From NCBI RefSeq assembly GCF_963676685.1, contig NC_092354.1, positions 8,494,001 to 8,558,000 on the forward strand: a stretch of DNA of 64,000 nucleotides, written 5' to 3'. Positions 1 to 64,000 of the stretch are shown in pieces. Numbering within the stretch: position 1 is the first letter of the stretch; every line of letters starts with the position of its first letter. A program made the translations under genes and the position numbers. The notes below the pieces were generated by a model. That model did no database searches. It saw only the letters and a list, made by a program, of their open reading frames with translations, and had not been told where the DNA came from. The stretch is from Mytilus edulis. Its lineage: Eukaryota.

Positions 1-821
1 TACGCATAATATGATATACACTTTATGAAAAAAAGCAATAAAGGTTACGTTCAAGTGCGTAAAACAAGTTACCACTCCTTAAAACCACAAAGGAATTTCC
101 AATATTGCAAACGTGTATTTTCAGCACATTTTTCATTCCACGCGTGTATCTATTTCCCCCCGAGTGTGATAGATATATGATATATGTACATTGTCGGAAA
201 ATATACAACTTATGTGTATGAGCATTCGAAACATGACGAAAAACTAACTTCGCCGAGCTTTTCTCAGGCTCGTAGCAAGTACTTATATTTGTTTTCTCCG
301 AAAATAAACGTATATTATTTTTATCCTGAAATTTACACCATTCACTTGAAATTTTAGTTGTATAAACTCTAAAAAATTTGTCCCTTATTTTTCAAAGAAT
401 TTGACATGTAGCTTAACGCGGACCCCAAACATTAACTGTTACGTAAAAAAAGGAATATCCGCTTTACCGCTCGTTCAATATGGAAGTCGGACAACAGAAC
501 ATTAATTTGAACAAGTAGAAATAAAGCAACAACAAAAATATTAGTGTACCTGTTGTTTGTACAATAGTTGGCTGATTGCAGGATAAAGGAAATTATAAGC
601 GAATATACAAACACCGTTTAACTTTATTTAAAAACGTTGATCGATTAACTGATAATTGCATGCTTAACGTTTAGTTGCATGTTTTTGAAATACAAAAAAG
701 TAGCAGTTTAAACTGTATAGCTGTCCATTATTAAGTATCCTTCAAGGCAACGTATTTATTCGTATACTAGATAACATTTTACAAATAGAACTAGACAGAT
801 GCATCTATCTTATACTAGATA

Positions 822-1060
822 AGGGATCTACCATTTGATTTTTATGGAGGGGGAGGGGGGAGGGGGGGGGGGGGGGGGGGGGGCTAGGATGAAATTTGAA
901 AAAAAATAGGCAGGACAGGAGTTTTGAGTAAAAAAAAAAAAGGCAGGATGAGACACTTGCAAAAAAAGTCAGGATCACATTTTATGTAAAAAAAAGTCAG
1001 GATAAACTAAGAAAAAAAAGCAGGACCGGATAGAGTGAAAAATAAAAAGGCAGGACAGAG
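822..1060 (+). mobile_element. Fragment of a non-autonomous DNA-transposon-like repeat with a poly-G tract
   Basis: AAGGGATCTACCATTTGATTTTTA + poly-G + repeated (G/T)CAGGA motifs. Similar termini at 28161-28260 (+, TAAGGCAGCAACCATTTGATTTT-polyG) and ~9320-9394 (-). Confidence 0.5.
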
Positions 1061-1209
1061 ATCATGAAGTTGACTATAGTCCTTAAGCGTGATAAAGATT
1101 TATTATGCTAATATTTTTAAATTGGAAAGGTAGCAATGTTGATACAAAACTCTACTAGTACTGCCAAGCTTATGTTTGTAATGTTCATGTAACCCCGATT
1201 TAAACTTCT

Positions 1210-1347
1210 CAGGGGCGGATCCAGCCATTTTAAATAGGGGGGTTCATGACCCACGACAAAAAGGGGGGGGGGTCCAACTACATGTCCCAATTCAAATGCA
1301 TTGATCGTCCAAAAAAAAAGGGGGTTCGAACCTTAGATCCACCACTG
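1210..1347. mobile_element. MITE with short TIRs (hAT-like ends)
   Basis: CAGGGGCGGATCC ... AGATCCACCACTG imperfect terminal inverted repeats. Related ends GGATCTGCCACTG at ~6723-6735 and GGATTTGCCACTG at ~17280-17292. Confidence 0.6.
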
Positions 1348-3195
1348 CTTCTCTTCTCTTCTCTTCTCTTCTATTTATTCGATAGGACACATTTCCACAC
1401 CGTCAAGTTTTAAATGTGTCTAATGTAATTTAATTTTGTTTTAATCTTAAATGAGGTCTTAAATTATTGATGTTATTGCATTTGTCTATCGGTACGGGTT
1501 CTCCTTAATTTGCACACAGCAATAGTAAAAATAAAAATAAGAATGGTTATGAATAAAGGAGGAATAAAGGTAAAACAATTAGACTGCCAAAATCATCCGT
1601 GAGCTAATATAAAAAAAAAAAGCCATTGAAAATTTGGCGGAAAATCATTCTCTCTATATTTTTCATACATATAACAAATTTTGCACCTTTTTTCTTTCAA
1701 AAACTTTAAAAAAAATAACATAAATTTTTAAATAGAACTTTGTGTAATAATATTATGAAAATATATAAAAGTAGGGGTTAGCGGGCAAAATATTTTGGGA
1801 AAGTACATAAAAAAAACCCAGAGGATTTCGAATATCTTGCAAAAATCCTAAAAACAACATGAATAAACATCATAAGACGCTTAAAAAACGTTTTACTCAC
1901 TTACAAACGATTTTTATGAATTAATGTATAAATACGAATAAGCATAGAGTATTACATGGTATTCATTTGTTCCGCTCTTTAACGAATGGCCAGTTTAGGT
2001 GCATGTATAATGAACCTATCTGGTTTTCCAGATTTTTGTATACTAGTATACATAATTGTTTATTTATGATTACGATAAAATAGCTTGTGTTTCTATCATA
2101 ATATGTTTACTGTCTCAGACGCGAGATGTGGTAATGTTGTTATAATTTTTACTACAAGCTTTAAGTTTTCATCGCAGATAAAGATCAGTAATTTTACATT
2201 TACAATGATTCGTTCGTTCACGAGAAACTATATTATCTCTGACATATATCAATACAATAACTAGTAATCGACTTGTCAATTGGTTTTACATTTTACATCA
2301 TCTGAAAGGTGTATGCACTACACCACTCCTTTATTCAGCTACACAAGAAAGATCCCATGTGGTTTGATTCGTCAACTGCCCGGAAACGTTTAATATTAAA
2401 TGATATCCGTGTTATAAAATGAATGAAAGCTAGTGTATATATGAGTGATTTACTATTTTCGACTTTAAAACTATTTCCATTAAACAACCATCTAGTATGA
2501 TGCATAATACATGTAATACTGTGCTAGCTATCAAACACATACAAAACAAAAGCGTAAGAAAACTAACTATTATTTACGGTATTAAACTTTTTTCAGAGAA
2601 ATTTTATCTATATAGTATCATGGTAAAAAAGCATAATTACTTTTGGGATGTTTTATAGTAATTAGTCTGATGTGTGACATGGCACAGTATTTAAAAAAAA
2701 TGAACAGAACGACTGATGAAGATATTACAATATGTAAAGAATAAATATATGACGACATGTTTTTTTTCATAACTATTACTTTTATGTATGATTAGTGTTA
2801 TAAAAATAGTTATTCTAAGTTAAATGTTGTTGGTTTTTTTTTTTTTTTTGCGTAAATTTAACATAACAAATCACTGCATTGTGTGCAAAGTGGCGCAAAA
2901 GCATTACAATAAAGCGGTCGTAAGGATTTACAGGCTACCCGTAGGTCTTTAACAATGAGAAAAAAATATCACATACTATACTCATGGTCGATTCAACAAA
3001 ACTTAATCTTCTTTTCTGTATTTTGAAAATATATATATTGAATAAAATTAAGGGATATCGAGATGAAAAATATGATCGAATGGAGCTATAGATTGTTTAA
3101 AAATAATTTAGATTTAAAAACTCGTCGGAAACGCTTTACTTCATTCAAAAAACAAATGCATACATTTTACGAACTGGACTCGACGATCTTTCAAA

Positions 3196-3953
3196 TCGTT
3201 CCCACAAGATAGCTATCTCGTTCCCTCAAGATACTATGTTGTTCCCACAAAATAAATATCTCGTTCCCTAAAGATGCTATGTCGTTCCCTCAAGATGTTA
3301 TGTTGTTCCCCCAAGATAGTCATCTTGTTCCCTCAAGATGATATGTCGTTCCCTCAAGATATCATGTCGTTCCCTCAAGATATTATGTCGTTCCCTCAAG
3401 AAACGATGTTTTCCCCTCAAGATGATATGTCGTTCCCTCAAGATGCTATGTTGTTCCCTCAAGATAGTTATCTCGTTCCCTCAACATAGCAATATCAATA
3501 CAATGTTAAAACTATGTTGAGGGAACAACATAGTATTTTGAGGAAACGACATAATAACTTGAGGGAACGACATAACATCTTGAGGGAACAACATAGTATC
3601 TTGAGGGAACGACATAGCACCTTGAGGAAACAACATAAAATCTTGAAGGAACGACATAGTATCTTGAGGGAACGACATAACATCTTGAGGGAACAACATA
3701 GTATCTTGAGGGAACGACGTAGCATCTTGAGGGAACAACATTACATCTTGAAGGAACGACAAAGTATCTTGAGGGAACGACATAATATCTTGAGGGAAGA
3801 ACATATTATCTTGAGGGAACGAGATAACTATCTTGTGGGGACGACATATTATCTTAAGGGAACGACATAGCATCTTGAGGGAACGAGATAGCTATCTTGT
3901 GGGAAGGACATATCATCTTGAAGGAACGACATAGTATCTTGAAGGAACAACAT
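3196..3953. repeat. Inverted (foldback) array of a 21-bp minisatellite
   Basis: Unit ~TGTCGTTCCCTCAAGATAnnA. About 14 units at 3196-3489, a 22-nt spacer at 3490-3511, then about 21 units in the opposite orientation at 3512-3953. Confidence 0.95.
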
Positions 3954-4898
3954 ATTTTTTTTTTCTTTCATAGACGCATTCTGCCACCGTAGTTTCATGA
4001 CCAAACTACAATCTGAATGGTTTTTTTAATTGATATACATATTTAGACTAACTTAAAGACCTTATTGCTAAACAATTGATAATTCAATAAAAGGCTATTG
4101 TTACAGTTTTCAGTCATGATTTACCTCAAAATTTAGTGAGTCAGGACTCTAAATTTTTGTTGAATAATAAATGTTTGAATACACTATATATATTTCTATC
4201 TTTATAAGCCTCTTTTCGTGCTTTTAGTTTGTTAAAGGAGAAATAGTGAACAAAATTAATAAGAACAAATAACACATTATACGTTTTTAGTAAGTTTAGG
4301 TAATTTTTTTTAACATGATTATACTTTTGTATACCCTCATGGTATATAATGCTACTTTGATAAAATATAATCTCCAAAGTCATGAAATAGTAAATACAGA
4401 AATGTTTTGATCCTTTTGTTAATTCGGTATTTTACAGATAAATGCATGGATTCAATTTTACAGTCAACATTACGCTTTCAAAATGACAGCAGAAATCACT
4501 GTTCCGTTGAAGCCTTTGCGATTTTTTTTTTATTTTCAAGCGTCATAAGTTTATTTGTCTCTATAGATTTGACCACGATGTTTATCTAGAAACAATATTT
4601 AACTTATTAAAACTGCAAGTATTCTGCATGTATGATTTATTTATCATGCCATAGTTTATTAATTTAGAAATATTTACATAGCCATGCAGTAGTGAACAGA
4701 CAATTTGTGTAGTAATCAATCCTCCTGAGAAAATAAAATGACCAACGATTGCATGATAGTTATTAAGTAATGTACGAGATAACTAATGACCGCAAAATCT
4801 GAAGTTTACCCCAACAAATTCCCATCTGCTAATTCCTCAATGTCTTGTTTCATGATTTACATGAACGATCAGATTCAGTATAATTATTTCCGGAGTTA

Positions 4899-5222
4899 CT
4901 AACATGACTAACATGTTTAACCCGCCACATTATTTATGTGTGTGCCTGTCCCAAGTCAGGAGCCTGTAATTCAGTGGTTGTCGTTTGTTTATGTGTTACA
5001 TAATTTTTTCGTTCATTTTTTGACATAAATAAGGCCGTTAGTTTTCTCGTTTGAATTGTTTTACATTGTCTTATCGGGGCCTTTTATAGCTGACTATACG
5101 GTATGGGCTTTGTTCATTGTTGAAGGCCGTACGGTGACCTATAGTTGTTAATGTTTGGGTCATTTTGGTATTTTGTGGATAGTTGTGTCATTGGTAATCA
5201 TACCACATCTTCTTTTTTTATA
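4899..5222 (+). mobile_element. Non-autonomous interspersed repeat containing the 3' half of the twister-like motif
   Basis: ACATGTTTAACCCGCC...GCCTGTCCCAAGTCAGGAGCCT is shared with the Penelope 3' ends at 25531-25580 and 63496-63544. Downstream parts recur inverted at ~10650-10745 and ~52270-52382. Confidence 0.75.
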
Positions 5223-7479
5223 TTCTCACTAAACATGCTCAGTATACAATATATGTTATTTCAATTGAACACAACACTACTGCACAAAAACAAATACAAA
5301 ATAAAACCGTGAAGAGCCTTAGGTCGCCATCATCGTCATTGTATTTAACTAAAATATTTAAGTTATAATATGAAATCTACTTCAACATAATATGCTACGA
5401 AATGAGGCCTGTATGGTTTATTGCTTAGGGCTACGTAACGTTTTCCCTTGACCCAAAATTATCCAGTTATGCAGGGTTCTGTTCGAAGAATGAAACCAAA
5501 GTACTGAAATACTGAAAATCGGATGACCGCAAGTTCTTGTGAATGGTCCGAGAAGCACTTGTCTCAGAAAAAAAACCATCTCTATACCTGAAAATGAGGT
5601 TTTATGTGCAGATATAATTTTTTTCTTGGACAAGTTCGTGCGTAGATAAATTAATGACAGGGAATTCATCCTCACCGTAATGACTATTATATTGAAGTGC
5701 GTGATACAAATCCGTATACTCAGGTATATTATTGTTATATAGTATATTAATACTTGTATATTACAGTTACGTGTATTTTCATTGCATATCATTCTATTCT
5801 TCTATATTAATAATAGTGCAGTGCTAGTGCATGGTTGAGTTATCGTTGCTTAAGATTGCAAACGTTCTTGAGATATTTTACCGCATGCGTGTGCATATTT
5901 ATTTTGAATGATTTTTCACGTAATGTTTATACGTATAACAAAACATTTTAATATTTATAAAAAAGTATGTGATGAGTATTCATTGAAGAAATGGATTTTT
6001 AACAAGCGATAAGGAATGTTAGTTTGCACTTGATGATGTCTTCATCATGTTTATAGATCGGTTCAAAAAACCAAAACGAATATTACGTAATGGAAATCTA
6101 GGCGATAGCAATACACCAGAATGCCCTCACGGTCATCCGCTGTAAAAATGGATAATTTACAACACCTGGCATTCTTGACCTTGAAATGAATTTTAAAGAA
6201 ACTAATTATTATATCTATATACACAGAAATACAAAAGTAGCTGTCAATCACAGCATGTATTCCGAGGATTTATTATAGGTGAAGCAATACGGCAAATAAG
6301 AAATATAAGTGGCCATAACAAATCAATGACGATGTAACTAATGTCAAAGTGAAATTATTAGATAGGGGTTATTATAACGTCTACATGTAAATATATGAAA
6401 GTATTTATATTGATGCTTTTTATCAATTGACGTAGTGAATTATTACAACAAAACAAATCGAAACAAAAAAAAAAATATTCGTTTTTAATGATCTTTAAAA
6501 ACTAAATATAACCCATATACATTCATACGTAAGATTAAGTAAGTACTAAGTAAGTAAATTTTATTTAGGGTCGGCATATATATATACACAATAACAGACA
6601 AAACATGAGCTCTGACTACTGATGCTAAATTTGGTTGATTATGATATATAGGGAATCACTGAAGCAGGACCGGAGCGGGCCCCCTCTTAGGCAGTCAGTG
6701 GGCCCCGGCTTGTGAAAAATTCTGGATCTGCCACTGATCAATGGTATAGTGTTTCATGTATACAAACCTTTGGATATGGTAATTAGGTGCAAATGTCAAA
6801 ATAATCGGATTTATAGCATCTATGACTAGCATCAGTGGAAATACTACATTAGAATAATAGAGATTAATTAGTTTGACAAATAGCTAATGCACTTACAAGT
6901 CGACTGTGGTTTAACCGCATTAAAAATAAATACTGGCATCTGATTTGTTTCAGATACTTCTGATATTATCAAGCAAGTGATAATATGAACCCATAATTGA
7001 TATTTGAATTTATCAACTATTATATATCATGTAGCAAGAAATTTTAACCTATTCCAGCGGCCCATGCCTGTCACTCATTGCATAGTAAGTGCCCCCTCTC
7101 CACCCCGAGTAAACTTAAAGTATATCTTACGATATCATTTTATTAATGATTTTATATTAGACATTGACCATTCATTTTTTTGTGGAGGGGGAGGCGGCAA
7201 GAACTTTTTAAATAATTATTGTGGGTTCCCATTGAAAATAACAAGATTTAAAAACAAAATTGTTCATATTGAGATAAAAATCGAATGTCGAAAAAAAATG
7301 ATAGTCCGAGAATCAAAAATTCCTTAACACGCATGATAGTAACTACTTTCACAACGAGAGGATTTCCCTCAATAATCGTGGTTAATCCTTTAATAACAGG
7401 TAGAAATATTAATATACCTATTCCAATCAAAATGTACAAAATTAATGCATTAATTATTTTGTTTATATAAAAGCTTTAA

Positions 7480-8792
7480 CACTCTAAGACATAAGCCCGA
7501 ATTTCCAGCTACTTTGTAGCTGTGGTCTTATCAGACATCATGCTGATGCCAATTACCCCAGACCATGCATCATGCTGGGTTTGTTGATCTTAATCCCCCA
7601 AATAACTGGTCACATACATATTATCATACTTAATATATATATATATCATTTTCAGTACAGTTACAAATGTGTATAATTTATTCCTAGTGAATATTGATAT
7701 AGAAATTGATTAATAAAGTTTGATCATGTGAAAAGTAAAATCACAAAAATACTGAACTCCGAGGAAAATTAAAAAAGAAAGTCCCCAATCAAATGGCAAA
7801 AATCAAAAGTTCAAACACATTAAACAAATGGATAACAACTGAAAGTTATACATCAGAAGTTGAAATAAAAACAGAAAACTATTACAGTAATTCTATTGTT
7901 TTGAAGAAAAAAGGGGGATTGTCATCTGGAGGTTTAAATGATTTTTTTCGTTTTCTGGTAATCAAATTGATTTTTTTTTAAATAAAAATCAGTTCTTTTG
8001 ACCACATTGATTTGGTGTCACAAACCTATACTGTGTCAAATATTCAATCACAGTCCAAATTCAGAGCTGTTTTAAGCTTAAATGTTGTGTCCATACTTGC
8101 TCGACTTACCCTCCCCCTTTTTAAAAACATCTGGAGTTTTTACTGTTAATTTCTAGCTGTGTAAAGTTAACTTAGAATTAAAAGCATGTAGCAAATAAAA
8201 TTTAATTTCAGCATGTTTATTTTGATATAGTATAGAAAAACGTGAATTTAATTGAAATTGATAGAAAACTAAGAAAAATACCAGATTTAGATAAAAGGGG
8301 GAGGGCTAAAAAAGTTGTCTGTTGACCAATATCTATGGCATAGACCAGATCATTTTTCAAAGTTAGGCTAATCGTTTATGGTAATTTTTTAATTTTCCCT
8401 GATTTCACATCAGTTTGAAAGAAATCAAAGTTATTTAAGTTTATTAAATATAGAAAAAAAAGGTGAGGAACAAAATTATTTCATATACGTGTAAATGCAG
8501 GGAAAGTTGTCCATAACATCGCAATAAACTAAACATGCATATAATTATTTTTAATATATATTTTTTCTTTAGGATTTATTTTTTTCAAATTTATTGTTCA
8601 GAAATACAATGAAGCCAGGAGGAAAGACACAGAGAAATATAAATGTATAGCTTATCATTTTGTGATCTGGTTATAATTAGTGAACCACTAAGAAAGTGTG
8701 TCCACATAATTTATATCTAACTGATTACTGATAACATGCTGAGATAGATTTATAGAAAAATATTTGGAAATCCGGGCTTATGTCTTAGAGTG
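7480..8792. mobile_element. Non-autonomous piggyBac-like element
   Basis: 28-bp TIRs CACTCTAAGACATAAGCCCG(A/G)ATTTCCA at 7480-7507 and 8765-8792 (1 mismatch), with TTAA on both sides (7476-7479, 8793-8796). No coding capacity seen. Confidence 0.85.
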
Positions 8793-9839
8793 TTAAGAAG
8801 TAGGCACTTCACATCGGTGTTAATATTTACACACCCAGCGGCAAGTTGTCATAAATCACGCACTATGAAGCTGGGGTTATAAAACGATTTTTTTTTGGCA
8901 CAGTAATTTTATGAAGATAATATGGTATTCAAAATTAAAACTATGATTAATCTAATTGATCGATGTTTGCAGCCGATATGTTTTATTACTAGATGCTTCG
9001 TTCACTCTGCATTGTCATAAAAGGAAAATTAACATAGTTTACTCAGACCTAATAGGCCTCAAAAGAATTTTCTACTTTTTGCGTGATACTTTTTTTTTAT
9101 TGCATAATTGATAGGCATGGGAGATACTTTTAATTAGTACAAATTGCGTTAAAAAAAGCAACAGCAACCTATATTTTTTTTTTACTAAAACATACTACAA
9201 TTTTCTTTAATACGGTTTCGTTCCTAAAATCAACATTCAAAGGCTCGAGAGAGAAAAAAGGCTACTATTGTACACGTTTATGACTGAGAAAATAAAATAG
9301 TTTGTCTTGTCTTGTCGTTTTATGGGAAAATCAATTGTTTGCCCCCCCCCCCCCCCCCCCCCCCCGCCCCGAAAATGAAATGGTTGCTGCCTAAGACATG
9401 TACTAAAAAAATGGCGATGGTCAGTTTATTTTGCTGTTGAGCATAGTTTACAAAGTCATTGCATATCGGTTTCCTTTAATAAAATAAAATAAATATATTT
9501 GGGCTTTTGAACAGGATTACTTTTGAAACGTCACAAAATACATTCTCATGTCCCAGGTTAGGGGAGGATTATGATCCCGCGAACATGATCACCCCCCCCC
9601 CCCCCCATTATGTATGTATGTGCCTGTTCCATGTCAGGAACCTGTAATTCAGTGGTTGTCGTTTTTTTATGGGTTACATATTTGTTTTTATGAATTATGA
9701 CATGTGAGAAGCAAAATGAATGTTTAACACGCATATTCATTAGAATATTTTTTGTATGGAGCGCGAGAGGGTCAAAAAGCGGAATTGAGTATTGTGTTAT
9801 TCAAAATCAATTTCTCGACCATGCTCTCAGGGCATCACT

Positions 9840-10433
9840 TAAGTATTGGCAGGCACACCAGCAGCTGCCCTTAGTCAATGCACTACTGTTGTGGCCACAA
9901 AAAACTTGTCCCGTATTGACGTAAAGCGAATGTAGCGCTCCTCCCTTGACGATGGTTGCTTTTGGTCTACGACATATTGACCTATCCAGTGCTGTTGCAA
10001 TTTGTTGATATCTGTTTTTTAGTCTATAAACTGTTAACTTATGCACATTAAATCGAGCCACTACATCAGTAACACTCATGCAAGCATCAACCATTCCAAG
10101 AGCCATCCGACGGTCATTTTCGGAGAGGCCTGGTTGACGCCCCATGCAAATTTTTCAAACGTTTATGTGTTTTTCTTACCAATGGTGTGTTTCTGAACGT
10201 TAGTGCAAAAACAAATTAAATTTCGTCTTAAAAGTACAGGTACAGAAGGTAAAACATCAATTACACGCGCAGAGCTAAAATGGCGCGAAATCAATCACCT
10301 GGAAAAAAGTACGACTGCTTAAAAATACAGGTAAAACTAAGGATTATATCAATGATGTTTATTAAAAAAAAATCCAGAAACAACCAAAAACAATTGCAAA
10401 AAAAAAGTGTTGCTAAACTTTTTTGGCTCAGTA
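9840..10433 (-). mobile_element. Truncated Tc1/mariner element: one TIR and the N-terminal HTH of the transposase
   Basis: ORF 9807-10145 MGRQPGLSENDRRMALGMVDACMSVTDVVARFNVHKLTVYRLKNRYQQ...DRS..RRPKAT matches the Tc1 paired-like HTH and GRPR linker. Terminus TA|TACTGAGCCAAAAAAGTTTAGC at 10433. Confidence 0.8.
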
Positions 10434-11577
10434 TAGGTTAATTTAATTATTTAGGAATTGTTTAATTATGTCATTGTTTTAATGTCATTTACAATGATTA
10501 TTTTATTTGACGACACATTTGTTCTGCTATTTTAAACACGATTATCTCTGCCTTTGCCTTTACTTGTATTGATTTATTTGAAATAGAAAAGCATGTATTT
10601 CATAATCATAATTGATAAATTTATAGAAACCACCATTGCAGAGTGCTGGAATGTGACAAGAGATCAATGCCACCAAAAATTACAATTATAGATCACCACA
10701 CAGCCTTCAACAATGAGTAAAATCAATGTCCATAATCAGCTATAAATATTACAAAACAACAATGCAAATATAGAACAATTCAAACTAGAAAATTTCAAAT
10801 AGCCCTCAGTAGAAATGATCCGAAATAGTACGATACACAGATTATCAGTTTTGTGCATACAGATATTGACTGAAAAGATTCACATTATGACTGACTAATG
10901 CTATTACTAGATAGTAATATCTATTAAACCGATTATCTTTACTTTTCCACTTTAAGGATGAACTACATATTAAGTTCATGGTTAATCATGAAGAGACATA
11001 AAAAAAGAAATATCATTTTTTTATGTTATCTGTTTAGAAGTCAAGCCTACTAAAATGGTACAGCCTCGGTGGTTTAGTATTCTTATAGAATATTTTGCAT
11101 TATAATTGAATATAAAATCTATGGAAAATTTATATGTGTTTACATGCATACGTATGTGTTTAAGTCGACTTCTGCGGGTGTCTGGGACATTCTTAATACA
11201 CTGTATCTTGATATACAAAATGCAACATGGATTTCAACCAATATTTTGTCTTTTCATAATTAATATCGAAGTTTAATTCGGTTATGTTACAAATATAGCA
11301 TATACCATACCACATCAAGAAGGGGGGAAACATTACAACTACGATGACAAAACAACTAAAAGCAACACGGTAAGGGGGGAATAACACATATTGGTGTGTA
11401 TGTTCATTGGACATACTGTACTTGCTAAGGCAGTATTATATATACAAGCTACTTGCAATTATTTTAGTCAGCTACAGCTATTTAGTGGACAACAAACTCC
11501 TGTTTTGACACATCAAGTAATGAATGAGAAAGATAAATAAAATAACATGTTTAAGGTTTGAATTATATTTTTTGCAG

Positions 11578-12790
11578 GGTGGAACGTTGCCTCCAGTATT
11601 GTATATTCAAGCGGACAACTGCTGGCGGGAAAACAAAAATAAATATGTTTTATCGTTTTGCGAGTTACTGGTGCACATGAAAGTATTTCAAGAGGTAGAC
11701 ATTTGATATCTTATAGCCCACAGTAATCATACTACTGTTAGATAATAGAATTCCTATTTTAAAAAAATCAGGGAATACAATCATGACAATGCACACACGT
11801 ATTTTTCCTACTGAATTGATCGGTGATTCCTCCTACCATTTTTATAAGGGTCGTATCATTATGTATTAACATGAATAACTGTATCCAAATGAACATGATG
11901 AATAAGATATGATAAAGCGAGAAAATATACCGACGGAGAATCATAATGAAAATTCGATTAAAATTATAATAAAATCATCTTAATATTCAACAGTAAAACA
12001 ACTTAGACAAACCATTACATAAAAATATAAAGTAACTCCAATACCACCGGAAAACTCGGTTAACAGCTCCTCGAGGGACACCCGTCGTATTTTTAGACCA
12101 ACTGAATTCATGATATGGAACACCGTCCCTGAAATAATGTATCAAGTGTAATATATAAATACTCCACATACATTCACTATCATGACTGTCGCAATATTGC
12201 TTCAGAGAAATGTCAAAACAATTAGCAAAAGAATGCACATAGAAGAATCGTAATGCGGACAGTTTTAAAATATAAATTAATATAAAATTTGATAGAATTT
12301 TTTATGAAAATATTTTTTTTTTTGCAGGTTCACCTTTCTTTTCTGTATGTTGAACACACACATGAGGATATTGACGCCGGTTTTCAGCAAAATAGTAGAT
12401 TCCCTCCGTCGAAATGACGCAGAAACAATCCCTGAGCTTTTGGATCTCTTACCAAATCCAAGCAACTTAATTTGGCAATACGATATTAGGAACTGGCTTC
12501 AACCATTTATTGCTGATGTACGGAAACATACCAAGCCATTACATTATAAATTTACAATGGATGAAGTATCTAATAAGATTAAACTGTGTTACAAATCCAA
12601 TCATGCGGGGCCTTGGAAGATTTCAACAAGTGGAATGTTCATGTTTAACGATAAAGGTGAAGTAGAATTGCCAAAGGGTGTACCAAAAGTATCCACGCCA
12701 GTTTTTGACAAAATATTTATCGAAAAAAATGAAAGTGGAATTAATGACTGGAAATGTCTCTTCACGGATCAAATGTCAAACGCGTTGTCT
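11578..12790 (+). pseudogene. Spliced Sola1-like DDE transposase remnant
   Basis: Exon 11578-11694 (tttgcAG ... GAG|gt) reads LYIQADNCWRENKNKYVLSFCELLVHMKVFQE. The exon from 12328 reads VHLSFLYVEHTHEDIDAG, frameshifts near 12381, then FSKIVDSLRRND. The DNC..ENKN and (G)HTHEDID motifs are present; the superfamily is assigned from memory. Confidence 0.7.
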
Positions 12791-13384
12791 TTGCTTGTTA
12801 ATATCACTGAGAAAACTAAATATTTATCTTCTTTTCAAATTAAATATTTTTCATTTGAGCAAAACATCTGGACGTTTTATTAGCAAACTCAACTCGAAAT
12901 CGGTAATTGACTACTTTATAATATTATTTGTTTTTCTTTGATCATCAACCAACAACATTTAAGGTCGAAATCAGTCGTTGTTTTTTTATGTATTTTCAGG
13001 AAATACGAAGAACATAACAACTAGACGCACCATATATAGCTCATATGTATATGGCTATATATGTCAAAAGAAACAGATATTTTATTCTATAATACAGGAA
13101 CTAATAGAACTCATTTTCTTTTTTGATTTGATTTGTTATATACATGAGGTATCATATTTGTTGTGGCTATTTTACCTAGCAGTTGAACAACATATGGTTT
13201 CAACAGCAACAGTACAATTACGTTTTATTCAAAATAATGTGCATGCTTTAATATGTAATTTTCAAGAATTTAAATTTTCTATTTGTGCTGTACTGACATT
13301 AAACAGTTTGTAATTATGTTTTCTCTTGAAAAAACATTGATTTCTATCTCGTTTACTTTCCTTTAATTTGATGGATACACGAAT

Positions 13385-13915
13385 ACGTGGTAGCGTGATC
13401 AACCCGAGTGCGAGAGGTCGTAGTTTGGAACCCGGCTGGATGAAAACGGAGACTTTAGAATTTGTATTTGTTGCTTCTCCGCTTAGCACGCAGCATGAAG
13501 GAGTTTGATCAAAGGATTGATTGGCTCGAATAGATAATGCTATGTCCGTTTCGGTGGACTGTTATCTTATGAACAACGTGACAATTGTCACATGTGAAGC
13601 AGTATTTTCTTCCCTTTCGGAGTTGCCGAGATCACCCCAAGCTTTTGGTGGGATGCGTGTTGCTTGTACAATGTAGGTTTTAATTTCTTTGACGTTTCTT
13701 CTTCACTATTGTTTGTCTTTTCTTTTGTAGCCATGGCGTTAGTTTACTTTCGATTTATGAGTTTGAATGTCCCTCTGGTATCTTTTACTCCTCCTTTATG
13801 AATTAGCTTGTTGAAAATCCGACTCTGCGTGTGGTTCAAGTGAAAAGGAAAGTTATTTTTCATGTTACATTAACTTGTTCTTGTCCTGAATATGCATATT
13901 TATTTCCCGCTGGAC
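13385..13915 (+). mobile_element. Diverged tRNA-derived Meta-domain SINE, interrupted by another repeat at ~13572-13797
   Basis: tRNA-like head, Meta core TTTGTATTTGTTGCTTCTCCGCTTAGCACGCAGCAT..GGAGT...TGGCTCG, and a 3' tail AACTTGTTCTTGTCCTGAATATGCA shared with the 430-bp SINE. Confidence 0.65.
13572..13797 (+). mobile_element. Diverged 3' end of the second Penelope-like family
   Basis: Matches the reverse complement of 21428-21657 (CACATGTG, GAGATCACCCC, GCCATGGCGTT, TCGATTTATGAGTTTGA). Confidence 0.7.
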
Positions 13916-14244
13916 AGTGCGAATCACCAAGATTCATCTTTTATTTCGTATTTGAATGTTTCAAAGTCATTTAAAGTCTTGCACATGTACATTAGTTAGT
14001 GTTAATTATGACCTTCAAATATAAGGCCCGCTATCTAACTTTGCAATAAGGATTTAAAGCAGTTATTTTCTTTAGCTTGACTTGTTTGCAATAAAAAAAA
14101 AATCAGTCGAAAAGTGCATTGAGAATCACACTGCTTTTCCAAGCTTCACCTGATAATGTTCGTCATTTTTATATTCAAGATTGGCATTTTTAGACGGAAA
14201 GTAAATCTTTGCAAAATGCTGTAGAAATGGATAAATACACATAA

Positions 14245-14637
14245 TGGGGACATTTCCCCATTCCATGTATATTGTTTATTTCTTCGACATAGAAAATGAC
14301 CAATTACACAGCTTGTTTTAAAGTGGGGAAATTTCCCCAATATTGTTAAGTGTTCACGTATGTGTTGTCTTCCTGTATGGATGTTTTCCCACTACTTGTA
14401 ATTTAATGGGGAAATTTCCCCATTTCGTATTCTTTTATCACCATATTGAAAGTCATATTTAATTTGGGGATATTTCCCCACTTTATTCATGATGTTAATT
14501 ACAGTTACTTACACACACTTCTCAAACTTATAATTATATTTGAAGAAAAGTGGGGATATTTCCCCAGTCTGAAGGTCTTTTTTTCTTGGGATATTTCCCC
14601 AGTCTAAAGGTCATTTTATTCCGGGGATATTTCCCCA
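14245..14637. repeat. Cluster of about 8 palindromic GGGGA(A/T)ATTTCCCCA motifs
   Basis: Copies near 14246, 14325, 14379, 14408, 14466, 14552, 14588 and 14623; the last three lie in a ~35-bp tandem unit. Confidence 0.85.
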
Positions 14638-16725
14638 TTTTCATTTATTTTTAAATTCATTATGATAATAGATGAGGAAAATTTTCAATGAGTTTCATCA
14701 TTCTGTGTTGCTGCATGAATATAAAGTTAACATCAGGTGTAATTCTGGATAAATTTTCACTAATTTTTAGCAACTGAATCGCCTCGCTTCTTCAAATAAA
14801 GATGTTTTTTACAATAAACGTTGACAATCTTTTTGTTTACCGAATTTGAAACCACACTAAAAAGAGAATAAAATAGATATTCTCTTTTTCAAATAGAACG
14901 CGTTATTTGTAACCTTTTAACATGTAAAACATACAGTGGAAATGTTTAATCCATTGCATCATTGATCATGAAAACGAGAGTTTTTTTTCAAGGTCAGTTC
15001 ATACCAGAGTTGTCTTTTAAATGTGAGTCACATATATTATAGTGTTCACCTGTTTGAGGTGTCAAACGGCATTTTCAAATTTAAGAAACGGATGAAGCAT
15101 AGACAACGTAACAATACAATTTAAATGCCAATTTGATTAAACTTTTTAAGGGCTTAGTATCTAAATTAAAAAAATGTAATTGCTTATTAATCTATATAAC
15201 ATACAGAATAATATGGTGCTTGTCATAATGAATTTCGACTTGTCAATGTTTATACACACTAGTCTATAAACGATACTTCATCAGCATATTTTGTTTTGGT
15301 ATGTTTGTCGTAATATTAAGAATCGAACTATCTTATTAAAAATGGTATCTTTCCTTCTAGAAAAATACTTCTGGTATTCTTTTCTGGAATCGAGATTTTT
15401 AACCGGCTTCTTTCTCTTTGTTTTAACCTGAACAGTCGACATACGTCCAAATGTTTATGTTTTGTTCTGAATGAGATCAATATTTTGCAAAGATTACATA
15501 ATGTGTATCAATGATCAGCCATGTCATTATGTTTATTGTTTTCAGTCTTAATCCTTCGGTCCTCCATCATCTGGTTCTTCATCCTCATCCAATAAATAAA
15601 TGTTATCCTTTAGTGTGCATGCTAGTTTAAACAAACAAATTTAATTGTAATTCACATTGCATTTAATACAACATATGATAAAACCTTCTTGGTCCCCTTG
15701 TATGTCTTTTCTGTTTAAAATGTAAGCGTCTTTATTTTCATTGGAAATAAATTGGTCTCCGGTCATGTGTCCAATTTGTCTTTTGCAAACAATATTTTCA
15801 CACGTCTTTAGAGTCAAAAACACGTTACCATTCCAATCTACTACATGGCAGTCATTGATTTTGTCTTCAATGTAAAAAAAAAAAAGGATGTATAAATTAT
15901 GAATTATGAAATAAAAGTAGATCAAATACCTTTTTTTATAAACATCCATGACATTTGGTCTAAGTCTGATAGTTTATCATTTGCAACCATTCCACATCTC
16001 CTTGGTCTTATATTGCAACAATTGTGACTAATTTTTTTTATTTCTTTCGAGTCGAGAAAGTTTGTTTATGACGTAGGACGATTGTTCCCTCAAATACTTT
16101 GAAACATATAAGATGGTTGAAAAGTAAGGTACCTGCAAGATTGATAAGGTGTTCACGTAAAACTGATATAGCAACTGCATTTGGTAAAAACTCATTATTT
16201 GCAGATCTACCAGATTCCGTATTTAAAATGTGTCGGGGAGATGACATTTTTGACTTAATGGCTATATATGATCACACGTGTTCACGCTTGTTGTTGAAAA
16301 CTTTTCTGTCTGAAAAGTCAGTGTCAGATGTTTGCTTCTTGACAAAGAAAAATGAAATTCATGGAAAAGACTATACCAACACTTTAACTTTTACATACAT
16401 ATATATCTATATATTGGACATCAAAATTACTGTGAATGTCCTAATCAGAATTAAAAAAAAAAAGTATACTTTATTGTAGGTTTAACATGGGTATGCATTA
16501 TACATGTATTTGTGTCAATTAAGCTTTCACTATCACCTGAGCAAAAATAATCAGGAATTTAATGCCAACCCATGCTAAAACTACAATAAAGTATAGCTTG
16601 CATCAATTATGTCTTATACAGTATATTATTCAAATGTTTCATGTTCTTCTGCTGTTAGAGTCTAAAATATTTTGATGGATTTATATAATTATTCCCAAAT
16701 ATTTTCAAAGTTATTTCATACATAC

Positions 16726-16897
16726 CTTTGCTACCACTCCTTTAATTGAACCAACATTTGTCTTCTTTGGAGAGGTTTCCGCATCAAGAGTGGTGAATTT
16801 TTTCTGTTTTATATCATCAATTTTTGCTTTGATTTCTAGTGGAATAGGTACTGGTTTGCTGATGAAAACTTGAGTCTTTTTGTTTATTATTATTTCT
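16726..16897 (-). pseudogene. Isolated exon, possibly from an OB-fold (RPA-like) protein
   Basis: ttctttacAG acceptor and AAG|gtatgt donor. Open frame EIIINKKTQVFISKPVPIPLE...TSPKKTNVGSIKGVVAK. The domain call is tentative. Confidence 0.35.
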
Positions 16898-17305
16898 CTG
16901 TAAAGAAAAGAAAGTTACTGTAAATTTTATCTATTGTAGTTCTAATAACTGCGACAATCAATTACACTGTTAAAAGTATAGCATACAATGATGTAGAAGA
17001 TTGAGAAAATATGATGTTTTGACTGTTCGTTTTTTATTTAATTTTATTTTGAGAATCAAGATGGAAAAAATGTTGCTGATTGATACACTGATAAATCATA
17101 ATATAAAATTATATGAGGTCAGGATCCGGTAATGCTGTTATGAAATTTTCATGTCTCACCAGGCTCCCCCTTTGGTAGGAAAGTTTGACTAATAATATAT
17201 AAAGAATATTTTAAGCATAACTTGAGTGGTTCCCTCTTAGGTCAGTCAGCTTCACCCCGAACTCTTTATGAAAAGTTCTGGATTTGCCACTGGTGACTTT
17301 GATAG

Positions 17306-18179
17306 GTGATTAGAATAAAACTAGGACTTTTGCCATTAGAAACTTTCATAAAAACCCAAACTATGATGTACCTATCTAGATTAAATAATGAAAATCTAAA
17401 CCCACTTCTTAATGAAGCCTTTAAATTAACTAAAAGTTTAGATACCAAGGGAACATACTCTTGGTATACTTTTGCAAAAAATGTGTCACAAGATATAAAT
17501 ATTGACATTAAACTTATTGAGGAAACTAAAACTTTAAAACAGACTAAAATGTTAAAACCCCAATTAAAAAAAAGTTATATCAACTATTATCAAACTGTTA
17601 TTGATGATAAAATAAATAACTTAAATGAAAATAATAAAATATATCTATATAAATTTCTTAAATCTAATATAAATAACCAAATGCAATACTATCTATCACA
17701 CCCAAGTAAAGAGACAAGAAAAATGTTAACCAAATTTAGAATAAGCGAACATTGTCTCTTCATAGAAACTGGACGATATACCAAAATACCACGAAATGAA
17801 AGAAAATGTAAAATATGTAATATCTTAGACGATGAATTTCATTTTTTCTTCAACTGTAAAATAAATAAAAATATAAGAGAAATCTTTCTAAAATATTATA
17901 TACAAAAATATGTAAATTTTAATACACTTAATTTTACTGATAAACTCGTAATAATACTTAATCCATCAACACCAAATGATGTAAAAGCAGTTGTTTCTTT
18001 TATTAAAGAGTCATTAGAACTGAGGAAAGGAGAACAGTAACTATTTTTATCATATTTCTTATAATATTGTCGAGTTTTCATTATGTTTCATTATGTTTGT
18101 TTGTCAATGTATTTGCCACAACCAAAATTGGTTTTTGTATGTTTTGCAAATAAAGATATATTAAAATATAATAATAATG
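17306..18179 (+). mobile_element. 5'-truncated LINE (RTE-X-like): ORF2 C-terminus and 3' UTR
   Basis: 244-aa ORF with LGLLPLE...SW...LTKFRISEHCLFIETGRYTKIPRNERKCKICNILDDEFHFFFNC (C-terminal CCHC region). Followed by AATAAA and a (TAA)n tail. Confidence 0.85.
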
Positions 18180-18689
18180 TCGATGTGCACCATGATGACG
18201 AGAATGGCATTTTAAGAAATATGCTGCATCTTCAATAGATAACGGACATGGGTGTGTTTGTCTAGAGTCTATGATAAACATCCCGTCTTTCATCACACGA
18301 ATTGCCAGCCAGTTCGTACTTTTCAAACGTACCAGTAAATCGCATGCCTCAGCTTTTGCTCGATGTACCAATAGTAAATGTATTTCTGTAGGTGGTAAAT
18401 CTACAATAGCGTCGGCACTTACTCCAAGTGATATTCCTTTTGCTTCTAGTGTTGCAGATATGACCTCGTAACTTTAGAAACCTTCTCCGTCATGTAAAGG
18501 TACCGCTCGCTCTAAAATACATAATGCTGGATTGTTTATCATATTTGTGCACATTAATTCCTTGATTTCATCTGAGTCAAGGTTCCAGATGCCATATTAC
18601 TGATTGATAAATTAGAAAATAAGTAAATGAAAATTAATAACATTGCAATAATAGTTTTAAGGACTTCACTTATAGTCCAGTGAATATAT

Positions 18690-19810
18690 TGTACTGCATA
18701 TTTTTATGTTAATACTTTTCTGTAAATGTTCAAATGCTGTTTCAAAGGATTTATGGACAGCGCTCGCATTATGGTTTAAACTCCATAGTGAGGTGTTGCC
18801 ACCTCACCGGAAGCTGGGGAGCCAGACTTGCCCCGACACACCTCCTGACCCTGAGCCACCCCCTGAGGTGAGGTTGTCAGGAGAGGTGAGGTTGCTGCCG
18901 TGGCCTTCTTCTTGGCAGCTCTGCTCTTCTTGTTGGACCTAGACTTCCTCTTCTTCTTGGTCTTCTTCACCTCCCCCTTCCCATCAACCCCTTCAGACCC
19001 CCCTTCGGACTTTAGATGGTTTAAATCGTCTGAGATCCACACAATGCTCTCAGTTACTAGACTGGTATCTCTGCATTGTTTTTCCGGACACTTGTAGTAG
19101 GCTACTATTGGATGGACTGTTATTTGTCGGTACTGCCAGTTGGCTACTTGAATTTCGTCTTGATAGAAAGTTCTGTAGTTTTCTGCAAAATCAGCAACAA
19201 GAAGCACCCAGTCTGCTGGTAGATTCTTTTTCAGGTGATATAACAATTAGACAAACAACAATAGCAAAGATAAAAATGCAACTTCCTGGATCATCTCTTC
19301 AATAAAATCTCGAGGTGATGCATTATTGGAAACCAGGTCTTTTCTTAGTTTTGGTAGTTCCTTTGATTGTTTTACCTTTTTCACATCTTTACATGCATTT
19401 TTAATATATACAAATTTATTTGAATGCATAATATATCATAAAACGAGTTTCAAAACATAATAACTTTAGTTTTATTTGCCCAGGAGTAGACATTATAGGC
19501 ATTATCTTTCGTCTGTTGTTTTTCACCGGTGTTCACGCTATTCTTTTCATTTTAGTACATGAAAATGCCTCGTCCATTTTACCTTTCAATACTTTTTTAT
19601 CTATACATAATTGGTCCTTTTTTTTGTCAATACGTGCATCTTTTCCAAAGTCATAATCGACATTTTACTAGCATTTTTTTTAAGCAACCATCCTTTTGGA
19701 AATCTGGCAAAACTGCATCATGCTTCCAAGTAAAAATTCGTCCATATTGCTGTAAAGAAATTTGCAAGATTCACACTGCAACTGCACGCTTTCTGTTTCG
19801 GCCATGGTGA
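18690..19810 (-). pseudogene. Sola2-like DDE transposase remnant interrupted by a 235-bp insertion
   Basis: LKKNLPADWVLLVADFAENYRTFYQDEIQVANWQYRQITVHPIVAYY...WISDDLNH, which resumes after the insertion as NASAVHKSFETAFEHL. The superfamily is assigned from memory. Confidence 0.7.
18781..19015 (-). mobile_element. TSD-flanked GC-rich insertion homologous to 36496-36683
   Basis: Direct repeat ATGGTTTAAA at 18771-18780 and 19016-19025. Encodes EVKKTKKKRKSRSNKKSRAAKKKA...SGSPASGEVATPH. Confidence 0.8.
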
Positions 19811-20381
19811 ATGAAGTTGTCACGTGGTCTCTCCACTTGCTACCTGGGTCTCGAAATAGAGAAGCGGTAGCTCTCCAGTAGACCAGCTGTTCCCAAACGA
19901 ACTATCGCGGATCGATCCTGCAGACCAAACAAATACGCCTCAGGAGTAAATTTTGTTTATACGCCAGACGCGCTCTTTATCTTCTATTGCTGCAACAACA
20001 GATTATAAATCTTCCATCATTTCTATCCTTTGCTTGTTATGAACACCATCCCTTATATTTAACAGTGCAAATATTGAAAAGTTAGAGTTGATCTGAGATG
20101 TTAAGCATTCTTTCCGAGGAAACCTCCTTTATTCCTTGAGTACTTCATCAATTTAGAAATGTCACTTGGGTTGACCTTTTCCCCAAGATATGTTACCAGC
20201 CTGAAAAACATCGCTCAAATAAACTCATCATAGATACCAGGACTAAATTATCACTTTACCCGGTAGAAAATCGGGCAACCTTTATGTCCTGTTTGAGCGC
20301 CCAACCTACATTTTGATCTGCTATCATCATTGTCATGTCGTTTTTAACACTTTCACCTTCAGTACTTCTAAGTGTTCTAAT

Positions 20382-20814
20382 CCCCAAGGGTGACTGGGGT
20401 ATAGAAATATGGTCACTTGGTCTTCTCCCGACCGGCAGTAAAACGCTTGCTGAAGTGGGGCGTCCGTTTGGCTGTGCGGGATGTATCAAGTTCGCAGTCA
20501 CGCCCGTCAGAAGGGGACGTTAAATCCGATGCCTCGTGTAAAGAGAGTGCCACGCTCTTTGCACGGTAAGAACCCTTGCAACAACCCTTTGAGGGGTCCG
20601 TAGGTGGCCTGTTGCAAGGCAAAATTTCTGTCCCTATCCAATATACCCTCATTTTCCAGTGGCAGTCCAAATTTCCCCGACCATCATCCTAGATGGCCTT
20701 TATTACAACAACCTACCTATTGTATTTATTGTGAACTTGTTCTCGTCCTGAATATGCATGAAATATTTGCCACTGGACGTTAAGCAACCAACAATCAATC
20801 AATCAATCAATCAA
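20382..20814 (+). mobile_element. ~430-bp SINE (Nin/Deu-like core, (AATC)n tail), full length
   Basis: Starts CCCCAAGGGTGACTGGGG, core GGGGACGTTAAATCCGATGCCTCGTG...GCACG.TAAGAACCC, tail (CAAT)n. 13-bp TSD TCTAAGTGTTCTA at 20367-20379 and 20815-20827. Confidence 0.9.
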
Positions 20815-20996
20815 TCTAAGTGTTCTAGATTGGTATAGCAGGTTTCTGCCTACTTCTTCCTTACTCGGTCATATGTAGAGGTTTAAGGATTCGATTCAAA
20901 CATATGCCTCTCTAAATTAACCTGTCTTTTGTTGGTCTACATGATATTATAATGTTCCATGTATATATCCAGGCAATTTAATAAAATCACTGTAAG

Positions 20997-21397
20997 GTCA
21001 CGTCGTCTTCTCCCGACAGGCAATAATACGCTTGCCGAAGTGGGGCGTCCGTTTGACTGTGCGGGATGTATCAAGCTCGCAGTCACGTACGGTCAAAATG
21101 GGGACTTAAAATCCGATGCCTCGTTTTAAAAGAGTGCCAGTCTTTGCACGTTAAGAACCCTTGCAACAACTCTTTGGGGAGTCCGAAGGTGGCCTGTTGC
21201 AAGGCATAATTTCTGTCCCTATCCCATATACCCTCATTTTCCAGTGGCAGTCCAAATTTCTCCGGCCATCATCCCAGATGGCCTCTCTTGTGACAAGACC
21301 TACCTATTGTATTAATTGTGAACTTGTTCTCGTCCTGAATATGAATGAAATATTTGCCACTGGGCGTTAGGCAACCAACAATCAATTAATAAATCAA
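20997..21397 (+). mobile_element. Same SINE, diverged and 5'-shortened
   Basis: Colinear similarity to 20410-20810. Confidence 0.85.
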
Positions 21398-21427
21398 ATT
21401 TAAAATTTGAAATAGAGTTTACCCCTT

Positions 21428-21883
21428 TAAAAGACGGAGGAAAGATCCCAGAGGTACAGTCAAACTCATAAATCGAAAATAAACTGACAACGCCATGGCT
21501 AAAACTGAAAAGGACAAACACAAACAATAGTACACACAACACAACAAAGAAAACTAAAGAATAAACAACACGAACCCAACCAAAAACTAGGGGTGATCTC
21601 AGGTGCTCCGGAAGGGTAGCAAATCCTGCTCCACATGTGGCACCCGTCGTGTTGCTTATGAGATATCAAATCCGGTAAATGGTCTCATTCGGTAGGTCAC
21701 ATTTATGAAAAGGAAGTGGATTGTAGTTACGACGATAGGAACATATCTGATATCATTTGTGAAACGGTTATTTCATAACGGTCTACCAACTCGTGATGGC
21801 GTCCGTAAAATTTACGAAGAGATGATTTCAACTTGACCATTTAGAACTCTTGATTTAATAGCTTCCTTGTGAGCAACAACCCT
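21428..21883 (-). mobile_element. 3' end of a second Penelope-like (Naiad-type) family: RT C-terminus and structured 3' UTR
   Basis: Minus strand reads GLLLTRKLLNQEF*MVKLKSSLRKFYGRHHELVDRYEITVSQM, homologous to ITEKLLHQGFRYHKLVKTFTKFYHRYKDIIRKY in ORF 24169-25182. Another fragment lies at ~27140-27225 (+). Confidence 0.8.
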
Positions 21884-22043
21884 GGAAGAAATTGATGATG
21901 AAATGTTGAAATAAATTCACAAAACTTAAATCTGCAAAACGGGGTACCTTCCCTTTCAAAACAAAAAAAAGAAATCTGAATGAATTCAACAGACGAAGTC
22001 ATTAATACATGTAATGAACGATTGAAATTAATTCATAAAACAA

Positions 22044-22345
22044 AGGAGTAGGTCCGGTAAGGGCCGATTTCGGTCTCAATATTCAAGTTCATCTAACGAA
22101 AGATTTTAGACACTTTCTAAACACTTAAGTGCCTATTTCAATTGATGCAATAAGTTTATGTGAAAGATTTTAACTTATGAAGTCATTAAAAACGCTCCGA
22201 TTGAAGCTTAAATCTGAAAAATCTATCAAATATGCCAAAAATCGTCACTTTTCAGATGTTTTTTTGTCAAAAATGAAAGTGGCCGCATCTGTGGTCATCC
22301 TCAATCTTTATATATATTATGTATTATCATCAAAACGCATTAAAT
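22044..22345 (+). mobile_element. Truncated copy of the TIR element at 44243-44820
   Basis: AGGAGTAGGTCCGGTAAGGGCCGATTT... colinear with 44243-44540. Confidence 0.8.
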
Positions 22346-22407
22346 ATAAGAGCAGAACAAAATTTGGAATAAATTCCTTATTTTTTATTTTACCATGTAC
22401 AACTTAC

Positions 22408-22745
22408 CGATTTTTGTTTTCTCTTGCACAATTGTCCATTTGAAGGTATTAAATGTCTGGAATTGAATCCTATAAAAGAAAATAATACATGAACCAGGAT
22501 TGTTAAGGTTAAATTCGTAGAATGAGGCCATTGAAATTGGTAAAAACAGCCCTAAACCCCTACGTCATGAACAATGGTACCGACTAAGTGCGTTCTCAAG
22601 CGCCACATTCCTGACATAAATTTGCTCATATGCATAAAATTTGGTATCAATGTCTTCTGCTGGTCCATTCCATCAATTATGATGGACATATATTTGTTTG
22701 GCTCCTTTCTGCTCTTAGCACAATGTTTGTAATTCTTTTGTCTCT
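22408..22745 (-). pseudogene. Sola1-like transposase remnant (not in the ORF track)
   Basis: KEPNKYMSIIIDGMDQQKTLIPNF...LRTHLVGTIVH...QWPHSTNLTL...YLQMDNCARENKNR|gtaagt, with internal stops. Confidence 0.75.
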
Positions 22746-23059
22746 ATCACATATACCATCTGGGGCAAATAATAAGTTCAATGGGGCATATCTCATAGAA
22801 AAAATTGAATCATACATCAAAAGCTTCCACCAATTAAACTACATAGTCATTAACAGCAAAGTTTTATATTTTATCATAATCCTTCTGTGTGCTATCAGAC
22901 CTGTTTATTGAGAACTTTATATTTTATATGGTATTGACGTAAAGACTTTTAAAATAGAGTTTTATTGTTTGCTCATATATTGTGCTGTAAGAATAATGTC
23001 TAAGGGGGAAGCTGTAATTTTAGTGAATGCCCTGGGAAACCAGTATTTAATATTTATTC

Positions 23060-23211
23060 TAGTGGCAGTCCAAATTTCCCCGACCATCATCCCAGATGAC
23101 CTCTATCGTATCAACCTACCTATTGTATTTATTGTGAACTTGTTCTCGTCCTGAATATGCATGAAATATCTGCCACTGGACGTTAAGCAATCAACAATCA
23201 ATCAATCAATC
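23060..23211 (+). mobile_element. 3' fragment of the 430-bp SINE
   Basis: GTGGCAGTCCAAATTTCCCCGACC through to the (CAAT)n tail. Confidence 0.85.
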
Positions 23212-23947
23212 TTGATACTACAATAAATAGAGCCAACAATGTATATTGTAAACTTACCTTTGTCTTAGTATTGTCATCAGTACATTCTGTTGTTACTTTT
23301 CTTTTCTTCTTTTGTGATGGTGTCTTCTGTGGTGGTGTTTTTCCATTACTTTCATTGATCTTCTTTCTTTTAGGAGTTTCACTTTTTGGAATGGTCAAGT
23401 TATATTTTGTACCATTTAGATTTCCATTGGTTTGCTTGTATGAACTATAAGTTGTTTGAAGCCTTTTGAAATTACATCTAGCTCCTTTTTGTCCTTTTCA
23501 TCTGTTAAAAACATAAAATTTGGGTGAATACTGGTTGTCGAATTCCCATATGGAATTTACTGACCCCATATATACCCATTACGTCACTGGCACCCTATGT
23601 AATTTAGACTAGTGACCTATAAAAATGAGCAAGTCTTCAATACAGGTAGCATTAACATGATTAAGAAACTACTTCCTATGATCCTACAAAAACAGATGCC
23701 AAAAATGACAACTTGTTAGATTTAAATATGTTTTATGAATTTATTTCAATTTATCATCACTTTTTTCGTCTGTTGAAACCTTTAAGATTTTTTCTCAGTA
23801 CTGTTTTTGTTTTTCCAAAGGCACGTAACACCACTACTAACCATGTCTGAAATAATCCCCGCCTCCTTATTACCTTATATGGAATATAAAGAGACGTAAC
23901 TTTACTACTAACCGTATATGAAATAAGCCCCGTCACCCAACTAACCT

Positions 23948-25182
23948 TCAAGCCATTGTTCAACTACTAAATTGTCTATTCTTCTTACCAGCACACTTGG
24001 TACAATTAAAAACCTTATAATAAATTGTTCAAATAAGGCCTTCGAAAATAGTGGAATAAATTACTTCTGGAGTGTCAAGAACTCGTTGGAAGTACTTGAT
24101 AAATTGCATGCTTATATTGGTGATTTTGAATCTATTCAAAGTTTTGATTTTTCTACCCTGTATCCACATTGCCTCACATTCTCATTAAGAAAAAATTCAC
24201 ACACCTAATTAAATGGGCATTCAAAAAATCAGAATGTGAATATATATGTTCAAACTCTTTTAGGTCATTTTTTAGTAGCAATAAACAAAAAAACTATGTT
24301 AATTGGACATGCTTTGATACTATATATGCCCTTGAATTTTTACTAGATAACATTTTTGTTCGCTTTGGGGATTCCGTATATCGTCAGATTATCGGAATTC
24401 CAATGGGGACTAACTGTGCACCACTTATTGCGGACCTCTTTTTGTATTGTTATGAGTTACAATTTATGACAAAAATAAGCAAAGACCCATCAAAACAACA
24501 TCTGATAAACAAATTTAATAATACTTTTAGATATTTGGATGATATTTTGGCTCTCAATAATGACGACTTCAGTATGTATATTAATGAAATTTATCCGGCT
24601 GAACTTACTTTAAATAAAGCTAATACTAACAATGACCACTGCCCTTTCCTCGATCTTGATATCTATATCACTAACGGAAAGCTGAATACTAAAATTTATG
24701 ATAAAAGGGATGATTTTTCATTTCCTATCGTTAATTATCCGTTTTTAGATGGTGACGTTCCCTTGTCACCATCTTACGGTGTTTATATTTCTCAACTTGT
24801 ACGATTCGCTCGTGTATGTAACAATGTTTTAGATTTTAACGAGAGAAATTTATGTATTACTGAAAAATTATTACACCAGGGTTTTCGATATCACAAACTA
24901 GTCAAAACATTTACTAAATTTTATCATCGGTATAAAGACATCATTCGTAAATATAGCTCAACATGCAGACTTCTTATACGTTCAGGTATTTCACATCCAA
25001 TTTTTTATGGAAATATTCTTTATAAAGCACAAAGGTGTCAGTATTCACCTCAGAAACTTAAAAAACCTTTGAATAGACTTATTAAGAAGGGATATAATTA
25101 CGATACTGTTGTCAAGTCATTAAAGATTGCATATTTTGGCGTTAATATTGAGTCACTGATAAGGTCTTTGCGTCGGAACTAA
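23948..25182 (+). pseudogene. Penelope-like reverse transcriptase (frameshift near 24163), with no C-terminal endonuclease
   Basis: SFDFSTLY(T)TLPH, QIIGIPMGTNCAPLIADLFL, FRYLDD, FLDLDI, YDKRDDFSFPIVNYPFLDGDVP..SYGVYISQLVRFARVC. ORFs 23972-24208 and 24169-25182 join via a 1-nt deletion. Ends TAA. Confidence 0.92.
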
Positions 25183-25232
25183 ACACATTTATTCTAAAAA
25201 CAGTTGTTGGCATGACACGGGTTATGTTCTTC

Positions 25233-25299
25233 TCATATATGTTATGATGGTATGATACTAAACCCCTAACGGGAAGGATTGTGCCTGATGTACATATGA
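25233..25299 (+). promoter_or_regulatory. Type II SECIS element (predicted)
   Basis: AUGAU core (25244-25248), helix II GGUAUGAUaCU/AGgAUUGUGCC, unpaired AAA (25260-25262), mini-stem CCC-cuaac-GGG, 3' UGAU (25286-25289), helix I UCAUAU/AUAUGA. Lies ~50 nt after the stop codon. Confidence 0.85.
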
Positions 25300-25494
25300 T
25301 GAAATCATAATCTTTCAGTCAGTTTAATTGAAGTCTGGAGCTGGCATGTCAGTTAACTGCTAGTAGTCTGTTGTTATTTATGTATTATTGTCATTTTGTT
25401 TATTTTCTTTGGTTACATCTTCTGACATCAGACTCGGACTTCTCTTGAACTGAATTTTAATGTGCGTATTGTTATGCGTTTACTTTTCTACATT

Positions 25495-25585
25495 GGTTAG
25501 AGGTATAGGGGGAGGGTTGAGATCTCACAAACATGTTTAACCCCGCCGCATTTTTGCGCCTGTCCCAAGTCAGGAGCCTCTGGCC
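25495..25585 (+). ncRNA. Twister ribozyme, P5-type permutation (predicted)
   Basis: P5 GGUUAGAGGU/GCCUCUGGCC; P2 GGGG/CCCC; GAGGG; U|AA; GCC; P3 GCA-uuuu-UGC; G; P4 CCUG-UCCCAAGU-CAGG; A. The order and conserved nucleotides match the twister consensus, but the P1 region is atypical. Confidence 0.8.
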
Positions 25586-26578
25586 TTTGTTAGTCTTGTA
25601 TAATTTTAATTTTAGTTTCTTGTGTACAATTTGGAAATTAGTATGGCGTTCATTATCACTGAACTAGTATATATTTGTTTAGGGGCCAGTTGAAGGACGC
25701 CTCCGGGTGCGGGAATTTCTCGCTACATTGAAGACCTGTTGGTGACCTTCTGCTGTTGTTTTTTATTTGGTCGGGTTGTTGTCTCTTTGACACATTCCCC
25801 ATTTCCATTCTCAATTTTATTATATTAAATATACACTATTTCCACGAGGACGATTTTAACCAATCATGTTCCTAGATATGTATAGGAGGTAAGATACTGT
25901 ACATGTTATGTCACACTTTTCATTGAAAACACAAACACAGTACAAATCATATCACTTTTGGGAACCTGATCAGAACCTTATTATGTTTGATCTTATGATT
26001 GCAGCTGGTTGTCGTTTGTCCATGTGGTTCACAAGTTTTTAATGTAGATCGAATCCGTCATTAAATGATTCTCCTTAATATTCAAATAGCTATGCAAATT
26101 ATCTAGTTCTATATTCTATCGTGACAAATTAACGGTAGCTAATAAAATATATGTTGCACGAAGCTACATAAAATATTCTCGGGTACATCTACCATACTTT
26201 GATATGTAATAACCAAACTTTACGAGGAGAACGAAGTCATACAATAGAAATTTTGCTAACTTTATCATTTACATGTGAAAATATTAATAATATTACAAAG
26301 AAGTTGATTTACATTAAATAGGTAATATGTTGTGTCCACAATAGATGAAAACAATAATATACAGGTAATGTAAATTCGGGACACACAATATCATACGTCT
26401 GCAATTTTTAAGTTTCCGTGCAAATCCTCCTGGCCAATACAAAATATGAATTGACCGCGAAATCAAAATGATTAACAAATACGTAATTTTAACAAAGAAT
26501 ATTCATGAACTAAATATAAAAAGTAAAGTGAAGATGATTTCGATTAAAATAATTATGTTCCTTTATCAAAATTCAAGT

Positions 26579-27007
26579 CCCCCAAAGGTGACTGGGGAAT
26601 AGAAATATGGTCACTTGGTCTTCTCCCGACCGGCAGTAAAACGCTTGCCGTAGTGGGGCGTCCGTTTGGCTGTGCGGGATGTATCAAGTTCGCAGTCACG
26701 TCCGCTCAGAAGGGGACGTTAAATCCGATGCCTCGTGTAGAGAGAGTGCCACGCTCTTTGCACGTTAAGAATCCTTGCAAAAACTCTTTGAGGGGTCCGT
26801 AGGTGGCCTGTTGCAAGGCAAAATTTCTATCCCTATCCAATATATCCTCATTTTCCAGTGGCAGTCAAAATTTCCCCGACCATCATCCCAAATGGCCTCT
26901 ATTGTATCAACCTACCTATTGTATTTATTGTGAACTTGTTCTCGTCCTGAATATGCATGAAATATTTGCCACTGGACGTTTAGCAACCAACAATCAATCA
27001 ACAATCA
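26579..27007 (+). mobile_element. 430-bp SINE, full length
   Basis: Same family. Near-perfect 13-bp TSD ATCAAAAT(T/G)CAAG at 26565-26577 and 27008-27020. Confidence 0.9.
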
Positions 27008-27224
27008 ATCAAAATGCAAGAGTTAAACGTTTAGAATAAATACAATTCATTTGAAATACTTTAAAGATATTTTTATAATTATTTAATAGGCGTACAAATG
27101 ACACTACTACACTTGCATTTCCTATCATGATTTTTTTTGATAGAGGGTTGTTGCTCACAAGGAAACTAAATTTAAGAGTACCAAATGGTGAAGTTGAAAT
27201 TATCCCTTCGTAAATTTTATGGAC

Positions 27225-27359
27225 TCTGTCAAGTTCTTTGACAGGATAGTTTTCTTTCGGCATATCTTTCTCCTCTTGATAATTTGTAAATAGCTTTTTT
27301 GATCTTTTAGTTGCCTTTTGAGGATTCATGGAATCTTTTTCCTTCATGTTTAATGACAT
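27225..27359 (-). pseudogene. Possible Crypton-like (DUF3504-type) N-terminal remnant
   Basis: KEKDSMNPQKATKRSKKLFTNYQEEK...KELDR resembles the EKDSxNTxKxT..F..YL.EK motif. Short and degraded. Confidence 0.35.
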
Positions 27360-29620
27360 GTTTTGTCGTTAACACTTGTAAAGCGTGGTTTTTGTACATT
27401 TTGAGACGAGCCGGTGTCAACACCAGCCATTTTTGTTGCTGATGGAAACATACGATAAAGTCTCGAGAGATATAGCAGAATAATTTTCATTGGATCCTCC
27501 ATTTAAATTAAGAAATTGCTTCCTATCCACAAGACTTCCTGCTTATTTATAAATGTCTAAAGACTGGTATAAGACTTTAATTTCTTATAGTCTATAAATA
27601 ATAAAAATGAATACCACATTTCATGATTTTTCATTAAAAGCAATTCTCATTTTACTAAACAAGAAATAATAAAAGTTTTCTACGTCAATTCCTATCCCCC
27701 TCGGATATATTAAGAATATTATAATCTGTCTGATTCCTTTCACGGATTTGGCTATACTTTTTGGACTAAAGACTTACTCGTTTTAGAAACAGGGGTTAAC
27801 ACTATATGTTCCTCGGTTAGTTTTGAATAAATAGGAAAACCATCTTGAACATTGAATTGATAGACTTCTTCCTAATGACTCCAAACAATAAGGACGGAGT
27901 AGTTTATAAGGAAACGTTTTTTAGCACATGCTTTATATCTTGTAATATGCAAATTTGATGATCCCTTTCAAAAATGTCAGATACAAAAAATTACAACCAG
28001 TTTAATCCATCATTAGAAACGGGAATTTTGCAAACTTTAAGGTACTATTTACAAACCGTACCAACGATTCTTTTTATCATTTTCAATGGATCAAACTCAA
28101 TATCTGAAACTGCTACAGAAGAGTTCTTTCTGAGTAAGTATGTTTGGCTGCATCTTTTGCTAAGGCAGCAACCATTTGATTTTTTTTGGGGGGGGGGGTG
28201 GGGGGCTGTGGATTTTTTTTCTGGACAAACCTTGCGGCGAAAAACAATCTATTTTTTTTCGCAACAAGTCCAGATGGAAAGACTGCCATTAGCATATTCT
28301 TGGGTATGTTGAAGTACTCGTCCTCTACTTCTATTATATTGCTGAAATTCAAAAACAAGACCTATATTAATTTATATGGAATAGTATGTGCAAAACATTG
28401 CCTTTTATATCTCCTTTTTCGCACTATTACATTTATTTTACTCCCATCGAGCTATATCACGTTTATCTTAAAATCTAAAAAAAAAACATTATAGTTTCAT
28501 AAACTTTACGTAGAAGTTTTATGGTCATTGCGAACGGCATTTTCGTGAGACTTGGAAATTCCATTGTGTATTAAGATAAACGATTGAAAGTAAATATTTA
28601 ACATTTTTCCTATATAATTGGTGGTCTTCATCTTCAAGGAGTGCCCAAACTTTTAATGTTTCTCTTACTAAAATTTGGTTACCTTGAAGTAAACATTTAG
28701 GACAAATACTTTTGACATGTGTAGTACAAATGTAAATGATATTTAGAAGTTCAAAACCTTCCATCAATAGAAATACACAAAATATTGAATGCAAAATTTG
28801 AAACAGTAGGTCTTTGGTATTTCTCACTAAATTTTAAATGAATTTTTCCATTTTACGGATATATTTTCTCTCGTGTTTCCGAAAAATTGTTTTAAAAAAA
28901 ACTTTCGCTTAACTCGCATTCATTAAATTACACACTAATATTTTATGCATGAAAAGGGTCGGCACAGGTGTCGTGCGATACGTTAATCTATTAAATTGGG
29001 CTTTGCTGGATTTTTTTCTATGTACAAAAACAAAATCTTTCTTAATTCACGATAGCAATAAAATAAAATGACGTGCCGCCAGGGAAAACGTACCTTTCAA
29101 ACGAAACCGACTCTACGATCCCGACAATGATTCCAGTATCCTCTTCCCTGTCTTCCAATAACTGCAATACAAATTAATTTCTGCTTTACTAAATACTAAA
29201 TCATATTTAAAAAAAGATCCAATTCCTTGAATCAAGCTTTTGAATACATCCATCATATATATACAAGTCTAAATTGAAAACTACGTTCAAACCTATGATT
29301 GCGTTGGATAAAAACCGCAATTTTTATACGCGTGCATGTAAAACAAATTTCATTGTAGAAGGGTCTAAATACTGCACAAACAACATTTTCCAAAAAGACA
29401 AAAAAAGTGAAAAAGTATATTTAAACCAAACGCATTTGACTAACAGGTCAAACAACTGATGTTCTTTAACCCTGCTGACTGCCATTGGCAATTGCCAAAG
29501 AAAATTGATCACAAGATGTAACAAAATGGATCTTAATATAAATTCAATACTAAACAGAAAACAATGAACTGGTGGCCAAGATGTTATGTCACAAACATAA
29601 AGTGTCAATATACTTTTTGT

Positions 29621-29664
29621 ACACCAGATCCGGATTTCGACAATAAATGTCTCTTCAGTGATGT
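29621..29664 (-). ncRNA. Minimal type I hammerhead ribozyme, core intact
   Basis: ACAUCA-CUGAAGA-GACA(uuuau)UGUC-GAAA-U(CCGG)A-UC|UGGUGU: 6-bp stem I, 4-bp stem II, palindromic short stem III, AUC triplet. Predicted cut between 29627 and 29626. Confidence 0.9.
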
Positions 29665-29728
29665 TAGGAATCGAAACGGTATTTGGAAAGCTATATTATT
29701 TACCCTCAATATATATTATATATAATAC

Positions 29729-29876
29729 GGAGGTATATGGGGAGGGTGTAGATCGTGCGAGGGCTGTATATAGCCATGCAATGTCGTTAAAATCGTCCAT
29801 CATATCATCAAACATGTTCAACACCGCCGTATTATTGCGTCTGTCCAAAGTAAGGAGCCTCTTGCCGTTACAAGTT
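29729..29876 (+). ncRNA. Degenerate copy of the twister-like motif
   Basis: GGAGGTATATGGGGAGGG ... AACATGTTCAACACCGCC...GCGTCTGTCCAAAGTAAGGAGCCTCT, with several core substitutions. Confidence 0.55.
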
Positions 29877-30004
29877 TTGAATGTGTTTTTAATGATTTTA
29901 ATTTTTTTTATTTAGAGTTTAGTATAACGTTCATTGTCGTTCTTCGTTTGATCAAAGGATAAAACTTAATGAAAAAAGATGAAAACAATAAGTATACGAT
30001 ATAC

Positions 30005-30215
30005 CTCAAAGGTTGTTGACGGAGAGGCGTTATAGCATCTGCAGTCATGAAAATCATTGGTGAGAACAACACTTTTTATCCGGTAGATCTTTCCGGCCTG
30101 GAGATGGCAGCCACCAACAGTATCTGCTAGTCCATTCCAGGCCGTCAACTTGGCTGTACGGCCATTATACTTAGGTTCATTTCTCGCCTTTTGGAGCCAT
30201 TGGCTATCTGTATTT
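30005..30215 (-). pseudogene. Isolated exon, possible OB-fold
   Basis: RTAKLTAWNGLADTV...AGKIYRIKSVVLTNDF...NASPSTTFE|gtatat. The pattern resembles RPA-type OB folds; tentative. Confidence 0.3.
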
Positions 30216-33200
30216 CCCCTATCTACAATTCATGAAAATTTAAGTTAACTTAGTTGGAATCAACTGTCCATCTCCATTCAATTGTAAAATGTTATTATAG
30301 TATCAGATGAAAATAAATGTATATACTTTTTATAGTTTCTTGATTTTGAAAAAAAATGTATAACATTGGAACTTAAAGGGTCGTTATCACTTTATAATCA
30401 CAGCGAACATTTGAAAGATTGGGATTTGATTTTGTAACTACTAGCAAAAATTGTCATATATACACTCAAAACACAGGGAAATTATCTCGAGAATAAAAAT
30501 AGCATTATTGATACGAAAAATCAAAGCTGTGGTTAAAATGTTATTTTGCACAGAAGGCGTTTCAAACAAAAGATATGTTGCGTAGAAGAATACTATTGTA
30601 AAACTGAGAGAATATAAAGTTGAAGACCCCAGAAATCTCATTTCTCTGGATTGAACAATATATGTACATGTATGTTGGTTATTATGTTATTTGTATTATA
30701 ACATAATTGGCTAACAGATGATTAAAGTATGTTATTTTCTGTGAATATTACTCTGAAATAGTCGGTTTATATTGCGACTTAAGTAGAGACATATCGACTT
30801 TTAATACATACTCTTGTAATGCCAACTTTCTTCAAAAAAAATTCGGACCCCGTTGGAAATGGATGCCGCTTGGTCTATTGTTTACACTGGGGGTTCAAAA
30901 ATTGTTCTTTAAAACCCACCTCAGTTTGGTTGAGGGGACCACTTGTTTTCATTATCTGAAATAAGGAATTCGTGATGCAGTTTGTTACTATTTCATGGAT
31001 GTAAAAGAGATGTGTAATTTATATAAATTCATATTTGGATCTTTTAATTTGAACACCGAAATGCCAAAATAATGTTGATGTATTACTACAATACCTTCTG
31101 CTATGCTGTCACATAGTTTGTGTTATGTTTGTAATTATGTATTTTATGTATTATTGATATTTACACAATTGAAATATATACCTATAGTTTACATATATAC
31201 TTTGGTAAAAAAAACATATATTACTAGTATTGTCTGCCTATTTTGCTTCTAAATCTGTAAGACTTCAAAAATTATTTCTTTGATTGCATATAAGGGTAGA
31301 TCTGACTTTCTATAAAATGAATATATGTATAATACATACTAACATAGAATATCAAAGACGAAAATTTTAAGGTTTAAATTGCAAAATGTTAATGAAATTT
31401 GCAAAACATCATAAACAGAATATTCAATGTCCACTTTATGCAAAGAATAGGTTTTGTTTCTTTCGAAATTTTTCAACTTTTACTTGAACTCTAGATTCCC
31501 GTCATGTCATTCGCGACTTAAATTTTAAACTTTCGGAAATGACACCAGGTCCTCCAGGATATATGCTTTGATATTTTGAAATGAAAAAAAGTTTTCCTAA
31601 AACTAAAATAGAATAGGGCTTAGTCAAACACGACAAAATGAAATGTTAAAAAGAAATAGTTTATGGCTTGAAATAGATTAATTTTAACTTATTTTACATA
31701 AATAGAAGACGTACGCATGGATTAAAGATACAAAAATATGTTTCTGGTCGGCGAGGTTGGAACACATATTTGATAACAAACTGAGTTGTGATGAAGCGCA
31801 ACAGCCTAACCATAACGCCATCAGCTCTTAGAAATACGTCAGCAAGTGAAGAAACAAACTGAAATATACTTACGCTTGTTGCTTCTGCTACCATTTGTAC
31901 TTGCGTTCTAGACTGAGAGTAAGAGGCCGAATTTGTCTGTAAACAAAATCGTCTTCGTGGCTAAAATAGGGGAATGCCCGTGCATCCTCATCCGACTCAT
32001 TACCTGATGATATATCAGAAGTTTCCTCCGGTCATTCTGCCATCACGTGTCCGACCTCTTTTGTTTTCTCGACAGTTCTTTTACGGCCAGCTCCGGCCTT
32101 CTTTTTTGGGGATTTCTTCGTTCTGCACTCTCTTTCCTCCTGTCCTGCTGGTCGTTCTTCTCTTCTTTCCCATGGCCCTTGATGGCGATCCAATGGCATT
32201 TCTTTTGTTTGGCATCTTTTTAAATAGTTTAACTGTTTTGTGTAACACATGCTCTGTTGTCGATAGCAAATTAACAAGTGCCCGTTACGGGAATTCCAAA
32301 ATTCTGATTAAGTTGGCCCAGTAGTTTCAGAAGAGAAGATTTGTGTAACAGATAACTAAGATTTACGAAAAATGGTTAAACATTTACTATAAAGGGCAAT
32401 AACTCCTAAAGGGATCAGCTGACCATTTTGGTCCTGTTGACTTATTTGTAAATTTTACTTTACATTTTTGCTGTTGTCAAGTTATCTCTATCTATAATAA
32501 TATTCATGATAACAACCAAAAATAGCCAAATTTCCTTTGCAAAAATCTTTTTTTTTTCTGAAATTTTTCTTTATAAAATAATCTTTTTTCACTTTGAAAA
32601 TCTCAATCCACACTTCTCATTATTTAAGAAAAATTATGTACAGCTTGCCATCACTTTATGAACACCCTGAATATATTTCTTTCATTTATTAACTTTCTTT
32701 TTCTGCAATACTGATCTTTACTGCATACCACTTCCTTTCCTGATTTTTCCTGATAAGAAGAATGAGTTAACAAGAATTTTTATCAATCTAGTTTATTAGA
32801 CAACATCAATGAATACAACGTGAAGAAAAAGTCATAATAACAGTTATAAGAACATTTTTGTATCTCAATAAAAGGTAAAAATATCTAGGCCCTATTAGAT
32901 ACAATCTAAAATATTTAAGGACTGATAAAATAATTTACGCAATAAAAGATAAAAATATCTAGGCCCTATCAATATTCACTTATAAGATTTACTGTACACA
33001 ACTAAAATCTTAAAATATAGGGTGCTTTATACAATGGAAAGCAGGACTCCCCTACCTCTACCTATACACATATGTACATAATGTTCATTTCATATCTTTC
33101 CTTATTGCACTGAATGTATTGTCTATACATATTAACTGTGAGTATACAGATATTATTTTATTATCATAAAATATTTTTGATGTGATCTGTATAGTATCAA

Positions 33201-33944
33201 TTCCGTCTTAGTTTAATATTTTTGCTATATAATTTGCTACATTTCTCTCGGGAACGACCATTTAACTTCTCTAAGATCAACAACAATGAGTGAAATACAA
33301 CCATTTCTCATAAAAACAAATCAAATGTTAATCGGTTTTTTTTACGAATTTTTGATGGTGTTACAACTTTAAAGTTAAATAGGCAGTGATACGTTTGATT
33401 GTACTTAATTTGATGTATATAGATTGCTTTAAGCACGGTTTCATCTGTGAGGGTCGTAAGAAGTTAACACTATCTGTGTGTGTGTTGAGAGATTGACAAT
33501 TAATATGAAAGATAATATTCATAGTGTTAAAACTATATCTGTATAAAATGAGAAAAATAAAAATGAACTAGCTGTTTGTCTTATCTACTTTAAATATATA
33601 TATAATTATTTTAAGGACATATATATGATGTTGTTCAAACATTAAAACAAAATGGTTGAATGCACAGTTAACTGTCAAAAATTGTGTCCAATTATGAATA
33701 GGAAAAGTCACAATTACTTTTATTTGTTGATTTGTTGAAATAAATTTATGTATTAAATGTATTATAATATAATTATCTTTTAGTTGAATGACGACATTAT
33801 GATAGTTGTAAAACTCAACGATGTAATTAAATTATTATTTATATTCTATATATACATGTATGTGTACTTTTCTTTTTACTTTTTGATGTTCAATAATATT
33901 GAGTGCTGGTGCTCATTTCATTCTCGACGTGAGGAAATAACGTA

Positions 33945-35866
33945 AAAAATGTAGAAAAAAAGGTATAAAATTTATAGACAAATGTAGAAAAAATATAATT
34001 CAACCAATGAAAGGTCTGTTTTAACTGTCAATATAATGATCTATAGAATATGGTCGGTTTCTAAAAGTATCAAAAAAGTTATCAAATTTATAGGCAAATG
34101 TAAAAAATGTTTTATTAAACCAATGAAAGTTCTGTTTTTACTGTCAATATAAATCTCTATAGAATATGGTCGATTTCTTAAACTATCAAAAAAGGTATAA
34201 AATTTATAGACAAATGTTGAAAAAATATAATTAAACCAATGAAAGGTCTGTTTTAACTGTCAATATAAGTATCTATAGAATATGGTCGATTTCTGAAATT
34301 GTCAAAAAAGGTATAAAGTCTTAGCCAAACGTAGAAAAAATATTATTAAACTAATGACAGGTCTGTTTTTACTGTCAATATAATTATCTATTGAATATGG
34401 TCGATTTCTTAAATTATCAAAAAGTTATCAAATGTATAGGCAAATGTACAAAAAAATATTCTTAATCCAATGACAGGTCTTTTTTACTGTCAATGTAATT
34501 ATCTATTGAATATGGTCGATTTCTTAAATTATCAAAAAGTTATCAAATGTATAGGCAAATGTACAAAAAAATATTCTTAAACCAATGACCGGTCTGTTTT
34601 TACTGTCAATATAATTATCTATTGAATATGGTCGATTTCTTAAATTATCAAAAAGTTATCAAATGTATAGGCAAATGTACAAAAAAATATTCTTAAACCA
34701 ATGACAGGTCTGTTTTTACTGTCAATATAATTATCTATTGAATATAGTCGATTTCTTAAATTATCAAAAAAGTTATCAAATTTTTAGGCAAATGTACAAA
34801 AAAATATTATTTAAGCAATAACAGGTCTGTTTTTTTGTTAATATGATTCTCTATAGAATATGGTCGATTTCTAAAATTATAAAAAAGGTATCAAATTTTA
34901 GGCAAACGTAGAAAAAATATTATTAAACTAATGACAGGTCTGTTTTTACTGTCAATATAATTATCTATTGAATATGGTCGATTTCTTAAATTATCAAAAA
35001 AGGTTATCAAATGTTTAGGCAAATGTAGAAAAAGATATTATTAAACCAATGACAGGTCTGTTTTTACTGTCAATATAATTCTCTATAGAATATGGTCGAT
35101 TTCTAAGATTATAAAAAAAGGTATAAAATTTTAGGCAAATGTAGAAATAATATTAAACCATTGACAAGTCTGTTTTTACTGTCAATGTAATTTTCTATAG
35201 AATATGGTCGATTTCTAAAATTATCAAAAAAGATATAAAATGTATAGGCAAATGTAGAAAAATATATTATTAAACCAATGACAGGTCTGTTTTTACTGTC
35301 AATATAATTATCTATTGAATATGGTCGATTTCTTAAATTATCAAAAAAGATATAAAATTTTTGGCAAATGTAGAAAACATATAAATAAACCAATGACAGG
35401 TCTGTTTTTACTGTCAATATAATTATCTATTGAATATGGTCGATTTCTTAAATTATCAAAAACGTTATCAAATTTTTAGGCAAATGTACAAAATATTATT
35501 AAACCAATGACAGGTCTGTTTTTAATGTCAACATCATTCTCTATAGAATATGGACGAATTCTTAAACCATCAAAAAAGTATAAAATTTATAGACAAATGT
35601 AGTAAAAACATAATTAAACCAATGAATGGTCTGTTTTAACTGTCAATATAATAATCTATAGAATACGATCGGTTTCTAAAACTATCAAAAAAGTTATCAA
35701 ATTTATAGGCGAATGTAGAAAAAAGATATTATTAAACCAATGACAGGTCTGTTTTTACTGTGAATATAATTAGCTATAGAATATGGTCGATTTGTAAAAT
35801 TATAAAAAGAAGTTATCAAATTGATAGGCAAATGTAGAAATAATATTAAACCATTGACAAGTCTTT
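33945..35866. repeat. Tandem satellite, ~116-bp unit, about 16-17 copies
   Basis: Unit ~AAACCAATGACAGGTCTGTTTTTACTGTCAATATAATTATCTATTGAATATGGTCGATTTCTTAAATTATCAAAAAGTTATCAAATGTATAGGCAAATGTA..., recurring at ~34001, 34118, 34234 ... 35735, 35849. Confidence 0.97.
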
Positions 35867-35915
35867 TTTTTTTAAAACCTGTTCAGAACCGGCACCATCC
35901 TGGAAGGGCCCCGGG

Positions 35916-36775
35916 GTGGTGATGGAAGGTCTCACTCAATACCTTTATAGGGTCAAAATGAAAACGGCAATGGTTGTGGCCCATCATGAATGGATTAAGT
36001 TGTGTAAGGATAGGGAAGTCCCAAATTGGTGTAGAAAACTACAAGCCCAAGTAATAAGCAGAAATTGGAAGGAACTACAGGAGTTGGAACCCAAGGGAAA
36101 AAGGGGTAAGAACATTTATTGTTCATGCCAGGGACCAGATGATGGGGGTCTGATGATCAGGTGTAACGAGTGCAGGGAATGGTTCCATGGACGATGTGTA
36201 AAGATCACTCCTGGGGAGGCTGACGGAATGGACGCCGATCAGTGTCCTGGATGTTCGGTCTCCACAGGAGTGCACGTGTCTAGGATTTCCCTGCACTCTA
36301 AGGTAAATTTATTTCAGATGGACAATAAACAGAACAAAACACCAGAAGATGAAAGCCAGCCATCCTCTCCCATGCAGTCCTCCGTCACGGAAGTGGTGGA
36401 GGAACTGGTGGTTCTGGTACCAGAGGAGGAGCTGAGACAGCTGGACCCTGAGGTACAGGGGAGCCCTGGGGATTCGTTAGAGGTATGTGAGGGGTCAGAA
36501 GGGGGTCTGAGGGCGCCACTCAGGTTGAGGTGAAGAAGAACAAGAAGAAAAGGAACAGAAGCAGGCCAGACAAAAAGAGAGCTGCCAGACGAAAGGCCAT
36601 GGCAGGGGCCTCACCTCAGGGGGGGTGTCGGGACCAGTCTGGCTCTCCAGCTCACAATGAGGTGGCAACATCTCACTTTAGAGGGCAGGGTGGATCAGTT
36701 GGCACTGGGTTGTCTTGTCTTGTCCAGTGTCTGGCTGTGAAGCTCGCGGACCAGGCCTGGAAGGTTACATTCTAG
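35916..36775 (+). pseudogene. PHD-finger protein with acidic and Lys/Arg-rich segments (frameshifted or spliced)
   Basis: YCSCQGPDDGGLMIRCNECREWFHGRCVKITPGEADGMDADQCPGC is a C4HC3 PHD finger. An acceptor tttatttcAG lies near 36317, and the basic KKNKKKRNRSR tract is in a shifted frame. Confidence 0.75.
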
Positions 36776-38112
36776 CGGAGCATGTGGCCGAGGTGTTCCG
36801 GGACCTAAGTGTTTAAGACCCAGGGTTAGCCCGAGTGCGCCCCACTTCGTTAAGTACACTCTTTCGGGCCCTAGGTGGTGCCGCTGTTGGGAATCCCATC
36901 CACTGGGTTATAAGCCAACTGGAGACTGTGGGGCGGACTCCAGAAGACCTCAGTGCTGAGTGGGGAGCCATGGCAACAGGTGGCAAAGGTGGTGGGAACA
37001 GTGAGGGCAACCTCTCCAAGGGAGATTTTACTGGTGGCCCACCTCAATGGTAGCCGTCTGTACGTCCGTAGGCGGGCAGCTCTAGTTGTAAATAGTGACA
37101 TCAGGGCCCGTTGGCCATTTATAAATGAATTTACAGCCCGTTGGCTTCCAAAATATTTTAGTTATAGCCAGTTGGCTCCTAGTTAATGAAATTAACGGCC
37201 CGTTGGCGAAGATGAAATAATGTATATATGTATAATCCTGGGGAGTGTGTCTTATGGATCCCAGGGGTTTCGGAGATAGGGGGTACCACATGTTGTTCAA
37301 TTTCCAAGGGGGCGGGTCCATTGTATTTCATTTAAGGGTTCCATACTTATATTCCACCAGAATAGAGTCTTGTTTTTCTCCGGGGGTTACTCCTTTTATA
37401 TAAAGTCGGGGGGAGTGTAGTACCTCGGGTCGTCGGTGGTGCTGCACTAACGGAGGAGACAGATCCGGAAGACGTAAGAGCCTCGTTTCGGATCTGTCAA
37501 AACCTAGAGCCATAAACCAGTACAAGCAACGCTGATTCTGGATGACTAAACATTCGACTAATCAGACGAATACTTGCAAGAGATCGCCACGGTAAGTTTT
37601 GGGAAAGCTTACAAACCTTGGGAAAGCTTACAAACCTTCAACAACCAGAGTGCCAGAGTAAGAAAAGGGGAGAGTACCTGACGAGGAAAGATGGATGATT
37701 TATTCTGTCCGTATATTTGCATCTACAGGTAAAGAAATGTTATCTTATTAAGAAGTTAAAAACACAACAATGGTTAGACTATAAGAGTTGAACCCTTTAC
37801 TTTGAGCTTACAAGCTTAATCTGAGATGGGTTGATTGCAAGCATTTTCCATGCCTCTACTGTACCATGGATCTGGACAGTAGAAAACAGATGGCGTTAAT
37901 ATCCAGCCTAACTGACAACACCAATTTCAGAAAAAAAATGGTGGTTGGACTCACACCATTTTACATGGCAGCATTAGTAAATCAGAGGACCTCCTATACT
38001 ATGGAGATAATACAGCATTAATGGGGCTGAAAGTTTTAGCAGACAGGGTGCGAAATACTTGCATCCTTCAGATGTGCAACAAAATTTTGATAAAAAGAGG
38101 CAAGTTTTTTTT

Positions 38113-38469
38113 TTACATATTATAATCAACCGGCTTATTCTTCAATCTATTTGAACGCCTCAGTTGTGCTTGAGGGCGTGGTGCAGGTGCTCCATTGATA
38201 ACAGGTGGGAGTGGTGCAGGTGGTCCATTTATAACAGGTGGTAGTGGTGCAGGTGATCCATTTAAAATAGGCGGGAGTGGTGCCTGTGGTCCATTTATTA
38301 CAGGTGGGAGGGGTGCCGGTGGTCCAATGATAACAGGTGAGTGGTGCGGGTGGTCCATTAATAACAGTGGGGATTTGCATATCATCATACATCTGTCGAA
38401 GTCCTCGATAGAATTGAAAAATAAGCCCCACTCCTGTTATAATCAGTACAAATATTGCATGCATCCAAT
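38113..38469 (-). pseudogene. Hydrophobic segment plus Pro-rich 11-aa repeats (33-bp minisatellite)
   Basis: MHAIFVLIITGVGLIF, then about 6 x PPVINGPPAPL, ending LRRSNRLKNKPVDYNM; one frameshift near 38335. Confidence 0.55.
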
Positions 38470-38578
38470 CTAATAAATTAACTTATATTAAAGAGGTAAT
38501 AATTTAAATTTAATAACCCTAGGTGATGTTTCTAATTATGATTGCTTTAATTAAAATAGAACACATTTAATTAGCTCA

Positions 38579-40702
38579 CTATGATGAAGTTAGCTCAATC
38601 TCTTCAATCCCCCCTACTTTCCCTCATTCTTACCGAAAAGGCACGCTGCCTTACATTTCTCCTCATGAACTGTCTCCTGCGCCACTGAGGAACTTCCCAA
38701 GTTCTAAATGCCACTGTTCCTAAATAATAAAATAAGTATTTCAAAAATCTACCTTAAAAATACACTATAATCAATCATTTAAGGTATACATGTACACTTG
38801 TCAGAGTATTAAGAACAGTGAAAGAACATTTTTAATCATCACCTTAGCGATTTGTCCAGAATTAATTAGTAAATATTTGTATTGACTGGTGAGCACATTT
38901 TTTTTAACATGTTGATTGAACTTGCATGTATTATCATGATTACAATGACATGAATGATAATAGAAGAAATAACAGCAAATTAACAACTTAGCAAGAAACC
39001 ACAAACCCAACCACCCATCCAATACTGCTCGATTCTGCTTCCTAGAATAAAAATATATATTATTATTTTTTTAATTTACAGAACTGAAATGGCTGACAAC
39101 TTCTTGAACCAGCTCCCATGGAATCAAGAAGTGGGGGTGGAGGAGGATGAGATGTTGGAAAGTGAACAATCTGTTGATGAGGTGCAATAACCATGTACCT
39201 CAATTAAAGATGAACAATTTTAATAATGCATCATGTCAACAATGTATGCTAGACATTTGTTTTTGTTATATAAATTAAATATATATATATATCTAGTCAA
39301 CAGCTTTTTTTTTAAATTTCTTACAAGAACACATAAGGTTTGTTTAAAAACAAAATAATTGAATGGTGTATGATTACAAATAAGACAATTATTTGTCAGA
39401 CAATGTATAGTGTATGTTGAGCTATCTATAGGTCAAAGTATGATCTTCAACAAAACTCATTAGTTGCAAAACAAAGCATTGGAGGTTTCAAAATATTGTA
39501 TTACTTTTAACATACATACCACAATGGTGGACTCCATAGGTGGTGTAGTGGGGCACATGTTCAAATCTGTTCCTGTTGTCGTCCTACATGTACTCTTTAC
39601 ATTTGGGGTTAAAGGTCTAGTTATCGTCGTCCTACTCTTGACATTTGGGGTTGAAGGTCTAGAAGTTGTTGTAGTTACAGATGAAGTTGAAGTAGGTGAA
39701 ACAGTGGGTTGTTTACCAGTTGAGATGGTTAGAGATTCCTCGGAATTCTGTTAAAACAAAATGCTATGATAAGCCATTGGTGTGATATGAAACATGAATA
39801 AAACATGGTTGTCTTTGTAATCATATATATTGAAAAGTCTCGATCTTGCCAATAAAGGAGGCTTTTTTTTTGGTAACACAATGCTATATTGAATATTTCC
39901 AAAACTATATAGATACCAATAATATGTGATATGAGTGCCAATGAGACAACTTGTAACTCTGTATTTAAATCCCATTCGTTTGAAAAATTAAACTTTTGTA
40001 TGCTGAATGTGTGTGCTGGAATATATATGACTATTATTCAAGTCATAACATATATTTTAAAGTAAACAATTATAGGTCAAAGTATGGTCTTCATCAGCGA
40101 GTCTTAGAGATAGTTTCAATATACAAATGTACATTTTGTAGTACTTGTTGTCACCTGTCGGGTTAGAATCTTTCATAGCATGAAAGGATCTATTGATCTG
40201 TCTTTGAAAAAAAAGTTACAAGAACTTTATACTTTTGCATCGATGGTAATTTTGTAATCCAAAAAGTGGAGTCATTGAAGATTGATTTTTTTGAGGGGTG
40301 GTCGGGACATATACTCGTAACACTGAAACAAATGAGTGCAAATTTATGTGAAAATCTTACACATTTCAGTGTGTTGATCCAAATGTCTGTGTCCTTATAT
40401 GTGCATCTCACTGACTGACAATTGATCCCTGCTACAAAAATTTGAACAACATCAACAACTCCGTCACCGAAGAGAAAAGATTTCTCTGTCAATCTGTCAA
40501 ATGTTACTTTCTTGATCTTCCGCACTTTTACACCCTCATATGTATAAAGCCCATCTCCGCGAAACATGCAATTATTCTCTTCTAACACAAAATCTATCAC
40601 ATTATATTTCTTGTCACAATCCTGTACTGCAAAACGACACGTAACACCACCAAGCACAAACATAAACAAAAAGCAAATTTGGAACACAACAAAAGCAGCC
40701 AT
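38579..40702 (-). pseudogene. Spliced type I membrane glycoprotein (signal peptide, Cys domain, mucin stalk, TM, tail)
   Basis: Exon 40702-40361 (MAAFVVFQICFLFMFVLGG..., TGT|gtaaga). Exon 39747-39520 is Thr/Ser/Pro-rich with both ends in phase 0. The exon from 39041 reads IGWVVGFVVSC*VVNLLLFLLLSF. A putative last exon at 38719-38579 ends EEIELTSS*. Confidence 0.65.
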
Positions 40703-41502
40703 ATTTCTTACAGTAATAGGTGAAATGCATTGTGGGATTTTTTTACAGTCCATTCAATCGGCAATCCTACGGAATCACCGAATGGTGACGAATGGTTGTG
40801 TAGTTTAGGTCGTAAGGATGATAGAGGTAGCTCCCATACACTATACGGTTAATGTGACCACTGTTTAAAGGGGAACAATTGTTGTATTATGTTGTATTAT
40901 GTACAGTGCAAGAGGTGATAAAATCAGAGAAAGAAAATTCATCATATGCATTTATACCATTTACTCAAATTTCAAAGCAGAGTGATTAAATGATAATCAA
41001 AAGCATCTACCATTAACTCGGTTGATAAAACTAACTTATTTTTGGTTTTCGTCAAACATTTTATCTCTCAAGTATTGATAAATTCAAAAAAAGCAAACTC
41101 GCCACACACCTCGACTATATTTCTTAAAATCTCAAAATCATCTGAACTCAAATTGATAGATAAACCTAAATTATCTTTTGGTTTTCATCAAGCACTTTGT
41201 CCTGCAAGTGGTGGTACAATCGAAAAAATCAAACCCATCACGCAAATTGATTGCATTTTCTAAAAATTAAAACATTTTCTAAAAATTAAAACCAGATCAA
41301 GTGATAATCAAAAGCAGCTAAGCTCATATTGATTAACAAAACGGGCTAATCTTTTTTTTTTTCATCGAGCACTTTGTCCAGACCCACTAGAAGGTGGTCT
41401 TCTTTTCTATGACTATAATCAGCGAGCGAATCAAATAAAGAATATAAATATGACAGTGTTTGATACACTTTACCAAAACAATTTGAACCAACAGAACAAA
41501 TT

Positions 41503-42061
41503 ATGGACCAATACGCATTCTGCAAAAAGAACAGCATGAAAGGGAATTTGGAGATGAGAACCATGTTTGGTAGAAATATGGCTCTTGTTTTGACAAAAGT
41601 CAACGGGTATTATTATGTCAATTTATACAACAATAACCCGCGCAACCCAGGCAGGTGTTCCCTAGGGTGGGATGAATTTATCGAGATGACCACAATGCGT
41701 AATGTGTTGGAGCAGCTACATTCTCAATTTGAGGTAAGTGTGTATTTTGTTGAGGTGTTTTATGGTACTGCTCAAAGTTCCTTCATTTTTCATCTCCTCA
41801 ACTTTGAAGTTATTTTTTTTCCAACAACTGGTATGATGGTTTTTCTTGTTTAATTTTGAAGGACCCACAACAACAACCAAAGAAACAGATGTTCACCCCA
41901 CCACCACCCTACATTGCCACACCAATAGTAACACCAGGGGGGAAAGACAGCATGACACGGTCGTGGACGAACCTCAACCGAAGAGACAGATTGTTTCAAC
42001 AGAGGGAAATTTTAACCCCCTTGAATTTTTTCAACATCTGCAGCAGTTTGAGGGAAAATAG
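41503..42061 (+). CDS. Small two-exon gene, possibly a PC4-like ssDNA-binding protein
   Basis: Exon 41503-41733 (GAG|gtaagt); acceptor ttttgaAG before 41862, in phase. The FGRNMALVLTKVNGYYYVNLY...RCSLGWDEF pattern recalls PC4. Possible frameshift in exon 2. Confidence 0.45.
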
Positions 42062-42947
42062 TTGTTTTTCTATGCAGTATATACTTCGAGAAACTATTCA
42101 TATCATCATACACGTCATCTGTATATATTGCATAGCACAGACTATCCATCCATATCAGTGAAGAGAAGATTTAGGTTCCCACCATATTTCTCTTGCATAA
42201 CATTGTAATGAAAATAATACATGATGATTTTTGAAAGTTCTAAAATGACACTTCCTACATAAACAGGTTTGTTTAGTAGTAGATTAATGTATTTGTTCTC
42301 AACACCCACCAAATCTTCATTGAAGATTTGAAATCTCTCAAAGGAAGGCCGGGAAACACTTTTTAAGGCTGGATTCGTTGTTTACAAGTTTTATGTTTAC
42401 TCTATTTCGCAAGTTCATTGTTTTTCCAAAGACGGAATTAAACATTAATTTGAAGAATTTTTTTTTTCAAAATCAGTCCTTGCCTCCTGCCTTCTGCTTG
42501 TGTTGAATTGTATATAAGTAGCCAACGAAGGAGACTGGTGAAATTCCAATATTCTATTGACTTTAGTCATTTTCATTCCCAAGTTTGTATACAGTTGTAA
42601 ATTAGGGTAATGTGTGATATAATTTTTCTTATTGTCTAATGTTGGTATCAATTTGGTGGTGTTTTGTCGTTTTCCGTGTTCACCATATAGATCTCGATAC
42701 AGATTTTTGCTATAGCTTGAAGGTGCTAGTGGATAGGAGTTATGTAAGCCATGAGGATATTCCAGGTCTACCTCCAACATGTACCCTTTATCTGCATGTG
42801 TGGAAATGTTTTGCAAATTGAAACTTAATTTCATCTCCATCTAGCCAACACATTAACCCTGTTGGCAGAGGTTGTGACATTACCCAACCATAGAGGTTAT
42901 TAGCATCATAATTCATTATATATGAATTTTGTTTCGCATCATCATTG
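42050..42947 (-). pseudogene. Protein-primed family B DNA polymerase remnant (Polinton/Maverick/adintovirus type)
   Basis: Motif A YDANNLYGWVMSQPLPTG; GYMLEVDLEYP..LH..YPLAP; KLIPTL.NKKNY; motif B KLMFNSVFGKTM; motif C LFTDMD(S)LCY. Several frameshifts. Confidence 0.9.
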
Positions 42948-44242
42948 TTTGCTGTAGGATCAGAATCAGAATTAGCAAAGCTTCAAGATCAAATGAACAT
43001 ATTATCTTCTCTTTGTTCCTCCTATGATGTCTTATTGAATTCTAGCATTTATCCAGAAAGTTTAAAAGAGACTAAAAGAAAACAGAATGAGCGTGAAAGT
43101 TTAACCAACATTACTGATGCAACTTTTGGTTTATTCAGTAAACTAGAAACTTTATGTAGACAAAAAATTTCTCACATAAATCTTGCTGAGAATGGAAAAT
43201 AAATATTCAACTATGTCACAAATGAAATTTTGAATGACAAATGTTTATTTGATTTATGGGTTTAAACAAAACATGCTTGCAATCTAATCTGGATGGTTAT
43301 TCTTCTTTTTTTTGTAATGGTAACTTGTCCCATACATGTAACAAAAGGACTATATGTTTGATCTTGTCCTGATTCTTGTTTGAATTAAAACAGTTTGAAC
43401 TATTGTAATTTCCTTTTCCAGTTAAGGAAGACTACGCCTGTATTTATCAAATGGGATTGCCATTTTTGGACACTAAGTAATGAAAATATTGAATTAGTGG
43501 AATCGTTGAGCTGGACTGATGCTGGTGTCATATTTAGGAGCTGAGAGCGTTTTTCGATGTTCTTGTGTTTGAGGTTTACACTTGTCATCCGAGTATTTAA
43601 TAGATTCTTTGTCTTTTGTGGGTCTTCTTATTTATATGTTAGCAAAGTTGCATATATTCATAATGGATGTGTTGTTGTCTTGTCTGCCACATTGATGTCC
43701 AATCGGTGTTTATCCGATAACTAGCATTTGACTATTTAGGACATATTGGACAGCTGTCTTGACGATGGTTGCACCGGCTCATCAGGCGCATTAACCATCT
43801 TATAATCACAATATTGTAATCTCAAGATCAGCATTTCAATTTCAATTTTTGGTAACAAAGCTGCATTCTTTGTCACAAGTCTTGAAATTGGATCCGACAT
43901 TCTTTTCCTTTTTTTGTTATACTAAGCTGTGGTATCTATTGGGCGGTTTGTCTACATCCTTTAGTAAGTCTGAATATTCTGCTTTGTTTGAGAGTGAGTT
44001 TGCTAATCGAGAAATAAAATGTCACTTTCCCCGAGAAACAAATGCCAAAACGTAGAGATAAAACGGGGAGTCATCCTTGTTGGGTTCTTAATCCTTTGGC
44101 CTCTTCTTACTCGAATTGATACGATTTGGTCCCAATATTATCTATGGAACAGTCTATTACACAATTAGAGCAAATCTAAAATTTAACAAACACTTCAGAT
44201 ACTTCAATTTGAACCTCTTTTTATTTATGTGAAAAGTGATAA

Positions 44243-44820
44243 AGGAGTAGGTCCGGTAAGGGCTGATTTTGGCCTCAAATTTCAGGTTCATCTAATGAAA
44301 AATTTTGGACACTTTTTAAACACTTAATTGTCTATTTCAATTGATTCGGTTAGTTTATGTGAAAGATTTTGACTGATTCAGTCATTAAAAACGCTCCGAT
44401 TCAAGCTTAAATGTGAAAAATCTATTAAATATGCCAAAAAACGTCATTTTTCAGATGGTTTTTGTCAAATATTAAGGTGGCCTCATCCGTGTTCATCCTC
44501 AACCTTTATATATGTTATGTCTTATCATCAAATACAACTTACATTTCAATGTTATGAATGAACACGAATGTGGCCACTTTCATTTAAGACGGAAACCGCT
44601 AAAATTTAACTAAAATGCTAAAATTGTGAAGATTTCAGTAATTTAGCAGACTTAATGATGCTAGTACCCAATACGTGTGCATTGTATTGTCAAAAACAGC
44701 CCATATTTATGTAGCAGAAGCATTCTACTTTCCAGTAAACAGCTAAAAGATTTCATTTTCACAATTTTGTAAAATTGCTATATTTTGGGGCCAAAAAGGG
44801 GTCTTACTGAACCTACCCCT
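44243..44820. mobile_element. Non-autonomous TIR DNA transposon (AGG...CCT ends, possibly Kolobok)
   Basis: Imperfect TIRs AGGAGTAGGTCCGGTAAGGGCTGATTTTGGCCTCAAA and TTTTGGGGCCAAAAAGGGGTCTTACTGAACCTACCCCT. Confidence 0.75.
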
Positions 44821-46249
44821 TTTCAACCTCTTGAACGCAGAAAAAAAAACGGTTTTAGGATTCGGAATCTTGGATTAAATACAATTTATAGTGGATACGG
44901 ATTTCAATCTCACGAGTTAAATACATATATAGTACATGGAGGAAGATTCACATAGGGTTTAATGTGTATGCACCTGCCATGAGGCTATAAGATTGAGGAT
45001 TTATGCTGAAAAGTCTCGTTTTACTATTACACATCAAATGTTTTTTGGAAATTTACTAACATACAACTGATAAGTCAACTATCCAATTCATACAGTAATT
45101 AACACACACTTTCATTGGGGTAAATTATTTCTATAAGCCAGATTATCAAGATGTACTTTCAGGTTGCAAAAATGCATCCCGACAGCTTTTGAAGCAGATA
45201 ATTTCCAACCATTTTTAGATGCCGATTTTTTAATTCAAACAAGACATACCTGCAATTGACGTTCTGTATATCTTATATTTTGCCCTCTGTAACACTTGTT
45301 ACGCACAAACACCCTTCTATAGTACCTTTTAAAACTTCAATAAGACTTAATTTTTAAACTGAACAATGTAAAAGACAAAATATTCCATTGACCAATTTCC
45401 TCGTCATAAAAATTAGACATTGTTCAGTTAACTTAACATTAAATTGCCTGTTGGAGAGAAATTTCGAAAAGAAATTTGGCATACTGAGTCATACATACTG
45501 CATTTCAACCCCATATGTAAAAGATCTTTAAACCTTTTCAGAAACAAACATGTTCCGAATGTTGATTCTACAATTACATCAAAACTGAAAAACGACTTGT
45601 TATGCGAGATAAATTGTCCTGAACTTGACGAAAATGTTATCTTAAAAAATATAATAGACTACTTTGAAAACACTAATAAATACAGAAATTCTAATAGTGC
45701 GAAATCCTCAGCACAGGAGAGAGCGAACTTAGATATACCAAGCGACAACATTAAATATATTATTGGATCATTTGAAACTGAATTATGTTAGACTTTCTTA
45801 TCGGTGGTACTATATAGAGTAATTAGAAACTGTTTTCTTGTGGAATCAACCCCGTTCATGTAAGAAAACATCTAAATAAAATTACCGAAGCTGCACACGA
45901 AACCAAGAATGCAGAAATTGCAGCAACAGACATTGTTGAATTTAAACTTACAGTTGGCATTGAAACACTGGGGAAAAACACGTACACCTTAATTAACTGT
46001 GAACAGCGGACAATAGACATCCGGCGACTAGAATAGCTGATCTTGATGAAGAAATAATTGACACGGATAAACCACTCAACGACACGAAAGAACTTGCTAG
46101 TTCAGAACAGCCCACATAGAATTTTTCAGATGTCAAAAGATTTAAAGTTAACAGTCCCAAGTGCTGCAAGGTACACACATGAGAATCACCAAATTTTCAC
46201 TCATTTGAACTTTAGAAGAGTATCTCAAAATGTAATAAAATCAAATTGC

Positions 46250-46435
46250 CAGAAAACGCTATTGGTAAATGCCGCTATCACTAACCACTCATTATCGTAA
46301 AAGAACATCAGACAGACATGGTAATATCTCTGACGGTTCTGAAATCAGAAGGCAGACACAACAGTGTGGAATTTAGTTGTAAGGAAGCTGGGCATACCAA
46401 ATTTCATCCAGACTGGCATTTTGGATTATGAAAGG
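46250..46435 (+). pseudogene. Sola1-like transposase fragment (a further family)
   Basis: RHNSVEFSCKEAGHTKFHPDWHFGL*K|gt contains the GHTKF.PD..FG motif. Confidence 0.6.
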
Positions 46436-46677
46436 TATTCAAAATTATTATATACGTGTTATAACTATAAAAAAAAAAAAACATTTTAAAGAACAAAGAA
46501 AACAAACAACACAAAGTTTCAATCAAAATGAAATTTGTTAAATGTATAATATTAGTTAAAACAGCTGAACAATAATCCTGATCACACTACACAATATCAT
46601 CTCAACTCTTGTAACTAACTATATATCTACTTCATACTCTCTGATCTCTCTCGCATCTTCTTATATGCATAATTACA

Positions 46678-46789
46678 GGCGGTACCCCCGACGGTTCCAA
46701 AGATGGGGTACCGGGCGGTACCTTAACGGTTCTAAAGATGGACTACCGGGCGGTACCCTGACAGTTTCAAAGATGGGGTACCGGGCGGT
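46678..46789. repeat. ~35-bp GC-rich tandem repeat, 3 copies
   Basis: GGCGGTACC..GACGGTTCCAAAGATGGGGTACCG units. Confidence 0.85.
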
Positions 46790-47472
46790 GAATTTAAGTA
46801 TGATATATACCGTTTAGAAATAACTAAAATACCGGGCCTGTTGAAATGTACTTTAAGCCGTATGTATTAAAAAGAAAGATATCTTCCATAATAATAAATT
46901 ATAATGTCAAAACTAAAATCGCTACAAAACAAATTACCATTATTGTTTGAGATTCTGGAAGACTGGGGACCTATACCATCTACCTATAAATCAATATATC
47001 AGCACTTTACTATCATGACAATATTTGAGCATGCATATTACTATTTTTACATTAAAAAAAAGCTGCTGCTTTAAGATTATGGTATTTTAAAAGTGTGCTT
47101 TTAAACAAAAGAGTGAAATAAAAATATGCTCGATATTTTCAAGTATGTACATGATAAAACTATTTTAACATGTACAGTATTATTTCTATCAGCGAGGCCA
47201 ACTGTTAATATACTTAAATCTGTAGGCATGCAGGTTTGATAATACCTTCTGCTAACAAAAAAGTGCAAAATGACGCATCCCTCATTATTTATATCTTTAC
47301 GAGAAAATAAATATCGCTCTTAAATAAATGCAGTTATATCACTGCAACAACCGATTAAGAAATTATTGTGAAGACAAAGGATAATTAAAGTACTTAATTG
47401 AGTTCATGTTTCATTTTAACTCTGACAACCACGTGCGCTGCCTGTGACTAGTTAACCCTGAATATTCTGGTA

Positions 47473-47716
47473 ATTAAAGCCCACATGACACAGGTAGATT
47501 GAAAATAAGTTTGTCGTTGTTATTATTGAACATTGGAATTAAAGCCCACATGTCACAGGTAGATTGAGAATAGCTTTGTCGTTGTTAGTATTGAACTTTG
47601 GAATTAAAGCCCACGTGTCACAGGTGTCGTTGTTATTATTTGAATTGATTTGAATTATTGAACATTGGAATTTAAGCCCATATGACACAGGTAGATTGAT
47701 AATAGCTTGTCGTTGT
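47473..47716. repeat. ~64-bp tandem repeat, 4 copies
   Basis: AATTAAAGCCCACATGACACAGGTAGATTGA...TGTCGTTGTTATTATTGAACATTGG units. Confidence 0.85.
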
Positions 47717-47887
47717 AAGTGTAACAGGAGGGTCGGGTGGCTTTACGTCACCAAACCCTGCTGTCTACTAAAATGTATGATATCTAACGACAGACGAACG
47801 ATGGATGCGACAAATTGTCACGGAGCTCTCCTTGGGCACTGACTAATGTTCTAATTTCTTATATCATATTTATTATGTACAAATTAT

Positions 47888-48310
47888 CCCCAAGGGTGAC
47901 TGGGGTCTAGAAATATGGTCACTTGGTCTTCTCCCGACCGGCAGTAAAACGCTTGCTGATGTGGGGCGTCCGTTTGGCTGTGCGGGATGTATCAAGTTTG
48001 CAGTCACGTCCGGTCAGAATGGGACGTTAAATCCGATGCCTCGTGTAAAGAGAGTGCCACGCTCTTTGCACGTTAAGAACCCTTGCAACAACTCTTTGAG
48101 GGGTCCGTAGGTGGCCTGTTGCAAGGCAAAATGTCTGTCCCTATCCAATATACCCTCATTTTCCAGTGGCAGTCCAAATTTCCCCGACCATCATCCAAGA
48201 TGGCCTCTATTATACCAACCTACCTATTGTATTTATTGTGAACTTGTTCTCGTCCTGAATATGCATGAAATATTTGCCACTGGACGTTAAGCAACCAACT
48301 ATCAACTATC
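47888..48310 (+). mobile_element. 430-bp SINE, full length
   Basis: 15-bp TSD TATTATGTACAAATT at 47871-47885 and 48311-48325. Confidence 0.92.
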
Positions 48311-48686
48311 TATTATGTACAAATTTATATATATACATTAGCAGTAATTTCATACATTGTTCAATAAAGAGACACACCCATTCTAAATCACTAACTCTAT
48401 TCAACTCTCCCGCATCTCAACGTTCATAAACTTTTATCTTAAAAAAGGCCTTTCCTACTTTCATTACTTTCTCTCTTTAAATCGTCATTCAATTCTAGAT
48501 CACATAAGTACAAAAAAATGTATAAGGACAGAAGATAAACAAACAGAAACATAAATTATACAGCTTCTAATTAGACATGATTACAATTAAAACATGTTAA
48601 AACACAGCTGCACCATACATTAAGATTAACGGTCAATCAGAGAGTCTGCTAAAGTTCATGAAAACAACAACTCTACAAATACTTAA

Positions 48687-49148
48687 GGTGAACGGACAGA
48701 AAGTCACAGGACATAAAGTCACAAATTTGATAGAACAAAAAGTCACAGGACATAAAGTCACAAATAATTTTTTGACAAATGTTTAAATATATTTTGATAT
48801 AATTTCTTTTTATTACATATATTCATTTTTAAGTTAAGGAAATTGCTCATAAACCTTGATAAATGAAAATTTATTAAATTGTAATCATGCAAAGGATATA
48901 TTTATTGGCAAAATGAAGCCATTTAAGTACCAAATCACTTTTGACATTTTGTTTTCATAACAATAATGATAATTATTTGATCATTATTGATATGTATTAC
49001 AAAAGATTACACTACTAAGTTACTTCATATATAAAACTTCAAGAAAAATTCAAAAAAATATTTTCTAAATGAGTATTTTCTTGTTCAAAGAAAAATAATC
49101 CCAAACTTGGTTGTGACTTTTTGTCCTGTGGTTTTCTGTCCTACATTC
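48687..49148. mobile_element. Non-autonomous element with inverted 15-bp subterminal repeats
   Basis: GGACA(G/T/A)AAAGTCACA x4 at the left end and inverted TGTGACTTTTTGTCC copies at the right end, finishing CCTACATTC. Confidence 0.65.
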
Positions 49149-51500
49149 AAATTTAGTATTACACCTAGGTAGTCCTGGCAAGGACTACAGCATTCACGAC
49201 CATATCAGATAATCAACCGCGAAAACACACTGTGTAGCGAAATTTAAATAAAAAACTACATTTAAACGGTTTCCTAAATTATAACCGCTGAAATTACTTA
49301 AAAATGCTTGAAAATTGTTCAAAAGAGGGAACAGTTTTATTTGACAAGATAATTCTTTCATGGGTTGGATTAGTGATTAGTAATAATGCATGTAAGGCGG
49401 ATTAATATTGAATCCAAGTGGTCTGTTTTTACCATTTGACAGAAAATTTTCAAAAAGACAAATTGATGTTAAGTAGTTAAATATAATATTCTCCTCGCGT
49501 TTTGATATACAAAATATATTGAAAAGATGTAAACTCTCCTTTTATTTCTTCAGCAAACAATTTTTTAAAATAAATGACATGATTTATTTAGAAATGTATA
49601 CACAACACATAAAATTAGTAATCACCTTGTGCATAATAACTGCATCGAAACGTTTATATATTCAAATTTACTACATGCATGGGGAAACATCTTCTAGATT
49701 TTATTTAATTAGACTAAATGTAAAAATCGTAGGTAGTATTTCACTCAATAAGATTATTCCAACTGCAATTTATGGCTGAAATATTTAAATAAATAATATC
49801 GCAATACAGTTTATTGTTAGATGCAACTTCGAATAGAACAACATTTCGAAGTTTACAATATGCATCATTGATATTTTATTTTAGTTCCCTTATAAAGATG
49901 ATAATTATTCTTAGGGTCCAAATATTTTTAAAGATCACTCCCTGTAAATGCCGTTTTGTTATTATCACATAGTTCTACATTTGATTTTTTCCTGAATTCC
50001 TCCTTAGCCATCAAACTTAAAATCTTCACTTTGTTGTTATCGTCCGTAAGCAGAGTTTGCATCTTCAAATTTCTCTTGAACACAATTAATAATGGAACGA
50101 ATGTAGGACAAAAGGTTACAATATATCTTTTATATTTCATATGGGCTGTACATACATGTAATTATAGGAAAGCTATTTCAAAATATATATTTATATTTTT
50201 TTAATGGTCGTTTGACCGTACTTATTTGTACATTTATTTGCTGTACGGGACGCTCTGTGAACAGTGTTTGGGTGACAATTCTTCGAAGAGAGAAATTAGT
50301 TTATCAGTTTTTTTATGTGAAGGTCGGTTATCATTACTTCGGTTTCTAAACTTATGGCGGTGTCGAGAAAAGATAAATAAGAATTATAGAATGATCTTTT
50401 AGTAATTTAACATTATTTTAATTGTACTTTCTTTTTAATTGATGCTTTAAAGATCATTCCGAGTACGTATGTGTAGAATTTCTCTAAATGTAATTTATTT
50501 TCCGACTTTGTTCCTGAATTTAATCAGTAGGTGAGCAGAGCAGATGTGTAAGGTACTAAAACTTTCCCTTAGGCCGTTGTTGTTAGTAAGATTCCAAGCT
50601 CTATTTAAGTATGAGGGAAAATTGTCTTGGTTACAGTTTCGTAAGGAATACTTATCAGCGGTCAAGAAATATCAACCTCTTTTTGCATGGGTCGACATGG
50701 TCTCCATCGGTAAAACAATCTAATGGACTCTTGCGTAAACTTAGATAGGCCAAGCATTATTGTAGCTGATAACTGGTCAATGCTGTTTTTTTCCCTAATT
50801 TGGAATTGCGCAACTTTGATAAAAAATAATCCGTAAGCAAATCAAATTAATATAATACAATAGCTGTAAAGACCTTAAGTGCATTTTCATCGCCATGTGG
50901 TCTTTGCGTCTGTTTCTCTGTTTGACTTGGACCTTTTCAAATATGTATTTCCTATCTAAGATGGCCGAATTAGTGTAGAAATCAAAGAAACCATACGGTA
51001 CACCAATATTTCAAACTCGTGCATTGCTGCTTTCACATGTTCCTCTACCTTAACATTATTCAGTATGAATCATTCAGGAGAAATGGACCACTATGTGATT
51101 AGAAGTTAAACTAAATGAATTAAAACTAGAATTGTATAATGGAATACAAGAAGGCAGCTTTGAGAATATTATAAGAAAAAATATGTGCACCGTGCGTTTT
51201 TTTCCCCGGCTGAAATACAAAATCGCAAAATTCTGTGAAGATTCTTTCAGAAAATGCACTATTTTAGAGTTACCTCCCTTTAAATTCCACAAATAATCTA
51301 CACTTGTTAAAATATTAATATCCAACGTAAATGTATTATTAATTTGTTCGTTTAAATACAAATTCACAGTAATTATCTGCATGCATGCACAGAAAAATGT
51401 CTTTGGTCTCTCTACAAATCCCACCTTGAACCCAATTTCCGTCCACAACTCTCCCTCTATTGTACTTTCTTTTGCCAAATTTAGCCGCGTCTATTTCGAT

Positions 51501-51857
51501 GGACGAGAACAAGTTAACAATAAAAACAATAGGTAGGTTTGTAATAAAAGAGGTCATCCGGAATGATGGTTGGAGAAATTTGGACTGCCAAAAGAACATG
51601 AGGGTTTAATGGATAGGGACAGGAATTTTTCCTTGCAACAGGCCACCTAAGGACCCCTCAAATAGTTGTTGCAAGGGTTCCTAACGTGAAGAGAGCGTGG
51701 AACACTCTTCACTAGAGGCATCGGATTTAATTCTCACAGAACATGGCTACAAACTTTATACATCCCGCACAGCCAAACGGACTCCCCACTTTGGCAAACG
51801 TTTTACTGCCGGTCGGGAGAAGACCAAATGACTATATATCTTTTCCCGTCACCCTTG
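51501..51857 (-). mobile_element. 430-bp SINE, diverged
   Basis: Reverse-complement similarity to 20382-20750. Confidence 0.85.
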
Positions 51858-52550
51858 TGTTTTTTCGCTGCATCATGTACAATTTTCTGCGTAGAATGCA
51901 GCCATGTTGACTTAGCTGATGACTCTAGATCAACTGTTGGATTTTTCCTCTTGGAGGGGGAGTTTAGGTACCTTCATTTCTGCATGGCAAATATTGGTGT
52001 TCAATGGAGAACAAACTACGGCACTGTCATTGTTTTCCTCCAAGAAGATTATCATCTTTTTAGTATTTTTATTCTTTTTTAGCATGTATTCTCTCCCAGA
52101 TGTTTTACGTTTTCTTTAAAAGAACCTGACGACTATGCGTTTTAAACATCTTCGCCATTCTCTATAAACTTGGCCACATCTATATCGACATTGAGAAGCT
52201 CATCTAAACGAACTCCTGATCTATTAAATACATGAGGTATTTCTTTTTTTTTTGCCAAATATTACTTATAAAAAGAAGATGTGTATAATTGCCAATGAGA
52301 CCACTTGAGACCAAAATGACAAATAAACAACTATAGGTCACCGAACGGCCTTCAACAATGAGCGAAGTTCATACCACATAACCATTTTTTTCATTCTTTT
52401 TGAAGTATTGCAAGGTTACTACATTGTAGCTTCTGCGTTTCTTTCCCTGCATCTTCGTACAAAATTAGAGATAAAGATATTGACAAAGAGGGATAAATAA
52501 AATACAAGGAAATAAACTCATCATAGATACCAGGACTAAATTTTATATAT

Positions 52551-52592
52551 ACGCCAGACGCGCGTTTCGTTTACAAAAGACACATCAGTGAC
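52551..52592 (-). ncRNA. Mutated minimal type I hammerhead within an interspersed repeat
   Basis: GUCA-CUGAUGu-GUC(uuuugua)aAC-GAAA-C(GCGC)G-UC|UGGC, with a core A9 substitution and a stem II mismatch. Complementary partial copies at 56615-56633 (-, intact CUGAUGA) and 61008-61042 (+, intact stem II/GAAA/GUC). Confidence 0.75.
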
Positions 52593-52658
52593 TACATAGA
52601 CATATCATACTGTATAAAATCAACAAAAGACAAGTTTCACAATGTCCATTTTCAAGAA

Positions 52659-53072
52659 CCCCAAGGGTGACTGGGGTGTAGAAATATGGTCACTTGGTCT
52701 TCTCCCGACCGGCAGTAAAACGCTTGCCGAAGTGGGGCGTCCGTTTGGCTTTGCGGGATGTATCAAGTTCGCAGTCACGTCCGGTCAGAAGGGGGACGTT
52801 AAAAAAAAGAGCCACGCTCTTTGCACGTGAAGAACCCTTGCAACAACTCTTTGAGGGATCCGTAGGTGGCCTGTTGCAAGGCAAAATGTCTGTCCCTATC
52901 CAATATACCCTCATTTTCCAGTGGCAGTCTAAATTTCCCCGACCATCATCACAGATGGCCTCTATTGTATCAACCTACCTATTGTATTTATTGTGAACTT
53001 GTTCTCGTCCTGAATATGCATGACATATTTGCATCTGGACGTTAAGCAACCAACAATCCATCAATTAATCAA
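52659..53072 (+). mobile_element. 430-bp SINE, near full length
   Basis: 13-bp TSD TCC(A/G)TTTTCAAGA at 52645-52657 and 53073-53085. Confidence 0.9.
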
Positions 53073-53677
53073 TCCGTTTTCAAGACACGTTTAAAAATAA
53101 ATCTCTCTTATCAGTTGATAACGAAGCTCAGGGTGTATCGATTATTTCCGGCTTATGTAACTGACAATGACATTGTATGAAACAAAACGCAAATCTTTTC
53201 TCTCGATCAATTAGATGAGATTTGCAAAATTAAAAGAAATTTTGAGAGTAAAAGTGCATCGGGAACTAAACAAATTCTTGCAAGGTGTAAGCACCAGATC
53301 CCGTGGTAGACGATCGTGAAATAACAGCTGATGAGAGGTCAAACAGGGTCACCGATATTGATATTGAAGACAGTTTCAATCCCCAAATTAGTTTGAATTC
53401 TGTCAAGGAAATACGATTTAATGAACCAAATGTAACGGCAAAAGGACGCAGTGGGAAACAGACCAGCGGAATTTTCCCCCGTGTATACCAATACCTGGTT
53501 TAAAGAACAAAAAAATACGGAGACTTAGGCAGAGTTCGGATGGTTTTTTTGGGGAACTTTTGAGTCGGGTCCATGACATACTATTCTAAATTATGAAGCG
53601 CTTTCCATTTGAACGCATTTTTCGATCTCGAGTAACTCTCTGACATGGCCGACTATATAAATGTTTTATTTACTTAA

Positions 53678-53910
53678 ATGAATGTTTTCATTGTTGATGA
53701 TACTGAAAAGAATATTGTATCGCACAATAAAAATTCATTACAAATGCTGATGTCACTTTACAGCACAGAACGGAGAACATTGTCCAAAATACATGAATAT
53801 GTTGAAAACAATATCCCACAATTTGAAGAGGAAGATTTCGACACTCATTACCGTATTGGTCGCGAAGTGTTATATGAAATATTCGAACGCATAACCCCAG
53901 ATCTTATGGT
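53678..53910 (+). pseudogene. PIF/Harbinger transposase N-terminal remnant
   Basis: YVENNIPQFEEEDFDTHYRIGREVLYEIFERITPDL matches the F..HFR.SR..F..L pattern. Confidence 0.55.
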
Positions 53911-56900
53911 GGCGGTGTTGAGCAAACAACACCAACTAAGCAGTTTTTTTAATCTGTTGTGTCGACACCAAGAACGTGAGCACAATCCCTAACTTTTAAT
54001 AGGTAGTAATCACTGTTTGGGTCATCTGTGTAAACGGCAATGACTTGTCCAGAAGAGACAATGAACCGTTCAGATCATTCTTCTCTCTCAATTTTGAGCT
54101 ACGTGTCGTATTGCTATAAATCGTCAAAAACTTATAAAAACAATTGTATACTATCAAAATGAATATGTTTACACTATATATACATAAAAAAGGTAAGTAT
54201 ACGTGACTTACATCGTGGCATCAGAGGGATTGTCCAAGAGAAAATTATCGTGACTTGACGGAAGTTTATAAAAATTGTAATACAAAAAATACAGTCTGAT
54301 TTCTTTCCGGAAAATAAATGAATGTGAAACATGAGACATGACAATTCGACTCCTCGACGTAGACGGAGTCATGGTCATCGTCATTATACATCTACCTCTC
54401 TGCATGATGTCTCTAATAATGACTTTTATACAAAGGCGTTAGGTAATCATCAAATCAAAGTCGGACGTCCGTTTGGTAGTGCGGGATGTTTTAAAGGTAA
54501 ACGGACAGAAAGAATGTAGGAACAAAATTCACAGGAATGAAAGTCACGGAAATAGGTCATAAAAGGTATATTTTGGAGAATATATTTAAGGCAGTCAAAA
54601 ATAATTTTACCTGCTTGATTTTTCTTTTTCTAAACATTTTTCATTGGACTTTTGCTGTCGTCCTTACTTCTTGGTTTTGCGAAAGCGTCGACCATGTGCA
54701 TAATACGCTGTCATCATTGCAGAAGTTAAAATACTATGTATTTCCGTTGGTGACCTACATGTAAATGAATGTCCTAATAGTAGCATTATTATTTCAATTT
54801 AAAAGGAATACATGAGGAAGTAAAATAAAACAAATCAATAAATCTGAAATCAGGTTAACATGTTATTTCTTGAAAATATTGTGCGATTTAGAGAGTGTTA
54901 TGAACGCCGGGGTTTAATCACTCAACCATCAGAGAAGAAGGAACAAGAGGCTTAAATCATCTAAAATAAAGTGAAACCCAGCATATTATTGTGATATGAA
55001 TTATTCTCTAACCTGCTGTCGAGAATTAACTGTCGCTAATGCTATACCAACTCTAGCCTCTGACACGTTGATTCCTTTTGCTTGATAAATGGCCTGTCAT
55101 CGTTTTCCGACCGTATGTGGGTTCTACCTGAAAATAACACACATCACGTTTTAATTGTAACTACTAGTATATGTTCCATGTAGTAAACTGTAATAAAATT
55201 ATCACTTCAATCTTGTTCCCCCTTTATTAAATTATCAGCAATGTAGTGTGCCTTATATTTAAATGTTATTTATAAAACTGAAACTCAATGCTTATTACCA
55301 GAAAAAAAACCAGATAAAGTTAGAATTGGGGTAACATCACTTTTGCTTTTTTTAGTTACTTCCTTTTATAGATTGAAAAAAAAACCTAATAAGTTGTGGT
55401 TTCCATTTTCTATTATCTCAGTTTGTTTGCAAGAAATGTTATGAAACTTATACAATGATAAAAAAAACTTGGACTAGTTCATCCATATTTATTCTTCTTT
55501 TTTAAAAACTGAAAGACAACATAATTACACAGCAAAGAGCTTGTTTAATGACATTATTTAACATTCTAAGATCAGTTTGTAATAGATACAAGAATTGCCG
55601 CGTACGTGAAGGTTACACCAAAACAGAAAAGATGGAAAGCAAAGGCTATACCCACAACATTTAACTATAACAAGTCGGGGGAAAGACTTCTGCCCTGGAA
55701 ACCAGCCCAAGTAAAAGGAAGCGAGTCAGACATGCATCTAGAGCATTGGAAAAGAGACGGAGATTAGAGGTATCAATATTTCATTTCATTATTTTTGTAA
55801 TACGGGATAATATATCCATTGCAATGACAAACAGCCAAGATAATTATTGCTGCGATTAAAAAATTTAAAAAGTAATACATAAAATGATCTTCCAAATTTT
55901 CTTTGAAAATAGAAATAATTGATGATGAACTAGAGATATAAGCGATAGAAGCTAACACTAAAACAAATAGTAAAAAGTAATCAGTTCAGTGAAGAACCAA
56001 ACTAACTGAAAAGAGAATAAACAAATAACAGTTATACAGACTTTTTTTTTGGGAACATGATGCTATGATGAGTTACAAATCAAGTATTTAGCATTTAAAT
56101 CTTCTAAATTTTGTCAAAATACAAGCTTTTGACTATAATAATTGTTTCATATTTACACCTTTCCAGACTTTCTTTAATCTGTTAAGTTCTTCTATGGTTA
56201 TTTATACCAATAAATTTGTTAATTGTCAGTAACCGCTAGCAGTCCTCTGTTTGTTGTTTTTATGTTTAATTTGTTATATTCCCTACTTTTATTTTTGATT
56301 TAAATCTTTTTTTTCTTGATTTGAATCATGTGTTATTGTGTATTAAGTTGTCTGCATTTCCTAGAGGAACGGGAGGCTAGGATGCTATGCAAACCGAATA
56401 AATGTTATCGATGAAAGATACTGTTACAACAGTGATGCACCCACGAAGCAAACTTTTTGACATACTTAAAAGATTACATCTTCAACTATCTATAAAAATC
56501 GGTTCAATGCATTGTTGAATACAATAAAGTAAACAATAAGGAGAGTGACCGAACAAAAGTGTATCATAAATAAACTCATCATAGATACCAGGACTAAATT
56601 TTGTATATACAAAAGTCTCATCAGTGACGCTCGAATCCAAAAGAGTCAAAAAGGCCAAATAAAGAACGAAGTTGAAGAGCATCATCTCACACGTAGTTTC
56701 CTCTGCTTTTGTCTGCCTCAAATTACGGAACTTTTTTTTCTGAAATCAATTCTACACTTCACGAATGCTACTACACCGACTCTTTTAAGATCAAACATTC
56801 AATCTCATGTAGCACTGACATGTTGAACTCTCTGAACTCCTTTGGATGGCAAGTATCCGTTGAAAAGATCTTCTTCATCAACTGTTCTGGTTTTAGCAAA

Positions 56901-57849
56901 GCATGCAAAAGATAATGCAATCTTGGAAACGCAAAGTTTGTTACACACCCTGCAAATTAAGGAGGGAGAACCAACTTATCAAATTGAAAACCGGCGCACT
57001 TTTACCATGTGATCAACAAATTCAGATGACAGTGGCTGTCCATGTCAATGATGCATTTTCCTCTATGTGTTCTTGGACACATCCTCCTGCCACACGACCC
57101 ATTGGACATTGGGAATGTTAGCTTACAGGGTTAAAACAATCAGAGATACTGATTAACGGTCATCATAGCGATTTTGTCAAATCCACTTTCCTGTTAAATA
57201 CATATTTCTCGGTAGTAGTTTGTGATTTCCGTGTGAAAATTTTATAAATTGGCATCGTATCAATGTATGCTTTATAATGAAAATGCTATAGAAAGACTTT
57301 AACAGACATTACATATACTGACCGTGAATGCAGTTACGGTCATCAACTCCAGTGGTCCAAATTTGATTAAACAAGAATTTTCCAAATATATTATTTTTTA
57401 TACCAAAACATTCGTAAAGTTCAATTAATTGCATATATAAATTCAACAATAGCAAAGTAACATAAAATACAGCAGAGTCGACCTGAGTATGTGACTATCA
57501 TCCGAATCAGTATCAACCACCCTTGGGATTTGAAACGAGCTAGACAACGGATGTACTATAGTTGTTGTAGCTGGCAACATAGGTAATGCGAATCTCTTGG
57601 ACGCATCGAATAGCCTCTTTCTTAAGCAATTTGCAACCGGTAGAAAAGTGGTCTTCCTGACTACTCTGCCTTGAATAAGGTAGCTTGAATTCATCACAGA
57701 TATGCTTGGTTTGCTGGTCTTGGATTTCGAAGGTTCTCCAAGTACATCAGATAGGGCCCCTGGATTCTGTTCCTACCATTCGCCGTCCGTATCTTCAGTG
57801 GCTGGTAAGAGTGCTGCATGTCCCGTAAAATCACTCTTCAGCCATTCAG

Positions 57850-58078
57850 ATAATTTAATAGACAGATCCATTTCATCTGTAACTGTAATATTTACATATA
57901 TATATATATATATCAGAACCAATAACATAAATAATTTAATAGACAGATTCATTTCATCTGTAACTGTAATATTTACATATATATATATATCAGAAAAAAT
58001 AACAAAAATAATTTAATAGACAGATTCATTTCATCTGTAACTGTATTATTTACATATATATCACAGAACCAATAACAA
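57850..58078. repeat. ~80-bp tandem repeat, 3 copies, with (TA)n
   Basis: TAATTTAATAGACAGAT(C/T)CATTTCATCTGTAACTGTAATATTTACATATAT units. Confidence 0.85.
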
Positions 58079-58385
58079 ACACATCAACTGAAATAAAATA
58101 TATTACTTAAAATTTATGATTGCAAATTTTTTTTTCTTTCATATTCAAAGTGGCATAATATTTTTGGCATGCAAGGCATACAAGACAGACAAAAAACATG
58201 TACGAAACAATAAACCCCTGATAGATTTTATAACAAAACTAACTTTTACGTCTATGTAATAATTTAGTATAAACTATTCAAAATTGAAATGTTCAAATAA
58301 TAATTGTAGGCCATATGACTGAGAAATAAAATCTTATTATTGGCTACAACATTAGGGCATTTAATGTGGAGTCATTAATTTAAGG

Positions 58386-58544
58386 TCAACAGTGTTGACA
58401 ATTCCAAACAGCCTCTTCTGTCATCTGCTTGAACCTTGAATAGGTCAGCCCAGAACAAGCACGATGAAACCAACGCTCACAACCACAACACTAGGTCCAT
58501 AAGGCTCCTGGCCTTCCAATTCTGTTGCACTTGCCACACTTATT
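58386..58544 (-). pseudogene. Terminal PHD-finger exon with a premature stop
   Basis: ttttcAG|NKCGKCNRIGRPGALWT*CCGCERWFHRACSGLT...WNCQHC*. Confidence 0.7.
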
Positions 58545-59879
58545 CTGAAAAAAAAATGTAACAAAGTTATAAGAAATTCACAAACCAAACAGCTGCAATA
58601 GTCAGCATACAACAAGTCTTGAAAGTTTTCCTATCATCTGTAACCGTGTACATAACGTCAGGTGCTTGTGACCATGTGACTGAAAAATATGTGTTCATGT
58701 ATATAATAATATATATGTCGTCTGTCCAATAGTCCAATTGTGCCATTCTTAATCTTATTTGCTACTGCTGGGTTACTACTTTCCTTTTTGAGTATGCTAA
58801 ATCTTTCCAAATTGCATTTAAAAAGCCATTTATTGCACAAAACATTTCACAAAACTTAAGGTACAAACATTCATGAGTTTCTTGCTATATAGCTGTTAAT
58901 TTTCCTTTTTAAGTGCTTTAAACTAATCAATTATGGACCCTCCATTGACAATAATAGTGCTATGGTGTGTGACTGGTGTAATCAATTAGGCTCTGTCAAT
59001 GAACAATAAACAGCTGCGCCATGAGCGCATGATACGCCCGACGTCTTGTGTACAGTATACAGATCTTCAGATTAATATAACAAAGACCTGTGTAAAGTTT
59101 GAAGCAATAATCAGAAATCGTTTTTGAGATATGTTGCGACATGTAAAACATCCTCCCCCTTTTTTACAAAATACTCAATAACCCTCTTGGAAGCTCTCTA
59201 AACCTCCTGAACTTACATCTTGTACCAAAAAAACATAATCCACTTTAGCCAAGCTTGCACATATTTATTGTATAAAAAAAAGAATTGAATGCTTCCAACA
59301 CAATTGTCAAATAACACCATCGAACACGTCTCCCTTTTGACAAACTCGATGAATGCGTCTCTATGTGATATTGTTTAGTACTGGCATGATGAAAAACGGT
59401 GATCTTGGGTGTTACATTGTCACTTTAAAAACAATCCTTCATCAGATTAATTCTGTTTCACTGGCTAATGATTTCCTGCTGACAGTTGTTTTACAATATC
59501 TTGCCTCAATGGAGTAGAAAAAAACATTATCAAGATGTTTAGGGTTTTGTATATCGTAAGGTTCATGGTATCGTTAAGCGTTTTATTTGTCGTACGGTTC
59601 ATGGTATGGTTTAGCGTTTCGTATATCGTATGATATGTGATATCGTTTAGCGTTTCATCAACCGTATGGTACATCGTGTTGTTAAGTGTCTAATATATAT
59701 GTTAGGGTTTTATTTTAGAAGTTATTTCAGTTTAAACTTAATTAGGAAACACAATGCGGAAAAACATGTATTGGAATTTTAAATGACTTTAGTTCCCAGA
59801 CTGATACTTTAACAACAGAAAAAAAAAACAACCTTATACTTTATACCCTAACACGGATGCTGAAGTAAATGCCACACTG

Positions 59880-60777
59880 CCATTTTTAACTGTTGACGAT
59901 CTCAATAGTGAGGAAGTTACATTTTATACAAGTTTACACAATAAGCCGACATTTTATTTATTGTATGAACATATAATGTCAAATATAAAAATTGTTGAGC
60001 CACAGACTGGAGGCAGACCTCAAAAACTAAGAGGTGTGGAAGAATTATTTATGGCTTTAATGCGGCTGCGTCTGGGTTTACATACTCAGGACTTGGCACG
60101 TCGTTTTAATATTTATGTTTCTACTTGTAGTAAAATATTTAACACATGGATTGATTTAATGTATGAACATTAACATTTTCTTGTTGCCTGGCCTGAAACT
60201 GTCAAATGTAATATGCCTGGCAGTTTTAAAAGGAGGTATCCAAATTGTGTAATTGTAGATTGATTGATTGATTGTTGGTTGCTTAACGTCCAGTGGCAAA
60301 TATTTCATGCATATTCAGGACGAGAACAAGTTCACAATAAATACAATAGGTAGGTTGTTGTAATAGAGGCCATCTAGGATGATGGTCGGGGAAATTTGGA
60401 CTGCCACTGGAAAATGAGGGTATATTGGATAGGGACAGAAATTTTGCCTTGCAACAGGCCACCTACGGACCCCTCAAAGAGTTGTTGCAAGGGTTCTTAA
60501 CGTGCAATGAGCGTGGCACTCTCTTTACACGAGGCATCGGATTTAACGTCCCCTTCTGACGGACGTGACTGCGAACTTGATACATCCCGCACAGCCAAAC
60601 GGACGCCCCACTTCAGCAAGCGTTTTACTGCCGGTCGGGAGAAGACCAAGTGACCATATTTCTATACCCCAGTCACCCTTGGGGTGTGTAATTGTAGATT
60701 GTACTGCAATATTCACAGGAACGCAACAGTTATTATCTAATAAAGGAAGAATGTACTCGACTACAAGTCACATATGA
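59880..60777 (+). pseudogene. ISL2EU/Harbinger-type transposase remnant split by a SINE
   Basis: FYTSL...GRPQKLRGVEELFMALMRLRLGL..DLARRFNI..STCSKIFNTWI...WP...MPGSFKRRYPNC|VIVDCT (HTH_Tnp_4 plus the start of DDE_Tnp_4). Confidence 0.85.
60263..60684 (-). mobile_element. 430-bp SINE, full length, young
   Basis: Perfect 17-bp TSD TGTGTAATTGTAGATTG at 60246-60262 and 60685-60701. Confidence 0.95.
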
Positions 60778-61984
60778 CATCATAAATTAATGAACTCGAT
60801 TGATTAATGTCGTCTATGTCGCTAAATTCCATTTGTGAACAGTCACGAATAGTTGAATATGCAGAGGGTTTATGGTCGAGCATTACAGGCTAAACAGTAT
60901 CACTGTCATCTTCGTCGATAGTATAAACGGTTTCAGATCTGCTGGATTACCTTAAACCGAGGATATTTTACTGTCCTGCCTTGATATCTCCCGCCTTACA
61001 GTTAGTTATGAGTCTTATGAAGACGAAACGCTCGTCTGGCGTACTAAATTATAATCCTGGTACCTTTGATAACTATTAACCAGTAATGATTCAACTAGAT
61101 GTGATTTATAACTGTTCTGATTTATAGAATTTATTCCATGATGATATAGGTTGTATACATATGTTTTTTTGGTAAACTACTGAAATACAAATAAAGGATC
61201 ATTCTTTTAGCGTTCTAAAAAGAATAATAAGATCAGTTAATTTTCTTTCCTATTACTCTTCAAATATGTATATCTTGAATCACTAACCTGAATAAGGCGT
61301 CGTAAACGTTCTCTTGTTCTGAGGAAATGTTTTATATAAAAATATTATTCAGCAATTGTTTTGTGTTAGTTCCGTTTATGATTCTAAAATGATCCTTTAA
61401 CAATGTCCATGTACTTTGAAATATATTTCTGCAACATTTAAATGTTTCCGGTTTCTGCAGCATATAAGTAAATGTGTTAAAAGCTCATCTTACGGCTACC
61501 TGAAAAGCGCTTATACCCGACCACGTTAAGCGGAATGTATGGGGCAAAACTGTTTGAACAAATTCGCGTATCCGGCGAAACTTGCTTTGTAATAAGCAAC
61601 CGAAAGAATCGGATTCCCTTTATCATTCGGTAGTATAATTATTCTATTTGGTAGTCCCAGATAATCAAAATTCAGTTATACTTGATTTTCCGTCGAAATA
61701 CACTTTTTCCATAACATAACATGGAGCAAGTTTTGTAATAATGCTTCCTTATTATGTACTTGTAGTATTCGGAGGGTTAGTTTTAGGTAATCAGACAAAG
61801 CATCTAGAGATGTCCGAAGCACTTCCCAGAAACCATTCTCTTCCGGTTGAACTACTGGCTTAATGCAGACGTCTATTATAACTAGAAGAGCAAGGAACGA
61901 CTATCCAAGGTATATATCGGTCTTGAGATATACTCGGGATCACAACATTGACCCTGCTCGCAGTTCACACCAACAAGAGTAGCT

Positions 61985-62200
61985 AATTTAATTCCCAAAT
62001 ATGCCTTCATTTCATGTAATGTCCATCCATTTTCCTTTGTTCTGCACAGGGTCACTTTCAATTTTGGTAGTTGCATTTTCTGGGTCCATTCACAAATTTT
62101 ATTAAACAGTTCATCAGTAAGGAGAACTGAAAATAGTTCAAGGCTGTATTACTTCTATCCAGCACTCGACGTGGACCAGATATGCCAGTCTATTACAAGT
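61985..62200 (-). pseudogene. piggyBac (PGBD-like) transposase N-terminal remnant
   Basis: GPRRVLDRSNTALNYFQ/LLTDELFNKICEWT/ATTK...KWMDIT/EMKAYLGI, read across frameshifts. Confidence 0.7.
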
Positions 62201-62269
62201 TTTGAATGTCAAACTGGACATTTTGAAAGTTCAGGGGAGGTTCCCTTATGTAATCCGGCAAAAAAACCA

Positions 62270-62581
62270 TCCAGTGACATTTGGCATGCATATTCAGGAC
62301 GAGAACGACACAACAAATTCAATGCTCAGGTGGTGTCAAAGATGCAATCCGGGATGATTGTCGACGAATGTTGGACTCCCACTGGAAAATATGGATATGT
62401 GGCCTTGCAACAGGCTTCATGTGGACCCTAAAATAGTTGTCCGGGCTCTTAACGTGTACAAAACGTTCCACAAGACATCGAATTTAACGTCCCAACTCTG
62501 ACCGAACGTTACTCAAAATTGATTCATCCCACACAGGCAAACAGACGCCCCTACTTTAACCAGCGTTTTACTATTGGTCGG
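62270..62581 (-). mobile_element. Old, heavily diverged copy of the 430-bp SINE
   Basis: GCATATTCAGGACGAGAAC, CCACTGGAAAAT, CCTTGCAACAGGC, TTTAACGTCCC in colinear order. Confidence 0.75.
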
Positions 62582-62971
62582 ACTGACTTATTGATTGTTG
62601 GTTGCTTTCAAACTCAACTGCGTAGTCATTATCTGGACCTTGATTTTCCGCCACTGTTAGAGCGGAGCTTGGGATTGCTGAATTGTGTATTTCAACTACA
62701 ACTTCTAGGTTTGTTAAATCTTTTCTGGGGAAGCAATTGGCGTCACATTTATGGTCAGTTGAAGAACTGGACTAGAGTTGTTTGGAACACTTTCAAAACT
62801 CATTCAAAACGGTGTTCATAATTTTTTGATCGGCCATTGTTGTTCCTGTCAAATGCTTCTAAAGAGCTAAAAGTTTCTTTGGGAATGGCTAATGTATTCC
62901 AGTGGTGAATTCCTGTTGATTTTAACCCCGCTACTATGGTAACTCTTGTAAAGGCCTTCTCATATGCCTGT

Positions 62972-63130
62972 CGCACATTTTCTTTAAATTTTGAAACTGA
63001 TATAACTTGAAAAACAAACAGTATTATTTATTTACTCACATGAAACAAACCGGGGTTTGGTATTCAGTACGTAGGAGAAACTGGACGATATTTATCTAAA
63101 CGCACTCAAGAACATCTGTATGGTTTTAAT
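62972..63130 (+). pseudogene. GIY-YIG endonuclease fragment with two in-frame UGA (putative selenocysteine) codons
   Basis: RTFSLNFETDIT-U-KTNSIIYLLT-U-NKPGFGIQYVGETGRYLSKRTQEHLY, with TGA at 63008-63010 and 63041-63043. Confidence 0.85.
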
Positions 63131-63197
63131 CTTTGCATCGGAACTAAACACATTTATTCTAAAAACAGTTGTTGGCATGACACGGTTTATGTTCTTC

Positions 63198-63264
63198 TCA
63201 TATATGTTATGATGGTATGTTACTAAACCCCTAACGGGAAGGATTGTGCCTGATGTTCATATGA
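63198..63264 (+). promoter_or_regulatory. SECIS element, second copy
   Basis: Same fold as 25233-25299 with one extra helix II mismatch; core and AAA intact. Confidence 0.8.
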
Positions 63265-63459
63265 TGAAATCATAATCTTTTAGTCAGTTTAATTGAAGTC
63301 TGGAGCTGGTATGTCAGTTAACTGCTAGTAGTCTGTTTTTATTTATGTATTATTGTCATTTTGTTTATTTTCTTTGGTTACATCTTCTGACATCAGACTC
63401 GGACTTCTCTTGAACTGAATTTTAATGTGCGTATTGTTATGTGTTTACTTTTCTACATT

Positions 63460-63550
63460 GGTTAGAGTTATAGGGGGAGGGTTGAGATCTCACAAACATG
63501 TTTAACCCCGCCGCATTTTTGCGCCTGTCCCAAGTCAGGAGCCTCTGGCC
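63460..63550 (+). ncRNA. Twister ribozyme (P5-type), second copy
   Basis: Core identical to 25495-25585 with one P5 mismatch; predicted cut between 63503 and 63504. Confidence 0.78.
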
Positions 63551-64000
63551 TTTGTTAGTCTTGTATTATTTTAATTTTAGTTTCTTGTGTACAATTTGGA
63601 AATTAGTATGGCGTTCATTATCACTGGACTAGTATATATTTGTTTAGGGGCCAGCTGAAGGACGCCTCCGGGTGCGGGAATTTCTCGCTACATTGAAGAC
63701 CTGTTGGTGACCCTCTGCTGTTGTTTTTTATTTGGTCGGGTTGTTGTCTCTTTGACACATTCCCCATTTTCATTCTCAATTTTACTACTTGATTAAGGGA
63801 CTGATTCCTTGTTGACTGCTTCTAGCAGTCCCAATGTCTCGTATGAGTGATGTGAATTCCAAATTAAAACCAGTGTTTTAGAAACACGTTTTTAAACCAA
63901 TCCTCTCCCAGCTGATCATCCATCCATGCTTCTGGATCGAAACGCCACTTGGCGTATTCTGGTCCTTTATGCATATTGTATGATCTTTGGTAATGCGGTG

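What the first reader, a model, noticed from the sequence alone, without database searches (positions are those of the whole stretch)
62972..63785. Integrated system: Sec-recoded endonuclease + SECIS + twister ribozyme in one retroelement family
Seen: this 0.8-kb copy joins the UGA-containing EN fragment, at a junction near 63130, to a 3' end carrying SECIS, twister and a third structured module; the copy at 23946 supplies the RT. Inference: the full element is EN(Sec)-RT-SECIS-twister. Because the UGAs would lie upstream of the RT, RT synthesis would depend on selenium and the Sec machinery, while the ribozyme sets RNA ends. That would make a selenium-gated, self-processing retrotransposon. 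The combination with a twister appears undescribed to me.
Basis: partly seen in the sequence, partly recalled or inferred. Interest (0 to 1): 0.92.

Follow-up and report, generated by a model that had tools for sequence, protein, structure and literature searches.

The report
Selenoprotein retroelement carrying a twister ribozyme
This is a broken copy of a 'Naiad' Penelope-like jumping gene whose family needs four UGA stops read as selenocysteine (a kind already described in clams) and, apparently undescribed, carries a conserved twister self-cleaving RNA motif where other Penelope-like elements carry hammerhead ribozymes.

Summary
Window 62970-63787 is a dead, one-off copy. It is 5'-truncated, and a unique 2.6-kb internal deletion joins an endonuclease fragment with two in-frame TGAs to the element's last 658 nt.

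Natural full-length copies (about 3.96 kb) in the same genome link this endonuclease, the RT of the copy at 23946 and this 3' end. They form one frame of about 1,000 codons interrupted only by four TGAs. All four align with cysteine codons in relatives.

A SECIS lies 52 nt after the stop. It scores below Rfam's cut-off but shows covariation. This part is already known as Naiad selenoprotein elements (Craig et al. 2021).

The twister is also real as a structure. Rfam scores it at only 23 bits. In 28 related loci from marine metagenomes, P2, P3, P4, P5 and both pseudoknots covary and the catalytic core is invariant. It occurs in Cys-type relatives too, so it belongs to the clade, not to the Sec system. 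The P1 hairpin is replaced by two perfect palindromes, which hints at action as a dimer.

Self-cleavage, Sec insertion and selenium gating are untested. No paper found links twister to Penelope-like elements. Other first readers of this scan noted the same cassette elsewhere in this genome; those notes are unchecked.

The parts
62970..63129 (+). 5'-truncated fragment of the N-terminal GIY-YIG endonuclease region of a Naiad-type Penelope-like element. It equals positions 1501-1660 of the reference copy L028.
   Evidence: 39 other genomic copies are 99% identical over exactly this stretch. The motif ..IIYLLT[U]NKPG.GIQYVGETGR..R..EH is present. The EN fold model of an aligned relative matches I-TevI.
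63008..63010 (+). In-frame TGA, Sec site 2 of the family (the cysteine before the GIY strand).
   Evidence: TGA in 20 of 20 sampled copies. It aligns with Cys in 8 of 8 Cys-type relatives. The same site is TGT/TGC in L086, L087, L098 and L105.
63041..63043 (+). In-frame TGA, Sec site 3 (the cysteine just after the GIY strand, before GIQYVG).
   Evidence: TGA in 20 of 20 sampled copies. It aligns with Cys in 8 of 8 Cys-type relatives. The site is TGT in L100 and L105.
63129..63130 (+). Deletion junction: L028 positions 1661-4274 (about 2.6 kb) are missing. The two sides are out of frame with each other.
   Evidence: Comparison with a full-length copy. The 21-nt junction word occurs once in the 1.37-Gb genome.
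63130..63147 (+). Last codons of the EN-RT frame, with its TAA stop at 63145-63147.
   Evidence: Identical to the end of the ORF of the copy at 24169-25182.
63199..63263 (+). SECIS element: AUGA quartet, apical AAA and 3' GA, lying 52 nt after the stop.
   Evidence: Rfam SECIS_1 at 30 bits, E 0.0017. The same model matches right after the stop in 9 of 17 relatives. The alignment has invariant AUGA/AAA/GA, and 14 of 20 pairs show compensatory changes.
63460..63550 (+). Type-P5 twister-class ribozyme motif. P5 is 63460-67/63543-50. P2 is 63473-76/63506-09. The conserved G-A is at 63477-78. Pseudoknot T2 pairs GGG 63479-81 with CCC 63529-31. Pseudoknot T1 pairs GC 63510-11 with GU 63534-35. P3 is 63513-15/63520-22. 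P4 is 63524-27/63536-39. The predicted cleavage is between U63503 and A63504.
   Evidence: Rfam Twister-P5 at 23.1 bits. My own models R1 and R2 give 29 hits of 52-91 bits in relatives, all on the + strand. Covariation includes both pseudoknots. The core is invariant. P5 covaries.
63483..63503 (+). Two self-complementary tracts in place of the P1 hairpin: Pal1 63483-63492 (UGAGAUCUCA) and Pal2 63494-63503 (AAACAUGUUU, ending at the scissile U).
   Evidence: A perfect palindrome sits at the Pal1 position in all 29 distinct relatives, in at least 21 different sequences. Palindromic nt total 458, against 77 +/- 23.5 in shuffles.
63645..63705 (+). Conserved 3'-tail block: hairpin 63674-63688 followed by an invariant UUGAAG (63693-63698).
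   Evidence: Conserved across relatives of 67-94% protein identity. RNAalifold finds modest covariation: 7 of 14 pairs. The single-sequence fold is not exceptional, z -1.1.
63787..63787 (+). 3' end of the element.
   Evidence: The same end point is seen in the copy at 25822 and in about 60 sampled copies.
23946..25822 (+). Second, 5'-truncated copy of the same family: RT C-terminal half, stop, SECIS, twister (25490-25591) and tail.

Best explanation
The stretch is a dead copy of a young, high-copy Naiad-type Penelope-like retroelement (PLE). It is 5'-truncated and internally deleted.

SHOWN
- An intact family member is about 3.96 kb.
- It encodes one protein of about 1,000 residues. The order is Zn-fingers, an N-terminal GIY-YIG endonuclease, a KR-rich/CxC/GxKY linker, a DKA motif and a telomerase-like RT.
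- The frame holds four UGA codons at conserved cysteine positions.
- The 3' region holds, in order, a SECIS, a type-P5 twister-class motif and a conserved tail block.

INFERRED
- The UGAs are decoded as selenocysteine through the SECIS and the host's tRNA-Sec. Endonuclease and RT synthesis would then depend on the Sec machinery.
- The twister self-cleaves between U63503 and A63504.
- Its role parallels the hammerheads in the pseudo-LTRs of other PLEs. In tandem or pseudo-LTR arrays, two twisters flank the ORF and could release a unit-length RNA from longer transcripts.
- The two palindromes that replace P1 suggest that two ribozyme copies pair and act as a dimer.

The twister belongs to this Naiad clade whether the element uses Sec or Cys. 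It is not mechanistically tied to Sec recoding.
For: FULL-LENGTH LINKAGE
- In 20 fetched copies the EN fragment lies 1,395 nt upstream of the sequence that starts at window 23946. Partial upstream tails form pseudo-LTRs.
- Five of 20 copies keep a frame of about 950-1,008 codons with no TAA or TAG and four TGAs at fixed positions.

SELENOCYSTEINE
- Sites 1-3 align with Cys in 7 to 8 of 8 Cys-type relatives.
- Site 4 lies 8 aa after DKA. It is TGA in 34 related loci and TGT/TGC in 22.
- The SECIS is supported.
- The host has five tRNA-Sec genes at 77-80 bits against a cut-off of 47.
- This matches the Naiad selenoproteins of PMC8557442.

PROTEIN FOLDS
- The RT model has telomerase RTs as its top 16 matches.
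- The EN model matches I-TevI with TM 0.73, followed by other GIY-YIG nucleases.

TWISTER
- 25 of 28 relatives with at least 49% identity and enough 3' sequence carry it, always on the sense strand.
- 91.9% of cells are paired, against about 40% in slid controls.
- 12 of 16 pairs show double changes. These include T1 and T2, which were not part of the search model. No shuffle of 500 reached the observed values.
- G-A, U at -2, A+2 and most of the L4 core are invariant or nearly so.
- The P5 closing stem is far more stable with its own partner: -12.7 against -4.5 kcal/mol for cross pairs.
- Two twisters flank the ORF in L080 and L094 and in tandem genomic copies.
- P1 is known to be dispensable (PMC11662667).
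Against: - Both RNA motifs score below Rfam's curated cut-offs: SECIS 30 against 35 bits, twister 23.1 against 37.6.
- There is no canonical P1 hairpin.
- No RNA data could be obtained, so neither cleavage nor Sec insertion is shown.
- Genomic 5' ends do not pile up at the cleavage site. One of about 45 truncated copies starts at A63504. The word spanning the site has 5,694 copies, against 6,337 for the word just 3' of it.
- Only about 3 of 14 near-full-length copies sampled have an intact upstream twister.
- Cleavage would detach the last 284 nt, which genomic copies retain.
- Pfam and PDB sequence searches did not recognise either protein domain.
Confidence: 0.8

Rival explanations
1. The twister-like motif is a conserved structured RNA that keeps the twister fold but no longer cleaves. 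It might serve, for example, as an RT-binding or packaging element.
For: No P1 hairpin is present and the Rfam score is below threshold. In a large sub-clade one T2 position is U.U and P2 carries a fixed mismatch. There is no genomic footprint of cleavage. PLE hammerheads themselves cleave poorly in vitro (PMC4209133).
Against: The positions that are invariant are the catalytic and core ones (G-A, N^AA, CCAAG), while all helices drift and compensate. A mere binding site would not need both pseudoknots and the scissile UAA. P1 and helix imperfections are tolerated by active twisters, of which 94% of natural candidates cleave (PMC11662667).
Confidence: 0.2
2. The in-frame TGAs are ordinary stops. 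Either the copies are pseudogenes, or the protein is made by SECIS-independent read-through or from separate short ORFs, with no selenocysteine.
For: Sec insertion has not been measured for any Naiad. The SECIS scores are under Rfam's cut-off.
Against: Only TGA interrupts about 1,000 codons, never TAA or TAG. The four sites are fixed in copies that are 97-99% alike. In relatives they are TGA or TGT/TGC and nothing else, at conserved Cys positions. A covarying SECIS sits right after the stop in the Sec-type lineages. The host has tRNA-Sec.
Confidence: 0.07
3. The 0.8-kb EN-fragment-plus-tail arrangement is itself a functional, amplified non-autonomous element.
For: It retains the whole 3' cassette of SECIS, twister and tail.
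Against: The junction word is unique in the genome. None of 39 other EN copies shares the junction. The two sides are out of frame.
Confidence: 0.02
4. The twister is active as a monomer, and the two palindromes serve another purpose. Options include RNA dimerisation for packaging, pairing of the two ends of a tandem transcript, or a role in the cDNA.
For: P1 is dispensable for twister catalysis (PMC11662667). The two palindromes are not complementary to each other, so a domain-swapped P1 is not the obvious geometry.
Against: The tracts sit exactly where the two P1 strands of a type-P5 twister would be, and Pal2 ends at the scissile nucleotide. PLE hammerheads show the analogous palindromic helix III, read there as a dimer signal (PMC4209133).
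Confidence: 0.35

Closest known systems
Naiad selenoprotein PLEs (Naiad_Mmer of Mercenaria, Naiad_Scon of Sinonovacula, and the spider Naiads; Craig et al. 2021, PMC8557442)
   Same: N-terminal GIY-YIG EN followed by RT in one ORF. CxC, GxKF/Y and DKA motifs. UGA at the Cys near the GIY-YIG motif and at the Cys 8 aa after DKA. SECIS just after the stop. Pseudo-LTR and tandem insertions. High copy number. No hammerhead.
   Different: This family has four UGAs, including the second Cys of the CX2-5CxxC finger, a position reported there for a spider family. Its SECIS lies 52 nt after the stop. That paper searched only for hammerheads and reports no twister.
Minimal hammerhead ribozymes in the pseudo-LTRs of Penelope/Poseidon, Neptune and other PLEs (Cervera and de la Pena 2014, PMC4209133)
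   Same: A small self-cleaving ribozyme motif in the repeated 3'/pseudo-LTR part of a PLE, so that two copies flank the ORF. A helix replaced by palindromic sequence, read as a sign of dimeric action. Massive copy numbers.
   Different: A different ribozyme class (twister, double pseudoknot). Here there are two separate palindromes of 6-14 nt rather than a 2-4 nt palindromic loop.
[quoted passage not shown] 2021, PMC8501958)
   Same: Twister-class ribozymes embedded in a retrotransposon, proposed to process the element's transcript.
   Different: A different retroelement class (LINE against PLE). Different position: at the 5' end, with target-site-duplication (TSD) sequence contributing to P1, against the 3' region and pseudo-LTR. 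No permuted P5 form, no palindromes and no Sec.
Rfam Twister-P5 (RF02684), the type-P5 twister of Roth et al. 2014
   Same: Permutation opened at P5. P2, P4, the L4 CCCAAG loop, the GAGGG strand and the UAA cleavage site all align over the full model.
   Different: Scores 23.1 bits against a cut-off of 37.6. The P1 hairpin does not align, and a P3 hairpin is inserted.
Animal non-LTR retrozymes, hammerhead-bearing non-autonomous derivatives of PLE pseudo-LTRs (PMC7229834; bioRxiv 10.64898/2026.07.22.740005)
   Same: They link PLE repeats, tandem ribozymes and a possible circular or rolling-circle RNA route.
   Different: They carry hammerheads, not twisters. No circular RNA evidence was obtained here.

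Membership tests
Naiad clade of Penelope-like elements | GIY-YIG endonuclease N-terminal to the RT in a single ORF | tested here: met
   The EN motif sits about 1.3 kb upstream of the RT in one frame. The EN fold model matches I-TevI, TM 0.73. Pfam itself gave no hit.
Naiad clade of Penelope-like elements | Diagnostic linker motifs: KR-rich tract, CxC, GxKF/Y, and DKA in place of DKG | tested here: met
   RKKRSHGRR.., CNC, GPKY and DKA are found in that order.
Naiad clade of Penelope-like elements | Telomerase-like (PLE-type) reverse transcriptase | tested here: met
   The fold search returns TERT structures as its top 16 hits, E down to 1.5e-4. TM scores are low (about 0.3) and mean pLDDT is 68. 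A YLDD motif is present. No phylogeny with named PLE clades was made.
Naiad clade of Penelope-like elements | Pseudo-LTR, partial-tandem insertion structure | tested here: met
   Upstream 5'-truncated tails abut full-length copies, and L021 holds full tandem copies. Related loci show the same (L072, L080, L094, L101).
Naiad clade of Penelope-like elements | No canonical hammerhead ribozyme | tested here: met
   No hammerhead match at E<=10 in the finding or in 31 related loci.
Eukaryotic selenoprotein gene | In-frame UGA at positions held by Cys in homologues | tested here: met
   All four sites meet this.
Eukaryotic selenoprotein gene | SECIS element in the 3' UTR (AUGA quartet, apical AA, GA, two helices) | tested here: met
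   The core motifs are present and invariant and the helices covary. Rfam scores are 26.6-32.3 bits, under the 35-bit cut-off. SECISearch3 was not available.
Eukaryotic selenoprotein gene | Host Sec-decoding machinery | tested here: met
   Five tRNA-Sec genes lie above the cut-off. SBP2, eEFSec and the other factors were not searched.
Eukaryotic selenoprotein gene | Selenocysteine actually incorporated | not testable with these tools
   This needs a reporter assay, 75Se labelling or proteomics.
Twister ribozyme (type P5) | Conserved core nucleotides: the G-A before T2, N^AA at the cleavage site, the L4 loop and the GC of T1 | tested here: met
   Invariant or nearly so in 29 sequences. They align with Rfam RF02684 over the full model.
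Twister ribozyme (type P5) | P2 and P4 helices and the two pseudoknots T1 and T2 | tested here: met
   Compensatory changes occur in every helix. T1 and T2 were not in the search model. P2 carries a recurrent mismatch in one sub-clade.
Twister ribozyme (type P5) | Permutation closed by a P5 stem | tested here: met
   The flanks pair in every instance with lineage-specific sequences.
Twister ribozyme (type P5) | P1 helix next to the cleavage site | tested here: not met
   There is no hairpin; two palindromes take its place. P1 is reported dispensable for catalysis (PMC11662667), so I do not treat it as disqualifying.
Twister ribozyme (type P5) | Rfam gathering score | tested here: not met
   23.1 bits against 37.6. 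A relative scores 24.1 against 67.2 on twister-P1.
Twister ribozyme (type P5) | Site-specific self-cleavage | not testable with these tools
Genomic 5' ends give no support.

The most novel reading that the evidence does not exclude
Naiad Penelope-like elements, reported to lack ribozymes, have recruited a twister in place of the hammerhead of other PLEs. In this reading the twister is an obligate dimer. The two palindromes that replace P1 pair two ribozyme copies, either the two copies flanking the ORF in a pseudo-LTR or tandem transcript or copies on two RNAs. Cleavage would then occur only on multimeric transcripts and release a unit-length RNA, possibly circularised, that carries the ORF and the SECIS. 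In the Sec lineages, translation of that RNA would additionally be gated by selenium supply.
Probability: 0.3. Interest if true: 0.85.

Novelty: new variant of a known kind. Interest (0 to 1): 0.72.

Why it matters
- Convergent ribozyme use. The hammerhead has been treated as a hallmark of PLEs, and Naiads as the exception without one. A conserved twister in the equivalent position would mean PLEs need some self-cleaving ribozyme, whichever class. That is independent recruitment of two ribozyme classes for one job, and a strong hint that RNA self-processing is essential to this poorly understood mode of retrotransposition.
- Source of animal twisters. This genome holds about 20,000 copies of the core, so such elements could account for many 'orphan' twisters in invertebrate genomes. 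Database thresholds miss them because of the P3 insert and the missing P1.
- A testable dimer hypothesis. The palindromic P1 substitutes offer a concrete test of ribozyme dimerisation.
- Spread of Sec in retroelements. The survey suggests Sec-encoding Naiads are widespread among marine invertebrates: 34 of 57 assessable metagenomic loci have TGA at site 4. Close relatives differ in Cys or Sec at site 4 (L074, at 80% identity, has TGT), consistent with repeated switching. That makes them a good system for studying how selenoproteins arise.

Tried and rejected
BLOCKED STEPS
Comparative DNA came from the search for related loci on metagenomes instead.

SEARCHES THAT GAVE NOTHING USEFUL
4. Whole-window Rfam searches found no twister. 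A genome-wide RF02684 search was uninformative, because E-values are scaled to 1.37 Gb.
5. Pfam and PDB sequence searches of the EN and RT pieces gave nothing. Fold searches were needed instead.
6. Relatives at 38-45% identity without a twister hit, together with three closer loci that also lack one, showed no other known ribozyme.
7. No supplementary tables of PMC11662667 are held. I could not check whether its 'bivalve' twisters are these sequences.

TESTS WITH A NEGATIVE OR REJECTING RESULT
8. Cleavage footprint: I looked for a pile-up of 5'-truncated copies at A63504. The result was negative: 1 of about 45 copies, with a small cluster of 3 at 63483-63486. The word-count step across the site is at most 10%.
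9. A monomeric P1 hairpin was rejected. The minimum-free-energy fold pairs GGG with CCC(C) in a competing hairpin, and its z-score is only -1.3.
10. An amplified non-autonomous 0.8-kb family was rejected.

LEFT OUT ON PURPOSE
The pieces between the TGAs were searched separately, and X was used at the TGAs only inside a script.
Full report
WHAT IS AT THE COORDINATES

Window 62970-63787 (+) consists of two pieces. The first, 62970-63129, reads in frame as ..IT[TGA]KTNSIIYLLT[TGA]NKPGFGIQYVGETGRYLSKRTQEH, the start of a GIY-YIG nuclease with two in-frame TGAs at 63008 and 63041. The second, 63130-63787, is 97.7% identical to 25165-25822. That is the 3' end of a second, 5'-truncated copy at 23946-25822, whose 337-codon ORF (YLDD motif) stops at TAA 25180-25182.

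Comparison with full-length copies shows the finding is 5'-truncated. It also lacks about 2.6 kb between the two pieces, and the two sides are out of frame. The 21-nt word across the junction occurs once in the 1.37-Gb genome. This copy is therefore a one-off wreck, not a working mini-element. It lies inside a remnant of a pogo/Tigger-like DDE transposase gene on the other strand.

THE FULL ELEMENT

The EN fragment has hundreds of near-identical copies. In 20 copies fetched with flanks, it always lies 1,395 nt upstream of the sequence that begins at window 23946. Many copies are preceded by a 5'-truncated tail of another copy, which is the pseudo-LTR arrangement typical of Penelope-like elements. 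One unit is about 3.96 kb.

Five of the 20 copies keep a frame of about 950-1,008 codons that runs to the RT's TAA stop. That frame has no TAA or TAG and exactly four TGAs at fixed positions. Sites 2 and 3 are TGA in 20 of 20 copies. Site 4 is TGA in every copy whose frame reaches it. I used one natural copy (L028) purely as a coordinate reference.

THE PROTEIN

The pieces between the TGAs carry, in order:
- C-x4-[U1]-x2-C
- [U2]-x10-[U3]-NKPGCGIQYVGETGR..R..EH
- a KR-rich tract
- CNC
- GPKY
- DKA followed by seven residues and [U4]
- an RT with YLDD

These are the diagnostic motifs of the Naiad clade, and its Sec positions include the Cys 8 aa after DKA (PMC8557442).

Pfam and PDB sequence searches recognised nothing, so I turned to folds. 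A model of the C-terminal 480 residues has telomerase RTs as its 16 best PDB matches. A model of the EN region of an aligned Cys-type relative best matches the I-TevI catalytic domain (TM 0.73), followed by other GIY-YIG nucleases.

SELENOCYSTEINE

I collected 80 related loci from marine metagenomes, at 36-99% identity to the C-terminal piece.
- Site 4 is TGA in 34 loci, TGT/TGC in 22 and another codon in one.
- Sites 2 and 3 are likewise TGA or TGT/TGC.
- Sites 1-3 align with Cys in 7 to 8 of 8 Cys-type relatives.
- Rfam SECIS_1 matches 63199-63263 at 30 bits, and matches right after the stop codon in 9 of 17 relatives at 26.6-32.3 bits. All are just under the 35-bit cut-off.
- In their alignment the AUGA, the apical AAA and the 3' GA are invariant, and 14 of 20 pairs show compensatory changes.
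- The host has five tRNA-Sec genes well above the cut-off.

The Sec reading is therefore well founded. It is also already published for clam and spider Naiads. Dependence of EN and RT synthesis on selenium follows from established Sec biology, because all four UGAs precede the RT core. It remains untested.

THE TWISTER

Whole-window Rfam searches show nothing. A 111-nt search gives Twister-P5 at 63473-63539 with 23.1 bits against a cut-off of 37.6. The full model aligns except for P1, and there is a 12-nt insertion.

Read as a type-P5 twister, the parts are:
- P5: 63460-67 with 63543-50
- P2: GGGG with CCCC
- the strand G-A-GGG
- U63503^A63504-A at the cleavage site
- GC of pseudoknot T1
- a P3 hairpin
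- P4: CCUG with CAGG
- loop UCCCAAGU

The decisive evidence is comparative. A covariance model built from eight instances, then rebuilt from 26, finds 29 matches of 52-91 bits in 28 related loci. All are on the sense strand. All lie 3' of the RT, or in an upstream pseudo-LTR.

On that alignment:
- 91.9% of pair cells are standard pairs, against 32-43% when partners are slid.
- 12 of 16 pairs show changes on both sides.
- The covariation score is 0.42, against 0.08 or less for slid controls.
- No shuffle of 500 reached the observed values.
- The two pseudoknots, which the model cannot represent, also compensate. T2 shows GGG:CCC changing to AGG:CCU, AGA:UCU, GGA:UCC and GGU:ACC. T1 shows GC:GC, AC:GU and GC:GU.

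The core positions are invariant or nearly so. The P5 closing stem is lineage-specific: -12.7 kcal/mol with its own partner against -4.5 for cross pairs.

Among relatives with at least 49% identity and at least 450 nt after the stop, 25 of 28 carry the motif. It occurs in Sec-type lineages and in lineages with Cys at site 4 (L074, L112, L133, L117, L119, L126, L130). It is therefore a property of the clade, not of the Sec system. Relatives at 38-45% identity without a hit, together with three closer loci that also lack one, showed no other known ribozyme.

A PECULIARITY: PALINDROMES IN PLACE OF P1

All 29 distinct sequences have a perfect palindrome of 6-10 nt beginning 2-4 nt after the T2 strand. 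Here it is UGAGAUCUCA, and there are at least 21 different versions.

Most also have a second palindrome that ends at, or next to, the scissile nucleotide. Here it is AAACAUGUUU; elsewhere it is AAACUAGUUU, AAACCGGUUU or AAACGUUU.

Palindromic nucleotides total 458, against 77 +/- 23.5 in shuffles, with a maximum of 170 in 2,000 shuffles. A hairpin does not require a self-complementary loop, so pairing in trans is the simplest reading. This echoes the palindromic helix III of PLE hammerheads, which was interpreted as dimeric action (PMC4209133). P1 is dispensable for twister catalysis (PMC11662667).

WHAT IS NOT SHOWN

No RNA data were obtainable. The genome shows no footprint of cleavage:
- Of about 45 5'-truncated copies, one begins exactly at A63504 and three begin at 63483-63486.
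- The 22-mer spanning the site has 5,694 exact copies, against 6,337 for the 22-mer just 3' of it.
- Only about 3 of 14 near-full-length copies have an intact upstream twister.
- Cleavage would separate the ORF-plus-SECIS RNA from the last 284 nt, which every insertion retains.

A tandem or circular RNA template would reconcile these facts, but that is conjecture.

ABUNDANCE

The P4/L4 core word occurs 19,901 times in the genome, and the reversed control pattern occurs 0 times. That is about three times the count for this family's own word. Decayed tails of other twister-bearing families lie in the window at 4877-4976, 9545-9654 and 29730-29872.

THE THIRD MODULE

Region 63645-63705 is conserved across relatives. 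It contains a small hairpin (63674-63688) with some compensatory change, followed by an invariant UUGAAG. Its single-sequence fold is unremarkable. Function is unknown. An RT recognition site is a reasonable guess.

NOVELTY

- The EN(Sec)-RT-SECIS part is known (PMC8557442). This is a new family, probably in a mytilid mussel. I infer that from the 1.37-Gb genome with 14 chromosome-sized contigs; it is not verified.
- That paper states that Naiads lack hammerhead motifs, and it did not look for other ribozymes.
- Full-text searches found no paper containing both 'twister' and 'Naiad'. None of the 17 papers with 'twister' and 'Penelope-like' describes such an association.
- Twisters are known in bivalves (PMC11662667) and at the 5' end of a schistosome LINE (PMC8501958).
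- I therefore rate the twister-Naiad link, and the palindromic P1 substitute, as a new variant of known kinds.
- Other first readers of this scan noted the same cassette on other pieces of this genome. Those notes are unchecked and did not alter my reading.

Noticed in passing
window 4877-4976, 9545-9654, 29730-29872: Decayed twister-bearing tails of other repeat families. The copy at 9545 keeps the GGGGAGGA strand and a P5 like that of locus L133. The copy at 4877 has lost the 5' half. The copy at 29730 has a 62-nt P1 region and a mutated L4.
   Followed up: partly
G000, whole genome: The twister P4/L4 core CCTGTCCCAAGYCAGGA occurs 19,901 times, and its reversed control 0 times. This family's own 22-mer occurs 6,337 times. 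Several families must therefore carry the motif.
   Followed up: partly
window 63864-63998 (-) and 62800-62976 (-): The 0.8-kb copy is inserted in a remnant of a pogo/Tigger-like transposase gene. Pfam DDE_1 scores 21.7 bits, E 1.6e-4, just under the cut-off of 22.
   Followed up: partly
loci L071-L150 (marine metagenome contigs): Sec-type Naiads look widespread: 34 of 57 assessable loci have TGA at the Cys 8 aa after DKA. L074, at 80% protein identity to this family, has TGT there yet keeps a SECIS-like element. That suggests recent Sec/Cys switching.
   Followed up: partly
G000 C10:14401393-14442259 and contig C945: More than 40 tRNA-like genes in a tandem array with 895-bp spacing score 45.9 bits against the tRNA-Sec model, just under its cut-off of 47. 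They are probably another long-arm tRNA type. The five clear tRNA-Sec genes are on C7 (four within 0.6 Mb) and C1.
   Followed up: no
window 3159-3982: A 21-bp minisatellite in two blocks of opposite orientation, forming a 250-nt inverted repeat that is 87% complementary.
   Followed up: no
window 33875-35840: A satellite of about 17 tandem units of 115-116 bp.
   Followed up: no
window 20382-20808, 26580-27011, 47888-48319, 52651-53074, 60258-60684 (inverted): A repeat of about 430 bp is present five or more times in the window at 92-99% identity, in both orientations. It may be a MITE-like or SINE-like element.
   Followed up: no
window 63483-63486, and loci L054, L065, L066: Three independent 5'-truncated copies begin within 4 nt of each other, right after the GAGGG strand and at the start of the first palindrome. 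This may be a pause or template-switch site for the RT.
   Followed up: partly

What the first reader, a model, noticed from the sequence alone, without database searches (positions are those of the whole stretch)
62972..63130. GIY-YIG endonuclease with UGA codons at conserved cysteines: a selenoprotein transposon
Seen: the frame reads IT-U-KTNSIIYLLT-U-NKPG(F)GIQYVGETGRYLSKRTQEH. Both stops are TGA and fall where Penelope endonucleases have Cys (C.S.NVIY.I.C..C..QYVGET...L..R..EH). The third Cys position is TTT, one change from TGT. A SECIS follows on the same strand. Established (from memory): some Naiad elements were reported to encode selenoproteins. Two independent Cys-to-TGA nonsense changes plus a SECIS would be unlikely by chance.
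Basis: partly seen in the sequence, partly recalled or inferred. Interest (0 to 1): 0.9.

Follow-up and report, generated by a model that had tools for sequence, protein, structure and literature searches.

The report
Dead fragment of selenocysteine-coding retrotransposon
This is a broken 815-base remnant, in a blue mussel genome, of a Penelope-like "Naiad" jumping gene whose intact copies read four UGA stop codons as selenocysteine in place of conserved cysteines. Such elements were already described in clams and spiders, so this adds mussels rather than a new principle.

Summary
Window 62972-63130 (+) reads a GIY-YIG endonuclease N-terminus with two in-frame TGA codons at conserved Cys positions. 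TTT stands at a third Cys position, where all 41 other sampled copies have TGT. A SECIS-like hairpin lies at 63199-63263.

The local piece is dead. It holds element nt 538-697 joined directly to the last 655 nt, with 2.6 kb deleted, so the endonuclease-SECIS adjacency is a deletion artefact.

It is a 3,967-nt Naiad-type Penelope-like element in Mytilus edulis, with about 560 endonuclease-bearing copies and about 7,200 SECIS copies. Seven of 41 sampled copies keep a 1006-1008-codon frame that is open except for four TGA codons, all at conserved Cys sites. The SECIS lies 51 nt after the TAA stop.

Supporting evidence:
- dN/dS of 0.10-0.13 downstream of every TGA, against a sister lineage.
- Cys and TGA alternate at the same sites across relatives of 40-92% identity.
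- The SECIS shows compensatory base changes across lineages.
- tRNA-Sec genes are present in the host.
- RNA-seq reads cover the whole element.

Selenoprotein-coding Naiads were published for clams and spiders (Craig et al. 2021). This scan already reached the same reading on other DNA of this genome (s1-830508). Verdict: new member of a known kind.

The parts
62970..63129 (+). Endonuclease fragment of the Naiad element (element nt 538-697). It covers the end of the spacer after the CX4UxxC motif, the GIY and YIG motifs, and the start of the catalytic core.
   Evidence: 98.75% identical to 40 scored genomic copies over exactly this span; element coordinates.
63008..63010 (+). In-frame TGA (site U2), at the conserved Cys just before the GIY motif.
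   Evidence: TGA in 41/41 sampled copies and 99/100 listed genome-wide matches. Cys in distant Naiads.
63041..63043 (+). In-frame TGA (site U3), at the first Cys of the CCHH zinc-finger-like motif inside the GIY-YIG core.
   Evidence: TGA in 41/41 sampled copies and 95/100 listed matches; the rest are TGC x3, TGT x1, TGG x1. Cys in L089, L093 and in all relatives of 34% identity or less.
63056..63058 (+). TTT (Phe) at the second Cys of CCHH. This is a copy-specific mutation of TGT.
   Evidence: 63057 is T here and G in all 29 compared copies; TGT in 41/41.
63129..63130 (+). Internal deletion junction: element nt 697 joined to nt 3312, with 2,614 nt missing and no clear microhomology.
63130..63784 (+). 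Last 655 nt of the element: the final five sense codons and TAA stop of the family ORF (63130-63147, out of frame with the endonuclease piece here), then the 3' UTR.
   Evidence: 97.6% identical to element nt 3312-3966. The 3' end is shared by all copies, after which the flanks diverge.
63199..63263 (+). SECIS-like hairpin (AUGA ... AAA ... UGAU), 51 nt after the family's TAA stop.
   Evidence: Rfam SECIS_1 at 30 bits here and 31-34.3 bits in other copies. Homologous hairpins right after the ORF in diverged relatives, with 12 of 16 pairs showing compensatory changes.
63460..63550 (+). Twister-like motif in the 3' UTR. It is not part of the claim and is listed only because it lies inside the element.
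   Evidence: Rfam twister-P1 gives only a 13.3-bit local match, E 8.3, against a gathering score of 67.2. By eye it fits a P5-permuted twister.
23946..25820 (+). Second copy of the same family in the window. It is 5'-truncated (element nt 2092-3967, 98.2% identical), with its SECIS at 25234-25298.

Best explanation
Window 62970-63784 is a dead copy of a roughly 4-kb Naiad-type Penelope-like retrotransposon of Mytilus edulis. It is 5'-truncated, internally deleted, and carries a Cys-to-Phe change.

In intact copies a single ORF of 1,002 codons runs from Met to TAA. It encodes an N-terminal GIY-YIG endonuclease, a KR-rich and CxC linker, and a reverse transcriptase. It contains four UGA codons:
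- the second Cys of the CX4CxxC motif;
- the Cys before GIY;
- the first Cys of CCHH;
- the Cys 8 residues after the DKA motif.

These are most likely read as selenocysteine with the help of a SECIS hairpin 51 nt after the TAA stop and the host's Sec machinery.

Shown here: the anatomy, fixation of TGA in the family, purifying selection beyond the TGAs, Cys/TGA alternation among relatives, a covarying SECIS, host tRNA-Sec genes, and transcription.

Inferred: that Sec is actually inserted, and that the full-length protein is made.
For: Anatomy:
- A full element is 3,967 nt and is preceded by a partial tandem copy (pseudo-LTR). One locus holds 2.5 tandem units.
- The window copy is element nt 538-697 plus 3312-3966.

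ORF:
- 7 of 41 sampled copies keep a 1006-1008-codon frame free of TAA/TAG, with exactly 4 TGA. The sites are given.
- A six-frame genome search shows dozens more copies with open frames of 1008 or 1041 codons and '4 TGA' inside.

Fixation of TGA:
- 34/35, 41/41, 41/41 and 39/39 at the four sites in sampled copies.
- About 560 endonuclease copies genome-wide, 99/100 and 95/100 of those listed being TGA.

Selection:
- Against a sister lineage (L074, 92% aa identity, dS about 0.3), dN/dS is 0.13 between U3 and U4 and 0.10 after U4. All four TGA are kept.
- They are also kept in L077 (58% identity) and L085 (42%).

Cys/Sec exchange:
- Metagenomic relatives show every mixture of Cys and TGA at these sites. 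Relatives of 34% identity or less are all-Cys, with no TGA in 1000-1200-codon ORFs.
- ENA gene calls of the same family show W exactly at the TGA sites.

SECIS:
- Present in all copies tested, at 30-34 bits.
- Found at the homologous place right after the ORF in TGA-bearing relatives.
- 12 of 16 pairs are compensatory, with invariant ATGA/AAA/GAT.

Host:
- 5 tRNA-Sec loci at 77 bits or more.

RNA:
- Raw RNA-seq reads cover the whole element. One run is about 4:1 sense-biased over the ORF.

Literature:
- The same three clam sites and the SECIS position were described by Craig et al. 2021 (PMC8557442).
Against: - No protein-level evidence exists: no mass spectrometry, 75Se labelling or ribosome profiling.
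- The SECIS scores stay just under Rfam's gathering score (30-34.3 against 35). Its thermodynamic fold is unremarkable (z -0.56).
- Decoding four UGA in one mRNA is expected to be inefficient.
- One TGA-rich relative (L077) has no detectable SECIS. A SECIS-like hit also occurs inside the coding region of a TGA-free lineage (L113/L115), so the hairpin model is not perfectly specific.
- The RNA-seq signal cannot separate autonomous transcripts from read-through or intronic copies. A few percent of DNA carry-over could explain part of the depth.
- Pfam does not recognise the family's own endonuclease.
Confidence: 0.82

Rival explanations
1. The two TGA codons are ordinary nonsense mutations in a decayed pseudogene copy, and the nearby SECIS-like hairpin is a chance match.
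For: The window copy is indeed dead: it is truncated, deleted and carries a Cys-to-Phe change. The SECIS hit is below Rfam's gathering score.
Against: - TGA is the family state in essentially all copies.
- Frames of 1008 and 1041 codons stay open except for these TGAs in many copies.
- dN/dS is about 0.1 downstream of them.
- The same sites are TGA in lineages of only 42-58% identity.
- The SECIS covaries across lineages.
Confidence: 0.02
2. The UGA codons are translated, but not as selenocysteine. Examples are near-cognate read-through as Trp, Cys or Arg, or Cys loaded on tRNA-Sec. The conserved 3' hairpin would then serve another role, such as RT recognition of the 3' end.
For: Sec insertion was not observed. 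Four UGA per ORF would be costly. The 3' region is shared with far more abundant repeats (3' depth is 10-50 times higher; about 7,245 hairpin copies against about 560 endonuclease copies). That fits a role in template recognition.
Against: - UGA alternates specifically with Cys codons at zinc-finger-like and catalytic-region positions, never at other residues. That is the signature of Cys/Sec exchange.
- The hairpin keeps the SECIS-defining AUGA/AA/GA nucleotides invariant while its stems covary.
- It is found after the ORF in TGA-bearing lineages and was not found there in all-Cys lineages.
Confidence: 0.1
3. UGA terminates translation. The element makes only short N-terminal peptides, and the RT is produced separately by internal initiation or from a processed RNA.
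For: Craig et al. note that endonuclease and RT are often detached by frameshifts in the A-rich linker. Many database gene calls start right after a TGA.
Against: - Three TGAs fall within 43 codons inside the endonuclease fold itself, so termination would leave no functional endonuclease.
- Yet the inter-TGA segment is 100% conserved at the protein level against a lineage with dS of about 0.24.
- The fourth TGA sits inside the RT N-terminal DKA region.
- The database starts after a TGA are artefacts of prokaryote-style gene calling.
Confidence: 0.05

Closest known systems
Naiad_Mmer and Naiad_Scon, the selenoprotein-coding Naiad families of the clams Mercenaria mercenaria and Sinonovacula constricta (Craig et al. 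2021, PMC8557442)
   Same: - N-terminal GIY-YIG endonuclease plus RT in one ORF.
- UGA at the Cys before GIY-YIG, at the first Cys of CCHH, and at the Cys 8 aa after DKA.
- SECIS just after the stop codon.
- Bivalve host.
- Pseudo-LTR tandems and 5' truncation.

   Different: - The host is a mussel, Mytilus edulis. The paper curated a Mytilus Naiad but did not report Sec in it.
- A fourth UGA lies at the second Cys of the CX4CxxC motif. The paper reports that site only for a spider family.
- The SECIS is 51 nt after the stop, rather than 1-21 nt.
- Sequence identity to the published families could not be measured, because no reference sequence was available to the tools.
Naiad_Sdum and Naiad_Smim, the Stegodyphus spider Naiads (same paper)
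   Same: Multiple UGA codons at conserved Cys positions, including the CX2-5CxxC motif, plus a SECIS.
   Different: The authors consider them an independent origin. They have no UGA in CCHH, and chelicerate Naiads lack the IFD.
Canonical EN+ Penelope-like elements (Penelope/Poseidon, Neptune, Nematis)
   Same: GIY-YIG endonuclease with a CCHH motif, telomerase-like RT, pseudo-LTRs and 5' truncation.
   Different: Their endonuclease is C-terminal, they carry hammerhead ribozymes, and they have Cys rather than Sec. Here no Rfam hammerhead reaches threshold.
Selenoprotein P, a multi-Sec host selenoprotein that is very Sec-rich in bivalves
   Same: Several UGA codons decoded from one mRNA by 3' UTR SECIS elements.
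   Different: It is an unrelated protein, a host gene rather than a mobile element, and usually has two SECIS elements.

Membership tests
Naiad clade of Penelope-like elements | GIY-YIG endonuclease N-terminal to the RT in a single ORF | tested here: met
   One frame of 1008 codons holds the endonuclease motifs at ORF residues 55-125 and the RT motifs from about residue 515 onward.
Naiad clade of Penelope-like elements | CX2-5CxxC and CCHH zinc-finger-like motifs in the endonuclease | tested here: met
   Both motifs are present, as C-x4-U-x2-C and U-x4-C followed by His residues, with U (TGA) where relatives have Cys.
Naiad clade of Penelope-like elements | KR-rich block, CxC linker motif, and DKA in place of DKG | tested here: met
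   All three are seen in the ORF. CxC and DKA are invariant or nearly invariant in alignment A1.
Naiad clade of Penelope-like elements | Pseudo-LTR partial tandems, frequent 5' truncation, body of 3.4-4.4 kb | tested here: met
   Upstream partial copies of variable length end at the same 3' terminus. The element is 3,967 nt. A truncated copy lies at 23946-25820. 3'-end copies outnumber 5' copies about 13:1.
Naiad clade of Penelope-like elements | No canonical hammerhead ribozyme | tested here: met
   No Rfam hammerhead match in the element at E<=1, and none above the gathering score in the whole window. This rests on Rfam models only.
Naiad clade of Penelope-like elements | IFD insertion between RT3 and RT4, and phylogenetic placement with published Naiads | not tested
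   The published consensus proteins were not available by reference. Only homologues without names were found.
Eukaryotic selenoprotein gene | In-frame UGA aligned with Cys, or with UGA, in homologues | tested here: met
   All four sites alternate Cys and TGA across relatives.
Eukaryotic selenoprotein gene | SECIS element in the 3' UTR | tested here: inconclusive
   Rfam SECIS_1 gives 30-34.3 bits, just under the gathering score of 35. The invariant AUGA/AAA/GA nucleotides, the position after the stop, and compensatory changes in 12 of 16 pairs across lineages support it. SECISearch3 was not available.
Eukaryotic selenoprotein gene | Host has the Sec-decoding machinery | tested here: met
   Five tRNA-Sec loci at 77-79.6 bits against a cut-off of 47. 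SBP2, EFSec and SPS2 were not searched.
Eukaryotic selenoprotein gene | Coding constraint continues downstream of the UGA | tested here: met
   dN/dS is 0.13 (U3-U4) and 0.10 (after U4). The 40 codons between U1 and U3 are identical at the protein level at dS 0.24.
Eukaryotic selenoprotein gene | Selenocysteine actually incorporated | not testable with these tools
   This needs 75Se labelling, mass spectrometry or ribosome profiling.
GIY-YIG catalytic domain (Pfam PF01541) | Match to the Pfam model above the gathering score | tested here: inconclusive
   The family's own endonuclease gives no Pfam hit at E<=0.1, tested as P0191, a database read-through with W at the TGA sites. It aligns at E 3e-21 with P0243, whose corresponding region passes PF01541 at 25.5 bits against 22.6.
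Twister ribozyme (considered for window 63460-63550) | Match to an Rfam twister model | tested here: not met
   Only a 13.3-bit local match to twister-P1, E 8.3, against a gathering score of 67.2. Twister-P5 gave no better match.

The most novel reading that the evidence does not exclude
Sec-coding Naiads may be a large, old radiation of marine-invertebrate retrotransposons rather than four odd families. They switch freely between Cys and Sec at five or more sites, including the CxC motif, which the paper's account of its four families does not list as a Sec site. By 5'-truncated insertion they have scattered over 7,000 SECIS hairpins through the mussel genome. Some of these may have been captured by host 3' UTRs to create new host selenoproteins, or may make transposition depend on selenium supply.
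Probability: 0.12. Interest if true: 0.75.

Novelty: new member of a known kind. Interest (0 to 1): 0.38.

Why it matters
- **Host range.** It extends the only known selenoprotein-coding transposons from clams and spiders to mussels.
- **Stronger case for decoding.** It supplies evidence the original description did not spell out: fixation of TGA across hundreds of copies, dN/dS of about 0.1 beyond the UGAs, a Cys/Sec mosaic across many lineages, and covariation in the SECIS.
- **Annotation.** Standard gene callers split these ORFs or translate UGA as Trp. Bivalve transposon and gene annotations will therefore misread them.
- **Raw material for new genes.** About 7,200 dispersed SECIS copies could seed new host selenoproteins.
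- **This locus.** The window fragment itself has no function.

Tried and rejected
The DNA and source organisms of the database homologues could not be read that way.
- **The listing of cluster members** gave no names or accessions.
The sibling family with the 1041-codon frame could not be fetched, and its sites were not read directly.
- **Pfam** on the ORF pieces found nothing useful.
- **Single-sequence folding of the SECIS** is uninformative, z -0.56.
It was split in two.
- **L115 in the SECIS seed.** I included it, then judged its hit a probable false positive: it lies inside the N-terminal coding region of an ORF with no TGA. I repeated the covariation count without it.
- **Rfam twister-P1 hit in relative L084** (24 bits): rejected on inspection, as it lacks the conserved twister nucleotides.
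- **RNA-seq read ends** show no pile-up at the predicted twister cleavage site.
- **Read-through protein.** The pieces between the TGAs were searched apart. A read-through with X at each TGA was used only in a local tblastn.

Full report
**1. Observation**

- The two stops are TGA, at 63008-63010 and 63041-63043.
- The codon at 63056-63058 is TTT.
- Rfam's SECIS_1 model matches 63199-63263 on the same strand at 30 bits (E 0.0046). That is just under the gathering score of 35.

**2. What the local piece is**

A DNA search of the window's own genome found 913 candidates. All 40 that were scored match only window 62970-63129, at 99% identity.

In those copies the window's next segment (63130-63784, which holds the SECIS) does not follow the endonuclease piece. 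It lies upstream as part of a preceding partial tandem copy, or about 2.6 kb downstream.

A full element is 3,967 nt. It is typically preceded by a 5'-truncated tandem copy, the pseudo-LTR hallmark of Penelope-like elements. One locus holds 2.5 tandem units.

The window copy is therefore element nt 538-697 joined directly to nt 3312-3966, with 2,614 nt missing and no clear microhomology at the junction. It differs from 29 compared copies at only two bases. One of them turns the family's TGT (Cys) into TTT.

The fragment is dead, and it sits among other decayed transposon remnants. A second copy of the same family lies at 23946-25820. It is 5'-truncated and has its own SECIS at 25234-25298.

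**3. The family's gene**

Of 41 sampled copies, seven keep a frame of 1006-1008 codons free of TAA/TAG that contains exactly four TGA. The others are broken by private frameshifts or stops.

From the first Met the ORF has 1,002 codons. The four TGA fall at:
- the second Cys of a C-x4-C-x2-C motif;
- the Cys just before the GIY motif;
- the first Cys of the CCHH motif inside the GIY-YIG core;
- the Cys eight residues after the DKA motif of the RT.

The TAA stop is followed 51 nt later by the SECIS-like hairpin.

TGA is the state in 34/35, 41/41, 41/41 and 39/39 sampled copies. Genome-wide pattern searches find about 560 copies of each endonuclease site. Of the first 100 listed, 99 and 95 are TGA.

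A six-frame search of the genome shows dozens of further copies with open frames of 1008 or 1041 codons and '4 TGA' as their only internal stops. At least two sibling families therefore share the trait.

**4. Is UGA decoded?**

- **Selection.** I compared one copy with a sister lineage recovered from a metagenome contig (L074, 92% amino-acid identity, dS about 0.3). dN/dS is 0.13 between the third and fourth TGA and 0.10 after the fourth. The 40 codons between the first and third TGA are identical at the protein level. All four TGA are retained there, and also in lineages of 58% and 42% identity.
- **Cys/Sec exchange.** In 77 related metagenomic loci, each site is TGA in some lineages and Cys in others. 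The patterns seen across the four sites include UUUU, CUUU, CCUU and CCCU, and one further locus has TGA at the second site, Cys at the third and TGA at the fourth. Relatives of 34% identity or less have Cys throughout and no TGA at all in ORFs of 1000-1200 codons.
- **Gene-call artefact.** Database proteins of the same family show W precisely at the TGA sites. This is evidently a TGA=Trp gene call.
- **SECIS.** The hairpin scores 30-34.3 bits in every copy tested. Rfam, and a covariance model built here, find the homologous hairpin on the sense strand at or near the end of the ORF in TGA-bearing relatives. With a probable false positive removed, 12 of 16 predicted pairs show compensatory changes, while ATGA, AAA and GAT are invariant. 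All-Cys relatives gave no such hit after their ORFs.
- **Host.** The genome has five tRNA-Sec loci at 77 bits or more.
- **RNA.** Raw RNA-seq reads of the host species cover the whole element. One run shows a roughly fourfold excess of the sense orientation over the ORF. The 3' end is 10-50 times deeper, as expected from truncated copies and related repeats.

None of this shows selenium in the protein. That step is inferred.

**5. Host**

A homologue search returned a protein that NCBI names as from Mytilus edulis. Its contig has exactly the length of this genome's contig C2, 108,102,362 nt. Three coded species labels hold the element in DNA runs.

**6. Comparison with what is known**

Craig, Yushenova, Rodriguez and Arkhipova (2021, PMC8557442) defined the Naiad clade. 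They reported four Naiad families, in two clams and two spiders, with three or four in-frame UGA at conserved cysteines and a SECIS just after the stop. They called these the first selenoprotein-coding transposons.

Three of the four sites found here are exactly the clam sites. The fourth, the second Cys of CX2-5CxxC, is described there only for a spider family. The defining Naiad features that could be tested are met (see the membership table).

The paper curated a Mytilus Naiad but did not report Sec in mussels. No later paper in the searchable library does either.

An earlier follow-up in this scan reached the same conclusion on another piece of this genome (s1-830508). I reached mine independently and tested it.

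**7. Weak points**

- The SECIS is sub-threshold on Rfam.
- One TGA-rich relative (L077) has no detectable SECIS.
- A SECIS-like hit occurs in the coding region of a TGA-free lineage (L113/L115).
- The RNA evidence cannot prove autonomous transcription.
- Pfam does not recognise the family's own endonuclease, although it aligns at E 3e-21 with a relative that passes the GIY-YIG model.
The 1041-codon sibling family was therefore not read at the DNA level.

**8. Verdict**

The local sequence is a non-functional fragment. The phenomenon is published, and this is a new host and a new site combination. I rate it as a new member of a known kind, of moderate interest.

Noticed in passing
window 63460-63550 (also 25495-25585; a related core at window 4907-4965): The element's 3' UTR carries a motif that by eye fits a circularly permuted (P5-open) twister ribozyme. 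It has a P5 stem (GGUUAGAG/CUCUGGCC), GAGGG, UAA, a CCCC/GGGG P2, GCC, a small P3 hairpin, and a P4 with a UCCCAAGU loop. A palindrome (GAGAUCUC) stands where P1 should be. Rfam gives only a 13.3-bit local twister-P1 match, and RNA-seq shows no read-end pile-up at the predicted cleavage site. The core recurs in another repeat at window 4907-4965, with a differently paired P3 but without the upstream GAGGG half. First readers flagged it many times in this genome.
   Followed up: partly
L077:1619, L079:2012, L084:1796, L085:1835, L086:1620, L097:1438, L083:943, L101:311: In several diverged Naiad lineages from metagenome contigs, a further in-frame TGA replaces the first Cys of the CxC linker motif (U-D-C), always 138 codons before the DKA+8 site. 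The account of Craig et al. 2021 does not list this Sec position. The window's own family has Cys there.
   Followed up: partly
genome-wide (G000); pattern from window 63208-63254: The SECIS core occurs about 7,245 times in the genome at 3 or fewer mismatches, against about 560 copies of the endonuclease segment. Truncated Naiad tails have thus scattered thousands of SECIS hairpins. Whether any lies in a host 3' UTR was not examined.
   Followed up: no
proteins P0191, P0203, P0234, and P0085/P0093/P0094/P0096/P0111: Public (ENA) gene calls of Naiad ORFs show Trp at the conserved Cys/TGA positions. For P0191 the family's DNA has TGA there. These proteins were evidently translated with a TGA=Trp code, an annotation artefact that hides Sec-coding transposons.
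   Followed up: partly
L113:109-189 and L115:470-547: A SECIS-like hairpin (Rfam 30 bits in L115) lies inside the N-terminal coding region of a Naiad lineage whose ORF of about 1,000 codons has no TGA at all. It is either a chance match conserved because it is coding, or a relic. Unexplained.
   Followed up: partly
G000:C10:14401393-14442259 and C945: A tandem array of about 45 units, spaced about 895 nt apart, each scores 45.9 bits against tRNA-Sec. That is just under the cut-off, so these are probably another tRNA type in a tandem repeat.
   Followed up: no
window 59805-60170 (+), 61885-62148 (-), 62803-63027 (-): Open stretches flanking the fragment look, from memory and without a test, like remnants of DNA transposases (Harbinger/P-like, piggyBac-like, pogo-like). 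The Naiad fragment therefore sits in a transposon-rich patch, not in an obvious host exon.
   Followed up: no
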